NCBI GenBank assembly: GCA_040218735.1
Contig: JAVJQW010000050.1
Location: 192,001 to 256,000, forward strand
DNA length: 64,000 nucleotides
Reading direction: 5' to 3'
Origin: Deltaproteobacteria bacterium
Lineage (GTDB): Bacteria > Myxococcota > Kuafuiibacteriia > Kuafuiibacteriales > Kuafuiibacteriaceae
A model generated the notes under the pieces. It had not been told where the DNA came from. It saw only the letters and a program-made list of their open reading frames with translations, and ran no database searches. How positions within the stretch are numbered: position 1 is the first letter of the stretch; each line of letters starts with the position of its first letter. The position numbers were made by a program, and so were the translations under genes. Below are positions 1 to 64,000 of this stretch, in pieces.

Positions 1-3000
1 TGCTTGACCGGCGAGCGCGTGACCATCGCCTCGCGGTGATAGAACTTCGCGAGCCCGGCCCAGTTGCGCGCCTTCAGGTACGCGATCTCCAGCGCCCGCA
101 ACGCCACCGGGTGGTCGGGCACCGTCTCCAACGCGAGCCGGTAGTGATCGGCCCCCGACTCCGGCGGGTCGATCTGCGTCTCCTTCATCATCGCGATGCG
201 GATCTGCCGCGCCGCGTACAGCCGCGGATCCGACTCGTGCTGCGCCAACTGCTTCGCGACGGAGATCGCGCGACGCCAATCCCGACGCGTCACGCTGATG
301 CGCTCCAGCTGACTCAGGATCGTCGTGTCCTCGGGCGCGAGCTGCACCGCGTTCTCCAGGTGCTCCGCCGCCGAGTCGAAGTTCCCGAGCTTGTCACCCG
401 CGACCTCCGCCGAGCGCACCAGGATCGCCGCCTTCGTGCGGTCGTCCTGCGCGTGGTCGTACGCGGTCTTCAACGCACGCGACAGCGCGTTCCACAGCCC
501 CTCCGTCGAGTAGATCCGCACCAGCGCGCGGATCGCGTCGTCGAAGTGGTGCCCGAGACGCAGCACCTCTTGGTACATCTCCGCCGCACGGTCCGCGCGA
601 TCGAGGCGCTCCTCGATCTCCGCGACCCGGAGCATCTTCGACGCACGCTCCTTCGGGTCCTGCAGCGACTCCGCCTCACGCGCGAGCACCGTGACGAGTT
701 TGTCGATGTCGTTCTTGCGCGCGTGGATCTCGGACAGGCCGCGCAGCGCCGCCAAGTTCGACCCGTCCAGCTCCAGGATGTGCTCGTACACCTCCGCGGC
801 GCGGTCGTCGTCCTTGAGCTTGTCGACGAGGATCTCCGCCATGCGGAAGTACAGCCCGACCTTCTGCTCGTCGGACTTCGCGACCTCGATCTCCCGACCG
901 TACATCGCGACCAGATCGTCGAACCGCTCCTTGGAAGCGTACAGCCGCCCCACGCTCCGCAGCGCCGGAAGGTACGTGGGGTTGAGCGTCAGGACCTTCT
1001 CGTACTGCGCGATCGCGCCGTCGACGTCCCCGAGCTTCTCCTCCGTCACCGCACCCGCGCGGTGCAGGATCGCGACGACCTCCTTTTGGTCCTCCGTCGC
1101 CTCGACCTCCAGGTCGTAGGCGCGCAGCACGTCCGGCCACGCCTCCCGCTTCGTCGCGATCCGCGCCAGCGCACGGATGGCGTGCAGGTGCGTCGCGTTG
1201 ACGTCGAGCATCCGCTCGTACGCCCGCTGCGCGGTGTCGAGCTGCGCGAGTTTGTCCTCGGCGTACATGCCGATGCGCCCCAGCAGGAAGAGCCGCTGGT
1301 CGGCGTCCTCGATCAGCGTGAGCTCCTTCTCGTACAGCGCGATCAGCTCGCCCCACGCCTCGCGCTGCTGCAGCAGACGCTCCAGCTTCTTCTGCGCAGG
1401 CTGGTAGTCGAGCTTCTTGTCGAGCAGCTCCTGGAGCGTGGCGATCGCCTGCTCCTCGTCGGCGAGCTTCGTCTCGTACAGCTCCGCCAGCTTGAACTGC
1501 TTGGCGACGAGCTGAGACGGGTCCTCCTCCAGCCGGATCTCCATCAAGTACAGCTCGGCCAGCGAGCTGTGCCGCTCCGTCTTGGTGTACAGCCGCCCGA
1601 GGCTCTGACGCGCCGGCGTGTAACTCGGCATCAACGCGACGGCCTCTTCGAGCGCCGGGATGGCCTCCTCGGCCTCACCGAGGTGCTCGTCCAGGATGGT
1701 GCCGAGCTTGAACAGCACCGGCACGCGGTCGCGCGCTTCGGTCGTGACCTCCGCCTCGCGACGCAGCACCTTCACGACCTCGTCGTGACGATCGTTCTGC
1801 TCGTAGAGCAGCTCGATCTCCCGGAGCACCGTGAGGTCCTCCGGCGTGTGCTCGAGCGCCCCGAGTAGAGTATGGAGCGCGCGGTCCACCGCCTCGAGCT
1901 TCTCCGACTCGATGCGCGCCGCCGCGAGCAGGTGCGCCGCCGCCGCGGGGCCGTCGTCCGTCACCTCCGCGGAGCGCTTCAGCACCGCGACGAGCTGCTC
2001 GAAGCGCCCGTTCTGGTAGTGCAGGCGCCGCAGGGCATCCAGCGCGATCGCGCTGTTCGGATCGACCTCCAGGATGTTCTCGTACAGGCGCGCCGCCGCC
2101 GACGTATCGTCGAGGCGGTCCTCGGCGAGCTGCGCCGACGCGAGGAGCAGCGGCATCCTCCGCTGCGGCTTGTCCGTCACCTCCAGCGCGCGCTGGTAGA
2201 CGTCGAACAGCTGCTGATACGCCTTGCGGACCAGGTGCAGCCGCTCGAGCGCGTTGACCGCCAGCGGCTCCGCCGAATAGGCCTCGAGCGCCGCCTTGTA
2301 GGCGTTCTGGGCCTCCTCGGCGTTCCTCAGCTTCTCCTCGAGGATGGCGCCCTTCTCCGCCCACAGCGTCGCCTTGCGCTCCGCCGTCGGCGCGGTCTCG
2401 ATCTCGTAGCCGAGGATCTGGACGACCATCGCCCAGTTGCCGACCTCGGTGAACAAACGCCGCGACGCGTGCAGGACCGACGGGTCCTTCGGGTCGAGGT
2501 TGAAGGCGCGCTGGTACGAGGTCGCCGCGTTGCGCGGCTTCGCGAGCTGCTCCTCGTAGATGCGGCCGATCTCCAGGTGCAGCTGCGCCGCGCGCGGATC
2601 GTTGCCGAGCGCATTGGCCTCGCGCTCGAAGTCCGCGATGCGCTGCTCCCATACTTGCGACTCCTCCGCGGAGCGCGGCAGGAACGGTCCGCCGTCCTGC
2701 GGATCTCCGGGCGCATCCAGCGGCGGGAGCTCGGCGCCCTCGAGGACCTTGAAGTCCCCGGTCTGGGGGAGAGACGTAGCCTTCTCGACCTGAGCCTTCA
2801 GCTCGCTCGGGTCGGAGCTGGACGGCTGCAGCGGCGACGCGTTCGCCGCGTGCCCGTTCTCGGGCAACGCGAGATCGTCGGCCGCGCCGAAGCTCGCGTC
2901 GGCGCCGTCGGCGGAAGGCGGGACGGAGGGCGTGGCCGTCTCCTGCACCGAAAGGTCCGCGCCGGCCTCGGTCGTGGGCTCTTGGGTCGGGTTGGGCGCC

Positions 3001-3047
3001 GTCGCCGATGCCTCTGCGTGGGGATCCACGTCCTGGCCACCTGGCAT
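1..3047 (-). CDS. Giant tetratricopeptide-repeat (TPR) protein, myxobacterial AgmK/GltI-like; 3' end runs off the window
   Basis: Missing from the ORF track because it has no stop in the window. Hand translation from ATG 3047 gives MPGGQDVDPHAEAS..., an acidic disordered N-terminus, then continuous TPR units (AQLHLEIGRIYEEQLAKPRNAATSYQRAFNLDP; AIAQYEKVLTLNPTYLPALRSVGRLY) open to position 3. Confidence 0.85.
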   Translation of the reverse strand, partial: MPGGQDVDPHAEASATAPNPTQEPTTEAGADLSVQETATPSVPPSADGADASFGAADDLALPENGHAANASPLQPSSSDPSELKAQVEKATSLPQTGDFKVLEGAELPPLDAPGDPQDGGPFLPRSAEESQVWEQRIADFEREANALGNDPRAAQLHLEIGRIYEEQLAKPRNAATSYQRAFNLDPKDPSVLHASRRLFTEVGNWAMVVQILGYEIETAPTAERKATLWAEKGAILEEKLRNAEEAQNAYKAALEAYSAEPLAVNALERLHLVRKAYQQLFDVYQRALEVTDKPQRRMPLLLASAQLAEDRLDDTSAAARLYENILEVDPNSAIALDALRRLHYQNGRFEQLVAVLKRSAEVTDDGPAAAAHLLAAARIESEKLEAVDRALHTLLGALEHTPEDLTVLREIELLYEQNDRHDEVVKVLRREAEVTTEARDRVPVLFKLGTILDEHLGEAEEAIPALEEAVALMPSYTPARQSLGRLYTKTERHSSLAELYLMEIRLEEDPSQLVAKQFKLAELYETKLADEEQAIATLQELLDKKLDYQPAQKKLERLLQQREAWGELIALYEKELTLIEDADQRLFLLGRIGMYAEDKLAQLDTAQRAYERMLDVNATHLHAIRALARIATKREAWPDVLRAYDLEVEATEDQKEVVAILHRAGAVTEEKLGDVDGAIAQYEKVLTLNPTYLPALRSVGRLYASKERFDDLVAMYGREIEVAKSDEQKVGLYFRMAEILVDKLKDDDRAAEVYEHILELDGSNLAALRGLSEIHARKNDIDKLVTVLAREAESLQDPKERASKMLRVAEIEERLDRADRAAEMYQEVLRLGHHFDDAIRALVRIYSTEGLWNALSRALKTAYDHAQDDRTKAAILVRSAEVAGDKLGNFDSAAEHLENAVQLAPEDTTILSQLERISVTRRDWRRAISVAKQLAQHESDPRLYAARQIRIAMMKETQIDPPESGADHYRLALETVPDHPVALRALEIAYLKARNWAGLAKFYHREAMVTRSPVK

Positions 3048-3215
3048 GTCGCCTCGGCTTGTAGCATGTTCCCGAATCTGGCGTCCACGCGGCGACCCGG
3101 CGCCAGGGCCCGCTGTCCGGCCGCGGTCCGCGACACCTTCCGACCGCATCTACGCCGACCGCACCGGCCGCACAGCCGGTTGCTTCGTGACCCCACGACG
3201 TGGTTGTCAACGGCC

Positions 3216-5063
3216 GTGGTCAAACGGCTCGTCCCCCTCGCTCTCGCCTTCTTCGCCTGCAAGTCCGCCCCGGAGCCGGCGCCCGCCGCCGCCCCCACAT
3301 CGGCCCCTGCGAGCGCCCCCGCGTCGGCCCCGGCGTCACGCCCGAGCTTCGTCGCCGCCGTCCCCGCGACGACCGCGACGATCACGGCGCAGGCCCTCCG
3401 CGAACATGTGTTCACCCTCGCGGACGACGCCCTCGAAGGGCGCGGGCCCGACACCAAGGGCATTCATCGCGCCGCCGACTACCTGGAGGACGCGCTGATC
3501 GGTATGGGGCTGAAGCCCGCGTTCGACCGTCGGTACCGGCAGCCGTTCACGATGGCCGTCGCGATCGAGGTCAAAGGGACGCCGCAGCTGTACGCCGGCA
3601 CCCGCGCGCTGAAGTTCGGCAAGGACTTCGCCGTGTTCCCGTTCTCGAAGTCCGGCGACGCGAAGGGCGCCCTCGCCTTCGCCGGCTTCGGCGTCAGCGC
3701 GAAGGACTTCGACTACGACGACTACGCCGGCATCGACGTGAAGGACCGCGTCGTGGTGGTGCTCTCCGGCGAGCCGGGCGACGAGGACAACAAGAGTGTC
3801 TTCGACGGCCGCCGCCCTACCCGCCACAGCTTCCTGAGGACCAAGGCGTTGGTCGCGCGCGAGGCCGGCGCGAAGGCCCTGCTCGTCGTGCGCGAAAAGC
3901 CGCTCGCCGACACCAAGCGCTTCGCGGCCGAGAGCGACGCGGGGATCGTCGTGCTGCCGATCTCCAAGGCCGCCGCCAAGCGGCTCCTCGGCTTCGACGT
4001 CGACGCCAAGAAGAAGGCGATCGACGGCGACTACAAACCACGGAGCCTGTTGTCGAAGCGCACCGCGAAGCTGTCGGCGACGCTCGCCCGCATCGAGCGC
4101 ACGGTGGAGAACGTCGGCGCGGTCCTGCCCGGGACGGAGGCCGGGGCCGTCGTGATCGGTGCGCACTACGATCACCTCGGCTACGGGGACAGCGGGTCAC
4201 TCGTGACCAGCGGCGAAAAGCTCGTCCACAACGGCGCCGACGACAACGCGTCCGGGACGGCGGTGGTGCTGGAGGTCGCGCGGGCGTTGGCGGCGCGGGG
4301 CGACAAGCCGCGGCGGAGCGTCTACTTCTTCCTCTTCGCGGGCGAGGAGGCAGGCTTGCTCGGTTCGAACTACCTCGTGAAGCACCCGCCGTTCGCGATG
4401 GCCGACGTCACCGCGATGATCAACCTCGACATGGTCGGGCGGCTCCGCGACGAAAAGCTCAACGTCATGGGGACGAAGACCGCCGTCGAGTGGCCGTCGT
4501 TCGTGAAGGACGTCGTCGACCGCTACGCGTTGAAGGGGAGCTTCGGCGGCGACGGCTACGGGCCGAGCGACCACACCTCGTTCTACGCCGAGAAGGTGCC
4601 GGTGCTGTACCTCTTCACCGGCGCGCACAGCGAGTACCACAAGCCGAGCGACGACGCGGACACGCTCAACTACCAGGGCATGGCGAAGGTCGCGGCGATC
4701 GCGCACGACCTGCTCGTGTCGGTGGCGGACGGCGCCGGGCGGCCGACCTACGTGGAGATCGCCGCGCCCGTGAAGATGGGCGGCGGCCACGGCTACGGAC
4801 CGTACTTCGGGAGCATCCCGGACTTCGGCGAGGGCGTGGACGGGGTGCTCCTCTCCGGTGTCCGCGAAGGGAGCCCGGCCGACAAGGCGGGCGTGAAGAA
4901 AGGTGACATCATCGTCGAGTTCGGCGGCGTGGCGGTGCACAATCTCCAGGACTTCACGGTCGCGTTGCGGCGCTGCGCGCCGGGCGACGAGGTCGAGGTC
5001 CGAGTGAAACGCGGCGAAGAGGTGATCACGGTGAAGGCCAAGCTCGAGAAACGGGGCGGATGA
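3216..5063 (+). CDS. M28-family aminopeptidase lipoprotein with PA and C-terminal PDZ domains
   Basis: Lipobox LALAFFAC; M28 motifs GAHYDHLG, NGADDNASG, GEEAGLLGS, NLDMVGR, SDH, YHKPSD; PDZ GSPADKAGVKKGDII. True start is GTG 3216, not 1872. Confidence 0.9.
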   Translation: MVKRLVPLALAFFACKSAPEPAPAAAPTSAPASAPASAPASRPSFVAAVPATTATITAQALREHVFTLADDALEGRGPDTKGIHRAADYLEDALIGMGLKPAFDRRYRQPFTMAVAIEVKGTPQLYAGTRALKFGKDFAVFPFSKSGDAKGALAFAGFGVSAKDFDYDDYAGIDVKDRVVVVLSGEPGDEDNKSVFDGRRPTRHSFLRTKALVAREAGAKALLVVREKPLADTKRFAAESDAGIVVLPISKAAAKRLLGFDVDAKKKAIDGDYKPRSLLSKRTAKLSATLARIERTVENVGAVLPGTEAGAVVIGAHYDHLGYGDSGSLVTSGEKLVHNGADDNASGTAVVLEVARALAARGDKPRRSVYFFLFAGEEAGLLGSNYLVKHPPFAMADVTAMINLDMVGRLRDEKLNVMGTKTAVEWPSFVKDVVDRYALKGSFGGDGYGPSDHTSFYAEKVPVLYLFTGAHSEYHKPSDDADTLNYQGMAKVAAIAHDLLVSVADGAGRPTYVEIAAPVKMGGGHGYGPYFGSIPDFGEGVDGVLLSGVREGSPADKAGVKKGDIIVEFGGVAVHNLQDFTVALRRCAPGDEVEVRVKRGEEVITVKAKLEKRGG

Positions 5064-5070
5064 CCCTTTC

Positions 5071-6537
5071 GTGACGGCCACGATCGACATCGACGCGCTC
5101 ACGAAGACCATCGACATCGTCGAGGGCCTCGAGACCGTCGTCCTCTCGGACCTCCACCTGACGGACGCCGAGCCGGAGTCGGACAAACGTCCCTACTGGC
5201 GCGCGTTCCGGCAGCGACGGTTCTTCGTCGACGAGGACTTCGGGCGACTGCTCGACTACGTCGTGTCGCGGGCGAACGGGCCGGTGGAGCTCATCCTCAA
5301 CGGCGACACCTTCGACTTCGACAGCATCGTCAGCATCCCGGACGAAACGCCCGGCCCGGTGAGTTGGCTCTCCCACTTCCGAGGGATGCCGAGCGAAGAG
5401 TGGATGTCTTTGTACAAGACGGACCGCATCATCGCCGACCACGACAAGTGGTTCGCGGCGCTGCGTCGATTCGTGGTCGAGGGCGACCGCACCGTGGTCT
5501 TCGTGATCGGGAATCACGACGTGGAGCTGCACTGGCCGTCGGTGCAAGCGCGCATCATCGAGGCGCTCGACCTCCCCGACGACCGCCTCGACCGCGTGAC
5601 CTTCGCGCCGTCGTTCTACATCAGCGGCGAAGACACCTTCGTGAGCCACGGGCACCTGTTCGATCCGCTGTGCACGGAACCCACGCCGTCGAACCCACTC
5701 ATCACGATTCGCGGTCGTCCCCGGGTGCGCATCCCGTTCGGTGACATGGCGGCGCGGTACATGTTGAACGGGATGGGTTATTTCAACCCACACTCGTCCG
5801 GTAATTTCATCATGACCGCGAGTGAGTACTTCGCGTTCTTCTTCAAATACATGGCGCGCACGCAGCCGTTCCTCCTGTGGACTTGGTTCTGGAGCGCGAT
5901 GATGACCCTCTTCCTGTCGCTGCGGGACTTCTGGACCCCCGCGATGCGCGACCCGCTCGTCGTGGAGGAGAAGACGCAGATGATGGCGGAGCGGAGCAAC
6001 GCGACGCCGTCGATGGTGCGGCAGCTCGAGGCGCTCGCGGTGCCCTCCGCGTGCACGGCGCCGCTGACGATCGCGAGGGTGTTGTGGTTGGACCGGGGAC
6101 TCTTGTTCCTGGCGGTGCTCTACCTGGCGTTCCAGGCCACGCTCGCGGTGAACTTCGTGTGGCCGATCTCGCCGTGGTGGATCCTGTTGTTCCTCGCGCT
6201 GCTGTTCCCGGGGTTCATCATCTATTCGTTCCGCGTCGCCCCCGCCGAGGACAAGATCTCCCTCATGACCGAGGAACGCGCGCACGTCATTCACCGGGTC
6301 ACGGGGACGACGCAGGCGGTGTTCGGTCACACCCATATCCCGGTTATCGAGAACATCGGCCCGCTCCACTACGTGAACGGTGGGTTCTGGTCGCCGGCGT
6401 TCCGCGAACCCACCTGTGAGAACCGCATCGGGACCCAGACCTTCGTGTGGATCAAACCGGCGGAGGGACCGCGGCGCGCGAAGCTGTTCGAGTGGCCCCC
6501 CGGCGGTGAAGAACCCGCGCCGGTGACGATCGACTGA
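5071..6537 (+). CDS. Calcineurin-like metallophosphoesterase with inserted transmembrane segments
   Basis: Motifs SDLH, NGDTFD, GNHD, HGH, GHTH; hydrophobic helices lie between HGH and GHTH. Confidence 0.88.
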   Translation: MTATIDIDALTKTIDIVEGLETVVLSDLHLTDAEPESDKRPYWRAFRQRRFFVDEDFGRLLDYVVSRANGPVELILNGDTFDFDSIVSIPDETPGPVSWLSHFRGMPSEEWMSLYKTDRIIADHDKWFAALRRFVVEGDRTVVFVIGNHDVELHWPSVQARIIEALDLPDDRLDRVTFAPSFYISGEDTFVSHGHLFDPLCTEPTPSNPLITIRGRPRVRIPFGDMAARYMLNGMGYFNPHSSGNFIMTASEYFAFFFKYMARTQPFLLWTWFWSAMMTLFLSLRDFWTPAMRDPLVVEEKTQMMAERSNATPSMVRQLEALAVPSACTAPLTIARVLWLDRGLLFLAVLYLAFQATLAVNFVWPISPWWILLFLALLFPGFIIYSFRVAPAEDKISLMTEERAHVIHRVTGTTQAVFGHTHIPVIENIGPLHYVNGGFWSPAFREPTCENRIGTQTFVWIKPAEGPRRAKLFEWPPGGEEPAPVTID

Positions 6538-7394
6538 TGCACATCGGTATCGACTTCGGCGGGACGCGCGTGAAGGCGGGGCTCGTCGACGGTGACCACG
6601 TCGTGCGCCGGGCCTCGGCGGCGACGAAGAAGGACCGCGAGTACCTGCTGGGTTTGGTACCGCGGCTGGTGGCGAAGGTGGACCCCGACCGCGACGCCAC
6701 CGCCTTGGGCATCGGTTTCGCGGGCATGGTCGGCGACGGTCGCATCCTCCACACCACGGACACGATGCCCCCGCTGACCGACTTCCCGCTGGCTTCGTTC
6801 GCGGCGGAGGTGACGGGGCTGCCCTGTGCGATCGACAACGACGGCAACGCCCACGCGCTCGCGGAGGGCACGTTCGGCGTCGGCGCGGGTGCCTCGCTGT
6901 TCGTGATGTTGGTGTTGGGCACCGGGGTGGGCGGCGGGATCCTCTGGGGCGGGCGGCCCTGGCTCGGCGCGGGCTCGATGGCCTCGCACCTCGGGCACAT
7001 CAAGGTGCGTCGCGGCGGGCGTCGCTGCGCGTGCGGCGCGCGCGGATGCGTCGAGGCGTACGCGGCGGCCTACGCGATCGGGGGCGGCGGGCCGGCCAAG
7101 CCGGTCTTCGCGGCGGCGCGCGCGGGGCATGACGACGCCACGCGAACCGTGGCCGAAGCGGCCGACGCCATCGGGGCGGCCTGCGCGAACCTGACGAACA
7201 TCCTGAACCCGGACGTCATCGCGATCGGCGGCGGAATGACACGCGCCTGGTCACAGCTGTGGCCGGGGATCTCGGCCGCCTACGCACGCGATGCGCTGGC
7301 GAGGGGGCACGCGAGCTCCCCGGTGGTGCGTGCGCGGCTGGGGAACGACGCGGGGATCGTCGGCGCGGCGTTGTTGGGAGCGCATTTGGGGTGA
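6537..7394 (+). CDS. ROK-family sugar kinase
   Basis: GIDFGGT, DNDGNAHALAE, LGTGVGGG, HLGH...CACGARGCVE zinc motif; TGATG coupling to the upstream gene. Confidence 0.9.
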   Translation: MHIGIDFGGTRVKAGLVDGDHVVRRASAATKKDREYLLGLVPRLVAKVDPDRDATALGIGFAGMVGDGRILHTTDTMPPLTDFPLASFAAEVTGLPCAIDNDGNAHALAEGTFGVGAGASLFVMLVLGTGVGGGILWGGRPWLGAGSMASHLGHIKVRRGGRRCACGARGCVEAYAAAYAIGGGGPAKPVFAAARAGHDDATRTVAEAADAIGAACANLTNILNPDVIAIGGGMTRAWSQLWPGISAAYARDALARGHASSPVVRARLGNDAGIVGAALLGAHLG

Positions 7395-7426
7395 CGGAAC
7401 CGGCGCGAACCGGCCACTCAGCCGGC

Positions 7427-8740
7427 ATGCGAACGTGGTGGTACCTGCTCCTGGTCGCCGGATTCGCCTGTGGTGAAGACAAAGGCCCCGCGCCGGTCGA
7501 AGCGCCGCGCATCGCCGTGGAGCCCACCCGAATCGACTTCGGTCGGGTCGACGTCGGCGCGGGAGAGGCCCGCGAGCTCGTGCTCACGAACCTGAGCGGC
7601 GTGGAGGCGCCCGTCGTGGTGACCGTGCCGGCGTCGTTCGAAGGACAGCTCCCCACGCAGGTCGTCCTCGAGCCCGAGGAGCGCCGAACGTTGACGCTCA
7701 CGTACGCACCGACCGAACCCGGCGAGACGCTGGACGACAGCGTCACCTTCGAGTGCGCGGCGCCCGCCACGTGCTCGGCCTCGGTCGTGTTGGCGGGAGA
7801 GGCGAACGCGGGGGGACGGTTGCAGCTCGTCGCGGAGCGCGTCGACTTCACGCTGCTGGCGGTGGGCCTCGCGCGGACGCGCTCGGTGCTGATGACGAAC
7901 GTCGGCGACGCACCGCTGTCGATCGACGTCGCGCTCACGGGCGACGAGGTGTTCTCGGTCGACGCGTCGTCGGTGTCCTTGGCGCCCGGAGAAGCCGACT
8001 TCGTGAACGTGTCCTTCGCGCCCGACGCGGTCGGCCCGAACGCCGCGCGTCTCGTGTTCACGGCGGGCGACGACGTCCAGGAGCTGGTGCTCGCCGGTGA
8101 GGGTGTCGGCAAGGACCACTGCGTCTACGCGACGGTGCCGCCGTCGCTGAGCTTCGGCGTGGTCATCGCGGGCCGACCGCTGCGCACCACGATCGAGATC
8201 TCCAACGAAGGCGACCTGGCGTGCCACGTCGCCTTCGAGACGTCCGGCGAGGTCATCGAGATCGAGCTGGAGCAGCAGGTCATGGAGCTCGCCCCGGGTG
8301 CGTCGATGTCGATCGTGATGGTCGTGGGCGTGGCGTGCGTGGGATGCGAGGGCACGCTCAGCGCCTACGTCAACGGTGAGCTCGCCGAAGAGATCCACGC
8401 CGTGGGCTCGACGCCGACCGCCGACGGCAACCTGATCCTCCCCACCGAGATCGACTTCGGAGAGGTCTGCGCGGGCGGCACGCCGCGCGGGCGCCAGGTG
8501 ACCGTCTACAACACGAGCGTCTACACCAAGACGATCGCGAGCGTGGCGCTGAAGAGCGGCGAAGACTTCGGCGTCGTGGCGCCGCCGCTCCCGACGACGC
8601 TCGTGCCCGGTGAAGCGATGATCTTCGGCGTCGAGTTCAGCCCGTCCCGAACGGGTGAAACGGTCGGCGTCGTCGAGGTCGTCCTCGAGAGCGGCGAATC
8701 GTACTTCGTCACGCTCCAGGGCGTCGGCGAAAGCTGCTAA
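7427..8740 (+). CDS. Lipoprotein with four ASH / choice-of-anchor D Ig-like domains
   Basis: Lipobox [15 protein letters not shown]; four repeats of P..(I/L)(D/S)FG.V..G......(V/I)...N.G. Confidence 0.8.
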
Positions 8741-8856
8741 GGCACCGTCGGCATCTCGACACCCCGACTCGACGTCGCGTCGTTCCATTCGTGAACAGCG
8801 AGACGTTCTCGCCTCACGAACGTTCCGCTCTTGTCGACTCACCCTGGGGAAGGCCC

Positions 8857-10920
8857 ATGCCCGCCCCGCTCCAGAACCGTCGCATCCTGATCGTCGACGA
8901 CAACCCGGAGATTCACGAGGACATCCGGAAGGTGCTCGCAACCGCCCCCGGCAAGGGCGACATCGACAGCCTCGAGCGCGACCTGTTCGGCGACGACGAC
9001 GACGCTGACCACGGCACCATCGACTACCAGATCGACTCCGCGTTCCAAGGGCGCGACGCCCTGCGGCTCGTCGAGGCCGCGATCCGCGACGAACGTCCGT
9101 ACGCCCTGGTCTTCATGGACATGCGCATGCCCCCGGGCTGGTCGGGGCTCGAGACCATCCAACACGTCTGGCGAGCCGCGCCCGAGCTCGAGCTCGTCAT
9201 CTGCACGGCCTACTCGGACTACTCGTGGCAGGAGATCTCTCAGACGCTCGGGACCTCCGACCAGCTGCTGCTCCTCAAGAAACCCTTCGACCCGGTCGAG
9301 GTTCAACAGCTCGCGCTCGCGCTCACGACGAAGTGGGATCTCGGCGAGCGCGTCCGCGACCACGTCGCCTCACTCGAGCGTCAGGTCGAGGAGCGCACCC
9401 GCGCGCTGCAAAAGGCCCTCGAAGCCGCGCAGTCCGCGAACCGCGCCAAGTCCGAGTTCCTTGCGAACATGAGCCACGAGATCCGGACACCGATGAACGG
9501 CGTGATCGGTGCGCTCGAGCTCATGGAGCTCGACGGCCTGTCCGAAGACCAGACGTCGCTCGTCGACACCGCGCGGCGCTCCGCGAACATCCTCCTCGAC
9601 CTCGTCAACGACGTGCTCGATTTCTCCAAGATCGAAGCCGGGCACCTCGTCCTCGAGTCGGCGTCGTTCGATATCGAAGAGACGATCTCGAGGGTGGTCC
9701 GAGGTTTCGCCGAGGTCGCCAGCACGAAGGGTGTCGACCTCAAGGTCGTGGTCTCCGACCGCGTCCCGCGGCGCGCGATCTCGGACTCACGGCGCCTCTC
9801 GCAGATCGTCCTCAACCTCGTCGGCAACGCGCTCAAGTTCACCTCCGAGGGGTTCGTTCGGGTCGACGTCGACGCGACGCCCGCCCTGAACGGCCTCACC
9901 CTCGCCGTCCGCGTCGAGGACACGGGCATCGGCATCGCCCCGGATCGCCTCGAAGACGTGTTCAACAAGTTCACGCAGGCGGACAGCTCCACGACGCGTC
10001 GGTTCGGAGGTACGGGGCTGGGCCTCGCCATCACGCGGCAGCTCGCCTCGCTGATGGGCGGGAGCCTGACGGCCGAGAGTGAAGTCGGGCGCGGGTCGGC
10101 GTTCCTCGCGCAGATCGAAGTCGGCGTGGACGCGACGAAGCCGGCACGCCCGCGGTGGCGCCGCGTCGTCGTGCTCGACGACGACGCCGTCGACCGCGAC
10201 GCGTTCACGACGCTCCTCGCGCCGCTCGCAAACGAGGTCGTGACGTCGGCGGTCCAAGAGATCGACGCGGCCGTGCTCGCGTCGAGCGACCTCGTGATCG
10301 TGGACTTCGAGTCGGCGACCTCGCACCCGGACGTGGTCGCCCGCGTCGATGTGTCCCGGCACGCGTGGACCGGACACCGCAGCGATCGCGCACGGCGCCA
10401 CGATCTCTTCGCGGACCGCGCCGCCCTTCCTTGGCTCGACAAGCCCCTCATGCGCAGCGATCTGGAGGCGCTCGGGGCGCGATCGGCGGCGCACGTCGAT
10501 GTGTCTTCGACGCGCACGACACGACCTCGCGTGCTCCTCGCCGAGGACAACGCCGTCAACTCGATGGTCGCGCGGCGGATGTTGGAGCTGCTCGCGTGCG
10601 ACGTCGAGCACGCCGAGGACGGCGTGGAGGCCGTCGAGGCCGTCCGGACCCGGCACTACGACCTCGTGTTGATGGACTGCCAGATGCCGAACATGGACGG
10701 CTTCGAGGCGACCGCGCGCATTCGCGAGCTCTTCGGTCGAGACGACCTCCCGATCGTCGCGCTGACGGCCAACGCGACGACAAGCGACCACCAACGGTGC
10801 CTCGACGCCGGGATGAACGACGTCATCGTCAAACCCGTCACGCGCCAACAGATCGCCGACGCCGTGGGCCGAGCCCTCCCGCCGGAACGCGAGGACCCCG
10901 ATGAAAAAATCAGCGCCTGA
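8857..10920 (+). CDS. Hybrid histidine kinase REC-HisKA-HATPase-(degenerate REC)-REC
   Basis: ILIVDD...FMDMRMPPG; [15 protein letters not shown]; [10 protein letters not shown]; DTGIGI; GGTGLGLAI; VLLAEDN...LMDCQMP. ATG 8857 follows GGGGAAGG. Confidence 0.92.
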
Positions 10921-13900
10921 GACTCTGCGCCAACGCCTGGAGCGCGAACCCATGTCGACCGTCGAGGCGGTCGAGACGGCGCGCGCCGTGGCGGTCGAGC
11001 TCGGTGTCATCCATCAATCGGGCCGAATCGCCCGCTGTGTTTCGCCCGACCACGTCAAGCTCGAGAGCGCTGGCGTGATCGGTGGGTTGGATGGTCACGC
11101 GTGGTCCACGGAGTCTCCGGATCCGACCGAGCTCGCCTACATGGCGCCCGAGGACACCGGACGCACCGACCAAGAGCGTGACCACCGCGCCGACCTCTAC
11201 GCGCTGGGCGTCACGCTCTACGAGCTGCTGACGGGACACGTCCCCTTCTCGACTCGAGATCCGCTGGAGCTGATCCACCAGCACCTCGCCGTCGTCCCCG
11301 CGGCGCCGCACGTCGTCGACGCGCGGGTCCCTCGGATCATCTCGAACATCACGATGCGCCTCCTGGAGAAGGCCCCGGAGGACCGATACCAGACCGCCGA
11401 CGGTGTCGCAGCGGACCTCGCCCGCTGCGCCGCGGGTCTGCGCCGCAAAGACACGACGCCGTTCGAGCTCGCGAGCAACGAACGTCCCCCCGTACTCACC
11501 TTCCCCTCGCGGCTCTACGGCCGCGACGACGCCACGGACCAACTCACCGACACCTTCGAGAGAACGGTGCGCCGCGGTGGCGTGACCATCACCCTCGTCG
11601 CCGGAGGTGCGGGCGTCGGTAAGACCTCGTTCGTCGGTCAGCTGCTCCCCAAGACGCTCGAACACGGCGGATATTTCGCAGACGGTAAGTTCGAGCAACT
11701 CGAGAGCACCGCGCCCTATCTCGCGATCACGCGCGCATTCCGTCGACTCGTTCGTAGGTTCCTCACCGAAGACGACGCGAGCGCCGAGCGCTGGCGCCGC
11801 TACATGGAAAGTGAGTTGGGCGCCTCGGCCGACGTACTCACCATGGTGGTCCCGGAGCTCGAGGCGCTCGTCGGGCCACGCCCGCCGCTTCCTCGCGTCG
11901 GTCCTCAGGAGTCTCGCGCACGCTTCCGCTTCGCCTTCCAGCGACTCACGCGCGCGCTCGCGCGTCGGGAGCACCCGCTCGTCCTCTTCCTCGACGACCT
12001 CCAGTGGGCCGACAGCGCGAGCCTCGACGTCCTCAGTCATATCGCCGAGGACGACGAGATCGAGTGCCTCCACCTGGTGCAGGCGTACCGCGACGACGAG
12101 ATCGACGCCGCGCACCCCTTCAGCCAAACGCTGGAGGACCAGCGTCGCTGCGCCGTACCCATCGACCGCATCGTGCTCTCGCCGTTCGAAGTCTCGGCCG
12201 TCCAAGACCTCTTGCGCGACGTCCTGAATCTTCGGCCCTCCGAAGTCAGATCGCTCGCCGAGCAAGTCACCCTCAAGACCGGCGGTAACCCATTCTTCGT
12301 CAGGCAGCTCGTCTCCCGCCTCTACGACGAACGCGTCATCGACCACGCCAATGGTCGGTTCTTCCTCGACGAGGGGCGCGTCACCGACTCCGGCGAGACG
12401 ATCGACGTCCTGGACGTCGTCGCCCAACGCATCGCGCAGCTCCCAGCATCGACCCGCAGGGTCCTCTGCGTCGGCGCCGCGTTGGGGAGCCGATTCCGGA
12501 CGGCACTTGTCGCGCGGATCTGCGACGTCCCGTTCGCCGAGGTCAGCGCGGCCTGCGAGATCGCGCAGCGTGAGGAGCTCGTGAGGCGCGACGACGGCGA
12601 GGACGACGTCTTCGCGTTCGTCCACGACCGCGTCCAGCAGAGCTGCTACGAATCACTACCGCACGACGAACGTGGACCGCTGCACGTCGCGATCGCTCGC
12701 GCGCTGCTGTCGAGGAACGACGACGAGGAGCCGCAACGCATCTTCAAGGTCGCCGACCACGTGCGACGCGGCCGCGAAGCCATCGCCGACGCCGACCGGA
12801 AGGACCTCGTCGAAGTCCTCCTCGAGGCGGCAGCGCTCGCGCGCGCGACGACGGCGCTCGCGGCGACCCGCGAGTACCTGGAGACCGCGCTCGAGTTCAT
12901 GGGCGATGAGACGTGGACGACCCACGCCGCGCTCGCGTGGGAAGCGACGTTCGACCTCGCCGAAGTCATCGCGCTCGCGAACGAGCCCGAGCAGTCGTTT
13001 GCGCTCGTGGCCGGGCTGGAGACGAAGTCGGCGGACCCGATGCAACGCGCGCGACTGCTCGAGCTGAAGACGCGCATCTTCTGTGGCCTCGGTGATCTCC
13101 GCGTGGCGCTCGACTCCGCGCTCGAGGCGGCGAGCATCCTCGGGATGACCATCCCCACCGACGGCGACGCGATCGGCGCGCGGATCGGCTTCTGCGTCGG
13201 CTCCATCATGGAGCGCACCGCCGACGCGGACGACCTCCTCGACCGCCCGTTCAGAGGCGACGACCGCGTGGAGCTGTTGATGCACATTCTGATGGGTGCT
13301 GCACCGGCCGCCTTCCAGGTCGATCCCAAGCTCCTCGCGCTCATCTGCGCGGAGCTGGTGATGCTCACCCTCGAACACGGCAACTGCCCGGTGTCGGCCT
13401 ACGCGTACGGAGCGTTCGGCTGCGCGTTGGCCGCGGGGCCGCGCGACTTCGCGAACGCCTACCGCTTCGGGAAGATCGGCTACGACCTCAACCGAAAGCT
13501 CGGCGACATCCCGCTGAGGCCCGCGAGCCACTTCATCCACGCCGCGTTCTGCTCACCGTGGCAGGACCCGATGGACTTCGGCATCGAGCTGTTCCCGCAG
13601 GTCGTCGCGGTGGGCCTCGAAGCGGGCGACCTGATTCACGCGAGTTACTCGGCCTGCACCACGGTCGAGCGCCAGATCCACATGGGTCGACGCCTGCAGA
13701 CGATCGAGGCGGACGAAGTCCGGTGCGCGACGTTCCTGGAACGCACCGGCGACCTCAACACCATGGAGTTCCTGCGGGCGAACCGACAATTCGCACGTTC
13801 GATGCGCGGCGAGCTCCCCTCCAACGCGACGCTCGACGGACCGGACTTCTCCGAGGACGCGTTCGAGGCGGCCTGCGAGGAGTCGGGGAACTTCACGCAC

Positions 13901-15913
13901 CGGAGCCTCCTCGAGATCGCGCGCATGAAACACCGGTACATCTTTGGCCGGTTCGACGAGGCATTTCGGTTCGCCCAAGCGGCCGATCGCCACCCCTCCG
14001 GCCGCGCCGGGTTCGCGGAGGACTTCGATCGTTTGGTCTTCGGCGCGCTCGCACACGCGCGGTTGTGGGCCGACGCGGACGCCGACGAACGCGCCGCCAT
14101 TCGGCAACGACTCGCGGACGCGCTCCGGGAGGTCAGCGTCGTCGCCGAGCTGAACCCGAACACCTTCGGCTGCTTTCACGAGCTGCTCCTCGGCGAACAG
14201 CAGATCCTCGAAGAGCACCCCTACGAGGCGCAGCGTCACCTCGACCGCGCCGCTCGCCTCGCCGCCGACCACGGCCGCTTGCACCTCGCCGCGATCGCCC
14301 GCGAACGCGCCGCGCGCTGCTGGCAGGACCGCGGTCGCACCGACCTGTTCGAGTCCTATCTACGCGCAGCGCAGCGTTCGTTCGAACGATGGGGCGCCAC
14401 CGCGAAGGTCGACGCGCTCGAAGCGGAGATCCGCGCGGAGTTCGGAACACGCGTCGGCGCGCAGCCGATGGACCTCGCGTCCCTCGACCTCGGCGCCGTC
14501 CTGCAGGGCGCCCAGGCGATCGCGACGGAGCTCGACCCGGACAAGCTCGCGTTGGAGATCCTCACGCTGGTCACGCGCAGCGTCGGGGCGACGACCGGGG
14601 CGCTCCTCTTGCGGGACGACGACGGCGAGCTCGTCGTCTCTTCGCGGGTAGGTTCTCACGACGAAGCGGCGCGCCCCGCCGGGACCGCGGCGACCCGCAT
14701 CCCCGAGCGTATCGTCCGCTACGCCACGCGGATGAAGGAGACCCTGGTGCTCCAGAACCCGGCCGACAGCGATCGTTTCCGGGACGATCCCCACGTCGCC
14801 GCGACGCGCCCCAAGTCGATCCTCTGCGCGCCGTTCTACCTCCACGACCGACTCGAAGGTGTCCTCTACGCGGAGAACGACAAGGTCGGCGCGTCGTTCA
14901 CGCCGGAGCGGCTCGCGGCGTTGGAGATCCTCCTGTCGCAGGCGTCGGTGTCCGTGAACAACGCGCGGCTGTTCGCGACCCAGCGCCGTCAGGCGGAGGA
15001 GCTCGCGCAGTACCAAGACCGGCTCGAGGTCCTCGTCGAAGAACGGACACGACAGCTCCAAGAGGTGCAGCGGCAGCTCGTCGACGCGTCACGCGAGGCG
15101 GGCATGGCGGAGGTCGCGACGAGTGTTCTGCACGACGTCGGCAACGTGCTCAACAGCGTCAACGTCGGGGTCCACACGATCCGTGATCGACTGCAGCAGC
15201 TTCGGGTCGACGGCTTCGAACGGGCGATCGGGATGTTCGAGACCGACGCCGAGCTCGCGGCGGTGATCTCGGGCGCGGCGAAGGGCCCCAAGCTCGTCGA
15301 GTACCTCGGGCGCCTCACGGGCCAACTCGAATCGGACCGCGACGCCCTCGCCCACGAGGCCGAGCAGCTCGTCGGCCGCGTCGACCACATCAAGACCGCG
15401 ATCAACAAACAGCAACACCACGCGCGCACCGTCGGTTTCGCCGAGCCGTGTGACCTGCGGTCGCTGCTGGTGGAGTCGGCGAACCTCTTCGAGTCGAGCT
15501 ATCGCGCCAACGCGATCGAGCTCGAAGTGCAGTGCGAGACGACCCACGTCGAAGTCGACCGCGCGCGGATCCTCCGCATCATCGCCAATCTCCTGAGCAA
15601 CGCGGAGGACGCGCTGCTGACCAAGGAGGACGGCCCGCGACGCGTCGTGCTGCGCGCCTCCGTCGAGGACGGCCGCATCGTGCTCGTCGTCGACGACAAC
15701 GGCCCGGGGATCCAGAGCGGCGCGCTCGAGAAGATCTTCGGCCACGGCTACACCACGCGCGAGCACGGCCACGGTTTCGGGCTGCACGACTCCTGCAACG
15801 CCGCCCGCGCGATGGGCGGCTCACTCGTCGCGGCGAGCGAAGGCCGAGGCCGCGGCGCGAGCTTCACGCTCGAGATCCCCGCCGAGCCTACGGCGAACGC
15901 CGCGCGAGCGTGA
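10901..15913 (+). CDS. STK-like / AAA ATPase / TPR-like / GAF / histidine kinase fusion
   Basis: [20 protein letters not shown]; Walker A GGAGVGKT; Walker [11 protein letters not shown]; GGNPFF; GAF (KSILCAP..GVLYAEN); H-box [11 protein letters not shown]; NLLSNA; DNGPGI; GHGFGL. Confidence 0.92.
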
Positions 15914-17132
15914 GCACCGTCTCCACGTGGCGCGTGTGCGGGAACAGGTCCACGGGCGTCACGCGCTCGATCGCCCCTGGCCACGCGGCGACGTCGCGCG
16001 CGAGGGTGTCCGGGTTGCAGCTCACGTAGACCAAGCGCTCCCACGACGCGTTCGCGATGGCCTCGCGCACGCGATCGGAGACGCCCTTGCGGGGTGGGTT
16101 CACGACGACGATCGGGGCGCCCAGCACGTCGAGGTGATCCTCGACCGCGCCGCAGCGCGCGTCCAACGAACCCTCGACCGAGGATCGCGCCGCGGTCACC
16201 GCTGCCGTACTCATCTCCACGCTCACGACGCGTGAAGCGCCCGCGGCCAGCAACGCGCCCGACAACCCACCCGAGCCGGCGTACAGCTCCGCGACCGCGC
16301 GCCCCGCGGGCCGCGCGCCGGCCACCGCGACCTCGTACAGACGCGCCGCGCCCAGCGGGTTGATCTGATTGAACGCGCCCGGCTCGATCGCTTGCGACAC
16401 CACGCCGATCTGCTCCACCACCGGCCCCGCGTCGTGCACGATCCGCATCGGGCCCGACCCGAGCAACGCGTTTCCCGGATCGTCATTCACGTGGTGGGCG
16501 ATCCGCGACGCGACCTTCGACAGCTCCGCGACGACGGCGTCGAGCCCCGGGGCGTCGGCCGTGTGGGTCACCAAGGTCACCACCGCCGCGCCCGAATCCA
16601 GCGACGCCCGCACGATCACGTAGCGAAGATCCAAGGACGCGGGCCCGCGGACGATCGTACGGAGCGCCGACACCACGCGCTCCACCTCGGGCGCGTGCAC
16701 GAGGCACCCGTCCATGTCGACGACGTCGTGCGTGCGCGGTCGGTAGGAGCCGAGCACCCGATCCGGGCCGACCACCAACTTCGCCAACGCGCGGTACCCA
16801 TCCGAGCGCGGCGACGGCACGACGGGATCGACCCGAGACAAACCCAACGCGTCCGCGACGCGCTGGCGTTTGAACGTGTGCTGCGCCTCGATCGACACGT
16901 GTAGAAAATCGCACCCGCCGCACACGAGGAACTGCGCGCACCGCGCGTCGACCCGGGACGCGCTCGGCGACACCACGTTCGACACCACACCGAACGAGGT
17001 CCCGTCGCGGCGGGTGTGCTCGACGTCGACGTCGACGACCTCCCCCGCCCAACCGCCGCGCGCGAACACACGTCCGTCGGCGTCGACCGCGGATCCTTTG
17101 GCGTCGACCCGACTCAGGTGCGCGCGGATCAC
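15888..17132 (-). CDS. TrmA/RlmD-family RNA (uracil-5-)-methyltransferase with 4Fe-4S motif
   Basis: CAQFLVCGGC, AFNQIN, ELYAGSG, NPPRKG, catalytic YVSCNP, DLFPHTRHVE; GTG 17132 overlaps the moaE stop (GTGA). Confidence 0.88.
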   Translation of the reverse strand: MIRAHLSRVDAKGSAVDADGRVFARGGWAGEVVDVDVEHTRRDGTSFGVVSNVVSPSASRVDARCAQFLVCGGCDFLHVSIEAQHTFKRQRVADALGLSRVDPVVPSPRSDGYRALAKLVVGPDRVLGSYRPRTHDVVDMDGCLVHAPEVERVVSALRTIVRGPASLDLRYVIVRASLDSGAAVVTLVTHTADAPGLDAVVAELSKVASRIAHHVNDDPGNALLGSGPMRIVHDAGPVVEQIGVVSQAIEPGAFNQINPLGAARLYEVAVAGARPAGRAVAELYAGSGGLSGALLAAGASRVVSVEMSTAAVTAARSSVEGSLDARCGAVEDHLDVLGAPIVVVNPPRKGVSDRVREAIANASWERLVYVSCNPDTLARDVAAWPGAIERVTPVDLFPHTRHVETVLTLARRSP

Positions 17133-17797
17133 GATCCGACGCCGACCCAGATGGAGCCGTCGGTGCGGATCTCCTTCTTCCAGATCGGCACGTCCTGCTT
17201 GAGGCGCTCGATGACGTGGCGGCACCCGTCGAACGCGTCGGCGCGGTGCGGCGTCGCCACCGCGATCACCACCGAGACTTCGCCGACCGCGAGCCGACCG
17301 ATCCGGTGGAGGATCGCGACGCGCGCGCCGTCGTACTTGTCCGCGACCTCGCCGCCGATCTTGCGCAGGTACTTCTCCGCCATCTCGACGTACGCCTCGT
17401 ATTCGAGCGCCGACACCTGGTGCGGCCCGGTGTGATCGCGCACCGCCCCGGCGAACCCGCAGACCGCCCCCGCGCCGCCATGACGCACTGCGCGCTCCAC
17501 CTCGTCGATGGAGATCGGGGTTTCGCGGACTTCGAAGGGCCCCTGACCGGAGCCGCCCGAGACCGGCGGGATGAGCGCGACGTCGCTCCCTTCCACGATC
17601 GACGTGGATGGCGTCGCAAACGCTTCATCGACGGCGACGCGCACGATCTTCAGGTAGGGCGCGAGCGCGGGGTGCTGCGCGGCGATCGCTTCCAACAGCC
17701 CCTCGGTCGAAGCCGCGTCCCCCGAAAGCTCCACCTCGATGCGGTCCGCGCCGGCCTTCTCACGGAGGACGGCAAACAATCGGACCTGCAGGCGCAT
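17129..17797 (-). CDS. moaE: Fused molybdopterin synthase MoaD-MoaE (MoaX-like)
   Basis: N-terminal MoaD (VRLFAVLREKAG...VALIPPVSGG) followed by MoaE (GAVCGFAGAVRDH, LEYEAY, HRIGRL, PIWKKE). Confidence 0.92.
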   Translation of the reverse strand: MRLQVRLFAVLREKAGADRIEVELSGDAASTEGLLEAIAAQHPALAPYLKIVRVAVDEAFATPSTSIVEGSDVALIPPVSGGSGQGPFEVRETPISIDEVERAVRHGGAGAVCGFAGAVRDHTGPHQVSALEYEAYVEMAEKYLRKIGGEVADKYDGARVAILHRIGRLAVGEVSVVIAVATPHRADAFDGCRHVIERLKQDVPIWKKEIRTDGSIWVGVGS

Positions 17798-17802
17798 ACG
17801 GG

Positions 17803-17837
17803 TTGAAACGTTCAATTTGCGGGTTGTAGAGTCAACC
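17803..17837. promoter_or_regulatory. Two short palindromes in an AT-richer divergent promoter region
   Basis: TTGAA-ACG-TTCAA (17803-17815) and GGTTG-N6-CAACC (17822-17837). Confidence 0.3.
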
Positions 17838-17910
17838 GCGCTGAAAAAGTCGGATCGATTTCGACCGGCGCGCCCATTCAACCGGGTAGGAAGGCCTCCA
17901 GTAGATCCCC

Positions 17911-19875
17911 ATGCGACGACGACTCATTACACCCGCGCTCCTCTGTCTCCCGCTCGCGCTCACCGTCAGCTGCACCGGTAACGGTGACGACGACACCGGC
18001 GACGACACCCCGACCCCCCGCGACGGCGGCATCGTGGAACGCGACGCCGGCCCGCCGCGCGACGCCGGCCCGCGCGACGGCGGCCTCCTCCCCTGCATCT
18101 TCGACCAGGGCGGCTACGACAACCGCGGCTGCCCCTCCGGCATGGTCTGCAACCTCGAGATGGATCCGCCAGCCTGTGTCGCGGGCAAGGCTTGCTCGAC
18201 GGACAGCGACTGCGACACGTGCTCCGACCTGAACCCCGCGAACCGCGAAGAGTGCGGGCACGGCTTCTCGCTCACCGCGTGGTGCGACCCGAGCCACGGC
18301 AACGTGTGTACGCGCTCGCGCGCACCGTGTGAGCCGTGTGAGACGGACGCCGAGTGCGGCCGCCGCCACCCCGTCCTCGCGAACGGCGCGCCGAACGTCT
18401 GCGTCGAGTTCGTGCCGGGCGGTGACAAGTTCTGCACGCGCAGCGCGCCGAACTGCCCCGACGGCTTCACCGTCGACACCGAGACCAACCTCTGCACCCG
18501 CGTCGCGGGCTGCGCCCCGCTGCCCACCGTCTGCCCGGCGAACCCGGTGATGCAGTCGTGCGGCAACGGTCAGATCTGTGAGGGCGAGACCTGCCCCGAC
18601 ACCGGCGGCGCGCGCTGCTCGACCAACAACGAGCCGGGCGTGCTCGGCACGTGCATCGGCTTCTGCACGCAGGACTCCGACTGCCCCGAGGCCACGCCGA
18701 TCTGCAACAAGGGCAACGGCATCTGCATCAGCGGCTGCACCCCGGGCAGCTGCCCGGACACGCAGGTCTGCCACCTCGACGGCTTCTGCGCCCCGCGCTG
18801 CGAAGCGGACACCGACTGCACGGGCAACCCGGACTACGGCGAGCAGACCTACTGCAACCTGCCGGGCCGCCCGCAGCCGACGCTGTTCAAGACGTACCGC
18901 GACCCGAACTCGTGCGCGCCGCTCGGCTGCGAGCGCTCGCAGGAAGATTGCTGGGGCGGCACCAAGGAGCGCGTGTGTGACCCGACGCAGGCGCCCCCGC
19001 GCTGCGTCGACGGCTGCTACCGCGACGAAGACGACGAGAACCCCGAGCTGTCCGACTGCCGCTCCGGCCGCATCTGCCGCTCGGGTCCGCAGGGCTCGTA
19101 CACCCGCGAGCAGTGCCGCGCGCTGCCCGACAAGACGAACGAGGCCGAGATCGGCGTCTGCTGTGACCCGGGCTGCCGCGACCGCAACCTGCAGTGCGTC
19201 GGCTTCGGCAAGTTCTGTTGCGCCGAGCCGGACTCGCCGTACGAGGACGACTCGACGTGCCTCACGCTGACGTCGACGGACTCCGTCGTCGCGCAGCCGG
19301 GCGAATGCTTCGAGCACCCCGCGCCCGCGCCGTTCTGCACGCAGTGCAACGTGCCGGAGTTCCCGGGGTGTGACTCGCAGTGGACGGCCGGCTTCAACAC
19401 CGACCCGAACTTCAACGGCGGCATGCCGTTCCAGGAGCAGGAGTTCTGCACGACGATCGCGACGAACATGGGGATGCCCCCGTCGATCGCCATCTGCACC
19501 GTGACCTGCGATCCGAAGAAGGAAGACACCGGCTGCCCGAGCCGCTGGTCCTGCACGGCGCTGCGCCCCGGCTGCCTCTCGAACGCGGACTGCAACGAGG
19601 GCAACGACATGGGTGGCCTCGAGTGCATCGGTGAGGACACCTCGACGAACCCGCCGACGGAGGGGGTCTGCAAGTGCGGTGAGGACCTCGTCCAGACCGT
19701 CGCGTGCCCGAACACCTATCCGCGCGTCGGCATGGGCATGGTCGAGATCGAACGGCCGCGCTGCGAGCCGTTCTCGGACGACATGGTCTGCGTCGGCACG
19801 TACACCTGTCAGCCTCCGGGCACGGACCTCGACGGCACGGGCTATCCCGCCGCGTGTAACTTCATGCCGCAGTAG
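17911..19875 (+). CDS. Cysteine-rich surface lipoprotein
   Basis: Lipobox LTVSC, RDAG/RDGG linker, 72 Cys by hand count with recurring CxxDxDC units. Confidence 0.88.
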   Translation: MRRRLITPALLCLPLALTVSCTGNGDDDTGDDTPTPRDGGIVERDAGPPRDAGPRDGGLLPCIFDQGGYDNRGCPSGMVCNLEMDPPACVAGKACSTDSDCDTCSDLNPANREECGHGFSLTAWCDPSHGNVCTRSRAPCEPCETDAECGRRHPVLANGAPNVCVEFVPGGDKFCTRSAPNCPDGFTVDTETNLCTRVAGCAPLPTVCPANPVMQSCGNGQICEGETCPDTGGARCSTNNEPGVLGTCIGFCTQDSDCPEATPICNKGNGICISGCTPGSCPDTQVCHLDGFCAPRCEADTDCTGNPDYGEQTYCNLPGRPQPTLFKTYRDPNSCAPLGCERSQEDCWGGTKERVCDPTQAPPRCVDGCYRDEDDENPELSDCRSGRICRSGPQGSYTREQCRALPDKTNEAEIGVCCDPGCRDRNLQCVGFGKFCCAEPDSPYEDDSTCLTLTSTDSVVAQPGECFEHPAPAPFCTQCNVPEFPGCDSQWTAGFNTDPNFNGGMPFQEQEFCTTIATNMGMPPSIAICTVTCDPKKEDTGCPSRWSCTALRPGCLSNADCNEGNDMGGLECIGEDTSTNPPTEGVCKCGEDLVQTVACPNTYPRVGMGMVEIERPRCEPFSDDMVCVGTYTCQPPGTDLDGTGYPAACNFMPQ

Positions 19876-19904
19876 TCCGACTCGGATAGTAGACTCGGGC
19901 CGCC

Positions 19905-21680
19905 TTGCCTGCGCCCGCTCCCTCCACAGCCGGCCCTCGCCGCATCCGCGATTACTTCAAGCGGTATGCGGTGGGGTTCGCGCTCGGGCTCATCGCCCTC
20001 ATCGCCACGCAAGGCTTCGCGCTCGCCGCGCCGCAGTTGCTCCGCATCGCGACCGACGCGCTGATCGCCTCCGACTCCGATCGGGTGATCGAGGCGGCGT
20101 TCATGTTGATGGGCGTCGCCGTGCTCGGCGGCGCCGCGCGCGTCGTGTCGCGGATCCAGATCTTCAACAACGGTCGGCGCGTCGAGTACGACCTGCGAAA
20201 CGACATCTTCGCGCACCTGCTCCGTCTGCCGCCGGCGTTCTACGACAAGATGCCCGTCGGCCAGGTCATGAGCCGGATGGTCAACGACCTGACGCAAGTT
20301 CGCTTGCTCCTGGGTCCGGGCATCCTGAACCTGACGAACACCACGCTGGTGTACATCGTCGTGATCCCGCTGCTGTTCATCACGGACTTCTGGCTGACGG
20401 TGTACGCCCTGCTGCCGCTGCCGGTGCTGCTGATGCTCGGGCGCATCTTCGCGAAGTTCATCTACCGGTGGTCGCGCGAGTCGCAGGACAAACTCGCTAT
20501 CCTGTCGTCCAAGGTGCAAGAGAACTTGTCGGGCGTCATGACGGTGCGCGCGTACCGGCAGGAGGGCAACGAAGCGTCGACCTTCCTGAAGATGTCCGAG
20601 GACTACCTCGACACCAACATCAAGCTCGCGCGGCTGCGCGGGACGATGTTCCCGATGATGGGCGTCGCGGGGGCGATCGGATCGTTGGTCGTGTTGTGGG
20701 TCGGCGGGCACCGCATCATGGACGGGCAGATGACCGTCGGTGAGTTCGTCGGTTACAACGCCTACCTCGCCGCGTTGACGTGGCCGACGATCGCGCTGGG
20801 TTGGATGATCTCGCTCATCCAGCGCGGGCTCGCCGCGATGGAGCGCGTCAACGAGATCTTCTCGGCCGAGCCTGCGCTCGTCGACGGTGACGCGACGCCC
20901 GCGGCGCTCGCCGGTCGCATCGAGCTCGACGACCTCACCTTCGCCTACGCAGAAGGCGACGCCCCCGCGCTCCAGAACCTCACCACCACCATCGAACCCG
21001 GCGAGATGGTCGTGGTGGTCGGACGCACCGGGTGCGGCAAGTCCACGCTGCTGGAGGTCCTCGCGCGCCTCCTCGAGGTCGAGCGCGGACAGGTGCGCTT
21101 CGACGGCGTGGACGTGAACGACCTGCCCCTCGCGCACGTGCGAGATCAGATCGGGTACGCGCCGCAGGACGCGTTCCTGTTCTCGCGGACGCTCTTCGAG
21201 AATGTCGCGTTCGGCGCGCCCGACGCGAGCGACGACGACGTCGAGGAGGCGGTGCGGCTCGCGTCGTTCGACGGTGACGTCGCCGGGTTCTCCAACGGGC
21301 TCGAGACGATCGTCGGCGAACGCGGCGTCACCCTCTCCGGCGGTCAACGCCAACGCACGACGCTCGCACGCGCGCTGCTCGTCGACCCGCCGATCCTGAT
21401 CCTCGACGACACCCTCTCCGCTGTCGACACCGAGACGGAGACCGCGATCCTCGACGCGCTCGTGCAGGAGAAGTCGAAGCGCACGTTGGTCGTCGCGACG
21501 CACCGGCTCGCCGCCGCCGCGCGCGCCGATCGGATCCTCGTGCTCGAGCACGGCAAACTCGTCGAGCAAGGCACCGAGGCCGAGCTCCTCGCGCTCGACG
21601 GCGTCTACGCCGCGATGCACCGACGGCAGCGGTTGGAGAACGCGCTCACCGCGTCCAGCCCGGAGAAACCGGCGGCATGA
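19905..21680 (+). CDS. Heterodimeric ABC exporter subunit A (MdlA/TmrAB-like, degenerate Walker B)
   Basis: TM domain plus GRTGCGKST, LSGGQRQR, ILDDTLSAVD, THRL. Confidence 0.92.
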   Translation: MPAPAPSTAGPRRIRDYFKRYAVGFALGLIALIATQGFALAAPQLLRIATDALIASDSDRVIEAAFMLMGVAVLGGAARVVSRIQIFNNGRRVEYDLRNDIFAHLLRLPPAFYDKMPVGQVMSRMVNDLTQVRLLLGPGILNLTNTTLVYIVVIPLLFITDFWLTVYALLPLPVLLMLGRIFAKFIYRWSRESQDKLAILSSKVQENLSGVMTVRAYRQEGNEASTFLKMSEDYLDTNIKLARLRGTMFPMMGVAGAIGSLVVLWVGGHRIMDGQMTVGEFVGYNAYLAALTWPTIALGWMISLIQRGLAAMERVNEIFSAEPALVDGDATPAALAGRIELDDLTFAYAEGDAPALQNLTTTIEPGEMVVVVGRTGCGKSTLLEVLARLLEVERGQVRFDGVDVNDLPLAHVRDQIGYAPQDAFLFSRTLFENVAFGAPDASDDDVEEAVRLASFDGDVAGFSNGLETIVGERGVTLSGGQRQRTTLARALLVDPPILILDDTLSAVDTETETAILDALVQEKSKRTLVVATHRLAAAARADRILVLEHGKLVEQGTEAELLALDGVYAAMHRRQRLENALTASSPEKPAA

Positions 21681-23482
21681 GCACCCGAACGCGCCGCCGC
21701 GGCATCCGCGCCGTCTCCGAAGAGGTGACGTTCGGCAAGGCGTACGACGCGCGCCTCGTGCGCCGGCTCGCCGTGTTCTTCGGTCCGCACCGCGCCCTCC
21801 TGGTGCTCGCGGCCGCCTCGTACCCGGTCGTCGCGGGGCTCGGGCTCGTGCAGCCGTACCTGGTGAAGCTGGCCATCGACGATCACCTCGTCCCGAAGCA
21901 GCCCGACGGCTTCGCGCTGATCCTCGCGCTGATGATCGGCGCGCTCGGGTTCGAGTTCGCCGCCAAGTTCGCGCAGACCATCCTCACGCAGCTCCTCGGT
22001 CAGCGCGTCACGCGCGACCTTCGGCTCGCGCTGTTCAACAAACTCCAGGAGGTCGACCTCGCGCACATCGAGCGCAACCCGGTCGGCCGCCTCATGACGC
22101 GCGTGACCAACGACGTCGAGTCGTTGTCCGAGACGTTCTCCACCGGCGCGATCAGCATCGTCGGCGACATGGTCACGCTCGCGGGCATCGTGGTGATGAT
22201 GCTCGCGCTCGACGTCCGGCTGACGCTCTACGCGTTCATGGTCGTGCCGGTCCTGATCGTCTTCGTGAGCGTGATGCGCAAGTTCGCGCGCGAGGCCTTC
22301 CGGCGGGTGCGATCGCTGCTGTCGCAGATGAACGCGTTCCTCAACGAGTCGGTGTCGGGCATGTCGCTCATCCAGTCGTTCCGTCAGGAGTCGACGATGG
22401 CGGGCGAGTTCGACGACGTGAACGACGCGTACAAACGCGCCAACTTCTCGTCGATCCGCTACGACGCGATGACCTACGCGACGGTGGAGGCGGTCTCGAC
22501 CATGGCGATCGCGACCACCCTCCTCTTCGGGCTGGGGGTCTTCGAGTCCGGCGAAGCGCAGATCGGTCTGTTCGTCGCCTTCGTCGACTACCTGCGGCGC
22601 TTCTTCCAACCGATCAACGAGCTGTCGACGAAGTACACGATGCTCCAGTCCGCGATGGCCTCGGCCGAGCGCTGCGTCGACCTCCTCGACCAACACCCCA
22701 CCGTCGTCGAGACGGACGATCCGAAGGCGCTCGGTGCGTTCTCGGACGCGCTCCGGTTCGAGAAGGTCCGCTTCGCGTACAGCGAGAAGGGCCCCGAGAT
22801 TCTGCACGGCCTCGACCTCGTGGTGAAGAAGGGCGAGAAGGTTGCGATCGTCGGCCCCACCGGCGCGGGCAAGTCGACGATCGTGAAGCTCGTCGCCCGC
22901 TTCTACGACCCGTCCGACGGCAAGGTCACCTTCGACGGCGTCGACCTGCGCGACGCACGCATCGACGACGTGCGCAGCAAGCTCGCGGTGGTGCTCCAGG
23001 ACTCGTACCTGTTCGACGGCACCATCCGCGACAACATCCGCTTCGGGCGCCGCGACCTCACCGACGACGACCTGCAGGCCGCCGCGAAGCGCACCTGCGC
23101 GATGGAGGTGATCGGGCGCCTCGAGGAAGGCTTCGACGCACGCGTAGGAGAACGCGGCTCGCGCCTGTCGACGGGCCAGCGACAGCTGATCGCGTTCGCG
23201 CGCGCGCTCGCGCTGGATCCGGAGATCCTGGTGCTCGACGAAGCCACGAGCTCGGTCGACCCCGAGACGGAGTCGCTGATCCAGACGGGCCTCGAAGCGC
23301 TGATCGAGGACCGCACCGCGATCATCATCGCGCACCGCCTCTCCACGATTCGCCGCGCCGACCGCATCATCGTGCTCGCGCAGGGGCAGGTGGTCGAACA
23401 GGGCTCGCACGACGAGTTGCTCGCGCTGGGCGGGGTCTACAAGAACCTCTACGAGCTGCAGTTCGCCGAGCAGGCGCCGTGA
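21677..23482 (+). CDS. Heterodimeric ABC exporter subunit B (MdlB-like)
   Basis: TM domain plus GPTGAGKST, LSTGQRQL, VLDEATSSVD, AHRLSTI; ATGA overlap with subunit A. Confidence 0.92.
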   Translation: MSTRTRRRGIRAVSEEVTFGKAYDARLVRRLAVFFGPHRALLVLAAASYPVVAGLGLVQPYLVKLAIDDHLVPKQPDGFALILALMIGALGFEFAAKFAQTILTQLLGQRVTRDLRLALFNKLQEVDLAHIERNPVGRLMTRVTNDVESLSETFSTGAISIVGDMVTLAGIVVMMLALDVRLTLYAFMVVPVLIVFVSVMRKFAREAFRRVRSLLSQMNAFLNESVSGMSLIQSFRQESTMAGEFDDVNDAYKRANFSSIRYDAMTYATVEAVSTMAIATTLLFGLGVFESGEAQIGLFVAFVDYLRRFFQPINELSTKYTMLQSAMASAERCVDLLDQHPTVVETDDPKALGAFSDALRFEKVRFAYSEKGPEILHGLDLVVKKGEKVAIVGPTGAGKSTIVKLVARFYDPSDGKVTFDGVDLRDARIDDVRSKLAVVLQDSYLFDGTIRDNIRFGRRDLTDDDLQAAAKRTCAMEVIGRLEEGFDARVGERGSRLSTGQRQLIAFARALALDPEILVLDEATSSVDPETESLIQTGLEALIEDRTAIIIAHRLSTIRRADRIIVLAQGQVVEQGSHDELLALGGVYKNLYELQFAEQAP

Positions 23483-24519
23483 CATTTGCGCTCGTCGCGC
23501 TGGCGGCGATCGCCGGGCAGACCGCGACGCCCGTCGTGCCGCCCGCGCCCGAGGCCGAGCGCGACGCGTTCCGCTACGCCAAGTACGCGGCGCTGATCGA
23601 CGGCGTGTGGAGCGGCGCGATGACGGTCGCGTGGTCGCTGTCGGCGAACAGCCACCGCACGCCCCAACCCGAAGGGGCGATCGGCATCGTCCTCGCGCGG
23701 GTGTTGTACGGGACGACGTGGACCGTGCAGGTCGCGCTCAACACCGCCCTGCTCCGCTTCGCGCTCGGCGAGGACTTCGACGGCCTCGAGAAGGGCTCGC
23801 TCCGCAACAACTGGCTGGTTGGGCTCGACATCCCTGCGCCGTGTGAGCGCGGCGGCGGCGACACGTGCGGGCTCGGGCTCGGTGGCTACAGCGAGATCAC
23901 CGTGAAGCTGCGCTCGGGGCTCGAGCTCACCATGACCGGTGGGTGGATCCAGGGTCGCTTCGACACCGACGAGCGGCGCACGCTCATACAGAGCACGTGG
24001 ATCCAGGCGCCGCTGATCGTACGTACGCGACACCGTGCCGAGCTCGGACCCGTCGCGTTCGAGGCGGTCTTCGGCGGCGGGCTCTACTACGGGATGCACA
24101 ATGCCCACGTGCACGAGCGCCCGGCCTTTCGGGGGGACCTCGACGTGCCGCCCTGGGAGCTCATCGTCCTGCACGCCGGCGCCGGGGTCGGAGCCCACGC
24201 CAAGGTCGCGGTGGATCTGTTCGACCTCATCACCGTCGAGGGCGAGGCCGACCTCGCCCCATTCTTGATCAACGTCCGGCCGCGCCCGCCCGACGTGGTC
24301 GCGCCCCTCGCGGCCGAACGGACCGGCCTCCCCGTCTGGCGGCGCGCGTCGGTCGGCGTCGGGCTCGCGGACGGCATCCTCCCGGTCCGCCTCTCCGTTA
24401 GGTACTACGGGCTGGAGCTGGGGCCCCGTCCGACGGACGGGTTCGGCCACCGCGGGCTCATCTTCCAGTTCGAGACGCCGTTCGAGCTCGAGGACGACGA
24501 AGACGACCCCTCCAAATAG
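23479..24519 (+). CDS. Hypothetical secreted protein, possibly an outer-membrane beta-barrel
   Basis: Signal-like N-terminus; alternating aromatic/hydrophobic strands ending LIFQFETPF; GTGA coupling to the ABC gene. Confidence 0.7.
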   Translation: MTFALVALAAIAGQTATPVVPPAPEAERDAFRYAKYAALIDGVWSGAMTVAWSLSANSHRTPQPEGAIGIVLARVLYGTTWTVQVALNTALLRFALGEDFDGLEKGSLRNNWLVGLDIPAPCERGGGDTCGLGLGGYSEITVKLRSGLELTMTGGWIQGRFDTDERRTLIQSTWIQAPLIVRTRHRAELGPVAFEAVFGGGLYYGMHNAHVHERPAFRGDLDVPPWELIVLHAGAGVGAHAKVAVDLFDLITVEGEADLAPFLINVRPRPPDVVAPLAAERTGLPVWRRASVGVGLADGILPVRLSVRYYGLELGPRPTDGFGHRGLIFQFETPFELEDDEDDPSK

Positions 24520-24638
24520 GGGTTTTATGCGCCTCTAATCGCACGCCTCGCCACATTGTCTGCATTTTCACACACCACCTGAACGGGCCCGACCGAAAAC
24601 CAAATGGGGTGCTCTACGCGCGCCCCGGTAGGAGCTCG

Positions 24639-26225
24639 ATGGGCACGCGGCCAAGAATCGAGGTGGATCCGGCGGACACGATTCCGAACGTGCCCGCGAT
24701 CCTGGCCCCGATCGACGTGTCCGACGTCGTCGAGCAGGACGGACCGCGCTACGCGATCGTCGGCTCCATCCACCGCGGCGGCATGGGGGAGATCCTCCTC
24801 GCGCGCGTCGAGGGCCCCGAAGGCTTCTCGCGGAAGGTCGTCCTGAAGGGCCTGCTGTCCAAATTGTCCCAGGACGACGTCAGCTATCAGCTCTTCATGC
24901 ATGAGGCGCTGCTGATGTCGCGGCTCGACCACCCGAACATCGTCCGGGTCTTCGACCTCCCGCGCGTCGGCGGCAAGCCGTACCTCGCGATGGAGTACCT
25001 GCGCGGGCGCAACTTCCACCAGGTCATCCAGCGCGCGGCCTCGCAGGGCAAAACGGTGCCGACGAAGATCGCGCTGCACGTCGTCGCCCAGGCGCTGCGC
25101 GGCCTCCACTACGCACACAGCCAGAAGACCGACGAGGGTGATCTGCTCGGCGTCATCCACCGCGACGTCAGCCCCGGCAACCTCCTGCTGTCGTTCTTCG
25201 GCGAGGTGAAGGTCACCGACTTCGGCATCGCGAAGATCGCCAACTCCCCCCGGTTCACCGGCCCGCGTTCCATCCGCGGCAAGGCGCGCTACGTCGCGCC
25301 GGAGCAGGTGCACGGCGAGCCCGCGACGATCCTCTCGGACATCTACTCCGCCGGCGTCGTGCTCGCAGAGGCGCTCCTCGGCGAGCCGCTCTGGGAGCGC
25401 AAGACCGTCCCCGAGACGCTCCTCGCGATCGTCAGCGAGGACCGCGAGAAGACGATCGACCGCATCCTCCGGCGGCACGAGGACGTCCCCGGCCTCTCCG
25501 CCGCGCTGCGCGGCTCGCTCGCGCTTCGTCCGGAGGATCGCTTCGCGTCGGCGCTTCAGTTCGCGGAGACACTCGAATCCATCGCGCGCGCGATCGGCGG
25601 CACGCTGACCGACGTCGAGCTCGGCCTGTACGTCCGTGCCCTGTTCGTCGACGCCCCCGACGTCCCGCACGACGACGGGTTCGGCCGCTCCGGCTTCCCG
25701 GTGCCGAAGTTCGAGATGCTCGAGGAGGACACCGACTCCACGATCATCACGCTCGAACCGGACTGGATCAAACAGCACTCGATCGCGTCGACGACGCGGA
25801 TGCGCCCCACGGAGCCTCGCGTCCTGCCGCCACCGCTCCCGCTGACGCCCTCCTCCCGTCCGACGCCGGACGTTCGCCCGAACGAGCCGATGGCCGACGC
25901 CTCACTCGACGTCGCGGACACCGCGATCAAGGCGGGGACGCCGGGGGTCATCAAGGCGAGCGCGCTCCCCGAGCAAATCGCGATCTTCCACGACCCGGCC
26001 GAACCGGCGCGGGAATACTCGTTCTCGGAGCTCCCGGCCTACCCGACGGCGCCGGAGGCGGCCGACTCCCCCCTCCGTCGCCCCGCGCGCCGGATGCGGT
26101 CGCCGCTCCCCCGCTCCGAGAGCCTCGCGACCCAGCGCGCCATGACCTTCCTGCTCGCCGGGATCTTCATCGGCGCGTCGCTCGCGATCGCCGGCTGTGT
26201 CATTGCGCTACTCGCGGGCCCGTAG
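24639..26225 (+). CDS. Serine/threonine protein kinase with C-terminal TM helix
   Basis: GGMGEI, VVLK, HPNIV, HRDVSPGN, DFG, YVAPE; GGAG before ATG 24639. Confidence 0.92.
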   Translation: MGTRPRIEVDPADTIPNVPAILAPIDVSDVVEQDGPRYAIVGSIHRGGMGEILLARVEGPEGFSRKVVLKGLLSKLSQDDVSYQLFMHEALLMSRLDHPNIVRVFDLPRVGGKPYLAMEYLRGRNFHQVIQRAASQGKTVPTKIALHVVAQALRGLHYAHSQKTDEGDLLGVIHRDVSPGNLLLSFFGEVKVTDFGIAKIANSPRFTGPRSIRGKARYVAPEQVHGEPATILSDIYSAGVVLAEALLGEPLWERKTVPETLLAIVSEDREKTIDRILRRHEDVPGLSAALRGSLALRPEDRFASALQFAETLESIARAIGGTLTDVELGLYVRALFVDAPDVPHDDGFGRSGFPVPKFEMLEEDTDSTIITLEPDWIKQHSIASTTRMRPTEPRVLPPPLPLTPSSRPTPDVRPNEPMADASLDVADTAIKAGTPGVIKASALPEQIAIFHDPAEPAREYSFSELPAYPTAPEAADSPLRRPARRMRSPLPRSESLATQRAMTFLLAGIFIGASLAIAGCVIALLAGP

Positions 26226-26266
26226 GACTGCCGGGATTTCCCGCCGCCTGGTAACCTCCTGGACCC

Positions 26267-28993
26267 GTGGCGCTCGCGAGCCCTCAACGTAGCCGGTGGG
26301 TCCCGCACCTCCTGCTCGTTCTGTCGCTGCTCGTCCTGACGCTCACCTACGTCCAGCTCCAAGTGCGCGCGCGCGAAGATCGTGCAGAGTCCGTTCGACT
26401 GCACGCCGAGACGGCGGCCGGGCGTCTTCAGCTGTACTTCGTCGATCGGCTCGCCGCGTTGGAGTCGGTGCGCGACGCATGGACGGCGGGGCCGCCGACG
26501 GAAGCCCGCTTCGCGGAGCTCGCGATGGCGACCCACGATCGTTTCCGCGGGTTCGTCGCGCTCAACTGGATCGACCCGGACCACGTAATTCGGTGGGTGC
26601 ATCCCAAGACGCGCAACCTCAAGGCGAAGGACCGCGACCTCGACGACCACGCGATCGCCGGCCCGCTCGTGCAGCGCGCCGAGAAGACCGGGGCTCTGCA
26701 GATTACCCATCCGATCGAGCTGCTCCAGGGCGGCCGCGGAATCGCCGCCTATCTCCCGGTGTACCGCGACGGCGAGCTGGAAGGTTTCATCAACGGCGTG
26801 CTCAGTACCGACGAGCTGCGGGGGATGGTGCCCATGTACGAACCGATCGGCATCGCGCTGCGCCTACGCGACGGCAACCGCATCGTGTTCGAGCTCGGCG
26901 AGACGATGCCGGAGGACCACGAACGTTTGTCACGGACGATCCACGTGGGGCCCCGCAAGTGGAACCTCACGGTGATGGACGTGGGAGCGGACCGCCAGGC
27001 GCACAGCTGGGCGGACGAGGCCCTCCTGGCGAGCGGAGTCTTGCTCGCGCTGCTCTTCTTCGGCGCGCTGCTGATCATGGTTCGGCGCCGCGACGCGCTC
27101 GCGGTGACCGAGGCGCGCTACCGCACCCTGGTCGAGAACGCCCCGGAAGCGATCGTCGTGTTCTACGCCGACACGAAGCGCATCGTCGAAGTGAACGAGA
27201 ACGCCGCGACGCTGTACGGGATGCCTCGCGACAAACTCCTCGGGCGGCACTTCTCGGATCTCGCGCCGACCCAGCAGGAGGACGGTCGCCCGTCGGGCCT
27301 CGTCGCGACGGCGGTCATCGACGCCGCGCTTCGCGGTGAAGCGTCGCTGCTGACCTGGAAGCTCCTCGGCGACCAGGGTCCGCGCATCACCGAGCTCAGG
27401 TTGGTGCGCCTCCCCGGCGATCCCGCGCGCGTCCGTGCGAGCCTGACGCCGCTCGCGGAGCGCATGGCGCGTGAGTTCGCGCTGCAGAAGAGCGAAGCGC
27501 AGCTACGACGCATCCTCGAATCGACGCGCGACGGCGTGATCGTCGCGAACGCGCTCGGACAAGTGACCTTCGTGAACCGTCGGCTGCTCCAGATCTTGGA
27601 GCTCGAGGAGGGGATCGTGATCGGCGCGCGTCTCACGGACGTGTTGCGCAGCGAGAAGGACGCAAAGCCCGTCGCCGGGTCGTCCTCGGTGTCTTTCGAA
27701 CAAGAGCTGATCCGCGGCGACGGGACGACGGCGTGGGTCGTGCTCCGGACCCTCCCGATGCGCGACGAACGTGGTCGAAGCGACGGGACGCTCACGCTGA
27801 TCACCGACCTCTCCGACCGCCGATCACTCGAGGCGCAGCTCGCACACGCGCAGAAGATGGAGGCGATCGGCCGCCTGGCGGGAGGTGTCGCACACGACTT
27901 CAACAACCTGCTGATGGGCATCCTCACGTCCTCCGAGCTGCTCGAAGATCAGCCGCTCGACGACGAGAGCATCGAGCTCGTGCACGAGATCCAACGGTGC
28001 GGCGAACGTGCCGCGACGTTGACACGACAGCTCCTGACGTTCGGACGCAAAGACGTCGCGCAGCCGCGAACGCTCGAGGTCCGCAACCTGATCCAGGATC
28101 TCAAGTCGATGCTCCGCCGCGTCATCACGGAGAACATCGCGCTCGATATCACGTGCACCGACGACGTCGGCTTGGTGCACGCGGATCGCGTCCAGCTCGA
28201 ACAGGTCCTGATCAATCTCGCGGTGAACGCGAGCGACGCGATGCCCCACGGCGGCAAGCTGACCATCCACACGTCACCGGTCGAGCTCCTCGAAACCGAC
28301 GTCCGGCCGGTCGGCCTCCGCCCCGGGCGCTACACACAGATCATCGTCGAGGACACCGGACAAGGCATCCCGCGCGAGCACATGCAGCGGGTGTTCGAGC
28401 CGTTCTTCACGACCAAGGGGCCCACCGAGGGGACCGGCCTCGGCCTCGCGACGGCGCACGGCACGGTGACCGCGATCGGCGGGACGATCACCGTGGAGAG
28501 CACCGTCGGCAAGGGGACGCGGTTCGAGATCCACCTGCCGGAGGCGCCGCCCGGGAGCTTCGAAGAGCAGACGCCGGCGCCGCGCGGGAAGTCGCGCGGC
28601 CGCGAGACGATCCTGATCGTCGAGGACGAGGAGAACGTGCGCCACGCGCTCAAGCGCGCGCTCGCCGGTTCGGGCTACGAGGTCCTCGTCGCGTCGGACC
28701 CGCTCGAGGCGCTGGAGATCTTCTCGGCGCGGGAGGGGCCGATTCAGCTCGTGGTGTCCGACGTCGTGATGCCGCACATGAGCGGTCCGCAGCTCGCGGA
28801 GCAGATCCGAGCCTCCGAGCCCGAGATGGAGTTCCTGTTCATGTCCGGCTACGCGGGTGATCAGCTACCGGAGGATCTCGCGAGCCGCGAAGACCTGCTC
28901 CTCAAGAAGCCGTTCACGGCGGCGACGCTCACCGCACGTGTGCGACAGCGGCTCGACAAGACGCCGACCGGCGGCGTGCGCGTCAACCTTTGA
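26267..28993 (+). CDS. Hybrid sensor kinase CHASE-PAS-PAS-HisKA-HATPase-REC
   Basis: TM-CHASE (PIELLQGGRGIAAYLPVY)-TM; two PAS domains; QKMEAIGRLAGGVAHDFNNLL; FEPFFTTK; GTGLGLA; C-terminal REC (SDVVMP). Confidence 0.93.
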   Translation: MALASPQRSRWVPHLLLVLSLLVLTLTYVQLQVRAREDRAESVRLHAETAAGRLQLYFVDRLAALESVRDAWTAGPPTEARFAELAMATHDRFRGFVALNWIDPDHVIRWVHPKTRNLKAKDRDLDDHAIAGPLVQRAEKTGALQITHPIELLQGGRGIAAYLPVYRDGELEGFINGVLSTDELRGMVPMYEPIGIALRLRDGNRIVFELGETMPEDHERLSRTIHVGPRKWNLTVMDVGADRQAHSWADEALLASGVLLALLFFGALLIMVRRRDALAVTEARYRTLVENAPEAIVVFYADTKRIVEVNENAATLYGMPRDKLLGRHFSDLAPTQQEDGRPSGLVATAVIDAALRGEASLLTWKLLGDQGPRITELRLVRLPGDPARVRASLTPLAERMAREFALQKSEAQLRRILESTRDGVIVANALGQVTFVNRRLLQILELEEGIVIGARLTDVLRSEKDAKPVAGSSSVSFEQELIRGDGTTAWVVLRTLPMRDERGRSDGTLTLITDLSDRRSLEAQLAHAQKMEAIGRLAGGVAHDFNNLLMGILTSSELLEDQPLDDESIELVHEIQRCGERAATLTRQLLTFGRKDVAQPRTLEVRNLIQDLKSMLRRVITENIALDITCTDDVGLVHADRVQLEQVLINLAVNASDAMPHGGKLTIHTSPVELLETDVRPVGLRPGRYTQIIVEDTGQGIPREHMQRVFEPFFTTKGPTEGTGLGLATAHGTVTAIGGTITVESTVGKGTRFEIHLPEAPPGSFEEQTPAPRGKSRGRETILIVEDEENVRHALKRALAGSGYEVLVASDPLEALEIFSAREGPIQLVVSDVVMPHMSGPQLAEQIRASEPEMEFLFMSGYAGDQLPEDLASREDLLLKKPFTAATLTARVRQRLDKTPTGGVRVNL

Positions 28994-30422
28994 CGACGGC
29001 GAGCGGGACGAGCTTCGCGACCTTCGGCGCGATGCCGGAGCCCTCCATCACGTCGACCACGTTCTGCACGTCCTTGTAGGCCTCCGGGATCTCTTCGGCG
29101 ACGGTGCTGCGTTTCTCGCTTCGCACGTAGACGCCCTTCTCGATGAGCTCCTCGAAGATCGGACGCCCCTGCGCGGCGCGCTTCGCCGCCGCGCGCGAGA
29201 GCTGTCGACCCGCGCCGTGACAGGACGAACCAAACGTCTCCTGCATCGCACGCTCGGTGCCCTTCAGCACGAAGCTGTAGCGCCCCATGTCGCCCGGCAC
29301 GAGCACCGGTTGGCCGACGTCGCGGTACCGCGCGGGCACCTTCGGGTGCCCCGGACCAAACGCTCGCGTGGCGCCCTTGCGATGGACACAGACGCGCTTG
29401 GTGACGCCGTCGATCTCGTGCTCCTCCCACTTCGCGATGTTGTGGCAGACGTCGTAGACGAGCTCGAGCCCGAGCCGCACGTCGTCCTCACCGAAGAACT
29501 TCGCCATCGCGCCACGGACTTCGTTCGTCATCATCTGCCGGTTCGCGAACGCATAGTTGATCGCACACGCCATCGCCGCGAAGTACTTGTTCGCTTCGTC
29601 GCTCTTCAGCGGCGCAGCGGCGAGCTGGCGGTCCGGGAGCTGAACGCCGAGCTTCTTCGAAGCCTTCATCATCATCCGGAGCGCGTCGTCGCAGACCTGG
29701 TACCCGAAGCCCCGCGACCCCGAGTGAATCATCACGGTGACGCGATCCTTCTCGAGCCCGAACGCCTTCGCGGCTTCTTCGTCGTAGATCTCCGCGACGT
29801 ACCCGAGCTCGCAGAAGTGATTGCCGGAGCCGAGCGATCCGAGCTGCGGTTTGCCGCGCTCCTTCGCGCGCTTGCTTACGCGCGCCGGGTCGGCGCCCGC
29901 GAACGCGCCGCCCTCTTCGATGACCTCGGCGTCGGCGCGTCGGCCGTAACCTTCGTCGATCGCCCAGTTGGCGCCCTTCGTGAGCACGCCCTCCAGCTCC
30001 CGATCGGAGAGCGAGCGTTTCTTGCTGCCGCGACCAAGCCCGGAGGGAATCGCGTCGAACAACGCGAGTGAGAGCTCCTCGAGGCGATCGGCGACATCGG
30101 CGCGATCGAGGTTGGAGCGCATCAGGCGCACGCCGCAGTTGATGTCGTAGCCGACGCCGCCGGGGGACAACACCCCCTCGTCGGGATCGAAGGCGGCGAC
30201 GCCGCCGATCGGGAATCCGTAACCCCAGTGCACGTCGGGCATCGCGATCGACGCCTTCAAGATCCCGGGGAGGTGGGCGACGTTCTCGACCTGCTTGGGC
30301 GCCTGGTCCTTCTTGATGTCTTGCACCATCTCTTCGGACGCGTAGATGCGTCCGGGCACGCGCATGTTTCCGCGCGCAGGGATGCGCCAGCGGAACTCGT
30401 CTTCCTGTTCGAGGTAGACCAT
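28983..30422 (-). CDS. rtcB: RtcB RNA ligase (archaeal/eukaryote-like, about 480 aa)
   Basis: MPDVHWGYGFPIGG, GYDINCG, GSGNHF, HSGSRG, HNIAK, HRKGAT, PGDMG, SCHGAGR, EEIPEAYK. Confidence 0.96.
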   Translation of the reverse strand: MVYLEQEDEFRWRIPARGNMRVPGRIYASEEMVQDIKKDQAPKQVENVAHLPGILKASIAMPDVHWGYGFPIGGVAAFDPDEGVLSPGGVGYDINCGVRLMRSNLDRADVADRLEELSLALFDAIPSGLGRGSKKRSLSDRELEGVLTKGANWAIDEGYGRRADAEVIEEGGAFAGADPARVSKRAKERGKPQLGSLGSGNHFCELGYVAEIYDEEAAKAFGLEKDRVTVMIHSGSRGFGYQVCDDALRMMMKASKKLGVQLPDRQLAAAPLKSDEANKYFAAMACAINYAFANRQMMTNEVRGAMAKFFGEDDVRLGLELVYDVCHNIAKWEEHEIDGVTKRVCVHRKGATRAFGPGHPKVPARYRDVGQPVLVPGDMGRYSFVLKGTERAMQETFGSSCHGAGRQLSRAAAKRAAQGRPIFEELIEKGVYVRSEKRSTVAEEIPEAYKDVQNVVDVMEGSGIAPKVAKLVPLAVVKG

Positions 30423-30442
30423 TCGTCTCTCTTCCTATCGCT

Positions 30443-30847
30443 TCACACGTCGATCACCACGCGACCGAACCATCCGTCGGCGCGCTCTTCGAGCAGCAGG
30501 TGGTGATACGTCACGCTCTTGAGCTCGGTCGCGAGTTTCTCCACCGCGCCCGACTCGCCACGGGCGGTGGCCACGATACGCTCCCGTTCGACGACGACCT
30601 CGCCGCCTTCGAACAGGAAGTCGTCGTTCACCGCCCAGTACAGAATCTCGTTGAGCCACACGACGAGGCCGTCCTCGAAGTCCGTGACCTCGAGCTCGGT
30701 CGTGCGCTGCGACGAACCTACGACCGATGCGCCTTCCGTCAACACGTCGATCACCGCGCGCGCGGCTTCGAGGAACAACGCGGGCAACGTCGGCGCCGAA
30801 AACTCCAGCGCGACGTCCGCGGTGTGGTCGAGTTGTCGGTAACTCAT
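30443..30847 (-). CDS. Archease (RtcB activator)
   Basis: YRQLDHTADV N-terminus, ELKSVTYH, C-terminal VVIDV; immediately upstream of rtcB. Confidence 0.95.
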   Translation of the reverse strand: MSYRQLDHTADVALEFSAPTLPALFLEAARAVIDVLTEGASVVGSSQRTTELEVTDFEDGLVVWLNEILYWAVNDDFLFEGGEVVVERERIVATARGESGAVEKLATELKSVTYHHLLLEERADGWFGRVVIDV

Positions 30848-32505
30848 CGACGACGGACGAAGGCGAGCAGGCCCAGCAAGAAGATCGCGCCGAGCCCCCC
30901 GCGCGCTTGGCTCGCGTTACACCCGCACCCGCCCGTCGTGGTGGGGGTGATCGTGCCGGCGTCGGACGTCCCGGCGTCGGGGACATCGACGGCGCCCGGG
31001 CGCACGGTGATCGGGATGGAGACCGAGACCATCTCGCGGGGCGGCGCGTGCCCCAAGGCCTCCCAGACCTGCTCGAGTTTGTTGCCCTCCTCCGTCCCGT
31101 TGGCGCGCTGGAGGAGGTAACGCACGGTCTCGCCGTCGGTCGCCTGGTACATCGCACGCACCGTCACGGTGCCGGTCGTCGCCATGGGTACGTCCGGCGC
31201 GACGAGCTCGTAAGTATGGTCGTCGTAGTGGCGATACGGGCCGCTGCCGTAGTCACGCCCCGCGGGGATCATGTCGGGCCGCGAGGGGTCGGGCATGAAG
31301 CCGCGCGGCGGGAGGCGCGTGTCACTGATGATCTGGTTCATCAGGATGAGGCTGTGCTCGCGACGGCTCACGCCGTTCATCACGCGCCCGTGCTCGGTAT
31401 CGTACGAGCGGAGCTGTTCGTCGCGGACGAGGTCACCGGTCGCTTGATCCCAACGACCGGAGACGATCTGTTTGTCCTGCCCGTCCATGGTGATCGAGAC
31501 CTCCATGTAGACACGACGGCCCTCCGGATAGCCGGACGGGAGCTTGTGCCCCGTGAGGTTCGTCAGGCGCACGCCGAGGCTCGCGGTGTCGCCGGACTGA
31601 AGTGACAGGCGCTGCGATGACGGCTCGGTGATCTCCAGCGACGCCGCGCGCGCCAGCGACCGGTCGGCCCACTCGCGCGCGGCGCGTAGCTCGACGCCCG
31701 ACGGTGAGAAGACGTTGCGGTCGAGGATCGCGACCGCGTCGAGCGCGAAGCGGTTGCCGCCGACAAAGTCGTGCACCTTGAGGTCGTCGTAGACCGGCGC
31801 GCCCTCCGCGGCTTCGCCGCGCGTCGTCGTCATGTGGCAGTCGATGCAGGTCTCGCCGCCGGCCTTCGAGAAGTCGGAGTCCAACCACTCTTCGTAGGTG
31901 CGCTGCTCGTAGTAGACGACGGGGAGGACGTTGCCGTCCTCGTCGTGTCCGTCTTCCGTAGGGTTGAAGAGGCTGTGGCAGATGGCGCACGAGTCCGCGC
32001 TCGCGACGTAGCTGGTGCGAATGACCTGGTGTCCACCGCCGGGTGCGTTGCCGCGACGCGAGCGTTTCGCGGAGCGCGAAGAGATCGTGTACTGGCCGTC
32101 GCCGACGAGCGGCGGGTCGGCGGCTTCCATGCGATGGCAGATGTCGCAGGTGACGCCTTCGAGGTCGTCGGCGATCAGCGCGTCGAGGTCACCCTTCGAA
32201 CGATCGTTGAGCCAGCCGGCGGGTGCGTGGCAGCGCAGGCAGAGCTCCGACAGCTCGGGGCGATCTTCACGCGCCGCGATGAACGCCGCGCGGAACAGCG
32301 GGTCGCGTGCGGAGAGCGCCATCATCGTCGCGCGGTACGAGTGCGCCGGCCGATAGACGTCGGGGTTGTTGAAGTTGTCGTGGCAGTTACAGCTGCTCGA
32401 GGGCTCGACACCCAGGATGAGCTCGTTCGGCTGCGTCCCGCCAAGTTCGGCGCCCTGACTGGCGAGCGTCGCGCCCAGGGCGACGGCCACGAAGGTCGTC
32501 GTCAC
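30844..32505 (-). CDS. Secreted multiheme cytochrome c with MYXO-CTERM sorting tail
   Basis: Signal peptide; CLRCH, CDICH, CAICH, CIDCH plus non-canonical CNCH; GHKLPSG; tail GGCGC...TM...RRR. Confidence 0.88.
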   Translation of the reverse strand: MTTTFVAVALGATLASQGAELGGTQPNELILGVEPSSSCNCHDNFNNPDVYRPAHSYRATMMALSARDPLFRAAFIAAREDRPELSELCLRCHAPAGWLNDRSKGDLDALIADDLEGVTCDICHRMEAADPPLVGDGQYTISSRSAKRSRRGNAPGGGHQVIRTSYVASADSCAICHSLFNPTEDGHDEDGNVLPVVYYEQRTYEEWLDSDFSKAGGETCIDCHMTTTRGEAAEGAPVYDDLKVHDFVGGNRFALDAVAILDRNVFSPSGVELRAAREWADRSLARAASLEITEPSSQRLSLQSGDTASLGVRLTNLTGHKLPSGYPEGRRVYMEVSITMDGQDKQIVSGRWDQATGDLVRDEQLRSYDTEHGRVMNGVSRREHSLILMNQIISDTRLPPRGFMPDPSRPDMIPAGRDYGSGPYRHYDDHTYELVAPDVPMATTGTVTVRAMYQATDGETVRYLLQRANGTEEGNKLEQVWEALGHAPPREMVSVSIPITVRPGAVDVPDAGTSDAGTITPTTTGGCGCNASQARGGLGAIFLLGLLAFVRRR

Positions 32506-32578
32506 GGCCTGGGATCCTAGCGCAAAAAGCGAAAGTGCTGGGCATCGACCGGACGAAGGCCCTAGCTTCGTCGGCGGT

Positions 32579-33292
32579 TTGATTCAGACGTTCCACGTCA
32601 CCAAGGTCTACGACCAAGGGGATCGCCCGGCGCTCCACGACGTGAGCCTCACGATCGAAAAAGGCGAGTTCGTCTTCCTCACCGGACCATCCGGCGCGGG
32701 CAAGTCGACGCTGCTCAAGATGTTGTTCGTGGCCGAGAAGCCGACCCGCGGACAGATCTTGGTGAACGGCCGAAACGTCGCGACGCTCAAGCCGCGACAG
32801 ATTCCTCACCTCCGTCGCGAGGTGGGTGTGGTGTTCCAGGATTTCAAACTCATTCAAACGCGCACCGTCCACGAAAACGTGGCCTATGCGCTGCACGTCG
32901 TCGGGCTCCCCGAGCGCGAGATCCGTCGCCGCGTGATGCGGGTGCTCAAGGGGGTCGGTTTGTTCCACAAAGCGAACGTCCTTCCGCCCAAACTGTCCGG
33001 CGGCGAGCAGCAGCGCGTCGCGATCGCGCGCGCGCTCGTGAACGATCCGATGCTCCTCCTCGCGGACGAGCCGACCGGCAACCTCGACCGCGAGATCACC
33101 GACGAGCTCGTGAACCTCCTCGAGGACGCCAACGCACGCGGCACGACCGTGGTCGTCGCGACCCACGATCGCGACCTGATCGACCGACACCCGAAGCGGG
33201 TCATCTATCTCAAGAGCGGCGTCCTCGAGAGCACCGGGACGGGGCCGGGGGACCGCATCCCGGAGCCCACGCCGATTCGTCGCGCGCAGTGA
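32579..33292 (+). CDS. ftsE: Cell-division ATP-binding protein FtsE
   Basis: FVFLTGPSGAGKST, IPHLRREVGVVFQDFKL, LSGGEQQRVAIARALVN, ADEPTGNLD, GTTVVVATHD. Confidence 0.9.
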   Translation: MIQTFHVTKVYDQGDRPALHDVSLTIEKGEFVFLTGPSGAGKSTLLKMLFVAEKPTRGQILVNGRNVATLKPRQIPHLRREVGVVFQDFKLIQTRTVHENVAYALHVVGLPEREIRRRVMRVLKGVGLFHKANVLPPKLSGGEQQRVAIARALVNDPMLLLADEPTGNLDREITDELVNLLEDANARGTTVVVATHDRDLIDRHPKRVIYLKSGVLESTGTGPGDRIPEPTPIRRAQ

Positions 33293-33386
33293 CCGCTCCG
33301 ATCACACGTACAGAGCGCATCCGACCAACGGCCCATTTGTGCGTCAACGGGGCACCAGATCGGTCACTTCGGTCGATACTTCGCCC

Positions 33387-36300
33387 ATGCGGCGCACTAC
33401 AGGTCTCTTCAGCCTCGCTCTGATCCTCTCCGCCTGCTCCGGCGCCGAGACCCCTCCCCCCCAGAACAAGACCGCGAAAATACTCGCCTTCGTCGCCATG
33501 CCGACCACGATCGCGCTCGGCGAGGAGGTCACGTTGAGCTGGGACACCGTGGGCACGAACGGGGTCAACATCGAGCCGCGCGTCGGCCTCCAGCTCGCGA
33601 GCGGGACCGCCACCGACCGACCGTTGGTCGATACGACCTATGTCCTGACCGTTCCGGGGGGACCCGAGGATCTGCGAGCGATGGTCCAGGTTCAGGTGAC
33701 CGGGACCGTCCCCGAGGTCACGACCTTCACTGCGAACCCGCGCACGATCATGGAGAACGGATCGTCGACGCTGAGCTGGACGACGCTCATGGCGGACACC
33801 GTCGACATCGAGCCCGGTGTCGTCAGCGGCGGCATGGCCAACGGCAGCATCGAAGTCACGCCCGCGGTCACGACGACGTACCGCATCGTCGCGCGCGCCG
33901 GGGATCAAGTGTCGCCGCCGCAGGAAGTCACCGTCGTCGTCGCGAGCGGCAACCAACCCATCATCAAGACCTTCTCCGCGTCCGCCCAGACGGTGCAGGC
34001 CGGCACGCCCGTTACGCTGACTTGGGACACGAGCAACGCGGACCGCGTCGCGATCGATCAGGGCATCGGTGAACAAGCGACGATGGGCATGGTCGAGGTC
34101 ACGCCGAGCCAGACGACGACGTACACCCTCTCCGCGGTCGGCCCCGGCGGACAAGCGAACGCGTCCGTCACCGTCACGGTGATCGCCAACGGCGATCCCG
34201 AGATCACCCGCTTCGACGCCGTGCCCCCGCGCATCACGAACGGCGGCTCGAGCCAGCTGTTCTGGGACACGAACAACGCCGCGAACGTCATGATCGACAA
34301 CGGCATCGGCACGCAGCCCGCGAAGGGCGACGTGTTCGTGTCACCCGCGCAGACCACGACGTACACAATCACCGCGCTCGGTAACGGGATGCAGGTGACG
34401 CAGCAAGTGACGGTCGAAGTCGTCGCGGGCAACGAGCCGTTGATCGCGGACTTCTCGGCGAGCCCCGCCGCCGTTCTCGAGGGCGGCGCGTCCACGCTGT
34501 CGTGGACGACGATGAACGTCGCGAGCGTCGACATCGACAACGGCGTCGGCATGGGCCTGCCCGCGAACGGCACGATCGGCGTGACGCCGATGCAAACGAC
34601 GACGTACACGATCACCGCGCGCGGCATGAACGGCAGCGACGTGACCGCGCAGGTCACGGTCACCGTGACGCCGCCCCCACCCACCGTGCTCACGTTCGCG
34701 GCGCAGCCGGCGTCGGTCGTCGCGGGTGGTTCGACGACGCTGTCGTGGAACACGACGAACGCGACGAGCGTCATGATCGACAACGGCGTCGGCATGCAGT
34801 CGGCGGTCGGTCAGATCATGGTGAGCCCGGCGCAGACGACGACGTACCAGCTCACCGCGGTGGGCCCCGGTGGATCGAACACCGCGCAGGTCACCGTCAC
34901 CGTCACCGGAGCGAACGCGCCGATCATCAACACGTTCACCGGATCGCCGCAGCAGATCGCGCCGGGCGCCGCCGCGACGCTCGCGTGGGACGTGACGAAC
35001 TCGACGAGTGTGTCGATCGACAACGGCATCGGCATGCAGATGGCGACGGGCTCGGTGATGGTGTCGCCGTCGCAGACCACGACGTACACGCTCACCGCGG
35101 TCGGCGCCGGCGGCATGACGACCGCGCAGGTGACGATCACCGTCGCGTCGATCTCCGGCGACACGTGCGCGGACGCCTTCGTCATCACGCAGAGCGGGAC
35201 GTTCACGGGCAACACACAGACCGCATCGAACGACTACTCCGCTTCGAACAGCTGCACCGGCTACGCGTCGACCGGACCGGACGTCGTCTACCGCGTCACG
35301 CTGCAGGCCGGCGATCGGTTGCAGGCCTCGCTCGCGCCGTCGTCCGGCTTCTGGGACACGTCGATCTACCTCGTCACGAGCTGCTCGATGATCGCGCAGA
35401 GCTGCGTCGCGGGGCAGGACAACGGCAACCCCGAAGAGATCGACTACACGACGCTCGTGTCGGGTGACTTCTTCCTGATCGTCGACGGCTACGCGGGCGC
35501 GGGCGGCGCCTACGATCTCGACGTGACGATCGGCCCGGCGCCGATCGCAAACGACACCTGCGGCGGCGCGATCGACGTGACCGCCGGCGGCACGTTCAAC
35601 GGCAACACCACCAACGCGATGCCCGACTACAACACCGCGGGGCTCTCGGGCTGCACCGGCTTCTCGGCCGCGTCGAACGACGTCGTCTACAGCGTGGACC
35701 TCGCCGCGGGGGAGCGCCTCCAGGCCACGATGACCGCGAGCTGGGACGCGTCGCTGTACGTCGTCACCGACTGCGCGAACACCACGACCACGTGTGTCGC
35801 GGGGCAGGACGACGGCAACCCGGAGGAGGTCGACTTCACCGCGATGACGGCCGGCACGTACTTCATCATCGCCGACGGCTACAACACCGCGAGCGGCACG
35901 TTCACGCTCGACGTCACGGTGAGCCCGCCGGTCAACGGCGGCGACCAGTGCACGAACGCGGTGATGGTCGGCGTGGGTGGGGGCTCGTTCCAGTCGACGA
36001 CGGTCGGCCTCGCGAACGACTACGATCCGCCGACGTCGTGCACCGGCTACGCGCAGCCGGGCGCGGACCAGGTGTACGCGATGTCGCTGCAACCGGGTGA
36101 CGTCGTCGAAGGTGTCGTCGACTTCGAGATGGGCCTCGACGGATCGCTGTACGTCGTCACGGACTGCGCGGACCTCGGGACGTCGTGTGTGACCGGCGCG
36201 GACGACGGCGTCGACGGCGAGTCCGAAGAGGTCCGCTTCGTCGCCCAGACCGCCGGCACGTACTACGCGATCGTGGACGCCGCGTTCTCCTCGGACTCGG

Positions 36301-37130
36301 GAACACACGACCTACTGCTCGCGCAGTACGACGGCGACACCTGCGCGAACGCCGCGCCGCTGCTCACCGACGGCACCGCGGAGTGGACGACGACCGCGGG
36401 CGAGACGAACGACTACTCACCGAACTCCGGCGGGTGCACCGGCTTCACCGCGAGCGGACCGGACCGTGTCTTCTCCGTCGCGGTCACGCCCGGCGATCAG
36501 CTGCACGTGCAGTACGCGAGGAGCGCCGGCTACGACGCGTCGCTCTACGTCGTCGAGAACTGCGCCGACGTGAACGGCAGCTGCGTCGCGGGCAGCGACC
36601 GCGGCGTGAACGCAGACGAAGAAGTGGCGCCCGTCTTCGCGAGCTCCACGACGGTGTACGTGATCGCGGACGGGTTCGCGGGCGCCTCGGGCACCGCGAA
36701 CATCACCGCCGAGATCCGACGCGGCGACACCTGCGCCGACGCGTACGTGGTGCCGGAGGGCGGCGGTACATTCAATGGAACCACGTTCGGCTACGGCGCC
36801 GACCTGGGCACGAACACGAGCGCGAACAGCTGCACGAACTTCACGCAGGATGGCAACGACGCGGTCTACGCCGTCACGGTCGACGCGGGGGACACGATCA
36901 CCGCGGAGGTCACGTCGACCTGGGACGCCTCGCTCTACCTGGTCACGGACTGCGCCGCCTCGGCGACCACGTGTGTGGCCGGCCAGGACAACGGCAACCC
37001 GGAGACCATCACGTATACGAACAGCTCGGGCAGCGCGCAGACGTACTTCCTCGTCGTGGATGCGTGGCGGGCGAGCGCGGGTACCGTCGTGCGCGAGGGC
37101 AACTACACCCTCACCATCTCGACGATGTGA
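33387..37130 (+). CDS. Large surface lipoprotein: 7 Ig-like repeats plus 5 Cys-bridged PPC-like repeats
   Basis: Lipobox ILSAC; 7x (F.A.P..(I/V)..G...TL.W...QTTTY.LTA); 5x (D(T/Q)C..A...DY...SCTG....DVVY...DASLYVVT.C...CVAG.D). Confidence 0.9.
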   Translation: MRRTTGLFSLALILSACSGAETPPPQNKTAKILAFVAMPTTIALGEEVTLSWDTVGTNGVNIEPRVGLQLASGTATDRPLVDTTYVLTVPGGPEDLRAMVQVQVTGTVPEVTTFTANPRTIMENGSSTLSWTTLMADTVDIEPGVVSGGMANGSIEVTPAVTTTYRIVARAGDQVSPPQEVTVVVASGNQPIIKTFSASAQTVQAGTPVTLTWDTSNADRVAIDQGIGEQATMGMVEVTPSQTTTYTLSAVGPGGQANASVTVTVIANGDPEITRFDAVPPRITNGGSSQLFWDTNNAANVMIDNGIGTQPAKGDVFVSPAQTTTYTITALGNGMQVTQQVTVEVVAGNEPLIADFSASPAAVLEGGASTLSWTTMNVASVDIDNGVGMGLPANGTIGVTPMQTTTYTITARGMNGSDVTAQVTVTVTPPPPTVLTFAAQPASVVAGGSTTLSWNTTNATSVMIDNGVGMQSAVGQIMVSPAQTTTYQLTAVGPGGSNTAQVTVTVTGANAPIINTFTGSPQQIAPGAAATLAWDVTNSTSVSIDNGIGMQMATGSVMVSPSQTTTYTLTAVGAGGMTTAQVTITVASISGDTCADAFVITQSGTFTGNTQTASNDYSASNSCTGYASTGPDVVYRVTLQAGDRLQASLAPSSGFWDTSIYLVTSCSMIAQSCVAGQDNGNPEEIDYTTLVSGDFFLIVDGYAGAGGAYDLDVTIGPAPIANDTCGGAIDVTAGGTFNGNTTNAMPDYNTAGLSGCTGFSAASNDVVYSVDLAAGERLQATMTASWDASLYVVTDCANTTTTCVAGQDDGNPEEVDFTAMTAGTYFIIADGYNTASGTFTLDVTVSPPVNGGDQCTNAVMVGVGGGSFQSTTVGLANDYDPPTSCTGYAQPGADQVYAMSLQPGDVVEGVVDFEMGLDGSLYVVTDCADLGTSCVTGADDGVDGESEEVRFVAQTAGTYYAIVDAAFSSDSGTHDLLLAQYDGDTCANAAPLLTDGTAEWTTTAGETNDYSPNSGGCTGFTASGPDRVFSVAVTPGDQLHVQYARSAGYDASLYVVENCADVNGSCVAGSDRGVNADEEVAPVFASSTTVYVIADGFAGASGTANITAEIRRGDTCADAYVVPEGGGTFNGTTFGYGADLGTNTSANSCTNFTQDGNDAVYAVTVDAGDTITAEVTSTWDASLYLVTDCAASATTCVAGQDNGNPETITYTNSSGSAQTYFLVVDAWRASAGTVVREGNYTLTISTM

Positions 37131-37285
37131 CGACCGAAAAACACGTCGGGATCGGCTGCGCCTCATCCGCGGTCGAAGACGGCGACGAGACTACATACGA
37201 AGGCAACGCGCCCTCGCGTTCGTGATGTCAGGGCTTTACGGGTGCCCGAAGGCGACGCGGTGACCGAGACCGCAGAGGCGGGATC

Positions 37286-37328
37286 GCTCGGCGTGTTCCT
37301 CCGGCGATGCCGGAGGAACCACGCGAGC
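37286..37328. terminator. Stable hairpin between convergent genes
   Basis: Perfect core GTTCCTCCGGC-GAT-GCCGGAGGAAC with extended outer pairing. Confidence 0.6.
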
Positions 37329-37334
37329 CCGTTG

Positions 37335-37769
37335 TTACTCGGGGAAGATGTACTGCGGGCAGTTGCCCGAGTTCAGGTGGCCGGAGATGTTCCAGATCCC
37401 GTCCACGAAGCAGAGGTAGACACTCCCCTGCGGGTTGTCCGCGCTCGCGGCGAACTCGCACGCGTCGGCGCCCGTCGTGGACGACGCGACCACGCGAAGG
37501 TCGTAGATGCCGCAATCGAGCGAGATCGAAGCCTCCGCGTCCGGCGCGAGGCTGCTGCCGATCAGGTTCTCGTAATCCCCAGAGGCCTCCCCGAAGGTCA
37601 TTTCGCCCCCTTCGGAAGAGAACTCGCTGCCCTCTTCGCCCCGGTAGCGGACCGAAACTTCCTCGACGGTCAGACCGCTGTCGTTCACGATCGTCTCGGT
37701 CGGGCCAACATTCGAGCAGGCGGTAGCAAGGCCTAGAGCGGCCAGAAACGTCACTTGAGCCCTATTCAT
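37335..37769 (-). CDS. Small hypothetical lipoprotein
   Basis: Lipobox LGLATAC; GGGAG RBS; four additional Cys. Confidence 0.75.
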   Translation of the reverse strand: MNRAQVTFLAALGLATACSNVGPTETIVNDSGLTVEEVSVRYRGEEGSEFSSEGGEMTFGEASGDYENLIGSSLAPDAEASISLDCGIYDLRVVASSTTGADACEFAASADNPQGSVYLCFVDGIWNISGHLNSGNCPQYIFPE

Positions 37770-38003
37770 CTCAACTCCCAGGCGCCGATGCGCGTCAGAT
37801 AATCCACCACCGATCCCCGCCCAAAACCCCTTGGGACGAATCCGGTCTCGTTGGCGTCCGGACGGAACGGTTATGTCGGTCCAGCGGGCGAGTCAAGACA
37901 CCCATTACATACCGAACAGTTCGTACCTCGCGGTAATCACTCCGAGTTCGCGTTTGGCCCGCCCTTGACCTGATCGCCGAAGCGGGCGAGAGAGCCCCTG
38001 CGC

Positions 38004-38022
38004 TGTGACACCACGATGACAC
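38004..38022 (-). promoter_or_regulatory. Pho-box/OmpR-type direct repeat
   Basis: Minus strand GTGTCAT-CGTG-GTGTCAC, 11-bp period, similar to the CTGTCAT-N4-CTGTCAY consensus. Confidence 0.45.
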
Positions 38023-38882
38023 GCTCAACACATTGCGGAGATATTCCGCGGACGCAGCCAGGCTCGACGACGATCCGGAGGATCGTCGCGGGGAAGACCG
38101 CCCGCAGGATCGTCGCGGGTGCGATCGCCGTCGCGGCCCTCGGCCTGCCGATCCCCCACACGGAGGCGGGTGACCTCGATCGGGCGATCCAGCTGGTCCT
38201 CAAGATGAATACGGCTGCAGCGCAGTCGCAGAAGAAGGTCGACAAGCTCGACGACCAGAAGACGGACCTGCTGAACGAGTTCCGAGCCGTGCAGCAGCAG
38301 ATGGCTTCGATCCGGGATTACAACGCCCAGGTCCAATCGCTGGTCGACGCCCAGGAGACCCAGGCGAACGACCTGCAGCGCCAGATCGACGACGCCACGT
38401 CGGTCGGACGGGGTGTGACCCCGATGATGCTGCGGATGATCGAGTCGCTCAAAGCGTTCGTGGACCTCGACGCGCCCTTCCTCCTCGAGGAGCGGCGCTC
38501 GCGCGTCACGCAGCTCGAGAAGCTCATGGCCCGCGCGGACGTCACCGAAGCGGAGAAGTACCGGCGGATCACCGAGGCCTACCAGATCGAAAACGAGTAC
38601 GGCCGCACCATCGAGGCCTACCGCGGCACCCTGGAGGGTGAGGGGAGCGACGGTCGTACGGTCGAGTTCCTCCGCGTCGGCCGCGTCGTCCTCGTGTACC
38701 GCACGTTCGACGGCGAAGAGCTCGGCGTCTGGGACCAGACCAACCGCAAGTGGGTCCCGCTCGGCGCCGACTACAAGAAGGCGATCAAGGACGGCTTCCG
38801 GATCGCTCGCAAGCAGGCCGCGCCGAACCTCTTCCGCGTGCCGGTCGCCGCGCCGCAGAAGGCGCAGGAGGCCACGCCGTGA
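38016..38882 (+). CDS. DUF3450 family protein (TtpB-like)
   Basis: Signal-like segment, coiled coil, DAPFLLEERRSR, AEKYRRITEAYQIENEYGRTIEAY, FLRVGRVVLVY. Confidence 0.88.
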   Translation: MTRSTHCGDIPRTQPGSTTIRRIVAGKTARRIVAGAIAVAALGLPIPHTEAGDLDRAIQLVLKMNTAAAQSQKKVDKLDDQKTDLLNEFRAVQQQMASIRDYNAQVQSLVDAQETQANDLQRQIDDATSVGRGVTPMMLRMIESLKAFVDLDAPFLLEERRSRVTQLEKLMARADVTEAEKYRRITEAYQIENEYGRTIEAYRGTLEGEGSDGRTVEFLRVGRVVLVYRTFDGEELGVWDQTNRKWVPLGADYKKAIKDGFRIARKQAAPNLFRVPVAAPQKAQEATP

Positions 38883-40303
38883 AACATCGCATCCTCTGCA
38901 GCAGCCTCCTCGCGCTCGGCCTCGCCGCTCCGACGGCGGCGCGCGCGCAAGCGCCCTCGCTCGACGCCCTCCTCGCGAAGGTGAAGAAGGGCTACCGCGA
39001 AGACGGCAAGGAACTCGCCGCGCGCGAGGCCGAGTTCAAGCGCGACCGCGACAAACAAGCCAAGCTCCTCGCGGACGCGAAGAAGGCGCTCGCCGCCGCC
39101 GAGGCGCGCAGCACCGCGCTCGAGCGCAAGTTCCAGGACAACGAGGTTCGGCTCACGGAGCTCGAGGCCACGCTGCGCACGCGCCTCGGCACGATGGGTG
39201 AGCTGTTCGGTGTCGTGCGTCAGGTCGCGGGCGACACGGTCGTCCAGCTCGACACGTCGATGGTGAGCTCGCAGCTCCCGGGCCGCGGGGCGAAGATCGA
39301 AAAGCTCGCGCAGAGCGAAGCGCTCCCCTCGATCCAGGAGCTCGAGCACCTGTGGTTCACGCTGCAGCAGGAGATGACGGAGTCCGGCAAGGTCGTTCGG
39401 TACTCCGCGACGGTCATCGACGACGTCGGCAAGAAGACGCAGCAGGAGGTCGTCCGCGTCGGCACGTTCAACGCGATCGGCAACGGCGGCTACCTGCAGT
39501 ACCTCCCCGACGTCCAGCAGCTCGCCGTGCTCGCAAGGCAGCCTGCGGATCGTTACCTCTCCGCGGTGCGCGAGCTCGAAGGCTCCAGCTCGGGCTTCGT
39601 CCGCTTCCCGCTCGATCCTTCACGCGGCGCGATCCTCGGACTGTTGATCGAGACGCCGAGCGTCGAAGAGCGCGTGCAGCTCGGTGGTGTCATCGGCTAC
39701 GTCGTGCTCGGCCTCGGCGCGTTCGCGCTGTTGATCGGCCTGCTGCGGTTCTTCGGGCTGCTGCTCACGGACATGAAGATCCGCGCGCAGCTTCGGAGCA
39801 AGACCGCCAACGACAACAACCCGGTCGGTCGTGTGCTCAAGGCATTCGAAGCGAACCGCCACCTGAGCCTCGAAGACCTCGAGCGCAAGCTCGACGAAGT
39901 CATCGTGCGCGAAGCCGCCCGCCTCGATCGGTTCCTGTGGATCGTGAAGGTCGTCGCGGTCTCCGCACCGCTGCTCGGTCTGCTCGGCACCGTCACCGGC
40001 ATGATCCGCACGTTCCAGGCGATCACGCTGTTCGGCACCGGCGATCCGAAGCTGATGGCCGGCGGCATCTCCGAGGCGCTCGTCACCACGATGCTCGGGC
40101 TCGTCACCGCGATCCCGCTCGTCCTGATCCACGCGATGCTCCAGAACCTGAGCCGTCGGATGCAGGACATCGTCGACGAGCAGGCCGCCGGGGTCGTCGC
40201 GACGCGCGCCGAGGAAAACGCCGCGCCCAAGGCGCCGCCGCCGCCCGCTGCGCCGCCTGCGCCGCCGGCCGCGCCGGTCCCCGCCGGGGGGGTGGATGCC
40301 TAG
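38879..40303 (+). CDS. TtpC-like long MotA/TolQ/ExbB proton-channel protein
   Basis: Signal peptide, coiled coil, LGTMGELFGVVRQ, VVRVGTFN, LDPSRG, APLLGLLGTVTGMI.TFQAITLFGTGDPKLMAGGIS.ALVTT; GTGA overlap. Confidence 0.9.
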   Translation: MKHRILCSSLLALGLAAPTAARAQAPSLDALLAKVKKGYREDGKELAAREAEFKRDRDKQAKLLADAKKALAAAEARSTALERKFQDNEVRLTELEATLRTRLGTMGELFGVVRQVAGDTVVQLDTSMVSSQLPGRGAKIEKLAQSEALPSIQELEHLWFTLQQEMTESGKVVRYSATVIDDVGKKTQQEVVRVGTFNAIGNGGYLQYLPDVQQLAVLARQPADRYLSAVRELEGSSSGFVRFPLDPSRGAILGLLIETPSVEERVQLGGVIGYVVLGLGAFALLIGLLRFFGLLLTDMKIRAQLRSKTANDNNPVGRVLKAFEANRHLSLEDLERKLDEVIVREAARLDRFLWIVKVVAVSAPLLGLLGTVTGMIRTFQAITLFGTGDPKLMAGGISEALVTTMLGLVTAIPLVLIHAMLQNLSRRMQDIVDEQAAGVVATRAEENAAPKAPPPPAAPPAPPAAPVPAGGVDA

Positions 40304-40820
40304 CTTCGCCGATCTCTACGAGGAGTTCCTCGCGTTCATGGACCTCGGCGGTGCCGTGGCCTGGCCGCTGCTCTTCGTGACTTTGATGATGTGGACGCTG
40401 ATCGTCGATCGCTTCTGGTACGTCTGGCTCAACCACCCGAAGGTCCGGAAGCGGATCGTCGGCGAGTGGACGGCCCGCGCCGAGCGCGACTCCTGGTACG
40501 CGAACCACATCCGGCGGCGCCTCATCTCCGAGGCGATGGTCGACTACAAGCGCGGCCTCATCGTGCTGCAGTCGCTCGTCGCGGTGTGCCCGCTCCTCGG
40601 TCTGCTCGGCACCGTGATGGGGATGCTCGAAGTGTTCGACGTCGTCGCGGTCTCCGGTAACGGCAACGTCCGCGCGATGGCGGCGGGCGTCTCCGAAGCC
40701 ACCGTCTCCACCATGATCGGCATGGTCATCGCGCTGTCCGGTCTCTACTTCCAAGAGCGACTGCGCCGCGGCGCGAACGCCGAGCGTCGTCGTCTCGAAG
40801 ACGCGCTGCCCACGACCTGA
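40296..40820 (+). CDS. exbB: ExbB (TonB2-type short MotA/TolQ/ExbB)
   Basis: CPLLGLLGTVMGM..VFDV, MAAGVSEATVSTM.G. Confidence 0.9.
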   Translation: MPSFADLYEEFLAFMDLGGAVAWPLLFVTLMMWTLIVDRFWYVWLNHPKVRKRIVGEWTARAERDSWYANHIRRRLISEAMVDYKRGLIVLQSLVAVCPLLGLLGTVMGMLEVFDVVAVSGNGNVRAMAAGVSEATVSTMIGMVIALSGLYFQERLRRGANAERRRLEDALPTT

Positions 40821-40829
40821 GGTCCATCG

Positions 40830-41237
40830 ATGAGAAGCCGCAGAGTTAGGGAAGAGGAAGACAACGGGATCGACATCACCCCGATGATCGACATCGTCTT
40901 CATCATGCTGATCTTCTTCATCGTCACCGCCTCCTTCATCAAGGAGTCCGGGGTCGAGGTGAATCGCCCGGGCGCGGTGACGGCGGAGCGCAAGGAGCGC
41001 GCGTCGATCCTCGTCGCCATCGACGAAAACGATCAGGTCTGGGTCGACAAACGGCCGGTCGACGTCCAGGCGGTGCGCGCGAACATCGAACGCCTGCGCG
41101 CCGAGAACCCCGAAGGCGGCGTGGTCATCCAGGCCGACACCAAATCCAAGAACGGCATCCTCGTGAAGGTTCTGGACGCCGCGAAGCTGGCGGGCGTCGA
41201 TGACGTCTCGCTCGCCGCGACGCCCATCGGAGAGTGA
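40830..41237 (+). CDS. exbD: ExbD
   Basis: IDITPMIDIVFIMLIFFIVTASF; VVIQAD; VKVLDAAK.AGV. Confidence 0.93.
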   Translation: MRSRRVREEEDNGIDITPMIDIVFIMLIFFIVTASFIKESGVEVNRPGAVTAERKERASILVAIDENDQVWVDKRPVDVQAVRANIERLRAENPEGGVVIQADTKSKNGILVKVLDAAKLAGVDDVSLAATPIGE

Positions 41238-41240
41238 GTG

Positions 41241-41846
41241 ATGGTTCGGGTGGGTGCATCAGTGCTGATCGCCGTGGGCGTGACCTATGGGTTGTTCACG
41301 TTCATGCGCCTGCTCGTCGCGATGACCGACATGGGTCTTCAGGAGTACGACAAGCGCAAGCAGATCGATCTGTTCCGCGTCCGCCAGGACAGCCGCGCCG
41401 AGACCAAGAAGCGCGAGCTACCGATGAAGGCGAAGGCCGAAAAACCTCCGGAGACACCCAAGTTCGACATGTCGAACTCAGGTGGCCCGGGCGCGCAAGC
41501 CATCGCCGTGTCCGCGCCGAAGATCGAGACGTCCGTCGCGCTCAAGGGTGGGTTGAACCTGGGGGCGGCCCCGGCGGACACCAACGCGGTGCCGGTGGTG
41601 CGCGTCGAACCCATCACGCCACGGCGTGCTCAAGTCGAGGGCATCGAGGGCTGGTGCCTCGTCAAGTTCGACATCAGCACGACCGGGGCAACCCAGAACG
41701 TGAAGGCGAGCTGCCAACCCCGAGGCATCTTCGAGCGGGCCACCGAGACCGCCGTGAAAAAATGGAAATACAAACCCAAGGTCGTGGACGGGAAGGCGCT
41801 CTTGCAGCGCGGCCTGAAAGTGAAGTTGAGCTTCAAGCTGGACTGA
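41241..41846 (+). CDS. tonB: Short energy transducer TonB
   Basis: N-terminal TM; PVVRVEP..P.RA...GIEGWC.V.FDI...G...NV; KWKYKP; about 201 aa. Confidence 0.9.
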   Translation: MVRVGASVLIAVGVTYGLFTFMRLLVAMTDMGLQEYDKRKQIDLFRVRQDSRAETKKRELPMKAKAEKPPETPKFDMSNSGGPGAQAIAVSAPKIETSVALKGGLNLGAAPADTNAVPVVRVEPITPRRAQVEGIEGWCLVKFDISTTGATQNVKASCQPRGIFERATETAVKKWKYKPKVVDGKALLQRGLKVKLSFKLD

Positions 41847-41847
41847 G

Positions 41848-43092
41848 ATGATGCGGCTCGGACCCATTCTCTTTCTCCTCGTGGTGTCGGCGATGCCGGC
41901 ACGCGTACGTGCGGAGGAGGAGAAGGAGCAGTTCGAAAATCAGTACACGATGCGGCCCGAGGTGTACGAGCGCCTCAACAAGGCGCAAGAAGCGCTCAAA
42001 GAGAACCGCTACAAGGCGGCGATCGCGGACCTCGACAAGATCCTGCGGCGGATGCGCCCCAACCCCTACGAAAAGGCGCTCTCCCTGCAGACGCTCGGTT
42101 ACGTGTACGCGAACCAGGAGAAGCTGAAGGAGGCCGCGGAGACGCTCGCCGAGTGTCACGCGCTGAACGCCCTGCCCCCCTCCACGCAGATCAGCCTGAT
42201 GTACAACATCGGCCAGCTCCACCTCGCCGCGCAGAACTACGCGCTGGCGGTGGCGGCGTTCGACGCGTGGATCGCGGAGTCGAAGAACCCGAACGCGACC
42301 TCGCTCTACACGGTCGCGGCCGCGAACTATCAGGCGAAGAAGTTTCAGCGCGCGACCTACTACGGCGAGCGGGCGCTGAAGATGACGAAGAAGCCGAAGG
42401 ACTCGCTCCTGCAGCTGTTGCTCTCGGCGTACGTGGAGCAGAAGCGCTATCGGCCCGCGGCGAAGATCCTCACGCAGCTCATCGAGCGCCGCCCCGACAG
42501 CCGCAACAACTGGCTGCAGCTCGCGGCGATGTACGCGCAGCTCGGCGAAGAGAAGAAGGCGCTCGCGGTCATGCAGTTGGCCCACGAGGCCAAACTCTTG
42601 AATCGCGGGGATGAGATCGTGCAGCTCGCGCAGCGTTTCCTCGCGGAAGAAATTCCGCTCGCGGCGGCGAAGCTGCTCGAGGAAGCGATGAAGCAGGGCA
42701 CGGTCCCGAAGAACGCGCGCACGACGCGCATGCTCGCGACGGCCTGGTACCAGTCGCGAGACAACAAGCGGGCGGCGCCCGCGATGGAGCGAGCGGCGAA
42801 GCTCGCCAAAGACGGAGATCTCTATTTCCGCCTGGCACAGATCCACATGCAGGAAGAGCAGTGGAGTCAGGCAGCCAGCGCCTGTGAAAAGGCGTTGGCA
42901 AAAGGGGGACTGCCGAGCGCAGGACAGGTCCATCTTCTGATGGGCATTGCCTTGGTTCGGCAGAACAAGAATGCGCGCGCGAAGCGTGCGTTTACGAAGG
43001 CATCGCAGTTCTCTGCGGTGAAAGGGCCCGCTAAGGGTTGGTTGAAGTTTCTGTCGAGCGCCGCTGCCTCAGCGGCGGCGGTGCAGAACTGA
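41848..43092 (+). CDS. Periplasmic TPR protein (TtpD-like)
   Basis: Signal peptide and multiple TPR helices; sits after tonB as in TonB2 operons. Confidence 0.85.
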   Translation: MMRLGPILFLLVVSAMPARVRAEEEKEQFENQYTMRPEVYERLNKAQEALKENRYKAAIADLDKILRRMRPNPYEKALSLQTLGYVYANQEKLKEAAETLAECHALNALPPSTQISLMYNIGQLHLAAQNYALAVAAFDAWIAESKNPNATSLYTVAAANYQAKKFQRATYYGERALKMTKKPKDSLLQLLLSAYVEQKRYRPAAKILTQLIERRPDSRNNWLQLAAMYAQLGEEKKALAVMQLAHEAKLLNRGDEIVQLAQRFLAEEIPLAAAKLLEEAMKQGTVPKNARTTRMLATAWYQSRDNKRAAPAMERAAKLAKDGDLYFRLAQIHMQEEQWSQAASACEKALAKGGLPSAGQVHLLMGIALVRQNKNARAKRAFTKASQFSAVKGPAKGWLKFLSSAAASAAAVQN

Positions 43093-43138
43093 AATTTAGT
43101 TGGGGTTTGGTCAGATTAAGACCGGAACGAGGGAGTCG

Positions 43139-46276
<3,138 letters not shown>

Positions 46277-46288
46277 GGAGGGATGAAC

Positions 46289-47659
46289 ATGCGACAAGTC
46301 ATGAGAAAATCCGCAGTTTCCGTCGCGTTCTTACTCGCGGCGGCGGGGTGCGGCGATGCCAATCGCCCGGTCTACCCGTCGTACGACCAGACGCTCCTGG
46401 AGCTCGCCAAGGCCAACTCGAACCTGAGCACCTTCGTGGAGCTCGTGGGGACGGCCGAGCTCGAGCCGGCGCTGGACGACACGACGGGCGTCTACACGGT
46501 GTTTGCACCGACCAACGCGGCGTTCTCCGCGCTGTCGGGCGTCGACACCACGATGAAGGACGTCGTGAACCCGATCCTTCGGTACCACACGTTCGGCGGC
46601 ACGCTCCCGTTCTCGCTCATCGGGCGCGGCGGCGAGTTCAAGACGATCACGGCCACGGTCGTGTCGTTCGTGCCTTCGCCGGCGATGCTGCCGGAGGGGA
46701 CGGACGTGCGGGCGCCCGGGAACACGACGCTCGTGCTCCGGAACTCGCTCGGCACCGCGAACTACGTCGAGGGTGACGTGTACGCTTCCAACGGCATCCT
46801 GCACATCATCGACGCGGTCATGATTCCGCCGACGGAGCCGGACGAGCCGGACCCGCCGGGGCTCTTGCTCGCGGAGGCCGAAGAGGCCGGCTTCTCGGCC
46901 GTGGTCAGCGCGATCATGGGTGTGGGTCTGCAGGCCGCGCTCGACGGCGCCGGTCCGTTCACGCTGTTCGCCCCGTCGGACGCTGCGCTCGGCGCGGTGG
47001 ACCTGTCGATGGCGGACGACGCGATCGTGCAGAACATCCTGCTCGGCCACGTGGTCGCGGACGACGTGGACTCGGACGCGGTGCTCGCAGCGACGTCGCT
47101 CGACACGCTCAACAACCTGTCGGCCGCGGTCGACGGCGCGATGATGACGGTCGGGGGCGCGGCGCTCGACGCCGACGCGCTCGACATCGAAGCGAGCAAC
47201 GGTCGGGTGCACGGCCTCGACGATGTGATCGTGCCTCCGACGGCGGCCGAGCTCATCGCGTCGGACGCGTCCCTGAGCTCGCTCGACACCGCGCTCACCC
47301 GCGCGGCGATCGCGGCGGCGGACCCGGACACGCTCGGCGGTGACACGCCGATCACGCTGTTCGCGCCCACCGACGCGGCGTTCACGGCGGCGGGGATCGA
47401 CACCTCGATGGTGGACACGGCCACGCTGACGGCGGTGCTCGGTCACCACCTCGTGACGTCGGGTCAGGCGCTCGCGGGTGACCTCACCGACGGCCAGACG
47501 ATCACGACGGCGAACGGCGACCTCACGGTCAACGTCGACGGCGAAGGCAACGTCTCGCTGACGGACGGCGCGGGCGGCACGGCGAACGTGCTGCGGAGCG
47601 ACCTCCGGACGCTCAGCGGCGTCGTGCACACCATCGACGCGGTCCTCCTGCCGCAATAG
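46289..47659 (+). CDS. Fasciclin (three FAS1 domains) lipoprotein
   Basis: Lipobox AAAGC; three T(V/L)FAP(T/S)(N/D)AA ... G..H.(I/L)D.V..P units; AGGAGG RBS. Confidence 0.92.
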   Translation: MRQVMRKSAVSVAFLLAAAGCGDANRPVYPSYDQTLLELAKANSNLSTFVELVGTAELEPALDDTTGVYTVFAPTNAAFSALSGVDTTMKDVVNPILRYHTFGGTLPFSLIGRGGEFKTITATVVSFVPSPAMLPEGTDVRAPGNTTLVLRNSLGTANYVEGDVYASNGILHIIDAVMIPPTEPDEPDPPGLLLAEAEEAGFSAVVSAIMGVGLQAALDGAGPFTLFAPSDAALGAVDLSMADDAIVQNILLGHVVADDVDSDAVLAATSLDTLNNLSAAVDGAMMTVGGAALDADALDIEASNGRVHGLDDVIVPPTAAELIASDASLSSLDTALTRAAIAAADPDTLGGDTPITLFAPTDAAFTAAGIDTSMVDTATLTAVLGHHLVTSGQALAGDLTDGQTITTANGDLTVNVDGEGNVSLTDGAGGTANVLRSDLRTLSGVVHTIDAVLLPQ

Positions 47660-47722
47660 TCCTGCGGGACCTTCGGCGCGCGGGGTTGCGATCCCGCGCG
47701 CCTCTCCTTCACTGTCAAAGGC

Positions 47723-47980
47723 GTGAAACGTCGCGCCGCCTTCCTGCTAACCTCGATGATGGCCCTGGCGCTCGGCGCCTGCGCCTCGTTCCAGCCCGGC
47801 TCGACACCGAACCTCAACTACGAGGGTCCGGTCGCGACCGGGTCGAAGCTCTACAAACATCAGAGCGGGCGCACGACGAACGCGACGCCCTCGAAGGTTC
47901 GGGTGCTCACGGCGTGGGAGCTCGGCACCGCGGGGAGCCCAACCGTCGGCCGCGCGCTCTCGCGCCCCGGCATCCAATAG
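47723..47980 (+). CDS. Small lipoprotein resembling a TonB box and plug N-terminus
   Basis: Lipobox LALGAC; VATGSKL and TPSKVRVLTAWELGTAGSPTVGRALSRPG align by eye with the plug N-termini of both receptors in this window. Confidence 0.7.
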   Translation: MKRRAAFLLTSMMALALGACASFQPGSTPNLNYEGPVATGSKLYKHQSGRTTNATPSKVRVLTAWELGTAGSPTVGRALSRPGIQ

Positions 47981-48068
47981 TGCCTTCCGCTAGGCTGAGG
48001 CCGGTCGCGAATGCGGCCGGTCCGAAGACTGTGCCAAGGCGGTCCGCGAAGCGGAGCGGCGTTATGGC

Positions 48069-48428
48069 TTAAGAGGCGCTGTCGTCGGCCTGCGTGGCGG
48101 TCTGCGCGATCGTCTGCGCCGGTCGACCCGGGAGATCGAGCGCGGGCATCTCGATGCACGTCGGGACGTCGATCCGCGCGACGGGGTGCGGTGTCCGGAT
48201 GTCGACCTTGCCGGTCGACTGGCGCCACAGCTCGTGCTCGAGCTCCGCGCGGGCGAGCGCGGCGTCGCGCGAGCGTGAAAGCTCCGCCGCGATCTGACAG
48301 CGCGCCGAGTAACAGGCCGCCTCGGGGGGGACGAGCGCGGGAGGCGTCAGTCCGAGCGCCCAGACCAGGGGGTGAGCCGCGAGCATCGCACCGAAGAACA
48401 TGGTGTCAGCGTACGGATCGCCTCTCAT
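48069..48428 (-). CDS. Hypothetical small protein (start may be ATG 48401)
   Basis: Fills the gap divergent from the sensor kinase; hydrophobic N-terminus; CYSARC. Confidence 0.55.
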   Translation of the reverse strand: MRGDPYADTMFFGAMLAAHPLVWALGLTPPALVPPEAACYSARCQIAAELSRSRDAALARAELEHELWRQSTGKVDIRTPHPVARIDVPTCIEMPALDLPGRPAQTIAQTATQADDSAS

Positions 48429-48434
48429 CGCCGA

Positions 48435-48496
48435 ATCACGCGCCGGTCACGGTTCGGTCATGCCGGACGATTTTCGGGCCGTGATACTTCCGTGAC
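48435..48496. promoter_or_regulatory. OmpR/PhoB-type direct-repeat boxes in both orientations
   Basis: ATCAC/GTCAC/GTCAT at 48435/48446/48457 (11-bp period) and inverted GTGAT/GTGAC at 48481/48492. Confidence 0.5.
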
Positions 48497-48519
48497 ATGG
48501 ACCGCGATATCATCGGTCC

Positions 48520-50547
48520 GTGAAGCTCGACTCCCAGGGGCGGAGGGCCCGCCAGGTCGTGCTTTTAGTGATCGCCATGATCGCCCTGCCCTCCGTCGCG
48601 CTCACCGCGCTGGCGATCGCGGCGATCGAAAACGAGGAGGCCGCCGCGCGGAAGCGGCTCGAGGTCGCGTACCTACCGGTCCTCTCCGCGATGGCGAAGC
48701 GCTTCAACGATCGCCTCGACGGGATCGTCCAGGACACACCGCCCGCGCTGCACGCGCTGCTCGAATGGTCGGAGTACGCCGCCGACGTCTCCGACCTCGC
48801 ACCGCTGGACACGTTCCGAGAGGAGACACCGTTCGCGACGAACTACTTCGTCATCGACGACGACGGGAACGTGCTCTTCCCTCGAAACCACGGCGCGAGC
48901 TGCGAAGCCCCGTGGTCACGCGTCGCGAACCGACACATCGAGGCCTGTCAGGGCAGCGCCTGTGACTGCACGGCGATCGCCGACCTCGCTGCGCACCCCG
49001 ATCTGTACGGCCGAAACCACTGCGCCGCACGCTACGCCGCCGCGCTCTGCCGCGCGGAGCAGGACGGCGCGCTCGCACCGGTGCCGAGCTGCCTGAAGGA
49101 CTCGAAGCTCGCCGAGGCCTCGATCGCGCTGTCGTCGCGTTGGCTCAAACACCCGGACGATCAGATGCGCGCCAGCGCGGCGCTGCAGCTCGCGAAGAAG
49201 ATGTCCGCGCCGCAGGCCGAAGCCGAGGACGTCATCGGCCAGGTGAACATGTGGTGGTTCGTGCCGCGGCTGCGGCAGCTCGACCGCCCCGACAGCGACT
49301 CCGCGCTCGGCCTCCTGCAGGCGATGGGCACACGCGCGCCCTTCCTCGACGCGATGGCGACGCTCTCGAAGAACCGCGACGGTCCGCCGATGGTGTGGTC
49401 GTGGTCGGTCGACGGGCTGCGGCGCGTCGTCGTGCTGCAGAGCGTCGAGGGGTACCTCACCGGGTACGAGCTCACGCCGGAGGGCTTTCAGGACTACGTC
49501 GCGCAGGGCCTCGCGGAGCTGGAGCTCGAGACGCGTACGCGTGTACACCTGCTGCCGATCGAAGCGCCGCGGAACGCCTACCGGGCGTACATGGAGCGCT
49601 ACAAGGACCAGGTGGCTTCGTGGTCCCTGCTCGCGAAGACGCAGCTGGCGTGGGAGCTCGTGATCCTCCTCGACGACGAGGGGGTGTTCTTCGACCTCGT
49701 GCACCAGCGCGCGACGCTCTACATGTGGGGCCTCGGTCTCGTCGTCCTCGCGCTGCTCGGCGGCATCGGCTACACCGTCAAGGCGGTGCTGGCGGAGGCA
49801 CGAGAGTCGCGGCTGAAGACGGACTTCGTGTCCAGCGTGTCGCACGACCTGAGGACGCCGCTGACCTCGATCCGCATGTTCACGGAGAGCCTGTTGATGG
49901 GGCGCGTGGACGGGGAAGAGGACATCCGCGAGAGCCTGACGGTGATCGCGTCCGAGACCGAGCGGCTGTCGCGGCTCACCGAGCGCATCCTCGACTTCTC
50001 GCGGATGGAGGCCGGGCGGAAGGCGTACGTGTTCGAGCCGACGTCGGTGGCCGCGGTGGTCACCCACGCGATGAACGCGTGTGCGCCGATGATCGCGTCG
50101 TCCGACTTCGAGGTCGCGGTCGAGGTCGAACCGGGGCTACCGGACGTCCTCGGCGACAAGGACGCGCTCATCGAGGCGCTCATCAACCTGATCACCAACG
50201 CCGTGAAGTACAGCGTGGACGACCGCTCGATCACGGTCGAAGCCAAACACGAAGATGGTGAGGTCGTGCTCGCCGTGTCGGATCGTGGGATGGGGATCTC
50301 ACGCGCCGACCAGCGTCGCATCTTCGAAAAGTTCTATCGTGTGGACTGCCGTCGAACCTCAGAGGTGGGGGGCTGCGGGCTCGGGTTGAGCCTCGTCCGT
50401 CACATCGTCGAGGCACACGACGGGATGCTCTCGGTCGTCAGCACGCTCGGGGAAGGCAGTACGTTCACGATCCGGCTGGCCAAGTTCGAGCGCCGGCCGC
50501 TCGTGGAGCTCGTGGGGGAGAAGTCGTGGAATCAATCCTCGTCGTAG
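48520..50547 (+). CDS. Membrane sensor histidine kinase with large Cys-containing periplasmic domain
   Basis: Two TM helices; FVSSVSHDLRTPLTSIR, NLITNAVKYS, DRGMGI, FEKFYRV, GCGLGLS. Confidence 0.92.
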   Translation: MKLDSQGRRARQVVLLVIAMIALPSVALTALAIAAIENEEAAARKRLEVAYLPVLSAMAKRFNDRLDGIVQDTPPALHALLEWSEYAADVSDLAPLDTFREETPFATNYFVIDDDGNVLFPRNHGASCEAPWSRVANRHIEACQGSACDCTAIADLAAHPDLYGRNHCAARYAAALCRAEQDGALAPVPSCLKDSKLAEASIALSSRWLKHPDDQMRASAALQLAKKMSAPQAEAEDVIGQVNMWWFVPRLRQLDRPDSDSALGLLQAMGTRAPFLDAMATLSKNRDGPPMVWSWSVDGLRRVVVLQSVEGYLTGYELTPEGFQDYVAQGLAELELETRTRVHLLPIEAPRNAYRAYMERYKDQVASWSLLAKTQLAWELVILLDDEGVFFDLVHQRATLYMWGLGLVVLALLGGIGYTVKAVLAEARESRLKTDFVSSVSHDLRTPLTSIRMFTESLLMGRVDGEEDIRESLTVIASETERLSRLTERILDFSRMEAGRKAYVFEPTSVAAVVTHAMNACAPMIASSDFEVAVEVEPGLPDVLGDKDALIEALINLITNAVKYSVDDRSITVEAKHEDGEVVLAVSDRGMGISRADQRRIFEKFYRVDCRRTSEVGGCGLGLSLVRHIVEAHDGMLSVVSTLGEGSTFTIRLAKFERRPLVELVGEKSWNQSSS

Positions 50548-51212
50548 AGGACGAGCCTTCGATCGCGAAGGGCCTCGTTCACAATCTGAGATTCGAGGGG
50601 TACTCGGTCCGCCACGCCGCGGACGGGGAGACCGGGCTCGACTGGACCATCTCGCGCCCGCCGGACCTCATGCTCCTCGACGTGATGCTCCCTCGCCTCA
50701 ACGGGTTCGAGGTGCTGCGCGAGGTGCGTCGGTTGGATCTCGACGTCGCGGTCATCATGCTGACCGCGAAGGGTGAGGAGCACGAGAAGGTCCGTGGCCT
50801 GGATCTCGGCGCGGACGACTACATCACGAAGCCCTTCGGGCTCGCCGAGCTGCTCGCGCGGGTGCGGGCCGTCCTCCGCCGGCGCAAGGCCGGGCCGGAC
50901 GAGGAGGACCGCGTGCGGTTCGGCGAAGTGGAGATCGATTTCAAGTCGTTGTCGGTACGGGTACGCGGTGAGCCCATCGACGTCACGGCGCGCGAGCTGG
51001 AGCTGTTGAAGCTGTTCGTGACGCGGGCGGGCGAGGCGATGTCGCGGGAGGAGATCGTGTGTCGGGTATGGGGGTACGACTACGAAGGAACGGATCGGAC
51101 ACTCGACAACTTCGTGAGCCGGCTCAGGAAGAAGCTGGAGCCGGACGCCGCGAAGCCTCGTCACTTCTTGACCGTGCGCGGGATTGGCTACCGCTTCGTC
51201 GCGGAGCCCTGA
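50526..51212 (+). CDS. OmpR/PhoB-family response regulator
   Basis: ILVVEDE, LLDVMLP, MLTAK, GADDYITKPF, RTLDNFVSRLRKKLE, TVRGIGYRF. Confidence 0.95.
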   Translation: MESILVVEDEPSIAKGLVHNLRFEGYSVRHAADGETGLDWTISRPPDLMLLDVMLPRLNGFEVLREVRRLDLDVAVIMLTAKGEEHEKVRGLDLGADDYITKPFGLAELLARVRAVLRRRKAGPDEEDRVRFGEVEIDFKSLSVRVRGEPIDVTARELELLKLFVTRAGEAMSREEIVCRVWGYDYEGTDRTLDNFVSRLRKKLEPDAAKPRHFLTVRGIGYRFVAEP

Positions 51213-51308
51213 GGCGGTCGCCCGCCGGATGCAGCGAAGGGCCTGCGGCAGTGTCCGAGCGAACGGACAGTCGGGGCACGAAGCGGCGCCGGTTCCGAGG
51301 CCGTCGTG

Positions 51309-51325
51309 TTGGCACGCCACGCGCA
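51309..51325 (+). promoter_or_regulatory. Putative sigma-54 promoter
   Basis: TTGGCACG-CCAC-GCGCA: GG and GC are exactly 12 bp apart; the TT of the -12 element is not matched. Confidence 0.45.
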
Positions 51326-51337
51326 GTGGTGGCCGGC

Positions 51338-51547
51338 ATGTCGCTGACCCGCTTTGTCCCTCACACGTTGATCGTCGCCTCGATCGTCGCGGCCTCGCTC
51401 GTGATCGTCGCCCCGACGACGTGCGCCCCGCGCGCGGGCGAGCCGATGGCCTCGGCGCCGAAGCCGCAGAAGAAGAAGCTCCCGCGTGAGTGGGTGTGGA
51501 AGGTGAAGGCCCGCAGCTACGACCAGATGTTCCGGTCTGCCATGTAG
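51338..51547 (+). CDS. Small secreted or membrane-anchored protein (69 aa)
   Basis: MSLTRFVPHTLIVASIVAASLVIVA hydrophobic segment, then basic LPREWVWKVKARSYDQMFR; GC-rich third codon positions. Confidence 0.65.
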   Translation: MSLTRFVPHTLIVASIVAASLVIVAPTTCAPRAGEPMASAPKPQKKKLPREWVWKVKARSYDQMFRSAM

Positions 51548-51646
51548 CTGTCAGCGTCCAGCTCCCAGCAGGCAGCCAGAGCCCTCGGCGTGAACACAAT
51601 CGCGGCGCTCTGACTGAAGGCTGTCAGCTGCCAGCTGCCAGCTACC
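51546..51646. repeat. Two runs of AGCnnnC heptamer tandem repeats
   Basis: AGCTGTC AGCGTCC AGCTCCC AGCAGGC AGCCAGA (51546-51580) and GGCTGTC AGCTGCC AGCTGCC AGCTACC (51619-51646). Confidence 0.75.
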
Positions 51647-52711
51647 TCAGTTGACGTACAAGGCGCGCTCGAAGTCGGCCGGGTTGGTCGCGGCGCCCTT
51701 CGCGGTCTCGAGGCTGATGATGCCCGCCTGGTACAGGTCGATCAGGTGCTGGTCGAAGCTCTGCGTGCCGTACATCTCTCGGCCACGCTCGATGTAGTCC
51801 TTGATCTCCGGCGTTCGGTTCGAGTCCTTGATGAGCTCCAGGACCGTCAGCGTCACCACCATGATCTCCATGGCCACCACCCGGCCGCTGCCGTCGGCGC
51901 GGCGGAGGAGGCGCTGGGAGATCGTCCCCTTGAGGTTTTCGGCGAGGCGCAGGCGCACGGCGTTCTGCGCGTCGTGCGGGAACACGTCGATGATGCGGCC
52001 GATCGTCTTGGCGGCGTCGTTCGTGTGGACCGTCGAGAAGACGAGGTGGCCGGTCTCGGCGGCCTTGAGGCCGGTGTCGATCGTCACCGCGTCGCGCATC
52101 TCGCCAACGAGGATGACGTCCGGGTCCTGACGCAGCGCCGCGCGCAACGCCATCGCGAACGACTCGGTGTCCGCGCCGACCTCGCGCTGCGTGACGCGCG
52201 ACAGTTTGTCTTCGTGGAGGAACTCGATCGGGTCCTCGATGGTGACGATGTGTTTGCGGTACTCGCCGTTGATCTCGTTGATCATCGCGGCGAGCGTCGT
52301 CGACTTACCCGAGCCGGTGACGCCGGTGACGAGCACCAACCCACGCTCCTCGCGCGCCAGCTTCTTGAGGACCGGCGGAAGCCCCAGCTCGTCGAGCGTG
52401 GGGATCTTGCGCGGGATGACCCGGAGCACCGCGCCGTACTCGCCCTTTTGCTTGAGGACGTTCACGCGGAAGCGTCCGACGTTCTCGACGAAGTACGAGG
52501 TGTCGTACTCCTTGAGGCGGTCCAGGTCGTACTGGAGGTTGTTGCGGTCCATGATGTGCCCGACGAGCTGGCGCATCCCGTCCTTGGTGAGGGGGTCGAG
52601 CTTGACCTCCTTGAGGACGCCGTGGACCCGCAGCGTCGGCTGGGCCTCCGCTTTGATGTGGATGTCGGACGCGCCCGCCTTGACCGCGGCCGCCAGGAAC
52701 TTGTCGAACAT
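51647..52711 (-). CDS. pilT: PilT/PilU-family type IV pilus retraction ATPase
   Basis: GASDIHIK, RFRVN, GVTGSGKSTT, TIEDPIEF, LRQDPDVILVGEMRD, AAETGHLVFSTVHT; start 52711 or 52723. Confidence 0.9.
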   Translation of the reverse strand: MFDKFLAAAVKAGASDIHIKAEAQPTLRVHGVLKEVKLDPLTKDGMRQLVGHIMDRNNLQYDLDRLKEYDTSYFVENVGRFRVNVLKQKGEYGAVLRVIPRKIPTLDELGLPPVLKKLAREERGLVLVTGVTGSGKSTTLAAMINEINGEYRKHIVTIEDPIEFLHEDKLSRVTQREVGADTESFAMALRAALRQDPDVILVGEMRDAVTIDTGLKAAETGHLVFSTVHTNDAAKTIGRIIDVFPHDAQNAVRLRLAENLKGTISQRLLRRADGSGRVVAMEIMVVTLTVLELIKDSNRTPEIKDYIERGREMYGTQSFDQHLIDLYQAGIISLETAKGAATNPADFERALYVN

Positions 52712-52823
52712 CCGCGGTTCCATCGCCCTTGCGATTTCACCCGGGCTGGCGATCCAGTCAAGGGCCACCCCCGGGCGGACCCCGCTCGCCCGATTGATCT
52801 GAACGGGCGAGAGCAGGTACCTC

Positions 52824-54740
52824 ATGTGGATCGTGCGACAAACCGCGCTTTCGTCCGTTTGGGTGCTCCTCCCCCTCCTCTTCGCCTGCGACGGTGACAA
52901 TCTCGTCGGCGTCGAAGATCGTGACGGTGGCCCCGGCCCCTGCATGACCGACGAGGACTGCCCGGACCGCTTCGCCTGTAACGCCCCCCTGCGGCTCTGC
53001 TACGCGCTCGACGAGTGCGGCCCCGACATGCCCTGCCCCGAGCCCGAGGTCTGCGTCGAGGCCGACAACGGGTACCGTCGATGCCGCTTCGAGCGCTGCG
53101 AAGACGCGAGCGACTGCACCGAGCTGAGCTGCGGCTCGGACCTCATCCCGACTTGCACCGCGGGCAGCTGCATCTGCGGCGAGCCCTGCAACGGCGGCTG
53201 CCCGCCGGGCCGCGGCTGCTGCATCCCGACCGAGATGTGCCTGGACCTGCCTCCGGAATGTATGGGGCTCGAGTGCCCGCCGGGCCAGTTCGTCTCGGTG
53301 ACGTCGAGCGGGGCCTGGAGCCGCCGCGAGTGTGAAGTGACCGGCGAGACGTGCGCGTGTGAAGTGCTGCCGCCGCTGCCGATCGGCGACATCGGCCTGT
53401 ACAGCGCGCTCGCGGCCGACGCGACCGGCGCGGTGATGAGCGCCTACAACCTGGACTACGGCGACCTGATGTTCGGGTTCGTGCAGCCGGACGGCTCGGT
53501 CGATTGGTCGTTCGTCGACGGCGTGCCGACCACCACCACTTCGATCACCGGCGACGTCGAGGGCCCGCGCGGTGGCAACAGCGATCCGGGGCTCGACGTC
53601 GGGCTGTACACGGACATCGCGACGGACAACGTCGGTCAGCCGCATATCGTCTACCAGGAGCGTGAGCGCGGCGCGCTGCGCTACGCGCGGCGTTCGAACG
53701 CGGGGTGGACGATCCACACCGTGGACGGCGACGGGATCGGCTCCACGGGTCTGTACTCCAGCATCGCGTTCGACATGGGCGGCGTGCCCCACGTCGCGTA
53801 CCTCGCGGCGCGCGAAGAGCGCGCGAACCAGCGCAGCTCGTCGCTGCGCATCGCGTGGGCGAACGGAGCGGAGCCGTCGGCGCGCGGGGACTGGAGCTTC
53901 CGCGACGTCGACACCTACGACCTGTCCGGCGAGAGCTGCACCCACCGGTGCAACATCGACGAGGTGTGCCTGGCGTCGACGGACACGTGCGTCGTGCCGG
54001 ATCCGCGCAACGCCTGTAGCCCGACGTGTGGCTCCGGCGAGGCGTGTGTCTCGGGGGCGTGCGCGGCGATCCGCTCGGGGCCCGCGTTCTACGATCTGCC
54101 GCTCGCGCGCGGCCTGTGGCCGTCGTTGGCGGTGCTCGGGGACGGCACGGTCCTCATCGCGTACCACGACCGTGTGGAGCAGAACCTGAAGATCGCGCGG
54201 ATCACGGGCGACCTGAGGAACGCGCCGATCGAGATCGTCACGCTCGACGGCGCGGGCGCTCCGAACGGGTCGACCGACGAGACCGGGCTGTTCCCGTCGC
54301 TGTACGCGACGCCCGGCGGCGAGCTGCACCTGACCTATCTCAACGCGACTCGGCAGGCGCTCGGCTATCTGCTCCTCGACGCGAACCTCGACGCCGTGGT
54401 GCGCGAGGAGGTGGAGTCAGGGCTCGGCATGGGCGGAGGCCCGGACGGCGCGCTTATCGGCGCGGACTCGGCGCTGGTCGTCGACGCGTCGGGGGTCGCG
54501 CGCGTGGCGTACCAGGACGCGACACTCGGCGACCTCAAGTACGCGCGGCGTCAGGGCCCGAACAACTGGGTCGTGATCACCCTGGCCGGCGACGAGGACC
54601 CGTACCGCGGTAGCTTCGGCTTCTACACGGATCAGGTCCTGGATTCTGGGCGCTTGAACCCGCAGGTTTCGACGTACCGGTACTTCCTGAGCGCGCCCGG
54701 CGGCCCGATGAACGGCGTCGATCTCTTCTCGCCGCCCTGA
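52824..54740 (+). CDS. Cys-rich lipoprotein with a probable 7-bladed beta-propeller
   Basis: Lipobox LLFAC; Cys-rich N-terminal domain; blade-like repeats DIGLYSAL, DVGLYTDI, STGLYSSI, ARGLWPSL, ETGLFPSL, LIGADSAL, SFGFYTDQ. Confidence 0.85.
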   Translation: MWIVRQTALSSVWVLLPLLFACDGDNLVGVEDRDGGPGPCMTDEDCPDRFACNAPLRLCYALDECGPDMPCPEPEVCVEADNGYRRCRFERCEDASDCTELSCGSDLIPTCTAGSCICGEPCNGGCPPGRGCCIPTEMCLDLPPECMGLECPPGQFVSVTSSGAWSRRECEVTGETCACEVLPPLPIGDIGLYSALAADATGAVMSAYNLDYGDLMFGFVQPDGSVDWSFVDGVPTTTTSITGDVEGPRGGNSDPGLDVGLYTDIATDNVGQPHIVYQERERGALRYARRSNAGWTIHTVDGDGIGSTGLYSSIAFDMGGVPHVAYLAAREERANQRSSSLRIAWANGAEPSARGDWSFRDVDTYDLSGESCTHRCNIDEVCLASTDTCVVPDPRNACSPTCGSGEACVSGACAAIRSGPAFYDLPLARGLWPSLAVLGDGTVLIAYHDRVEQNLKIARITGDLRNAPIEIVTLDGAGAPNGSTDETGLFPSLYATPGGELHLTYLNATRQALGYLLLDANLDAVVREEVESGLGMGGGPDGALIGADSALVVDASGVARVAYQDATLGDLKYARRQGPNNWVVITLAGDEDPYRGSFGFYTDQVLDSGRLNPQVSTYRYFLSAPGGPMNGVDLFSPP

Positions 54741-54746
54741 GGTTTT

Positions 54747-54780
54747 GTGATGTCCACCACCTGACGGATGTGGACATCGC
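54747..54780. terminator. Inverted repeat downstream of the propeller lipoprotein gene
   Basis: GTGATGTCCAC-N12-GTGGACATCGC. Confidence 0.45.
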
Positions 54781-54808
54781 CGACCAATCCTGTATTGAAC
54801 GCAATCGA

Positions 54809-55282
54809 ATGGTCCTCTCTTGCTTGGTCGAGCCGCTGGTGGCGCCCCTCGTGGGCGCGCAGCGTAGTCGCATCAAGCGGAGCCGCCTCGCTGCCACGGC
54901 CCTCGCCTGCAGCGCGCTGATGGCGGCGGTGTGCCCGAGCCAGGCGAGCGAGCTCGCCAACGGGAGCAACGGCGGCACCGAGAAGACCGTCGTCCGCAAC
55001 GCCCACGCGAAGCCGGCGCCGATCCCGTTGCGGGTCGTGGTCGAGCAGTACGCGGTGCGACGAGACGAGCACCTCGAAATCGCTGCGCCCGGTGAGGCGG
55101 CGTCGTTCGAGCAGGAGGCGGTGTTCGGCCATCGGCTGAGACACCAACGCTTACTCGATCCCAACGCCGGACCACCGATGTCGCGCGCGCGTTCTCAGCA
55201 CCGACGTACGAGGTCGGTGGCTGCTTCCTTCCGTCTGTTCGGCTCCGGCCAATTACGCGCCGGTGCACCCGCACTGATCTGA
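54809..55282 (+). CDS. Hypothetical protein or upstream ORF of aglRQS
   Basis: Basic plus hydrophobic signal-like segment (RIKRSRLAATALACSALMAAVCPSQA); GC-rich third positions in the central part. Confidence 0.5.
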   Translation: MVLSCLVEPLVAPLVGAQRSRIKRSRLAATALACSALMAAVCPSQASELANGSNGGTEKTVVRNAHAKPAPIPLRVVVEQYAVRRDEHLEIAAPGEAASFEQEAVFGHRLRHQRLLDPNAGPPMSRARSQHRRTRSVAASFRLFGSGQLRAGAPALI

Positions 55283-55390
55283 TCTTCCGCGGAACTTTTT
55301 CGCGGAACCTCTCGACACCCTCGGCTGTCTGCTAGGCACCCGAGGTTTCGATTCAAGCCCTCGTGGGGGCGACCTCAAAGGAGTCAAAGA

Positions 55391-56056
55391 ATGTTCGAAG
55401 AAATCGCACACCGGTACCAAGAGGGCGGCTGGGGTATGTACCCGATTACGCTCTGCTCGATCTTCATCTTCGCGATCGCGATCGAGCGCATCCAGTACCT
55501 GTACTTCAAGGCTTCCATCTCGAAGGACGCCTTCGTGCAGGCCATGCGTAAGTACATCCTCGCGGGCAACGTCGGTAAGGCGCTCGCCCTCTGCAGCCAG
55601 ACGCCGACGCCGCTGTCGAACATCATCAAGAGCGGCCTGGTGAAGGTGAACAAGTCGGACGCCGAGGTTCAGGCGGCCATGGACGAGGCCTCGCTCCGCG
55701 AGACGCCCCGCCTCGAGAAGCGCACGGCGTACCTCGCGATGCTCGCGAACGTCGCGATGCTCGCCGGTCTCCTCGGGACCATCGCGGGTCTCATCAAGTG
55801 CTTCGGCGCGGTCGCGACCGCCGACCCGTCCGAGAAGGCGACCCTGCTCGCCGCCGGTATCGCAGAGGCGATGAACTGCACCGCGTTCGGTCTGCTGACC
55901 GCCATCCCGGGGCTGCTCTTCTTCTCGATCCTCCAGGGCAAGACGCAGCAGCTGATGGACGACATCAACGAGGCGTCGGTGTCCGTGCTGAACCTGATCG
56001 TCACCAACCGCGACAAGCTCGACCTCTCGACGCTCGGCGCGGCGCGCGACGACTAA
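55391..56056 (+). CDS. aglR: Gliding motor subunit AglR (MotA/TolQ family)
   Basis: GWGMYPI, EVQAAMDEASLRETPRLE.RT.YLAML.N.AMLAGLLGT, EAMNCTAFGL, VLNLIV.NRDK, as I recall M. xanthus AglR; AAGGAG RBS. Confidence 0.88.
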   Translation: MFEEIAHRYQEGGWGMYPITLCSIFIFAIAIERIQYLYFKASISKDAFVQAMRKYILAGNVGKALALCSQTPTPLSNIIKSGLVKVNKSDAEVQAAMDEASLRETPRLEKRTAYLAMLANVAMLAGLLGTIAGLIKCFGAVATADPSEKATLLAAGIAEAMNCTAFGLLTAIPGLLFFSILQGKTQQLMDDINEASVSVLNLIVTNRDKLDLSTLGAARDD

Positions 56057-56116
56057 TTCTTAGACCCGAGATGCCTTCGCGGGCGTTAGGCCGCGCGAAG
56101 GGGAAAGGAGACGAAA

Positions 56117-56596
56117 ATGGCTGGTGGTGGAGCCCCACAACCATCTGACTCAGGTGGAAAAAAGTCGGTCGACTTTCAGCTCAACCTCGTGCCGTTCATC
56201 GACCTTCTCTCGGTGTTGATCTCGTTTCTGTTGATGACCGCGGTCTGGACTCAGATCGCGAAGATCGACGTGAAGCAGACGCCGAACCTGCCGTCGGACG
56301 AGCCGACCCCTCCCCCCGAGGAGGAGAAGCTCTCCCTGACGGTGCTGATCAAGTCCTCCGGGTACACGGTCAGCAAGAAGGGTGCGGTCGTCAAAGAGAT
56401 CGAGAAGAAGGGTGACGAGTACGATCAGACCACGCTCGCGGAGGTGCTCAAGCAAGTCGTTGCCGAGCATCCCGAGAACCACGACGTGACGGTGACGAGT
56501 GAGGACCGCGTGCCTTACCAGGAGCTGATCACGGTGATGGACACGTGTCTGATGCACAAACTGGACGGCATCTCTGTCGCCGGTGTGGACACCTAG
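56117..56596 (+). CDS. aglQ: Gliding motor subunit AglQ (ExbD/TolR family)
   Basis: MAGG...GGKK..D..LNLVPFIDLLSVLISFLLMTAVWTQI. Confidence 0.85.
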   Translation: MAGGGAPQPSDSGGKKSVDFQLNLVPFIDLLSVLISFLLMTAVWTQIAKIDVKQTPNLPSDEPTPPPEEEKLSLTVLIKSSGYTVSKKGAVVKEIEKKGDEYDQTTLAEVLKQVVAEHPENHDVTVTSEDRVPYQELITVMDTCLMHKLDGISVAGVDT

Positions 56597-56605
56597 GAGG
56601 GCCCG

Positions 56606-57178
56606 ATGCCGATCAAGAAACCAGGCAAGAAGCCCTTCGCGCCGTGGCTGAAGAAGCACCGTGCGCTCACGGGTGGCAAAGGCAAGAAGCAGGGGGTGGC
56701 AGATCTCCTGCTCACGCCGCTCATCGACATGTTCGTGATTCTGGTCGTGTTCCTGATCATGAACTTCTCGGCGAGTGGTGAGCTGATCACCATCTCGAAG
56801 GACATCCAGCTGCCGAAGGCGACTTCGACGGCGGAGCTCGACCGGGCGCCGATCATCCAGATCTCCGCGAACACGATCGCGATCGAGGGGATCAAGGTGG
56901 GCGACTCGGAAGAGATCCTCAAGGATCCGGACCTGCGCATTCCGTCGCTGACGGACAAGCTCCAGGAGATGCGCAAGGTCGACGAGATGATGCACCCCGG
57001 TCAGCCCTTCAAGGGGCAGATCATCGTCAACTGCGACAAGGACATCGACTTCAAGCTCGTGCGGAAGGTGATGTTCGCCGCGGCGGACGCCGGGTACTCC
57101 AACTTCAACTACGCCGTGCTCGTCATCGGGGCCGGCGGGGAAGAAGGCGGAGAAGGCGGGGGCGCCAGCGAAGGCTGA
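56606..57178 (+). CDS. aglS: Gliding motor subunit AglS (ExbD/TolR family)
   Basis: ADLLLTPLIDMFVILVVFLIMNFSASGE, DIQLP.A, DKDIDFKLVRKVMF. Confidence 0.85.
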   Translation: MPIKKPGKKPFAPWLKKHRALTGGKGKKQGVADLLLTPLIDMFVILVVFLIMNFSASGELITISKDIQLPKATSTAELDRAPIIQISANTIAIEGIKVGDSEEILKDPDLRIPSLTDKLQEMRKVDEMMHPGQPFKGQIIVNCDKDIDFKLVRKVMFAAADAGYSNFNYAVLVIGAGGEEGGEGGGASEG

Positions 57179-57210
57179 CGTCTCGAGCCTCACCGGCTGA
57201 GCTACTTCGA

Positions 57211-57260
57211 GCGGCCGCCTCGTCCCGAGTCGAATCGGGACGGCGCGGCCGCTTTGTTCT
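57211..57260 (+). terminator. Intrinsic terminator after aglS
   Basis: GCGGCCGC..CGTCCCGA-loop-TCGGGACG..GCGGCCGC followed by TTTGTTCT. Confidence 0.65.
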
Positions 57261-57279
57261 ACACTGACCCCGAGCGCCC

Positions 57280-59157
57280 ATGGCTGGCCCAACCCCGACC
57301 CTCGAGCCCGGCGAACGGCTCGGGCGTTATCAGCTGCTGCAACCCCTCGGTGAAGGGGGCATGGCCAAGGTCTTCATCGCGCTCAAGGACAACGCCCACG
57401 AGGTCTGCGTCCTCAAGCAGCTCCACCTCCAGCTCGAGGGTCAAAACGAAGCCGTCGTGCGCTTCACGCGCGAGGCGCACATCGCTTCGCTCCTGAGGCA
57501 CCCCAACATCGCGACCATCTCGGACGCCGGTATCGAGGGCGAGAAATTCTGCATCGCGATGGAGTACATCGCGGGCGAGACCGTCGAGGCGATGGTCCGC
57601 GCCGCGCGCAAACAGGGCGGCGTGCTCCCGTTCGAAGTCACCGTACCGATCATCCTCGCGGCGCTCGACGGCCTGCACTACGCCCACGAGCTCGCCAGCC
57701 CCGACGGCAAGGCGCTCAAGCTCGTCCACCGCGACCTGTCGCCGCGAAACGTCATGCTCAGCTACGCCGGGGAGACCAAGCTGATCGACTTCGGCATCGC
57801 GAAGGGCGAGGTCGACGAGTACAAGACCGCGATCGGCAGCCTCATGGGGACGCCGTATTACATGTCGCCCGAGCAGGCGCGCGCGGTGGCGGTCGATCGA
57901 CGGAGCGACGTCTACACGCTCGGCGCCGTGCTGTTCGAGATGCTGTCGGGGCGGCGCCTCGTCCAGGCCAAGGGCCGCGCGAAGATCTTGATGACGGTCG
58001 CGCGCGAAAAGGCGCCACCGGTCACCAAGCTGAACCCAGCGGTGCCGCCCGAGCTCGAGGCGGTGCTGTTCAAGGCGCTGGAGAAGAACCCGGACGACCG
58101 CTACCCGACCGCCAGGGCGTTCGCGGACGCGTTGAAGGAGGCGGTCGGTCACCTGACGCAGACCCCCGAGGCGCAGCTCGGCATGTTCATTCAGGAGCTG
58201 TTCCCGCAGGGGAAGGCGAAGGCGCAGGAGATCGTCGCGCTCGGGCACCGCGCGAACGTCGGGCCGCCGGTCGAGGCGACGCGTGTCGCGACCACCGACG
58301 AAGACGGCGAGCTGGTCATGCCTTCGGCGCTCTCGCCGGGCGGCACGAGTGAACGCACCCGCACCGGGTTCGTGGATGCGACGGCGATGACGCCGCAGGA
58401 CGTCGGGCTCCCCACGCGCACCGGCTACGTGGCCGCGCCCCAGAGCACGCCGGACGCAATGCCGATGCCCCTCGCGGAGCCGACGGCTGCGCCCGTCTTC
58501 GATCCGGCCTCGACGCACCCGTCCGCCCACTACCCGTCCCAGACTTACGCGGACAGCCACGACGCGCTGGTTTCGCGGTCGTCGATGACCCACGCGACGC
58601 GCACGAGCCCGGTGCAGAAGATCGGCGTGGGCTTCACGCTGCTGCTGTTGTGCATCGTGGGGTACGTCGCCTACGGGCACCTCACCGCGCCGGTGGGGAT
58701 CAGCGCCGCGCCGCCCACGTCGACGCCGCCGCCCGTCGGCGTCGCGACGGCGAAGCCCACGCCTACGGCCGCACCCAACCCGGTGCTGGTCGAGTCCGAA
58801 CCGCCGCCGCCCGTGCGTCGCGCGCCGCCGCCGCCCCCACCGCCGCGACGGACGAAGGCGCCGCCACCCGCAAAGCGGGTGAAGACCGCCCCGACGAAGA
58901 CGGCGCCTCCACCTCCCCCGCCGCCGCGCGCCAAGGAGCCGAGCGGCCTCGAAGGCGCGCTCGCATCCCTGAAGCGCTCACGCGCGAAGAGCGACGCGGT
59001 CGCGCTGAACCGCCGCGTCCAGCGCGCGGTGGATCGGCTCCCCGAGGGGCGCGAGAAGGACGCGGCGCAACGCGAGCTGGACCGCTTCGCGATGACCAAC
59101 GAAATCAACGCGATGATCGACGCGCTCTCCGGCGCAATCTCGGTACTTCGCCGTTAG
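57280..59157 (+). CDS. Membrane Ser/Thr protein kinase with Pro-rich extracytoplasmic region
   Basis: LGEGGMAKV, CVLK, HRDLSPRN, DFG, GTPYYMSPE, TM helix, poly-Pro stalk. Confidence 0.93.
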   Translation: MAGPTPTLEPGERLGRYQLLQPLGEGGMAKVFIALKDNAHEVCVLKQLHLQLEGQNEAVVRFTREAHIASLLRHPNIATISDAGIEGEKFCIAMEYIAGETVEAMVRAARKQGGVLPFEVTVPIILAALDGLHYAHELASPDGKALKLVHRDLSPRNVMLSYAGETKLIDFGIAKGEVDEYKTAIGSLMGTPYYMSPEQARAVAVDRRSDVYTLGAVLFEMLSGRRLVQAKGRAKILMTVAREKAPPVTKLNPAVPPELEAVLFKALEKNPDDRYPTARAFADALKEAVGHLTQTPEAQLGMFIQELFPQGKAKAQEIVALGHRANVGPPVEATRVATTDEDGELVMPSALSPGGTSERTRTGFVDATAMTPQDVGLPTRTGYVAAPQSTPDAMPMPLAEPTAAPVFDPASTHPSAHYPSQTYADSHDALVSRSSMTHATRTSPVQKIGVGFTLLLLCIVGYVAYGHLTAPVGISAAPPTSTPPPVGVATAKPTPTAAPNPVLVESEPPPPVRRAPPPPPPPRRTKAPPPAKRVKTAPTKTAPPPPPPPRAKEPSGLEGALASLKRSRAKSDAVALNRRVQRAVDRLPEGREKDAAQRELDRFAMTNEINAMIDALSGAISVLRR

Positions 59158-59288
59158 CGGCCGGCAAGCCGGACCTGCGGCGACTACGCGCGCCGGGGCG
59201 CGCTGCGCGCTACGGGCTGACGCCCTTCGCTTGCCCCACTACGCCGTTAATGGCCGGCAAGCCCCACTGCGCCGTTGACGGCCCAGAC
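59149..59288. repeat. Three copies of a short near-palindromic REP-like unit
   Basis: CGCCGTTRRYGGCC(GGCAAGCC) at 59149, 59242 and 59270; the last two form a 28-bp tandem. Confidence 0.6.
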
Positions 59289-59292
59289 GAGG

Positions 59293-59499
59293 TCAGCCGG
59301 AGGCGGGGGCCGTGCGCTCCTCGGCCCAGGCGCTCTTGTGGTTGGCCATCGCGAGGTGAGCGTCCCAGCAGTCGACCGTGCAGAAGACCAACGCGGTGCG
59401 CTTGCGGTTGCACGTGGAGACGCTGCAGACGTAGTGCGCTCCGCCGTGCTGAATCTCTTTCTTGCAGATGGCGCACTTCTTCCAGGTCGATGCCGTCAC
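59293..59499 (-). CDS. Small Cys/His zinc-finger protein (68 aa)
   Basis: WKKCAICKK..YVCSVSTC..VFCTVDCWDAH....H; GTG start at 59499. Confidence 0.8.
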   Translation of the reverse strand: MTASTWKKCAICKKEIQHGGAHYVCSVSTCNRKRTALVFCTVDCWDAHLAMANHKSAWAEERTAPASG

Positions 59500-59539
59500 G
59501 GACGCGACGGTACGAGGGCCGTGCGGAACGTTCAAGATG

Positions 59540-60388
59540 CTACGGGAGCGAAAGCGGCTCGTTGCAGCTGCCGTGGACCACGATCCGCCCCTCCGACGCC
59601 GGAGTGATGGGCGAGTTGGCCTCGATGTCCGCGCGGATCGACGCAACCCAGTCCATCTCGGCGTGGCCGATGAAGTAACGATCCGTGACCTCGCCGAGGG
59701 CGAGGAAGCCGTCACGGCCGTCCGCGAGGAAGCTGTTCAGGCCCACGGCGATCGACACGTCGGCGAGTAGGTCGATGTCGTTCTCGCGGTCGAAGATGAC
59801 CTCGCCGTGCAGCTCGATACGGCGGATGCGCGTGCCCGGCGTCTCGATGGCGTCACCTGTCGCGTTGATCACCTGGCGCTGCCCCGCGCAGTCGATCTCG
59901 TAGTGAAGCCCCGCCGAAGGGTGGAGGAGCCAGCCGCCGCCGAGGTTCGCGAGGTCGGCCGGGAGCGCCGAGGCGCTCCGCTCGAGGACCTCGAGGAGGA
60001 CGACGCCGTCGATCTGCATGACGACCTGGTCGTTCGAGAAGGGGAGCCACCCCGCGACATCGATGTCGGTCAGGTCACCCGCCGGATACACCTGCCCGCG
60101 CGCCGCGCCCGGCGTGAGGAACGTGAACGTCGTCTCGTCGACCGGACCGCCGCGAATGGCGCCGGCGTTCACGAGCGACACGTCGACCGGGTGACCGTGC
60201 GCCGCGAAGTCGGAGCCGAGGACGTCCGCGATGTAGTTACCGATCGCGGCCTCGCCGGCGTGGGTCGTCTCGACGCGTGTGTCGATGTCGACGCTCGTCT
60301 GACCGATGACCGTCCCTTCGACGACCGGCGCTTCGCCGCCGCTGCACGCGCCGAGCAAGAGAACCGAGATGGGTATGTATTTCTTCAT
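59540..60388 (-). CDS. Lipoprotein consisting only of a 5'-nucleotidase C-terminal (substrate-binding) domain
   Basis: Lipobox LLGAC; EAAIGNYIAD, NAGAIRG, LPFSN, NSFLADGRDGF, EGRI; no metallophosphatase motifs; GGAG RBS. Confidence 0.88.
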   Translation of the reverse strand: MKKYIPISVLLLGACSGGEAPVVEGTVIGQTSVDIDTRVETTHAGEAAIGNYIADVLGSDFAAHGHPVDVSLVNAGAIRGGPVDETTFTFLTPGAARGQVYPAGDLTDIDVAGWLPFSNDQVVMQIDGVVLLEVLERSASALPADLANLGGGWLLHPSAGLHYEIDCAGQRQVINATGDAIETPGTRIRRIELHGEVIFDRENDIDLLADVSIAVGLNSFLADGRDGFLALGEVTDRYFIGHAEMDWVASIRADIEANSPITPASEGRIVVHGSCNEPLSLP

Positions 60389-60412
60389 GGCTTGATCTCC
60401 TCTTTCTTCGCG

Positions 60413-62611
60413 TCACTTGAAGCGTACGGTCGCTCCCAGGTACGCCCACCACGAGCTCGCCGGAATCTGGCGCTCACCGTACGCGCGCCAGACGGGCAGT
60501 TTTTTGTCGATCGGCACCGCGACAGTCGCCGCGAGCGCGATCTTGTCGTCCAGCAACCGGTACGTGGCGTTGCCGCGCAGCTCGTGGTGCGCGGGGCGGA
60601 CGTACTGGAAGACGAAGGACTCGAATTGGAAGCGTGAGTTGTTGCGACTCTCGCTCATGTACGCGTGCGACAGCCCCACGGTGAGCGGCGTCCACGGCCG
60701 CATCACCAAAGAGGTGTTCACGCGCAGCTCCGGCAGATCGGTGAGGTGTCGGTTCGTGAACTTCAGATCGTTGAACTGCTCGTACCCGTCGAGGCCCTCC
60801 CCCGTCTGGCGACGGTAGGCGTAGCTCACGTTGGTCTCGAGGTAGTTGTCCGCGTCGAGCAGCAGACGAATCTCACCCTCCGCACCGAAGATTTCCTGAC
60901 CCGGGAAGTTCTCGACGTCTCGGAAGTTCAGGTTCGACGTGGGGTCCGGCGCGATGACGTCGTTGGTCACCGTGTAGAACGACGCGACGCGCAGCTGCAC
61001 ACGATCGTGCGGCCGCCAGTCGACACCGAGCTCGACCGCGTTCGTGACCTCGGGCCTCAGATCTTCGTCACCGCGAACGCGGTACCCCGTCGGAGTCAGC
61101 GACGTGTAGTCGTACAGCTCCGCGAACGTCGGCGCGCGGAACGCTCGGCCGTAGAGCGCCTTGAGCGTGAACCGCTCGTGCGGCGCCCAGATCAGCGCGA
61201 TGCGCGGGTTCAGTGAGCTGCCGAAGTCGCTGTATGCGTCGAACCGAAGGCCCGCCGTCAGCCACAACGCATCGAGGAGCGCGACCTCGGCCTGCACGAG
61301 CGGCGCCACCAACGTACGCGTCGCTCCGCGCTGCTCCAACGGGAGCCCGTCGTGGTTGGCGAAGGTGTCGCGACTTCCGTCGGTCGCGAAGTTCTGTCCG
61401 TACGTGAAGCTCGGCAACCAGTCGTGCTCGACCTGGAAGCCGGCGAGCAGCCGCAGGCGATTCACGACGCTCCCCTGGTACTCGCGCGTGAACACCAGGT
61501 GGGAACGCGCCGCCAACCGCATGGCTTCGTACTCGCGACGCCGAATCTTGCCGTCCGCGTAGCGTTCGATCGCCGACACCTCGCCGTCGCCGTTGGCGTC
61601 GAAGAAGTACCCGTCGGGCTGATCTTGGATCCGCTCGTCGACGAGCTGCACGTCGTAGCTCAGGCGTGTTCGGAGCTCGACGTCGTCCGCGATGTCGATG
61701 TCGTGCGCGACGTAGCTCGATGAGATCATCCGCTGCACGTTCGACTCCGGCGTGAGCGTCGCCGACGCGCCGAAGTACGGGCCGTGCCGATCGAGCACGA
61801 ACACCGAACCCAGCTGCACCGTGTCCGCGTCCGCGAACACGCCCGTGCGACTGGCCACGATCTGCGCGAGCCCCGTGGCGAGCGGGAGCGAAGTCATACC
61901 GGGCGTCGCGCCGTACGGTCGGCCCGACGCCGCGTCCTCTTCGACCTTCACCTTCGGACCCGTCGACTCCCGGTACTGACCGAACGTCGAGAGCCGCCAC
62001 TGTCCGCGCCGCGCGCGATATTCGAGGCCGATTCGACCGCCGTACCCGAGCTCGTCGTCGACGTTGGCGTCACCCGCGGCGGTGAGCACACCGACGCTCC
62101 CCTCGTCCGGCGCGCCGCGCGTGACGATGGAGATGACCGCGGAGAAGGCGTTGGTTCCGTAGAGCGCCGAGCCCGGGCCACGGATGACCTCGATGCGCTC
62201 GACATTGGCGAGCAACAGCCGCGGGACGAAGTGTCCGTCGTAGAAGTCGTTGAGGGGCTGACCGTCGAGGGTGACGAGGATGTTGGCTTTGTTCTGAACG
62301 CCGCGGACGGCGACGATCAGATCGCCGAACTGGTCGTCGAGCACGGTCATGCCCGGAACGAGGCGGAGCGCATCGGCGAGGGTGAGGAGACCGAGCTGCT
62401 CGATCTGCTGGGCCGTAATCACGGACATCGTGGACGGCGCACGATCGATCGAGCGCTCGCCGAGGGTCGCCGAGGTGACGCGCACCGAGGTGAGCTCCTC
62501 CAACGACAGGTCCATGAGGTCGTTCACCTCGTCATCCAGGGATTGCGGATCGCCGGCGCCCGCCAGCGCCCATGCGATGGCGAGCAACGGCATGGCTTGC
62601 ACCGTCCTCAT
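60413..62611 (-). CDS. TonB-dependent receptor (DLSLEEL-type N-terminus)
   Basis: DLMDLSLEELTSVRVTSA, VERIEVIRGPGSALYGTNAFSAVISIVT, GLRFDAYSDFG..NPR, FRAPTFAELY, DLRPE, terminal VRFK; ATGA coupling to the kinase. Confidence 0.93.
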   Translation of the reverse strand: MRTVQAMPLLAIAWALAGAGDPQSLDDEVNDLMDLSLEELTSVRVTSATLGERSIDRAPSTMSVITAQQIEQLGLLTLADALRLVPGMTVLDDQFGDLIVAVRGVQNKANILVTLDGQPLNDFYDGHFVPRLLLANVERIEVIRGPGSALYGTNAFSAVISIVTRGAPDEGSVGVLTAAGDANVDDELGYGGRIGLEYRARRGQWRLSTFGQYRESTGPKVKVEEDAASGRPYGATPGMTSLPLATGLAQIVASRTGVFADADTVQLGSVFVLDRHGPYFGASATLTPESNVQRMISSSYVAHDIDIADDVELRTRLSYDVQLVDERIQDQPDGYFFDANGDGEVSAIERYADGKIRRREYEAMRLAARSHLVFTREYQGSVVNRLRLLAGFQVEHDWLPSFTYGQNFATDGSRDTFANHDGLPLEQRGATRTLVAPLVQAEVALLDALWLTAGLRFDAYSDFGSSLNPRIALIWAPHERFTLKALYGRAFRAPTFAELYDYTSLTPTGYRVRGDEDLRPEVTNAVELGVDWRPHDRVQLRVASFYTVTNDVIAPDPTSNLNFRDVENFPGQEIFGAEGEIRLLLDADNYLETNVSYAYRRQTGEGLDGYEQFNDLKFTNRHLTDLPELRVNTSLVMRPWTPLTVGLSHAYMSESRNNSRFQFESFVFQYVRPAHHELRGNATYRLLDDKIALAATVAVPIDKKLPVWRAYGERQIPASSWWAYLGATVRFK

Positions 62612-64000
62612 GACGCTGCCCTCCTCGTTGCCTCGTGTGCCGCCTCCGCGATGCGCGTGAGCGTCTCCAGGAGCGCTGCGCGGTCGATCGGCTTCGAGAG
62701 GTAGTCATCCATGCCCGCGTCGATGCAGCGGCCACGATCTTCAGGCAGCGCTTCGGCGGTTAGCGCGACGATCGGGATCGAGGCCCGGTCGTCTTCGAGC
62801 GCGCGGATGGCCGCGGTCGCTTCGTACCCGTCCATCTGCGGCATCTGGCAGTCCATCAACACCAGGTCGTACGCGCCGACCTGCACCGCCTCGACGGCGA
62901 GCCGCCCGTTGTCGACGACGACACACACACAGTCGATCGCCTCCAACATCCGCAGAGCGACCTGCTGGTTGACCTTGTTGTCCTCCGCGACGAGCACCGA
63001 GACCTGACGCCCGCCGTCGATCCGCGGGACCGTCGCCACGCGCGGCCCCGCGGCGATCTCGCCGGTGGGCTCCGCGACAAGAGCATCCGCCACATCACGG
63101 CGACGCGGCGGCGCGACTACGGTGCTCTGCGCCCACGGCCGCTTCGCGACGCTCTCTCCGAGGCGCACCAACGGCACCCACCGCACCGCTTCGAGGTCGG
63201 GGTCCGACGCGATTCGCGCGTCGAGCGCGGCGAATCCGCCGACGGCCGTCGGCGCCACGAACACCGCGCGCGGCGTCGCTACGCCTTCGTCGAGCCACGA
63301 ACGCAGCGCATCCAGGTCACCGAAGCCGACGGCTTCGCAGCCGAGCGAGATGAGATCGTCGAGCAGCGCCTTGCGTGCGACGGCGTTGTCGTCGAGCACC
63401 GCTGCCCACCCGGACCGCAGCGCGCGCATCCCCGTGCTCGACTCGAGAGAGCCCTCCGCCATCGGGAGCTCGACGATGAAGCGGGACCCCTCACCGACGT
63501 TCGACTCGACATCGATGCTCCCGCCGAGGCCCTCGGTGAGCTTCTTGGTGATGGCGAGCCCCAGCCCCGTGCCGCCGAAGCGGCGCGTGTTGGACACGTC
63601 GACCTGCGTGAACGCCGAGAACAGCGCTTCGATCCGGTCCTCGGGGATGCCGATTCCGGTGTCTTCGACGATGAATCGCATCGAACGGCCGTCCGACGCG
63701 CGCTCGACCGCGAGGAGGACGTGGCCTTCATGCGTGAACTTGATCGCGTTGCCGACGAGGTTGATCAGGATTTGACGCAGACGCGTTGGGTCCCCGACCA
63801 GCCCCTCCGGCACCGACGGATCGATCGAGACGATCAGTCGAATGTCTGCTTCCTGAGCACGCGTGATCACCACGTCGCGCACCGCTTCGATCGAAGCGCG
63901 CACGTCGAACGCGATGCTCTCGAAGACCATGCGCCCGGCGTCGATCTTCGAGAAGTCGAGCACGTCGTTGACGACCGTGAGGAGGAGCTCGGCCGACTGC
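62608..64000 (-). CDS. Hybrid histidine kinase (HisKA-HATPase-degenerate REC-REC); 5' end outside the window
   Basis: Open to the window edge ([19 protein letters not shown]); [42 protein letters not shown]. Confidence 0.92.
   Translation of the reverse strand, partial: QSAELLLTVVNDVLDFSKIDAGRMVFESIAFDVRASIEAVRDVVITRAQEADIRLIVSIDPSVPEGLVGDPTRLRQILINLVGNAIKFTHEGHVLLAVERASDGRSMRFIVEDTGIGIPEDRIEALFSAFTQVDVSNTRRFGGTGLGLAITKKLTEGLGGSIDVESNVGEGSRFIVELPMAEGSLESSTGMRALRSGWAAVLDDNAVARKALLDDLISLGCEAVGFGDLDALRSWLDEGVATPRAVFVAPTAVGGFAALDARIASDPDLEAVRWVPLVRLGESVAKRPWAQSTVVAPPRRRDVADALVAEPTGEIAAGPRVATVPRIDGGRQVSVLVAEDNKVNQQVALRMLEAIDCVCVVVDNGRLAVEAVQVGAYDLVLMDCQMPQMDGYEATAAIRALEDDRASIPIVALTAEALPEDRGRCIDAGMDDYLSKPIDRAALLETLTRIAEAAHEATRRAAS

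Follow-up and report, generated by a model that had tools for sequence, protein, structure and literature searches.

A predicted small lipoprotein at the end of a TonB locus and its moderately supported likeness to the N-terminus of TonB-dependent receptors

At positions 47723-47980 of the window, by which the whole analysed stretch of 64,000 nucleotides is meant, the forward strand carries a short open reading frame that we conclude, as judged from the sequence, to be a real coding gene under some constraint. Its product is a predicted lipoprotein of 85 amino acids, and for the small protein family to which it belongs a likeness to the N-terminus of TonB-dependent receptors is moderately supported by profile comparisons. 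Descent of the mature protein from the N-terminus, respectively the 5' end, of such a receptor appears probable, though not proven. The best explanation, which is offered tentatively, would be a small outer-membrane lipoprotein derived from a receptor 5' end that weakly docks the C-terminal domain of the TonB protein encoded at the same locus. The more specific role as a decoy, a tether or a trans-acting plug piece, which had been put forward in a first-pass annotation of the sequence, is pure inference. The features relevant to the analysis are the following.

38016-38882, + strand: DUF3450 protein (Pfam)
38750-40303 (start uncertain), + strand: large protein of the MotA/ExbB family (Pfam)
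40296-40820, + strand: ExbB (Pfam)
40830-41237, + strand: ExbD (Pfam)
41238-41846, + strand: TonB, with TonB_C at residues 128-201 (Pfam TonB_C 6.2e-12)
41848-43092, + strand: TPR protein (Pfam)
43100-46276, + strand: TonB-dependent receptor with Plug and barrel (Pfam Plug 3.7e-24, barrel 3.2e-32)
46283-47659, + strand: lipoprotein with three fasciclin domains, immediately upstream of the small gene (Pfam Fasciclin 7.7e-56, 3 stretches; N-terminus ...LLAAAGC)
47675-47702, + strand: 12-bp G+C-rich hairpin between the fasciclin stop codon and the small gene (RNA fold)
47723-47980, + strand: small lipoprotein gene (P0001/P0005), 85 amino acids, GTG start at 47723 and TAG stop at 47978-47980 (translation)
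47723-47782, + strand: predicted lipoprotein signal peptide, residues 1-20, lipobox LGAC with Cys20 (lipobox pattern match)
47828-47848, + strand: TonB-box-like motif PVATGSK, residues 36-42 (PVVTGSR in the homologue P0010; hhalign against 13 receptors)
47888-47974, + strand: residues 56-84, PSKVRVLTAWELGTAGSPTVGRALSRPGI, similar to the strand and helices at the start of a plug (BLASTP, HMM alignments and hhalign)
48069-48428, opposite strand: next downstream gene, no Pfam match

The window has a G+C content of 68% and is crowded with overlapping spurious open reading frames. Within it, the small gene is the last + strand gene of a locus with the order DUF3450, ExbB, ExbB, ExbD, TonB, TPR, receptor and fasciclin; its placement at the end of a TonB locus in the first-pass annotation agrees with the Pfam annotation of the locus, where it follows the fasciclin gene as the last gene on the same strand. 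The combination of DUF3450, MotA/ExbB, ExbB, ExbD, TonB and TPR genes we take to be the gene set of the Vibrio TonB2 system. At a cut-off of E<=1e-10, 7 of 20 relatives contain an orthologue of the TonB protein (41238-41846). The neighbouring receptor (43100-46276) carries a long acidic N-terminal extension with EAEKAKM repeats ahead of its TonB box ELMVTGSR. A split receptor which needs a piece delivered in trans was considered and rejected, as this receptor possesses a TonB box of its own and a full Plug match.

Between the fasciclin stop codon and the small gene, the segment 47655-47730 folds with -37.6 kcal/mol (z -3.72, with 0 of 200 shuffles as stable), and the hairpin at 47675-47702 may, according to the fold model, act as a terminator or an attenuator; a U tract is absent. 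Consensus scans near the small gene recovered neither a promoter nor a terminator. In view of the hairpin and the empty scans, the small gene may be transcribed by reduced read-through from the upstream genes, or on its own. The fasciclin and the small open reading frame share the same frame, with TAG and 21 sense codons in between; a read-through extension of the fasciclin protein is, nevertheless, not favoured: the spacer contains the strong hairpin, and the small frame starts with its own signal peptide.

That a real coding gene is present follows from the third-position G+C content, the lipobox, the frame kept across strains, the excess of third-position changes and the homologue P0010. 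The G+C content by codon position is 0.605/0.593/0.884, with a third-position value of 0.884 in the small gene versus 0.85-0.93 in the receptor, fasciclin, TonB, TPR and ExbD genes, a codon-position pattern of real genes that is absent from the other open reading frames over the same DNA; on the antisense strand, just one frame has its third positions in common with the small gene, and this frame is interrupted, giving two open reading frames. The protein, exact or in variants at least 90% identical, has been called in 5 assemblies, one of these calls being an NCBI MAG entry annotated as 'hypothetical protein'. In DNA contigs of three strain-level assemblies from three studies (X4, X9 and X20) the frame is intact with no listed indel. 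A cultured strain is represented at high depth in runs X9-X12. X9 differs by at least 14 substitutions inside the frame, of which, among those listed, 9 are located at codon position 3 (binomial P 0.017). The listed substitutions touch 13 codons, 9 with synonymous versus 4 with non-synonymous changes, on 69.7 synonymous and 185.3 non-synonymous sites, and the rough per-site non-synonymous/synonymous ratio of ~0.17 calculated from them is indicative only. This substitution pattern suggests purifying selection. Colinearity among the strains stops right behind the stop codon of the small gene, beyond which 88 bases of the window give way to 27 (X9) or 16 (X20) other letters. It is, consequently, highly improbable that 47723-47980 is not a gene at all, just a chance open frame in G+C-rich DNA. 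The frame is indeed short, its GTG start lacks a convincing Shine-Dalgarno spacing, numerous spurious open reading frames overlap the region and none of the 22 sequencing runs that contain the stretch is on record as RNA; however, a chance frame would have to account for the high third-position G+C in this very frame and its broken antisense counterpart, the lipobox, the intactness of the frame with its surplus of third-position changes in other strains and a homologue at E 8e-13.

Translation confirmed the sequence as quoted in the first-pass annotation, an 85-amino acid frame with a lipobox and subsequently VATGSK. In full, the product reads M/VKRRAAFLLTSMMALALGAC, then ASFQPGSTPNLNYEGPVATGSKLYKHQSGRTTNATPSKVRVLTAWELGTAGSPTVGRALSRPGIQ, that is, a signal (KRR, a hydrophobic core and LALGAC) followed by PVATGSK...TPSKVRVLTAWELGTAGSPTVGRALSRPGIQ. 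The lipobox rule of PROSITE PS51257 describes a charged n-region, a hydrophobic h-region and [LVI][ASTVI][GAS]C with the cysteine at position 15-35, and MKRRAAFLLTSMMALALGAC of the 85-amino acid product conforms to it, as a lipoprotein substrate does; in the same genome, the rule accepts 203 of 27,303 open reading frames of 60-120 amino acids (0.74%). The mature part consists of 65 residues, with Cys20 as the sole cysteine and alanine at position +2 thereafter. In Escherichia coli, alanine at +2 leads to outer-membrane sorting, so that, by this rule, the inner leaflet of the outer membrane is the predicted location. The plug-like block (residues 56-84) aligns by HMM to positions 16-51 of the plug profile, whereafter the product ends. 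An AF2 model of the small lipoprotein is mostly coil, with helices at 64-68 and 73-79, and of low confidence (mean pLDDT 53.8, pTM 0.14); it is consistent with a fragment unable to fold alone, and evidence for nothing beyond that. In the ESM Atlas, which contains no structure model for the small lipoprotein, the best score, 0.79, was at chance level.

When 1.84 billion representative proteins were scanned in full with HMMER, without length limits, only one match was identified besides the protein's own cluster, namely P0010 with 77 amino acids and 54% identity (E 8.3e-13), and no longer form at E<=0.001. Word-indexed searches with the single protein and with the alignment agree that the family consists of two clusters only. 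P0010 (...LFSGCAALEFRPGATPDLGYDGPVVTGSRTLKNPRLAKKSTETSSNIRVLSAQEIATAGSPTVGRALGRLPYTRTP) retains the lipobox cysteine (LFSGC), VVTGSR and IRVLSAQEIATAGSPTVGRAL, and is as such the one homologue found to keep both lipobox and TGS motif, the combination expected in homologues by the first-pass annotation. Conservation between the two proteins is concentrated in a first block, F.PG.TP.L.Y.GPV.TGS, and a second block, RVL.A.E..TAGSPTVGRAL.R.P, connected by a variable linker with an indel; the TonB-box-like and plug-start-like blocks are hence the best-conserved parts of the 54%-identical homologues. Beyond P0010 the searches remained empty. The family profile has no match in 19 other genomes of the same class and order, a single-protein search retrieved no homologue in 60 relatives, and scanning of genome and metagenome contig collections with the small lipoprotein and with P0010 delivered no encoding locus. 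Two weak matches, in the genomes G025 (E 0.0036) and G032 (E 0.0076), were rejected as unrelated frames without the motifs, one of them with an internal stop; neither frame scores against the plug profile. In the genome G004, an orthologous TonB/receptor/fasciclin locus (TonB 58% and fasciclin 57% identical) carries no homologue after the fasciclin gene, which implies that the TonB system works without the small lipoprotein in relatives. As judged from these searches, the gene seems to be young and very narrowly distributed, restricted to one species-level cluster and one relative.

The likeness to receptors had initially been seen by eye, in alignments of the small lipoprotein with the N-termini of two receptors of the window, and BLASTP reproduces both alignments in single comparisons. 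Residues 37-79 align with residues 156-193 of the neighbouring receptor with 12/43 identities (E 0.069), and residues 50-79 with residues 53-82 of the receptor at 60413-62611 on the - strand with 10/30 identities and no gap (E 0.024), where 11 identities and one gap had been counted by eye. For either receptor, the alignment is located where its Pfam Plug match begins (Plug 167-279 and 56-159). For the lone protein, however, neither alignment stands above chance. The small lipoprotein has no match to Pfam Plug (PF07715) at E<=1 and does not reach the gathering score of this family, 23.9 bits; P0010, P0006 and P0008 are equally without a Plug match at E<=10, and in the genome as a whole PF07715 matches 18 places at E<=10, none of them being 47723-47980. 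NCBIfam and PHROGs contain no match for the small lipoprotein or its relatives, and a profile search of PDB sequences returned 0 matches at E<=10. Against a profile of 13 receptor N-termini from its own genome, the small lipoprotein scores 10.0 bits (E 3.6, rank 33 of 86,303 sequences), and against a profile of 25 receptor N-termini from other genomes (27 extracted, minus 2 badly aligned rows) 7.1 bits (E 22, rank 84), while phmmer with the mature small lipoprotein (P0005) places the best receptor at rank 1205. Taken alone, the small lipoprotein is thus, at the sequence level, no more receptor-like than chance.

The significance of the receptor likeness arises only via P0010 and the profile-profile alignment. 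P0010 scores 25.9 bits against the own-genome receptor profile (E 4e-5 among 86,303 sequences), directly below the 13 receptors, the second-best non-receptor reaching 15.2 bits, and 18.4 bits (E 0.0069) against the profile of 25 receptors from other genomes, directly below 8 receptors; in both receptor N-terminus profiles it is the top non-receptor. Profile-profile alignment by hhalign of the five-row family alignment with the 13 receptor N-termini yields an E of 4.4e-5 and a probability of 69%. The match extends over residues 34-84 and over columns 13-59, which span TonB box and VPG motif, contains one linker insertion of 5 residues and pairs the PVATGSK motif with the VVT[AG]SR column block of the 13 receptors. 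The profile match to the plug N-terminus anticipated in the first-pass annotation is accordingly absent with Pfam Plug, but present for P0010 with the dedicated receptor profiles and for the family with hhalign.

It is these profile scores of P0010 and the profile-profile alignment that make a derivation from a receptor 5' end probable. An unrelated origin of the small lipoprotein, with the receptor likeness the outcome of chance or of convergence on a short strand-helix motif, is unlikely, even if several observations are in line with it: the chance-level scores of the lone protein and in the ESM Atlas (0.79), the empty Pfam, NCBIfam, PHROGs and PDB-sequence searches, and the reciprocal searches, which leave receptors off the top, the best receptor being at rank 197 of 67,010 (E 94) with the family HMM and rank 21 (E 13) going to the neighbouring receptor by phmmer with P0010. 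Such an origin is, though, difficult to combine with a homologue that was retrieved purely by homology and still tops the non-receptors in two separately built receptor profiles, with an hhalign match that covers both motifs in the correct order and with receptor-like spacing, and with the rarity of the combined motif, as V[AV]T[GA][ST][RK] followed after 5-20 residues by P..[VI].[VI][LIV], a pattern set post hoc, has 4 occurrences among 17.6 million residues of six-frame translation, 2 of them being receptors.

A decayed receptor remnant, the alternative that the first-pass annotation had itself raised, has not been borne out. The three other strain-level assemblies carry the frame intact, the listed substitutions are synonymous in 9 of 13 codons and P0010 has the same size. 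Equally, no DNA paralogue of 47723-47980 exists in the genome, and no plug-like translation is present in any frame of 47600-48600 apart from the open reading frame itself. Without paralogue and downstream plug trace, and with the conservation observed, decay is an unlikely reading, and a recent truncation of a full receptor was rejected on the same grounds, as neither a DNA paralogue nor a trace of the plug downstream in other frames was recovered.

The receptors of the own and of other genomes (13+25) define a local TonB-box consensus, [ED][EDQ][VIL]VVT[AG][ST]R. P0010 with DGPVVTGSR agrees at 7/9 consensus positions, and the small lipoprotein with EGPVATGSK at 5/9, with K in place of R. While the C-terminal part of the motif is retained, Gly-Pro occupies, in both homologues, the place of the polar-aliphatic residue pair of the receptors, and proline is present at the column of Pro36 in 0/13 own-genome and 0/25 related receptors. 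The Pro36 column presumably corresponds to BtuB L8, a classical site of uncoupling proline mutations. In FhuA, the TonB-box proline substitution I9P abolishes function and coupling (PMC9586334), and side chains are described as less decisive for TonB-box activity than local secondary structure, with proline substitutions abolishing function (PMC11658791); TonB-box peptides designed against TonB have also been reported (PMC9841981). Should the motif pair with TonB at all, it would do so by a strand that falls short of that of a receptor in length and probably in strength. A complex prediction for mature residues 21-85 with the TonB C-domain (residues 108-202), with no controls folded, scored 0.01, a 'no answer'; it speaks neither for nor against pairing.

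In the reading that we tentatively favour, a lipobox would have taken the place of a receptor's signal peptide, and the 65-residue mature part would keep the TonB-box-like strand PV[AV]TGS[KR] and, behind a linker that varies, the strand and helices with which a plug begins, the plug-start part in the family being [VI]RVL.A.E..TAGSPTVGRAL.R.P. The mature chain is probably unfolded when alone. The lipid tether would hold the protein at the periplasmic face of the outer membrane, where its TonB box, a weakened one, might be presented to the C-terminal domain of TonB, which is encoded six kilobases upstream, and such low-affinity docking, as a tether or as a competitor site, could modulate the engagement of the motor with the receptor of the locus. 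This functional reading is weakened by the conserved proline inside the TonB-box-like motif and by the very narrow distribution of the family. A further-reaching form of it appears doubtful, namely that a lipid-anchored, free-standing TonB box with first plug elements represents a new TonB-system accessory which, as a low-affinity parking or competitor site or by being itself pulled by TonB, tunes the sharing of a dedicated TonB2-type motor with its receptor.

A lipoprotein derived from a receptor 5' end might carry its motifs as inherited baggage, with another role or none and without TonB engagement; this is a possibility to be reckoned with, if a rather less than likely one. Proline at a TonB-box position where 0/38 receptors have it points in this direction, as does the drift of the window copy beyond P0010, the small lipoprotein being further from the receptor consensus than its homologue at A38, K42, W65 and G68; so do the failure to find the gene in relatives that retain the same TonB locus and the strong hairpin that separates it from the upstream operon. 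Mere inheritance would, on the other hand, leave unexplained that the TonB-box-like and plug-start blocks are best conserved with the linker free to vary, that the substitution pattern suggests purifying selection, and that the gene closes a TonB locus with the orientation of the other genes. Very unlikely is a plug mimic acting on the receptor instead of TonB, which would dock the periplasmic face of the neighbouring receptor from the inner leaflet and jam the N-terminal plug site after the TonB pull, like phage T5 Llp on FhuA. The protein does correspond to a receptor's first plug elements, its gene is two genes past the receptor, and one small lipoprotein is already known to bind a TonB-dependent receptor in a transport intermediate, and to do so from the periplasm (PMC9586334), but PHROGs delivered 0 matches, a second cysteine for an Llp-type disulphide is absent and the neighbouring receptor has a complete N-terminus of its own.

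If docking of TonB, as tentatively proposed here, turned out to be true, the small lipoprotein would be a naturally occurring competitor or tether with a genome-encoded TonB box, through which TonB-receptor engagement could be approached in a simple way. How TonB finds, engages and leaves outer-membrane receptors is still debated. In addition, the gene would exemplify how a new gene can be built from the first ~60 codons of a receptor and a lipobox. If TonB is not bound, a lineage-specific small lipoprotein has been described. Either way, the general importance is limited by the tiny range of the family, with its one species-level cluster and one relative. A TonB-related function of the small lipoprotein is, on present sequence analysis, a testable idea with modest odds.

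The N-terminus of TonB-dependent receptors is among the closest known systems. Shared are an acidic residue, V-V/A-T-G-S-R/K, a linker and P..V.V[LI]...E[IL]...G..T[VI]G.AL...P(G), in the same order and with the same spacing; the small lipoprotein differs by a lipobox instead of an ordinary signal peptide, by the proline in the TonB-box-like motif and by the linker insertion of 5 residues. Compared with the Plug domain (PF07715), it spans ~35 of 107 positions and stays below every curated threshold of the family; any function it has would rather be that of a TonB-box carrier. A complete plug, with ~107 positions and a four-stranded sheet within a 22-strand barrel, is thus not what the small lipoprotein provides, and a barrel is not part of it either. 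With the Vibrio-type TonB2 system, the locus shares by Pfam the DUF3450 protein, the large MotA/ExbB protein, ExbB, ExbD, TonB and the TPR protein; in Vibrio, the system is designated TtpB/TtpC/ExbB2/ExbD2/TonB2/TtpD. To our knowledge, the Vibrio TonB2 system as described does not include a small lipoprotein of such kind, which is also absent from the orthologous locus of G004.

The superinfection-exclusion lipoproteins Llp of phage T5 and Cor are, like the product of 47723-47980, small lipoproteins. They are located in the inner leaflet of the outer membrane, and it is from the periplasm that they target a TonB-dependent receptor (PMC9586334 and bioRxiv 10.64898/2026.03.26.714494); Llp-type lipoproteins carry an intramolecular disulphide (PMC9586334). 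With regard to function, the nearest precedents are such small phage lipoproteins, which jam FhuA from the periplasm (PMC9586334), and TonB-box-like motifs on non-receptor proteins. The small lipoprotein lacks such a disulphide, its only cysteine being the predicted lipidated one, and PHROGs at E<=1 contains 0 families for it (P0001) and for P0010; furthermore, its gene is chromosomal and part of a TonB locus, where no phage surroundings were observed, while Llp is not a TonB-box mimic.

In the titles and abstract openings that literature searches returned, nothing appeared on a free-standing lipoprotein composed of a TonB box and a plug fragment, which is not proof that none is in print. TonB boxes outside of receptors are on record in colicins and pyocins (PMC11658791), and a potential TonB box has been noted on the Glt outer-membrane module of a myxobacterium, GltA/GltB of Myxococcus (PMC9946355). 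A TonB-box-like motif on an unstructured N-terminal stretch of a non-receptor protein is what the small lipoprotein has in common with these systems. Colicins and pyocins, equally as GltA/GltB, are, however, large multi-domain proteins, whereas here the motif and the beginning of a plug make up the entire mature protein, which is predicted to be lipid-anchored.

The small gene (47723-47980, plus strand), which encodes an 85-aa lipoprotein resembling the TonB-box end of a receptor, shares one reading frame with the fasciclin gene that stands before it, as seen across window positions 46283-47980:

46283-47659, plus strand: lipoprotein with three fasciclin domains, directly 3' of the receptor gene 43100-46276

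The two frames are separated by just one TAG and 21 sense codons, and the frame open after this stop comprises 106 aa; the sharing of the frame is probably a coincidence. Of 19 additional genomes searched within the same family, 17 carry fasciclin genes, present as tandem arrays and many paralogues (relatives' loci L012-L030), while the same search recovered fasciclin genes in none of the 21 genomes from the other families of the phylum. At the equivalent position in the closest orthologous locus of a relative, L012 (G004:C55), another small frame is located:

L012 1208-1438, plus strand: different small ORF, 76 aa, on the opposite strand, after the fasciclin gene

This ORF, with a GC3 of 0.94 and a signal-peptide-like N-terminus, has no similarity to the small protein of the window.

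Upstream, the N-terminus of the receptor 43100-46276 is extended by about 110 residues ahead of the TonB box (window 43100-43600, residues about 44-150). This stretch is acidic, rich in Ala, Glu and Lys and contains repeats of the EAEKAKM type. To our knowledge, a role for such a receptor extension has not been described. The orthologous frames in relatives equally span about 1000-1090 aa. A second receptor is encoded further along the window in the following neighbourhood:

59540-60388: protein with a 5'-nucleotidase C-domain, coming after the second receptor
60413-62611, minus strand: second receptor
62608-63963, minus strand: hybrid histidine-kinase/response-regulator gene, preceding the second receptor on its strand with a 4-base overlap

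When frames of the own genome were ranked with the plug profile, an HMM built from the N-termini of its receptors, three long frames scored just under the receptors, namely C4:38593-41268, C24:119561-121963 and C61:468833-472024, all on the minus strand. The C4 and C24 frames, the two of these that could be read, look as if they start with a TonB C-domain stretch, followed in the C4 frame by a plug-like region. The search with PF07715, the Pfam Plug model, also returned receptor-type frames of 801-1064 aa, in which the Plug match does not begin until model position 24-28.

Directly 3' of the small gene, the spacer harbours a repeat:

47990-48068: repeat element of about 79 bp

It has 52 additional matches throughout the own genome, with 77-99% identity (blastn). 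In sequencing run X9 of another strain, contig depth over the element is about 20 times the flanking depth, and positions 47981-48068 are replaced by 27 letters of other sequence in X9 and by 16 in run X20. The element resembles a small mobile element or a REP/MITE-like one that is polymorphic for insertion.
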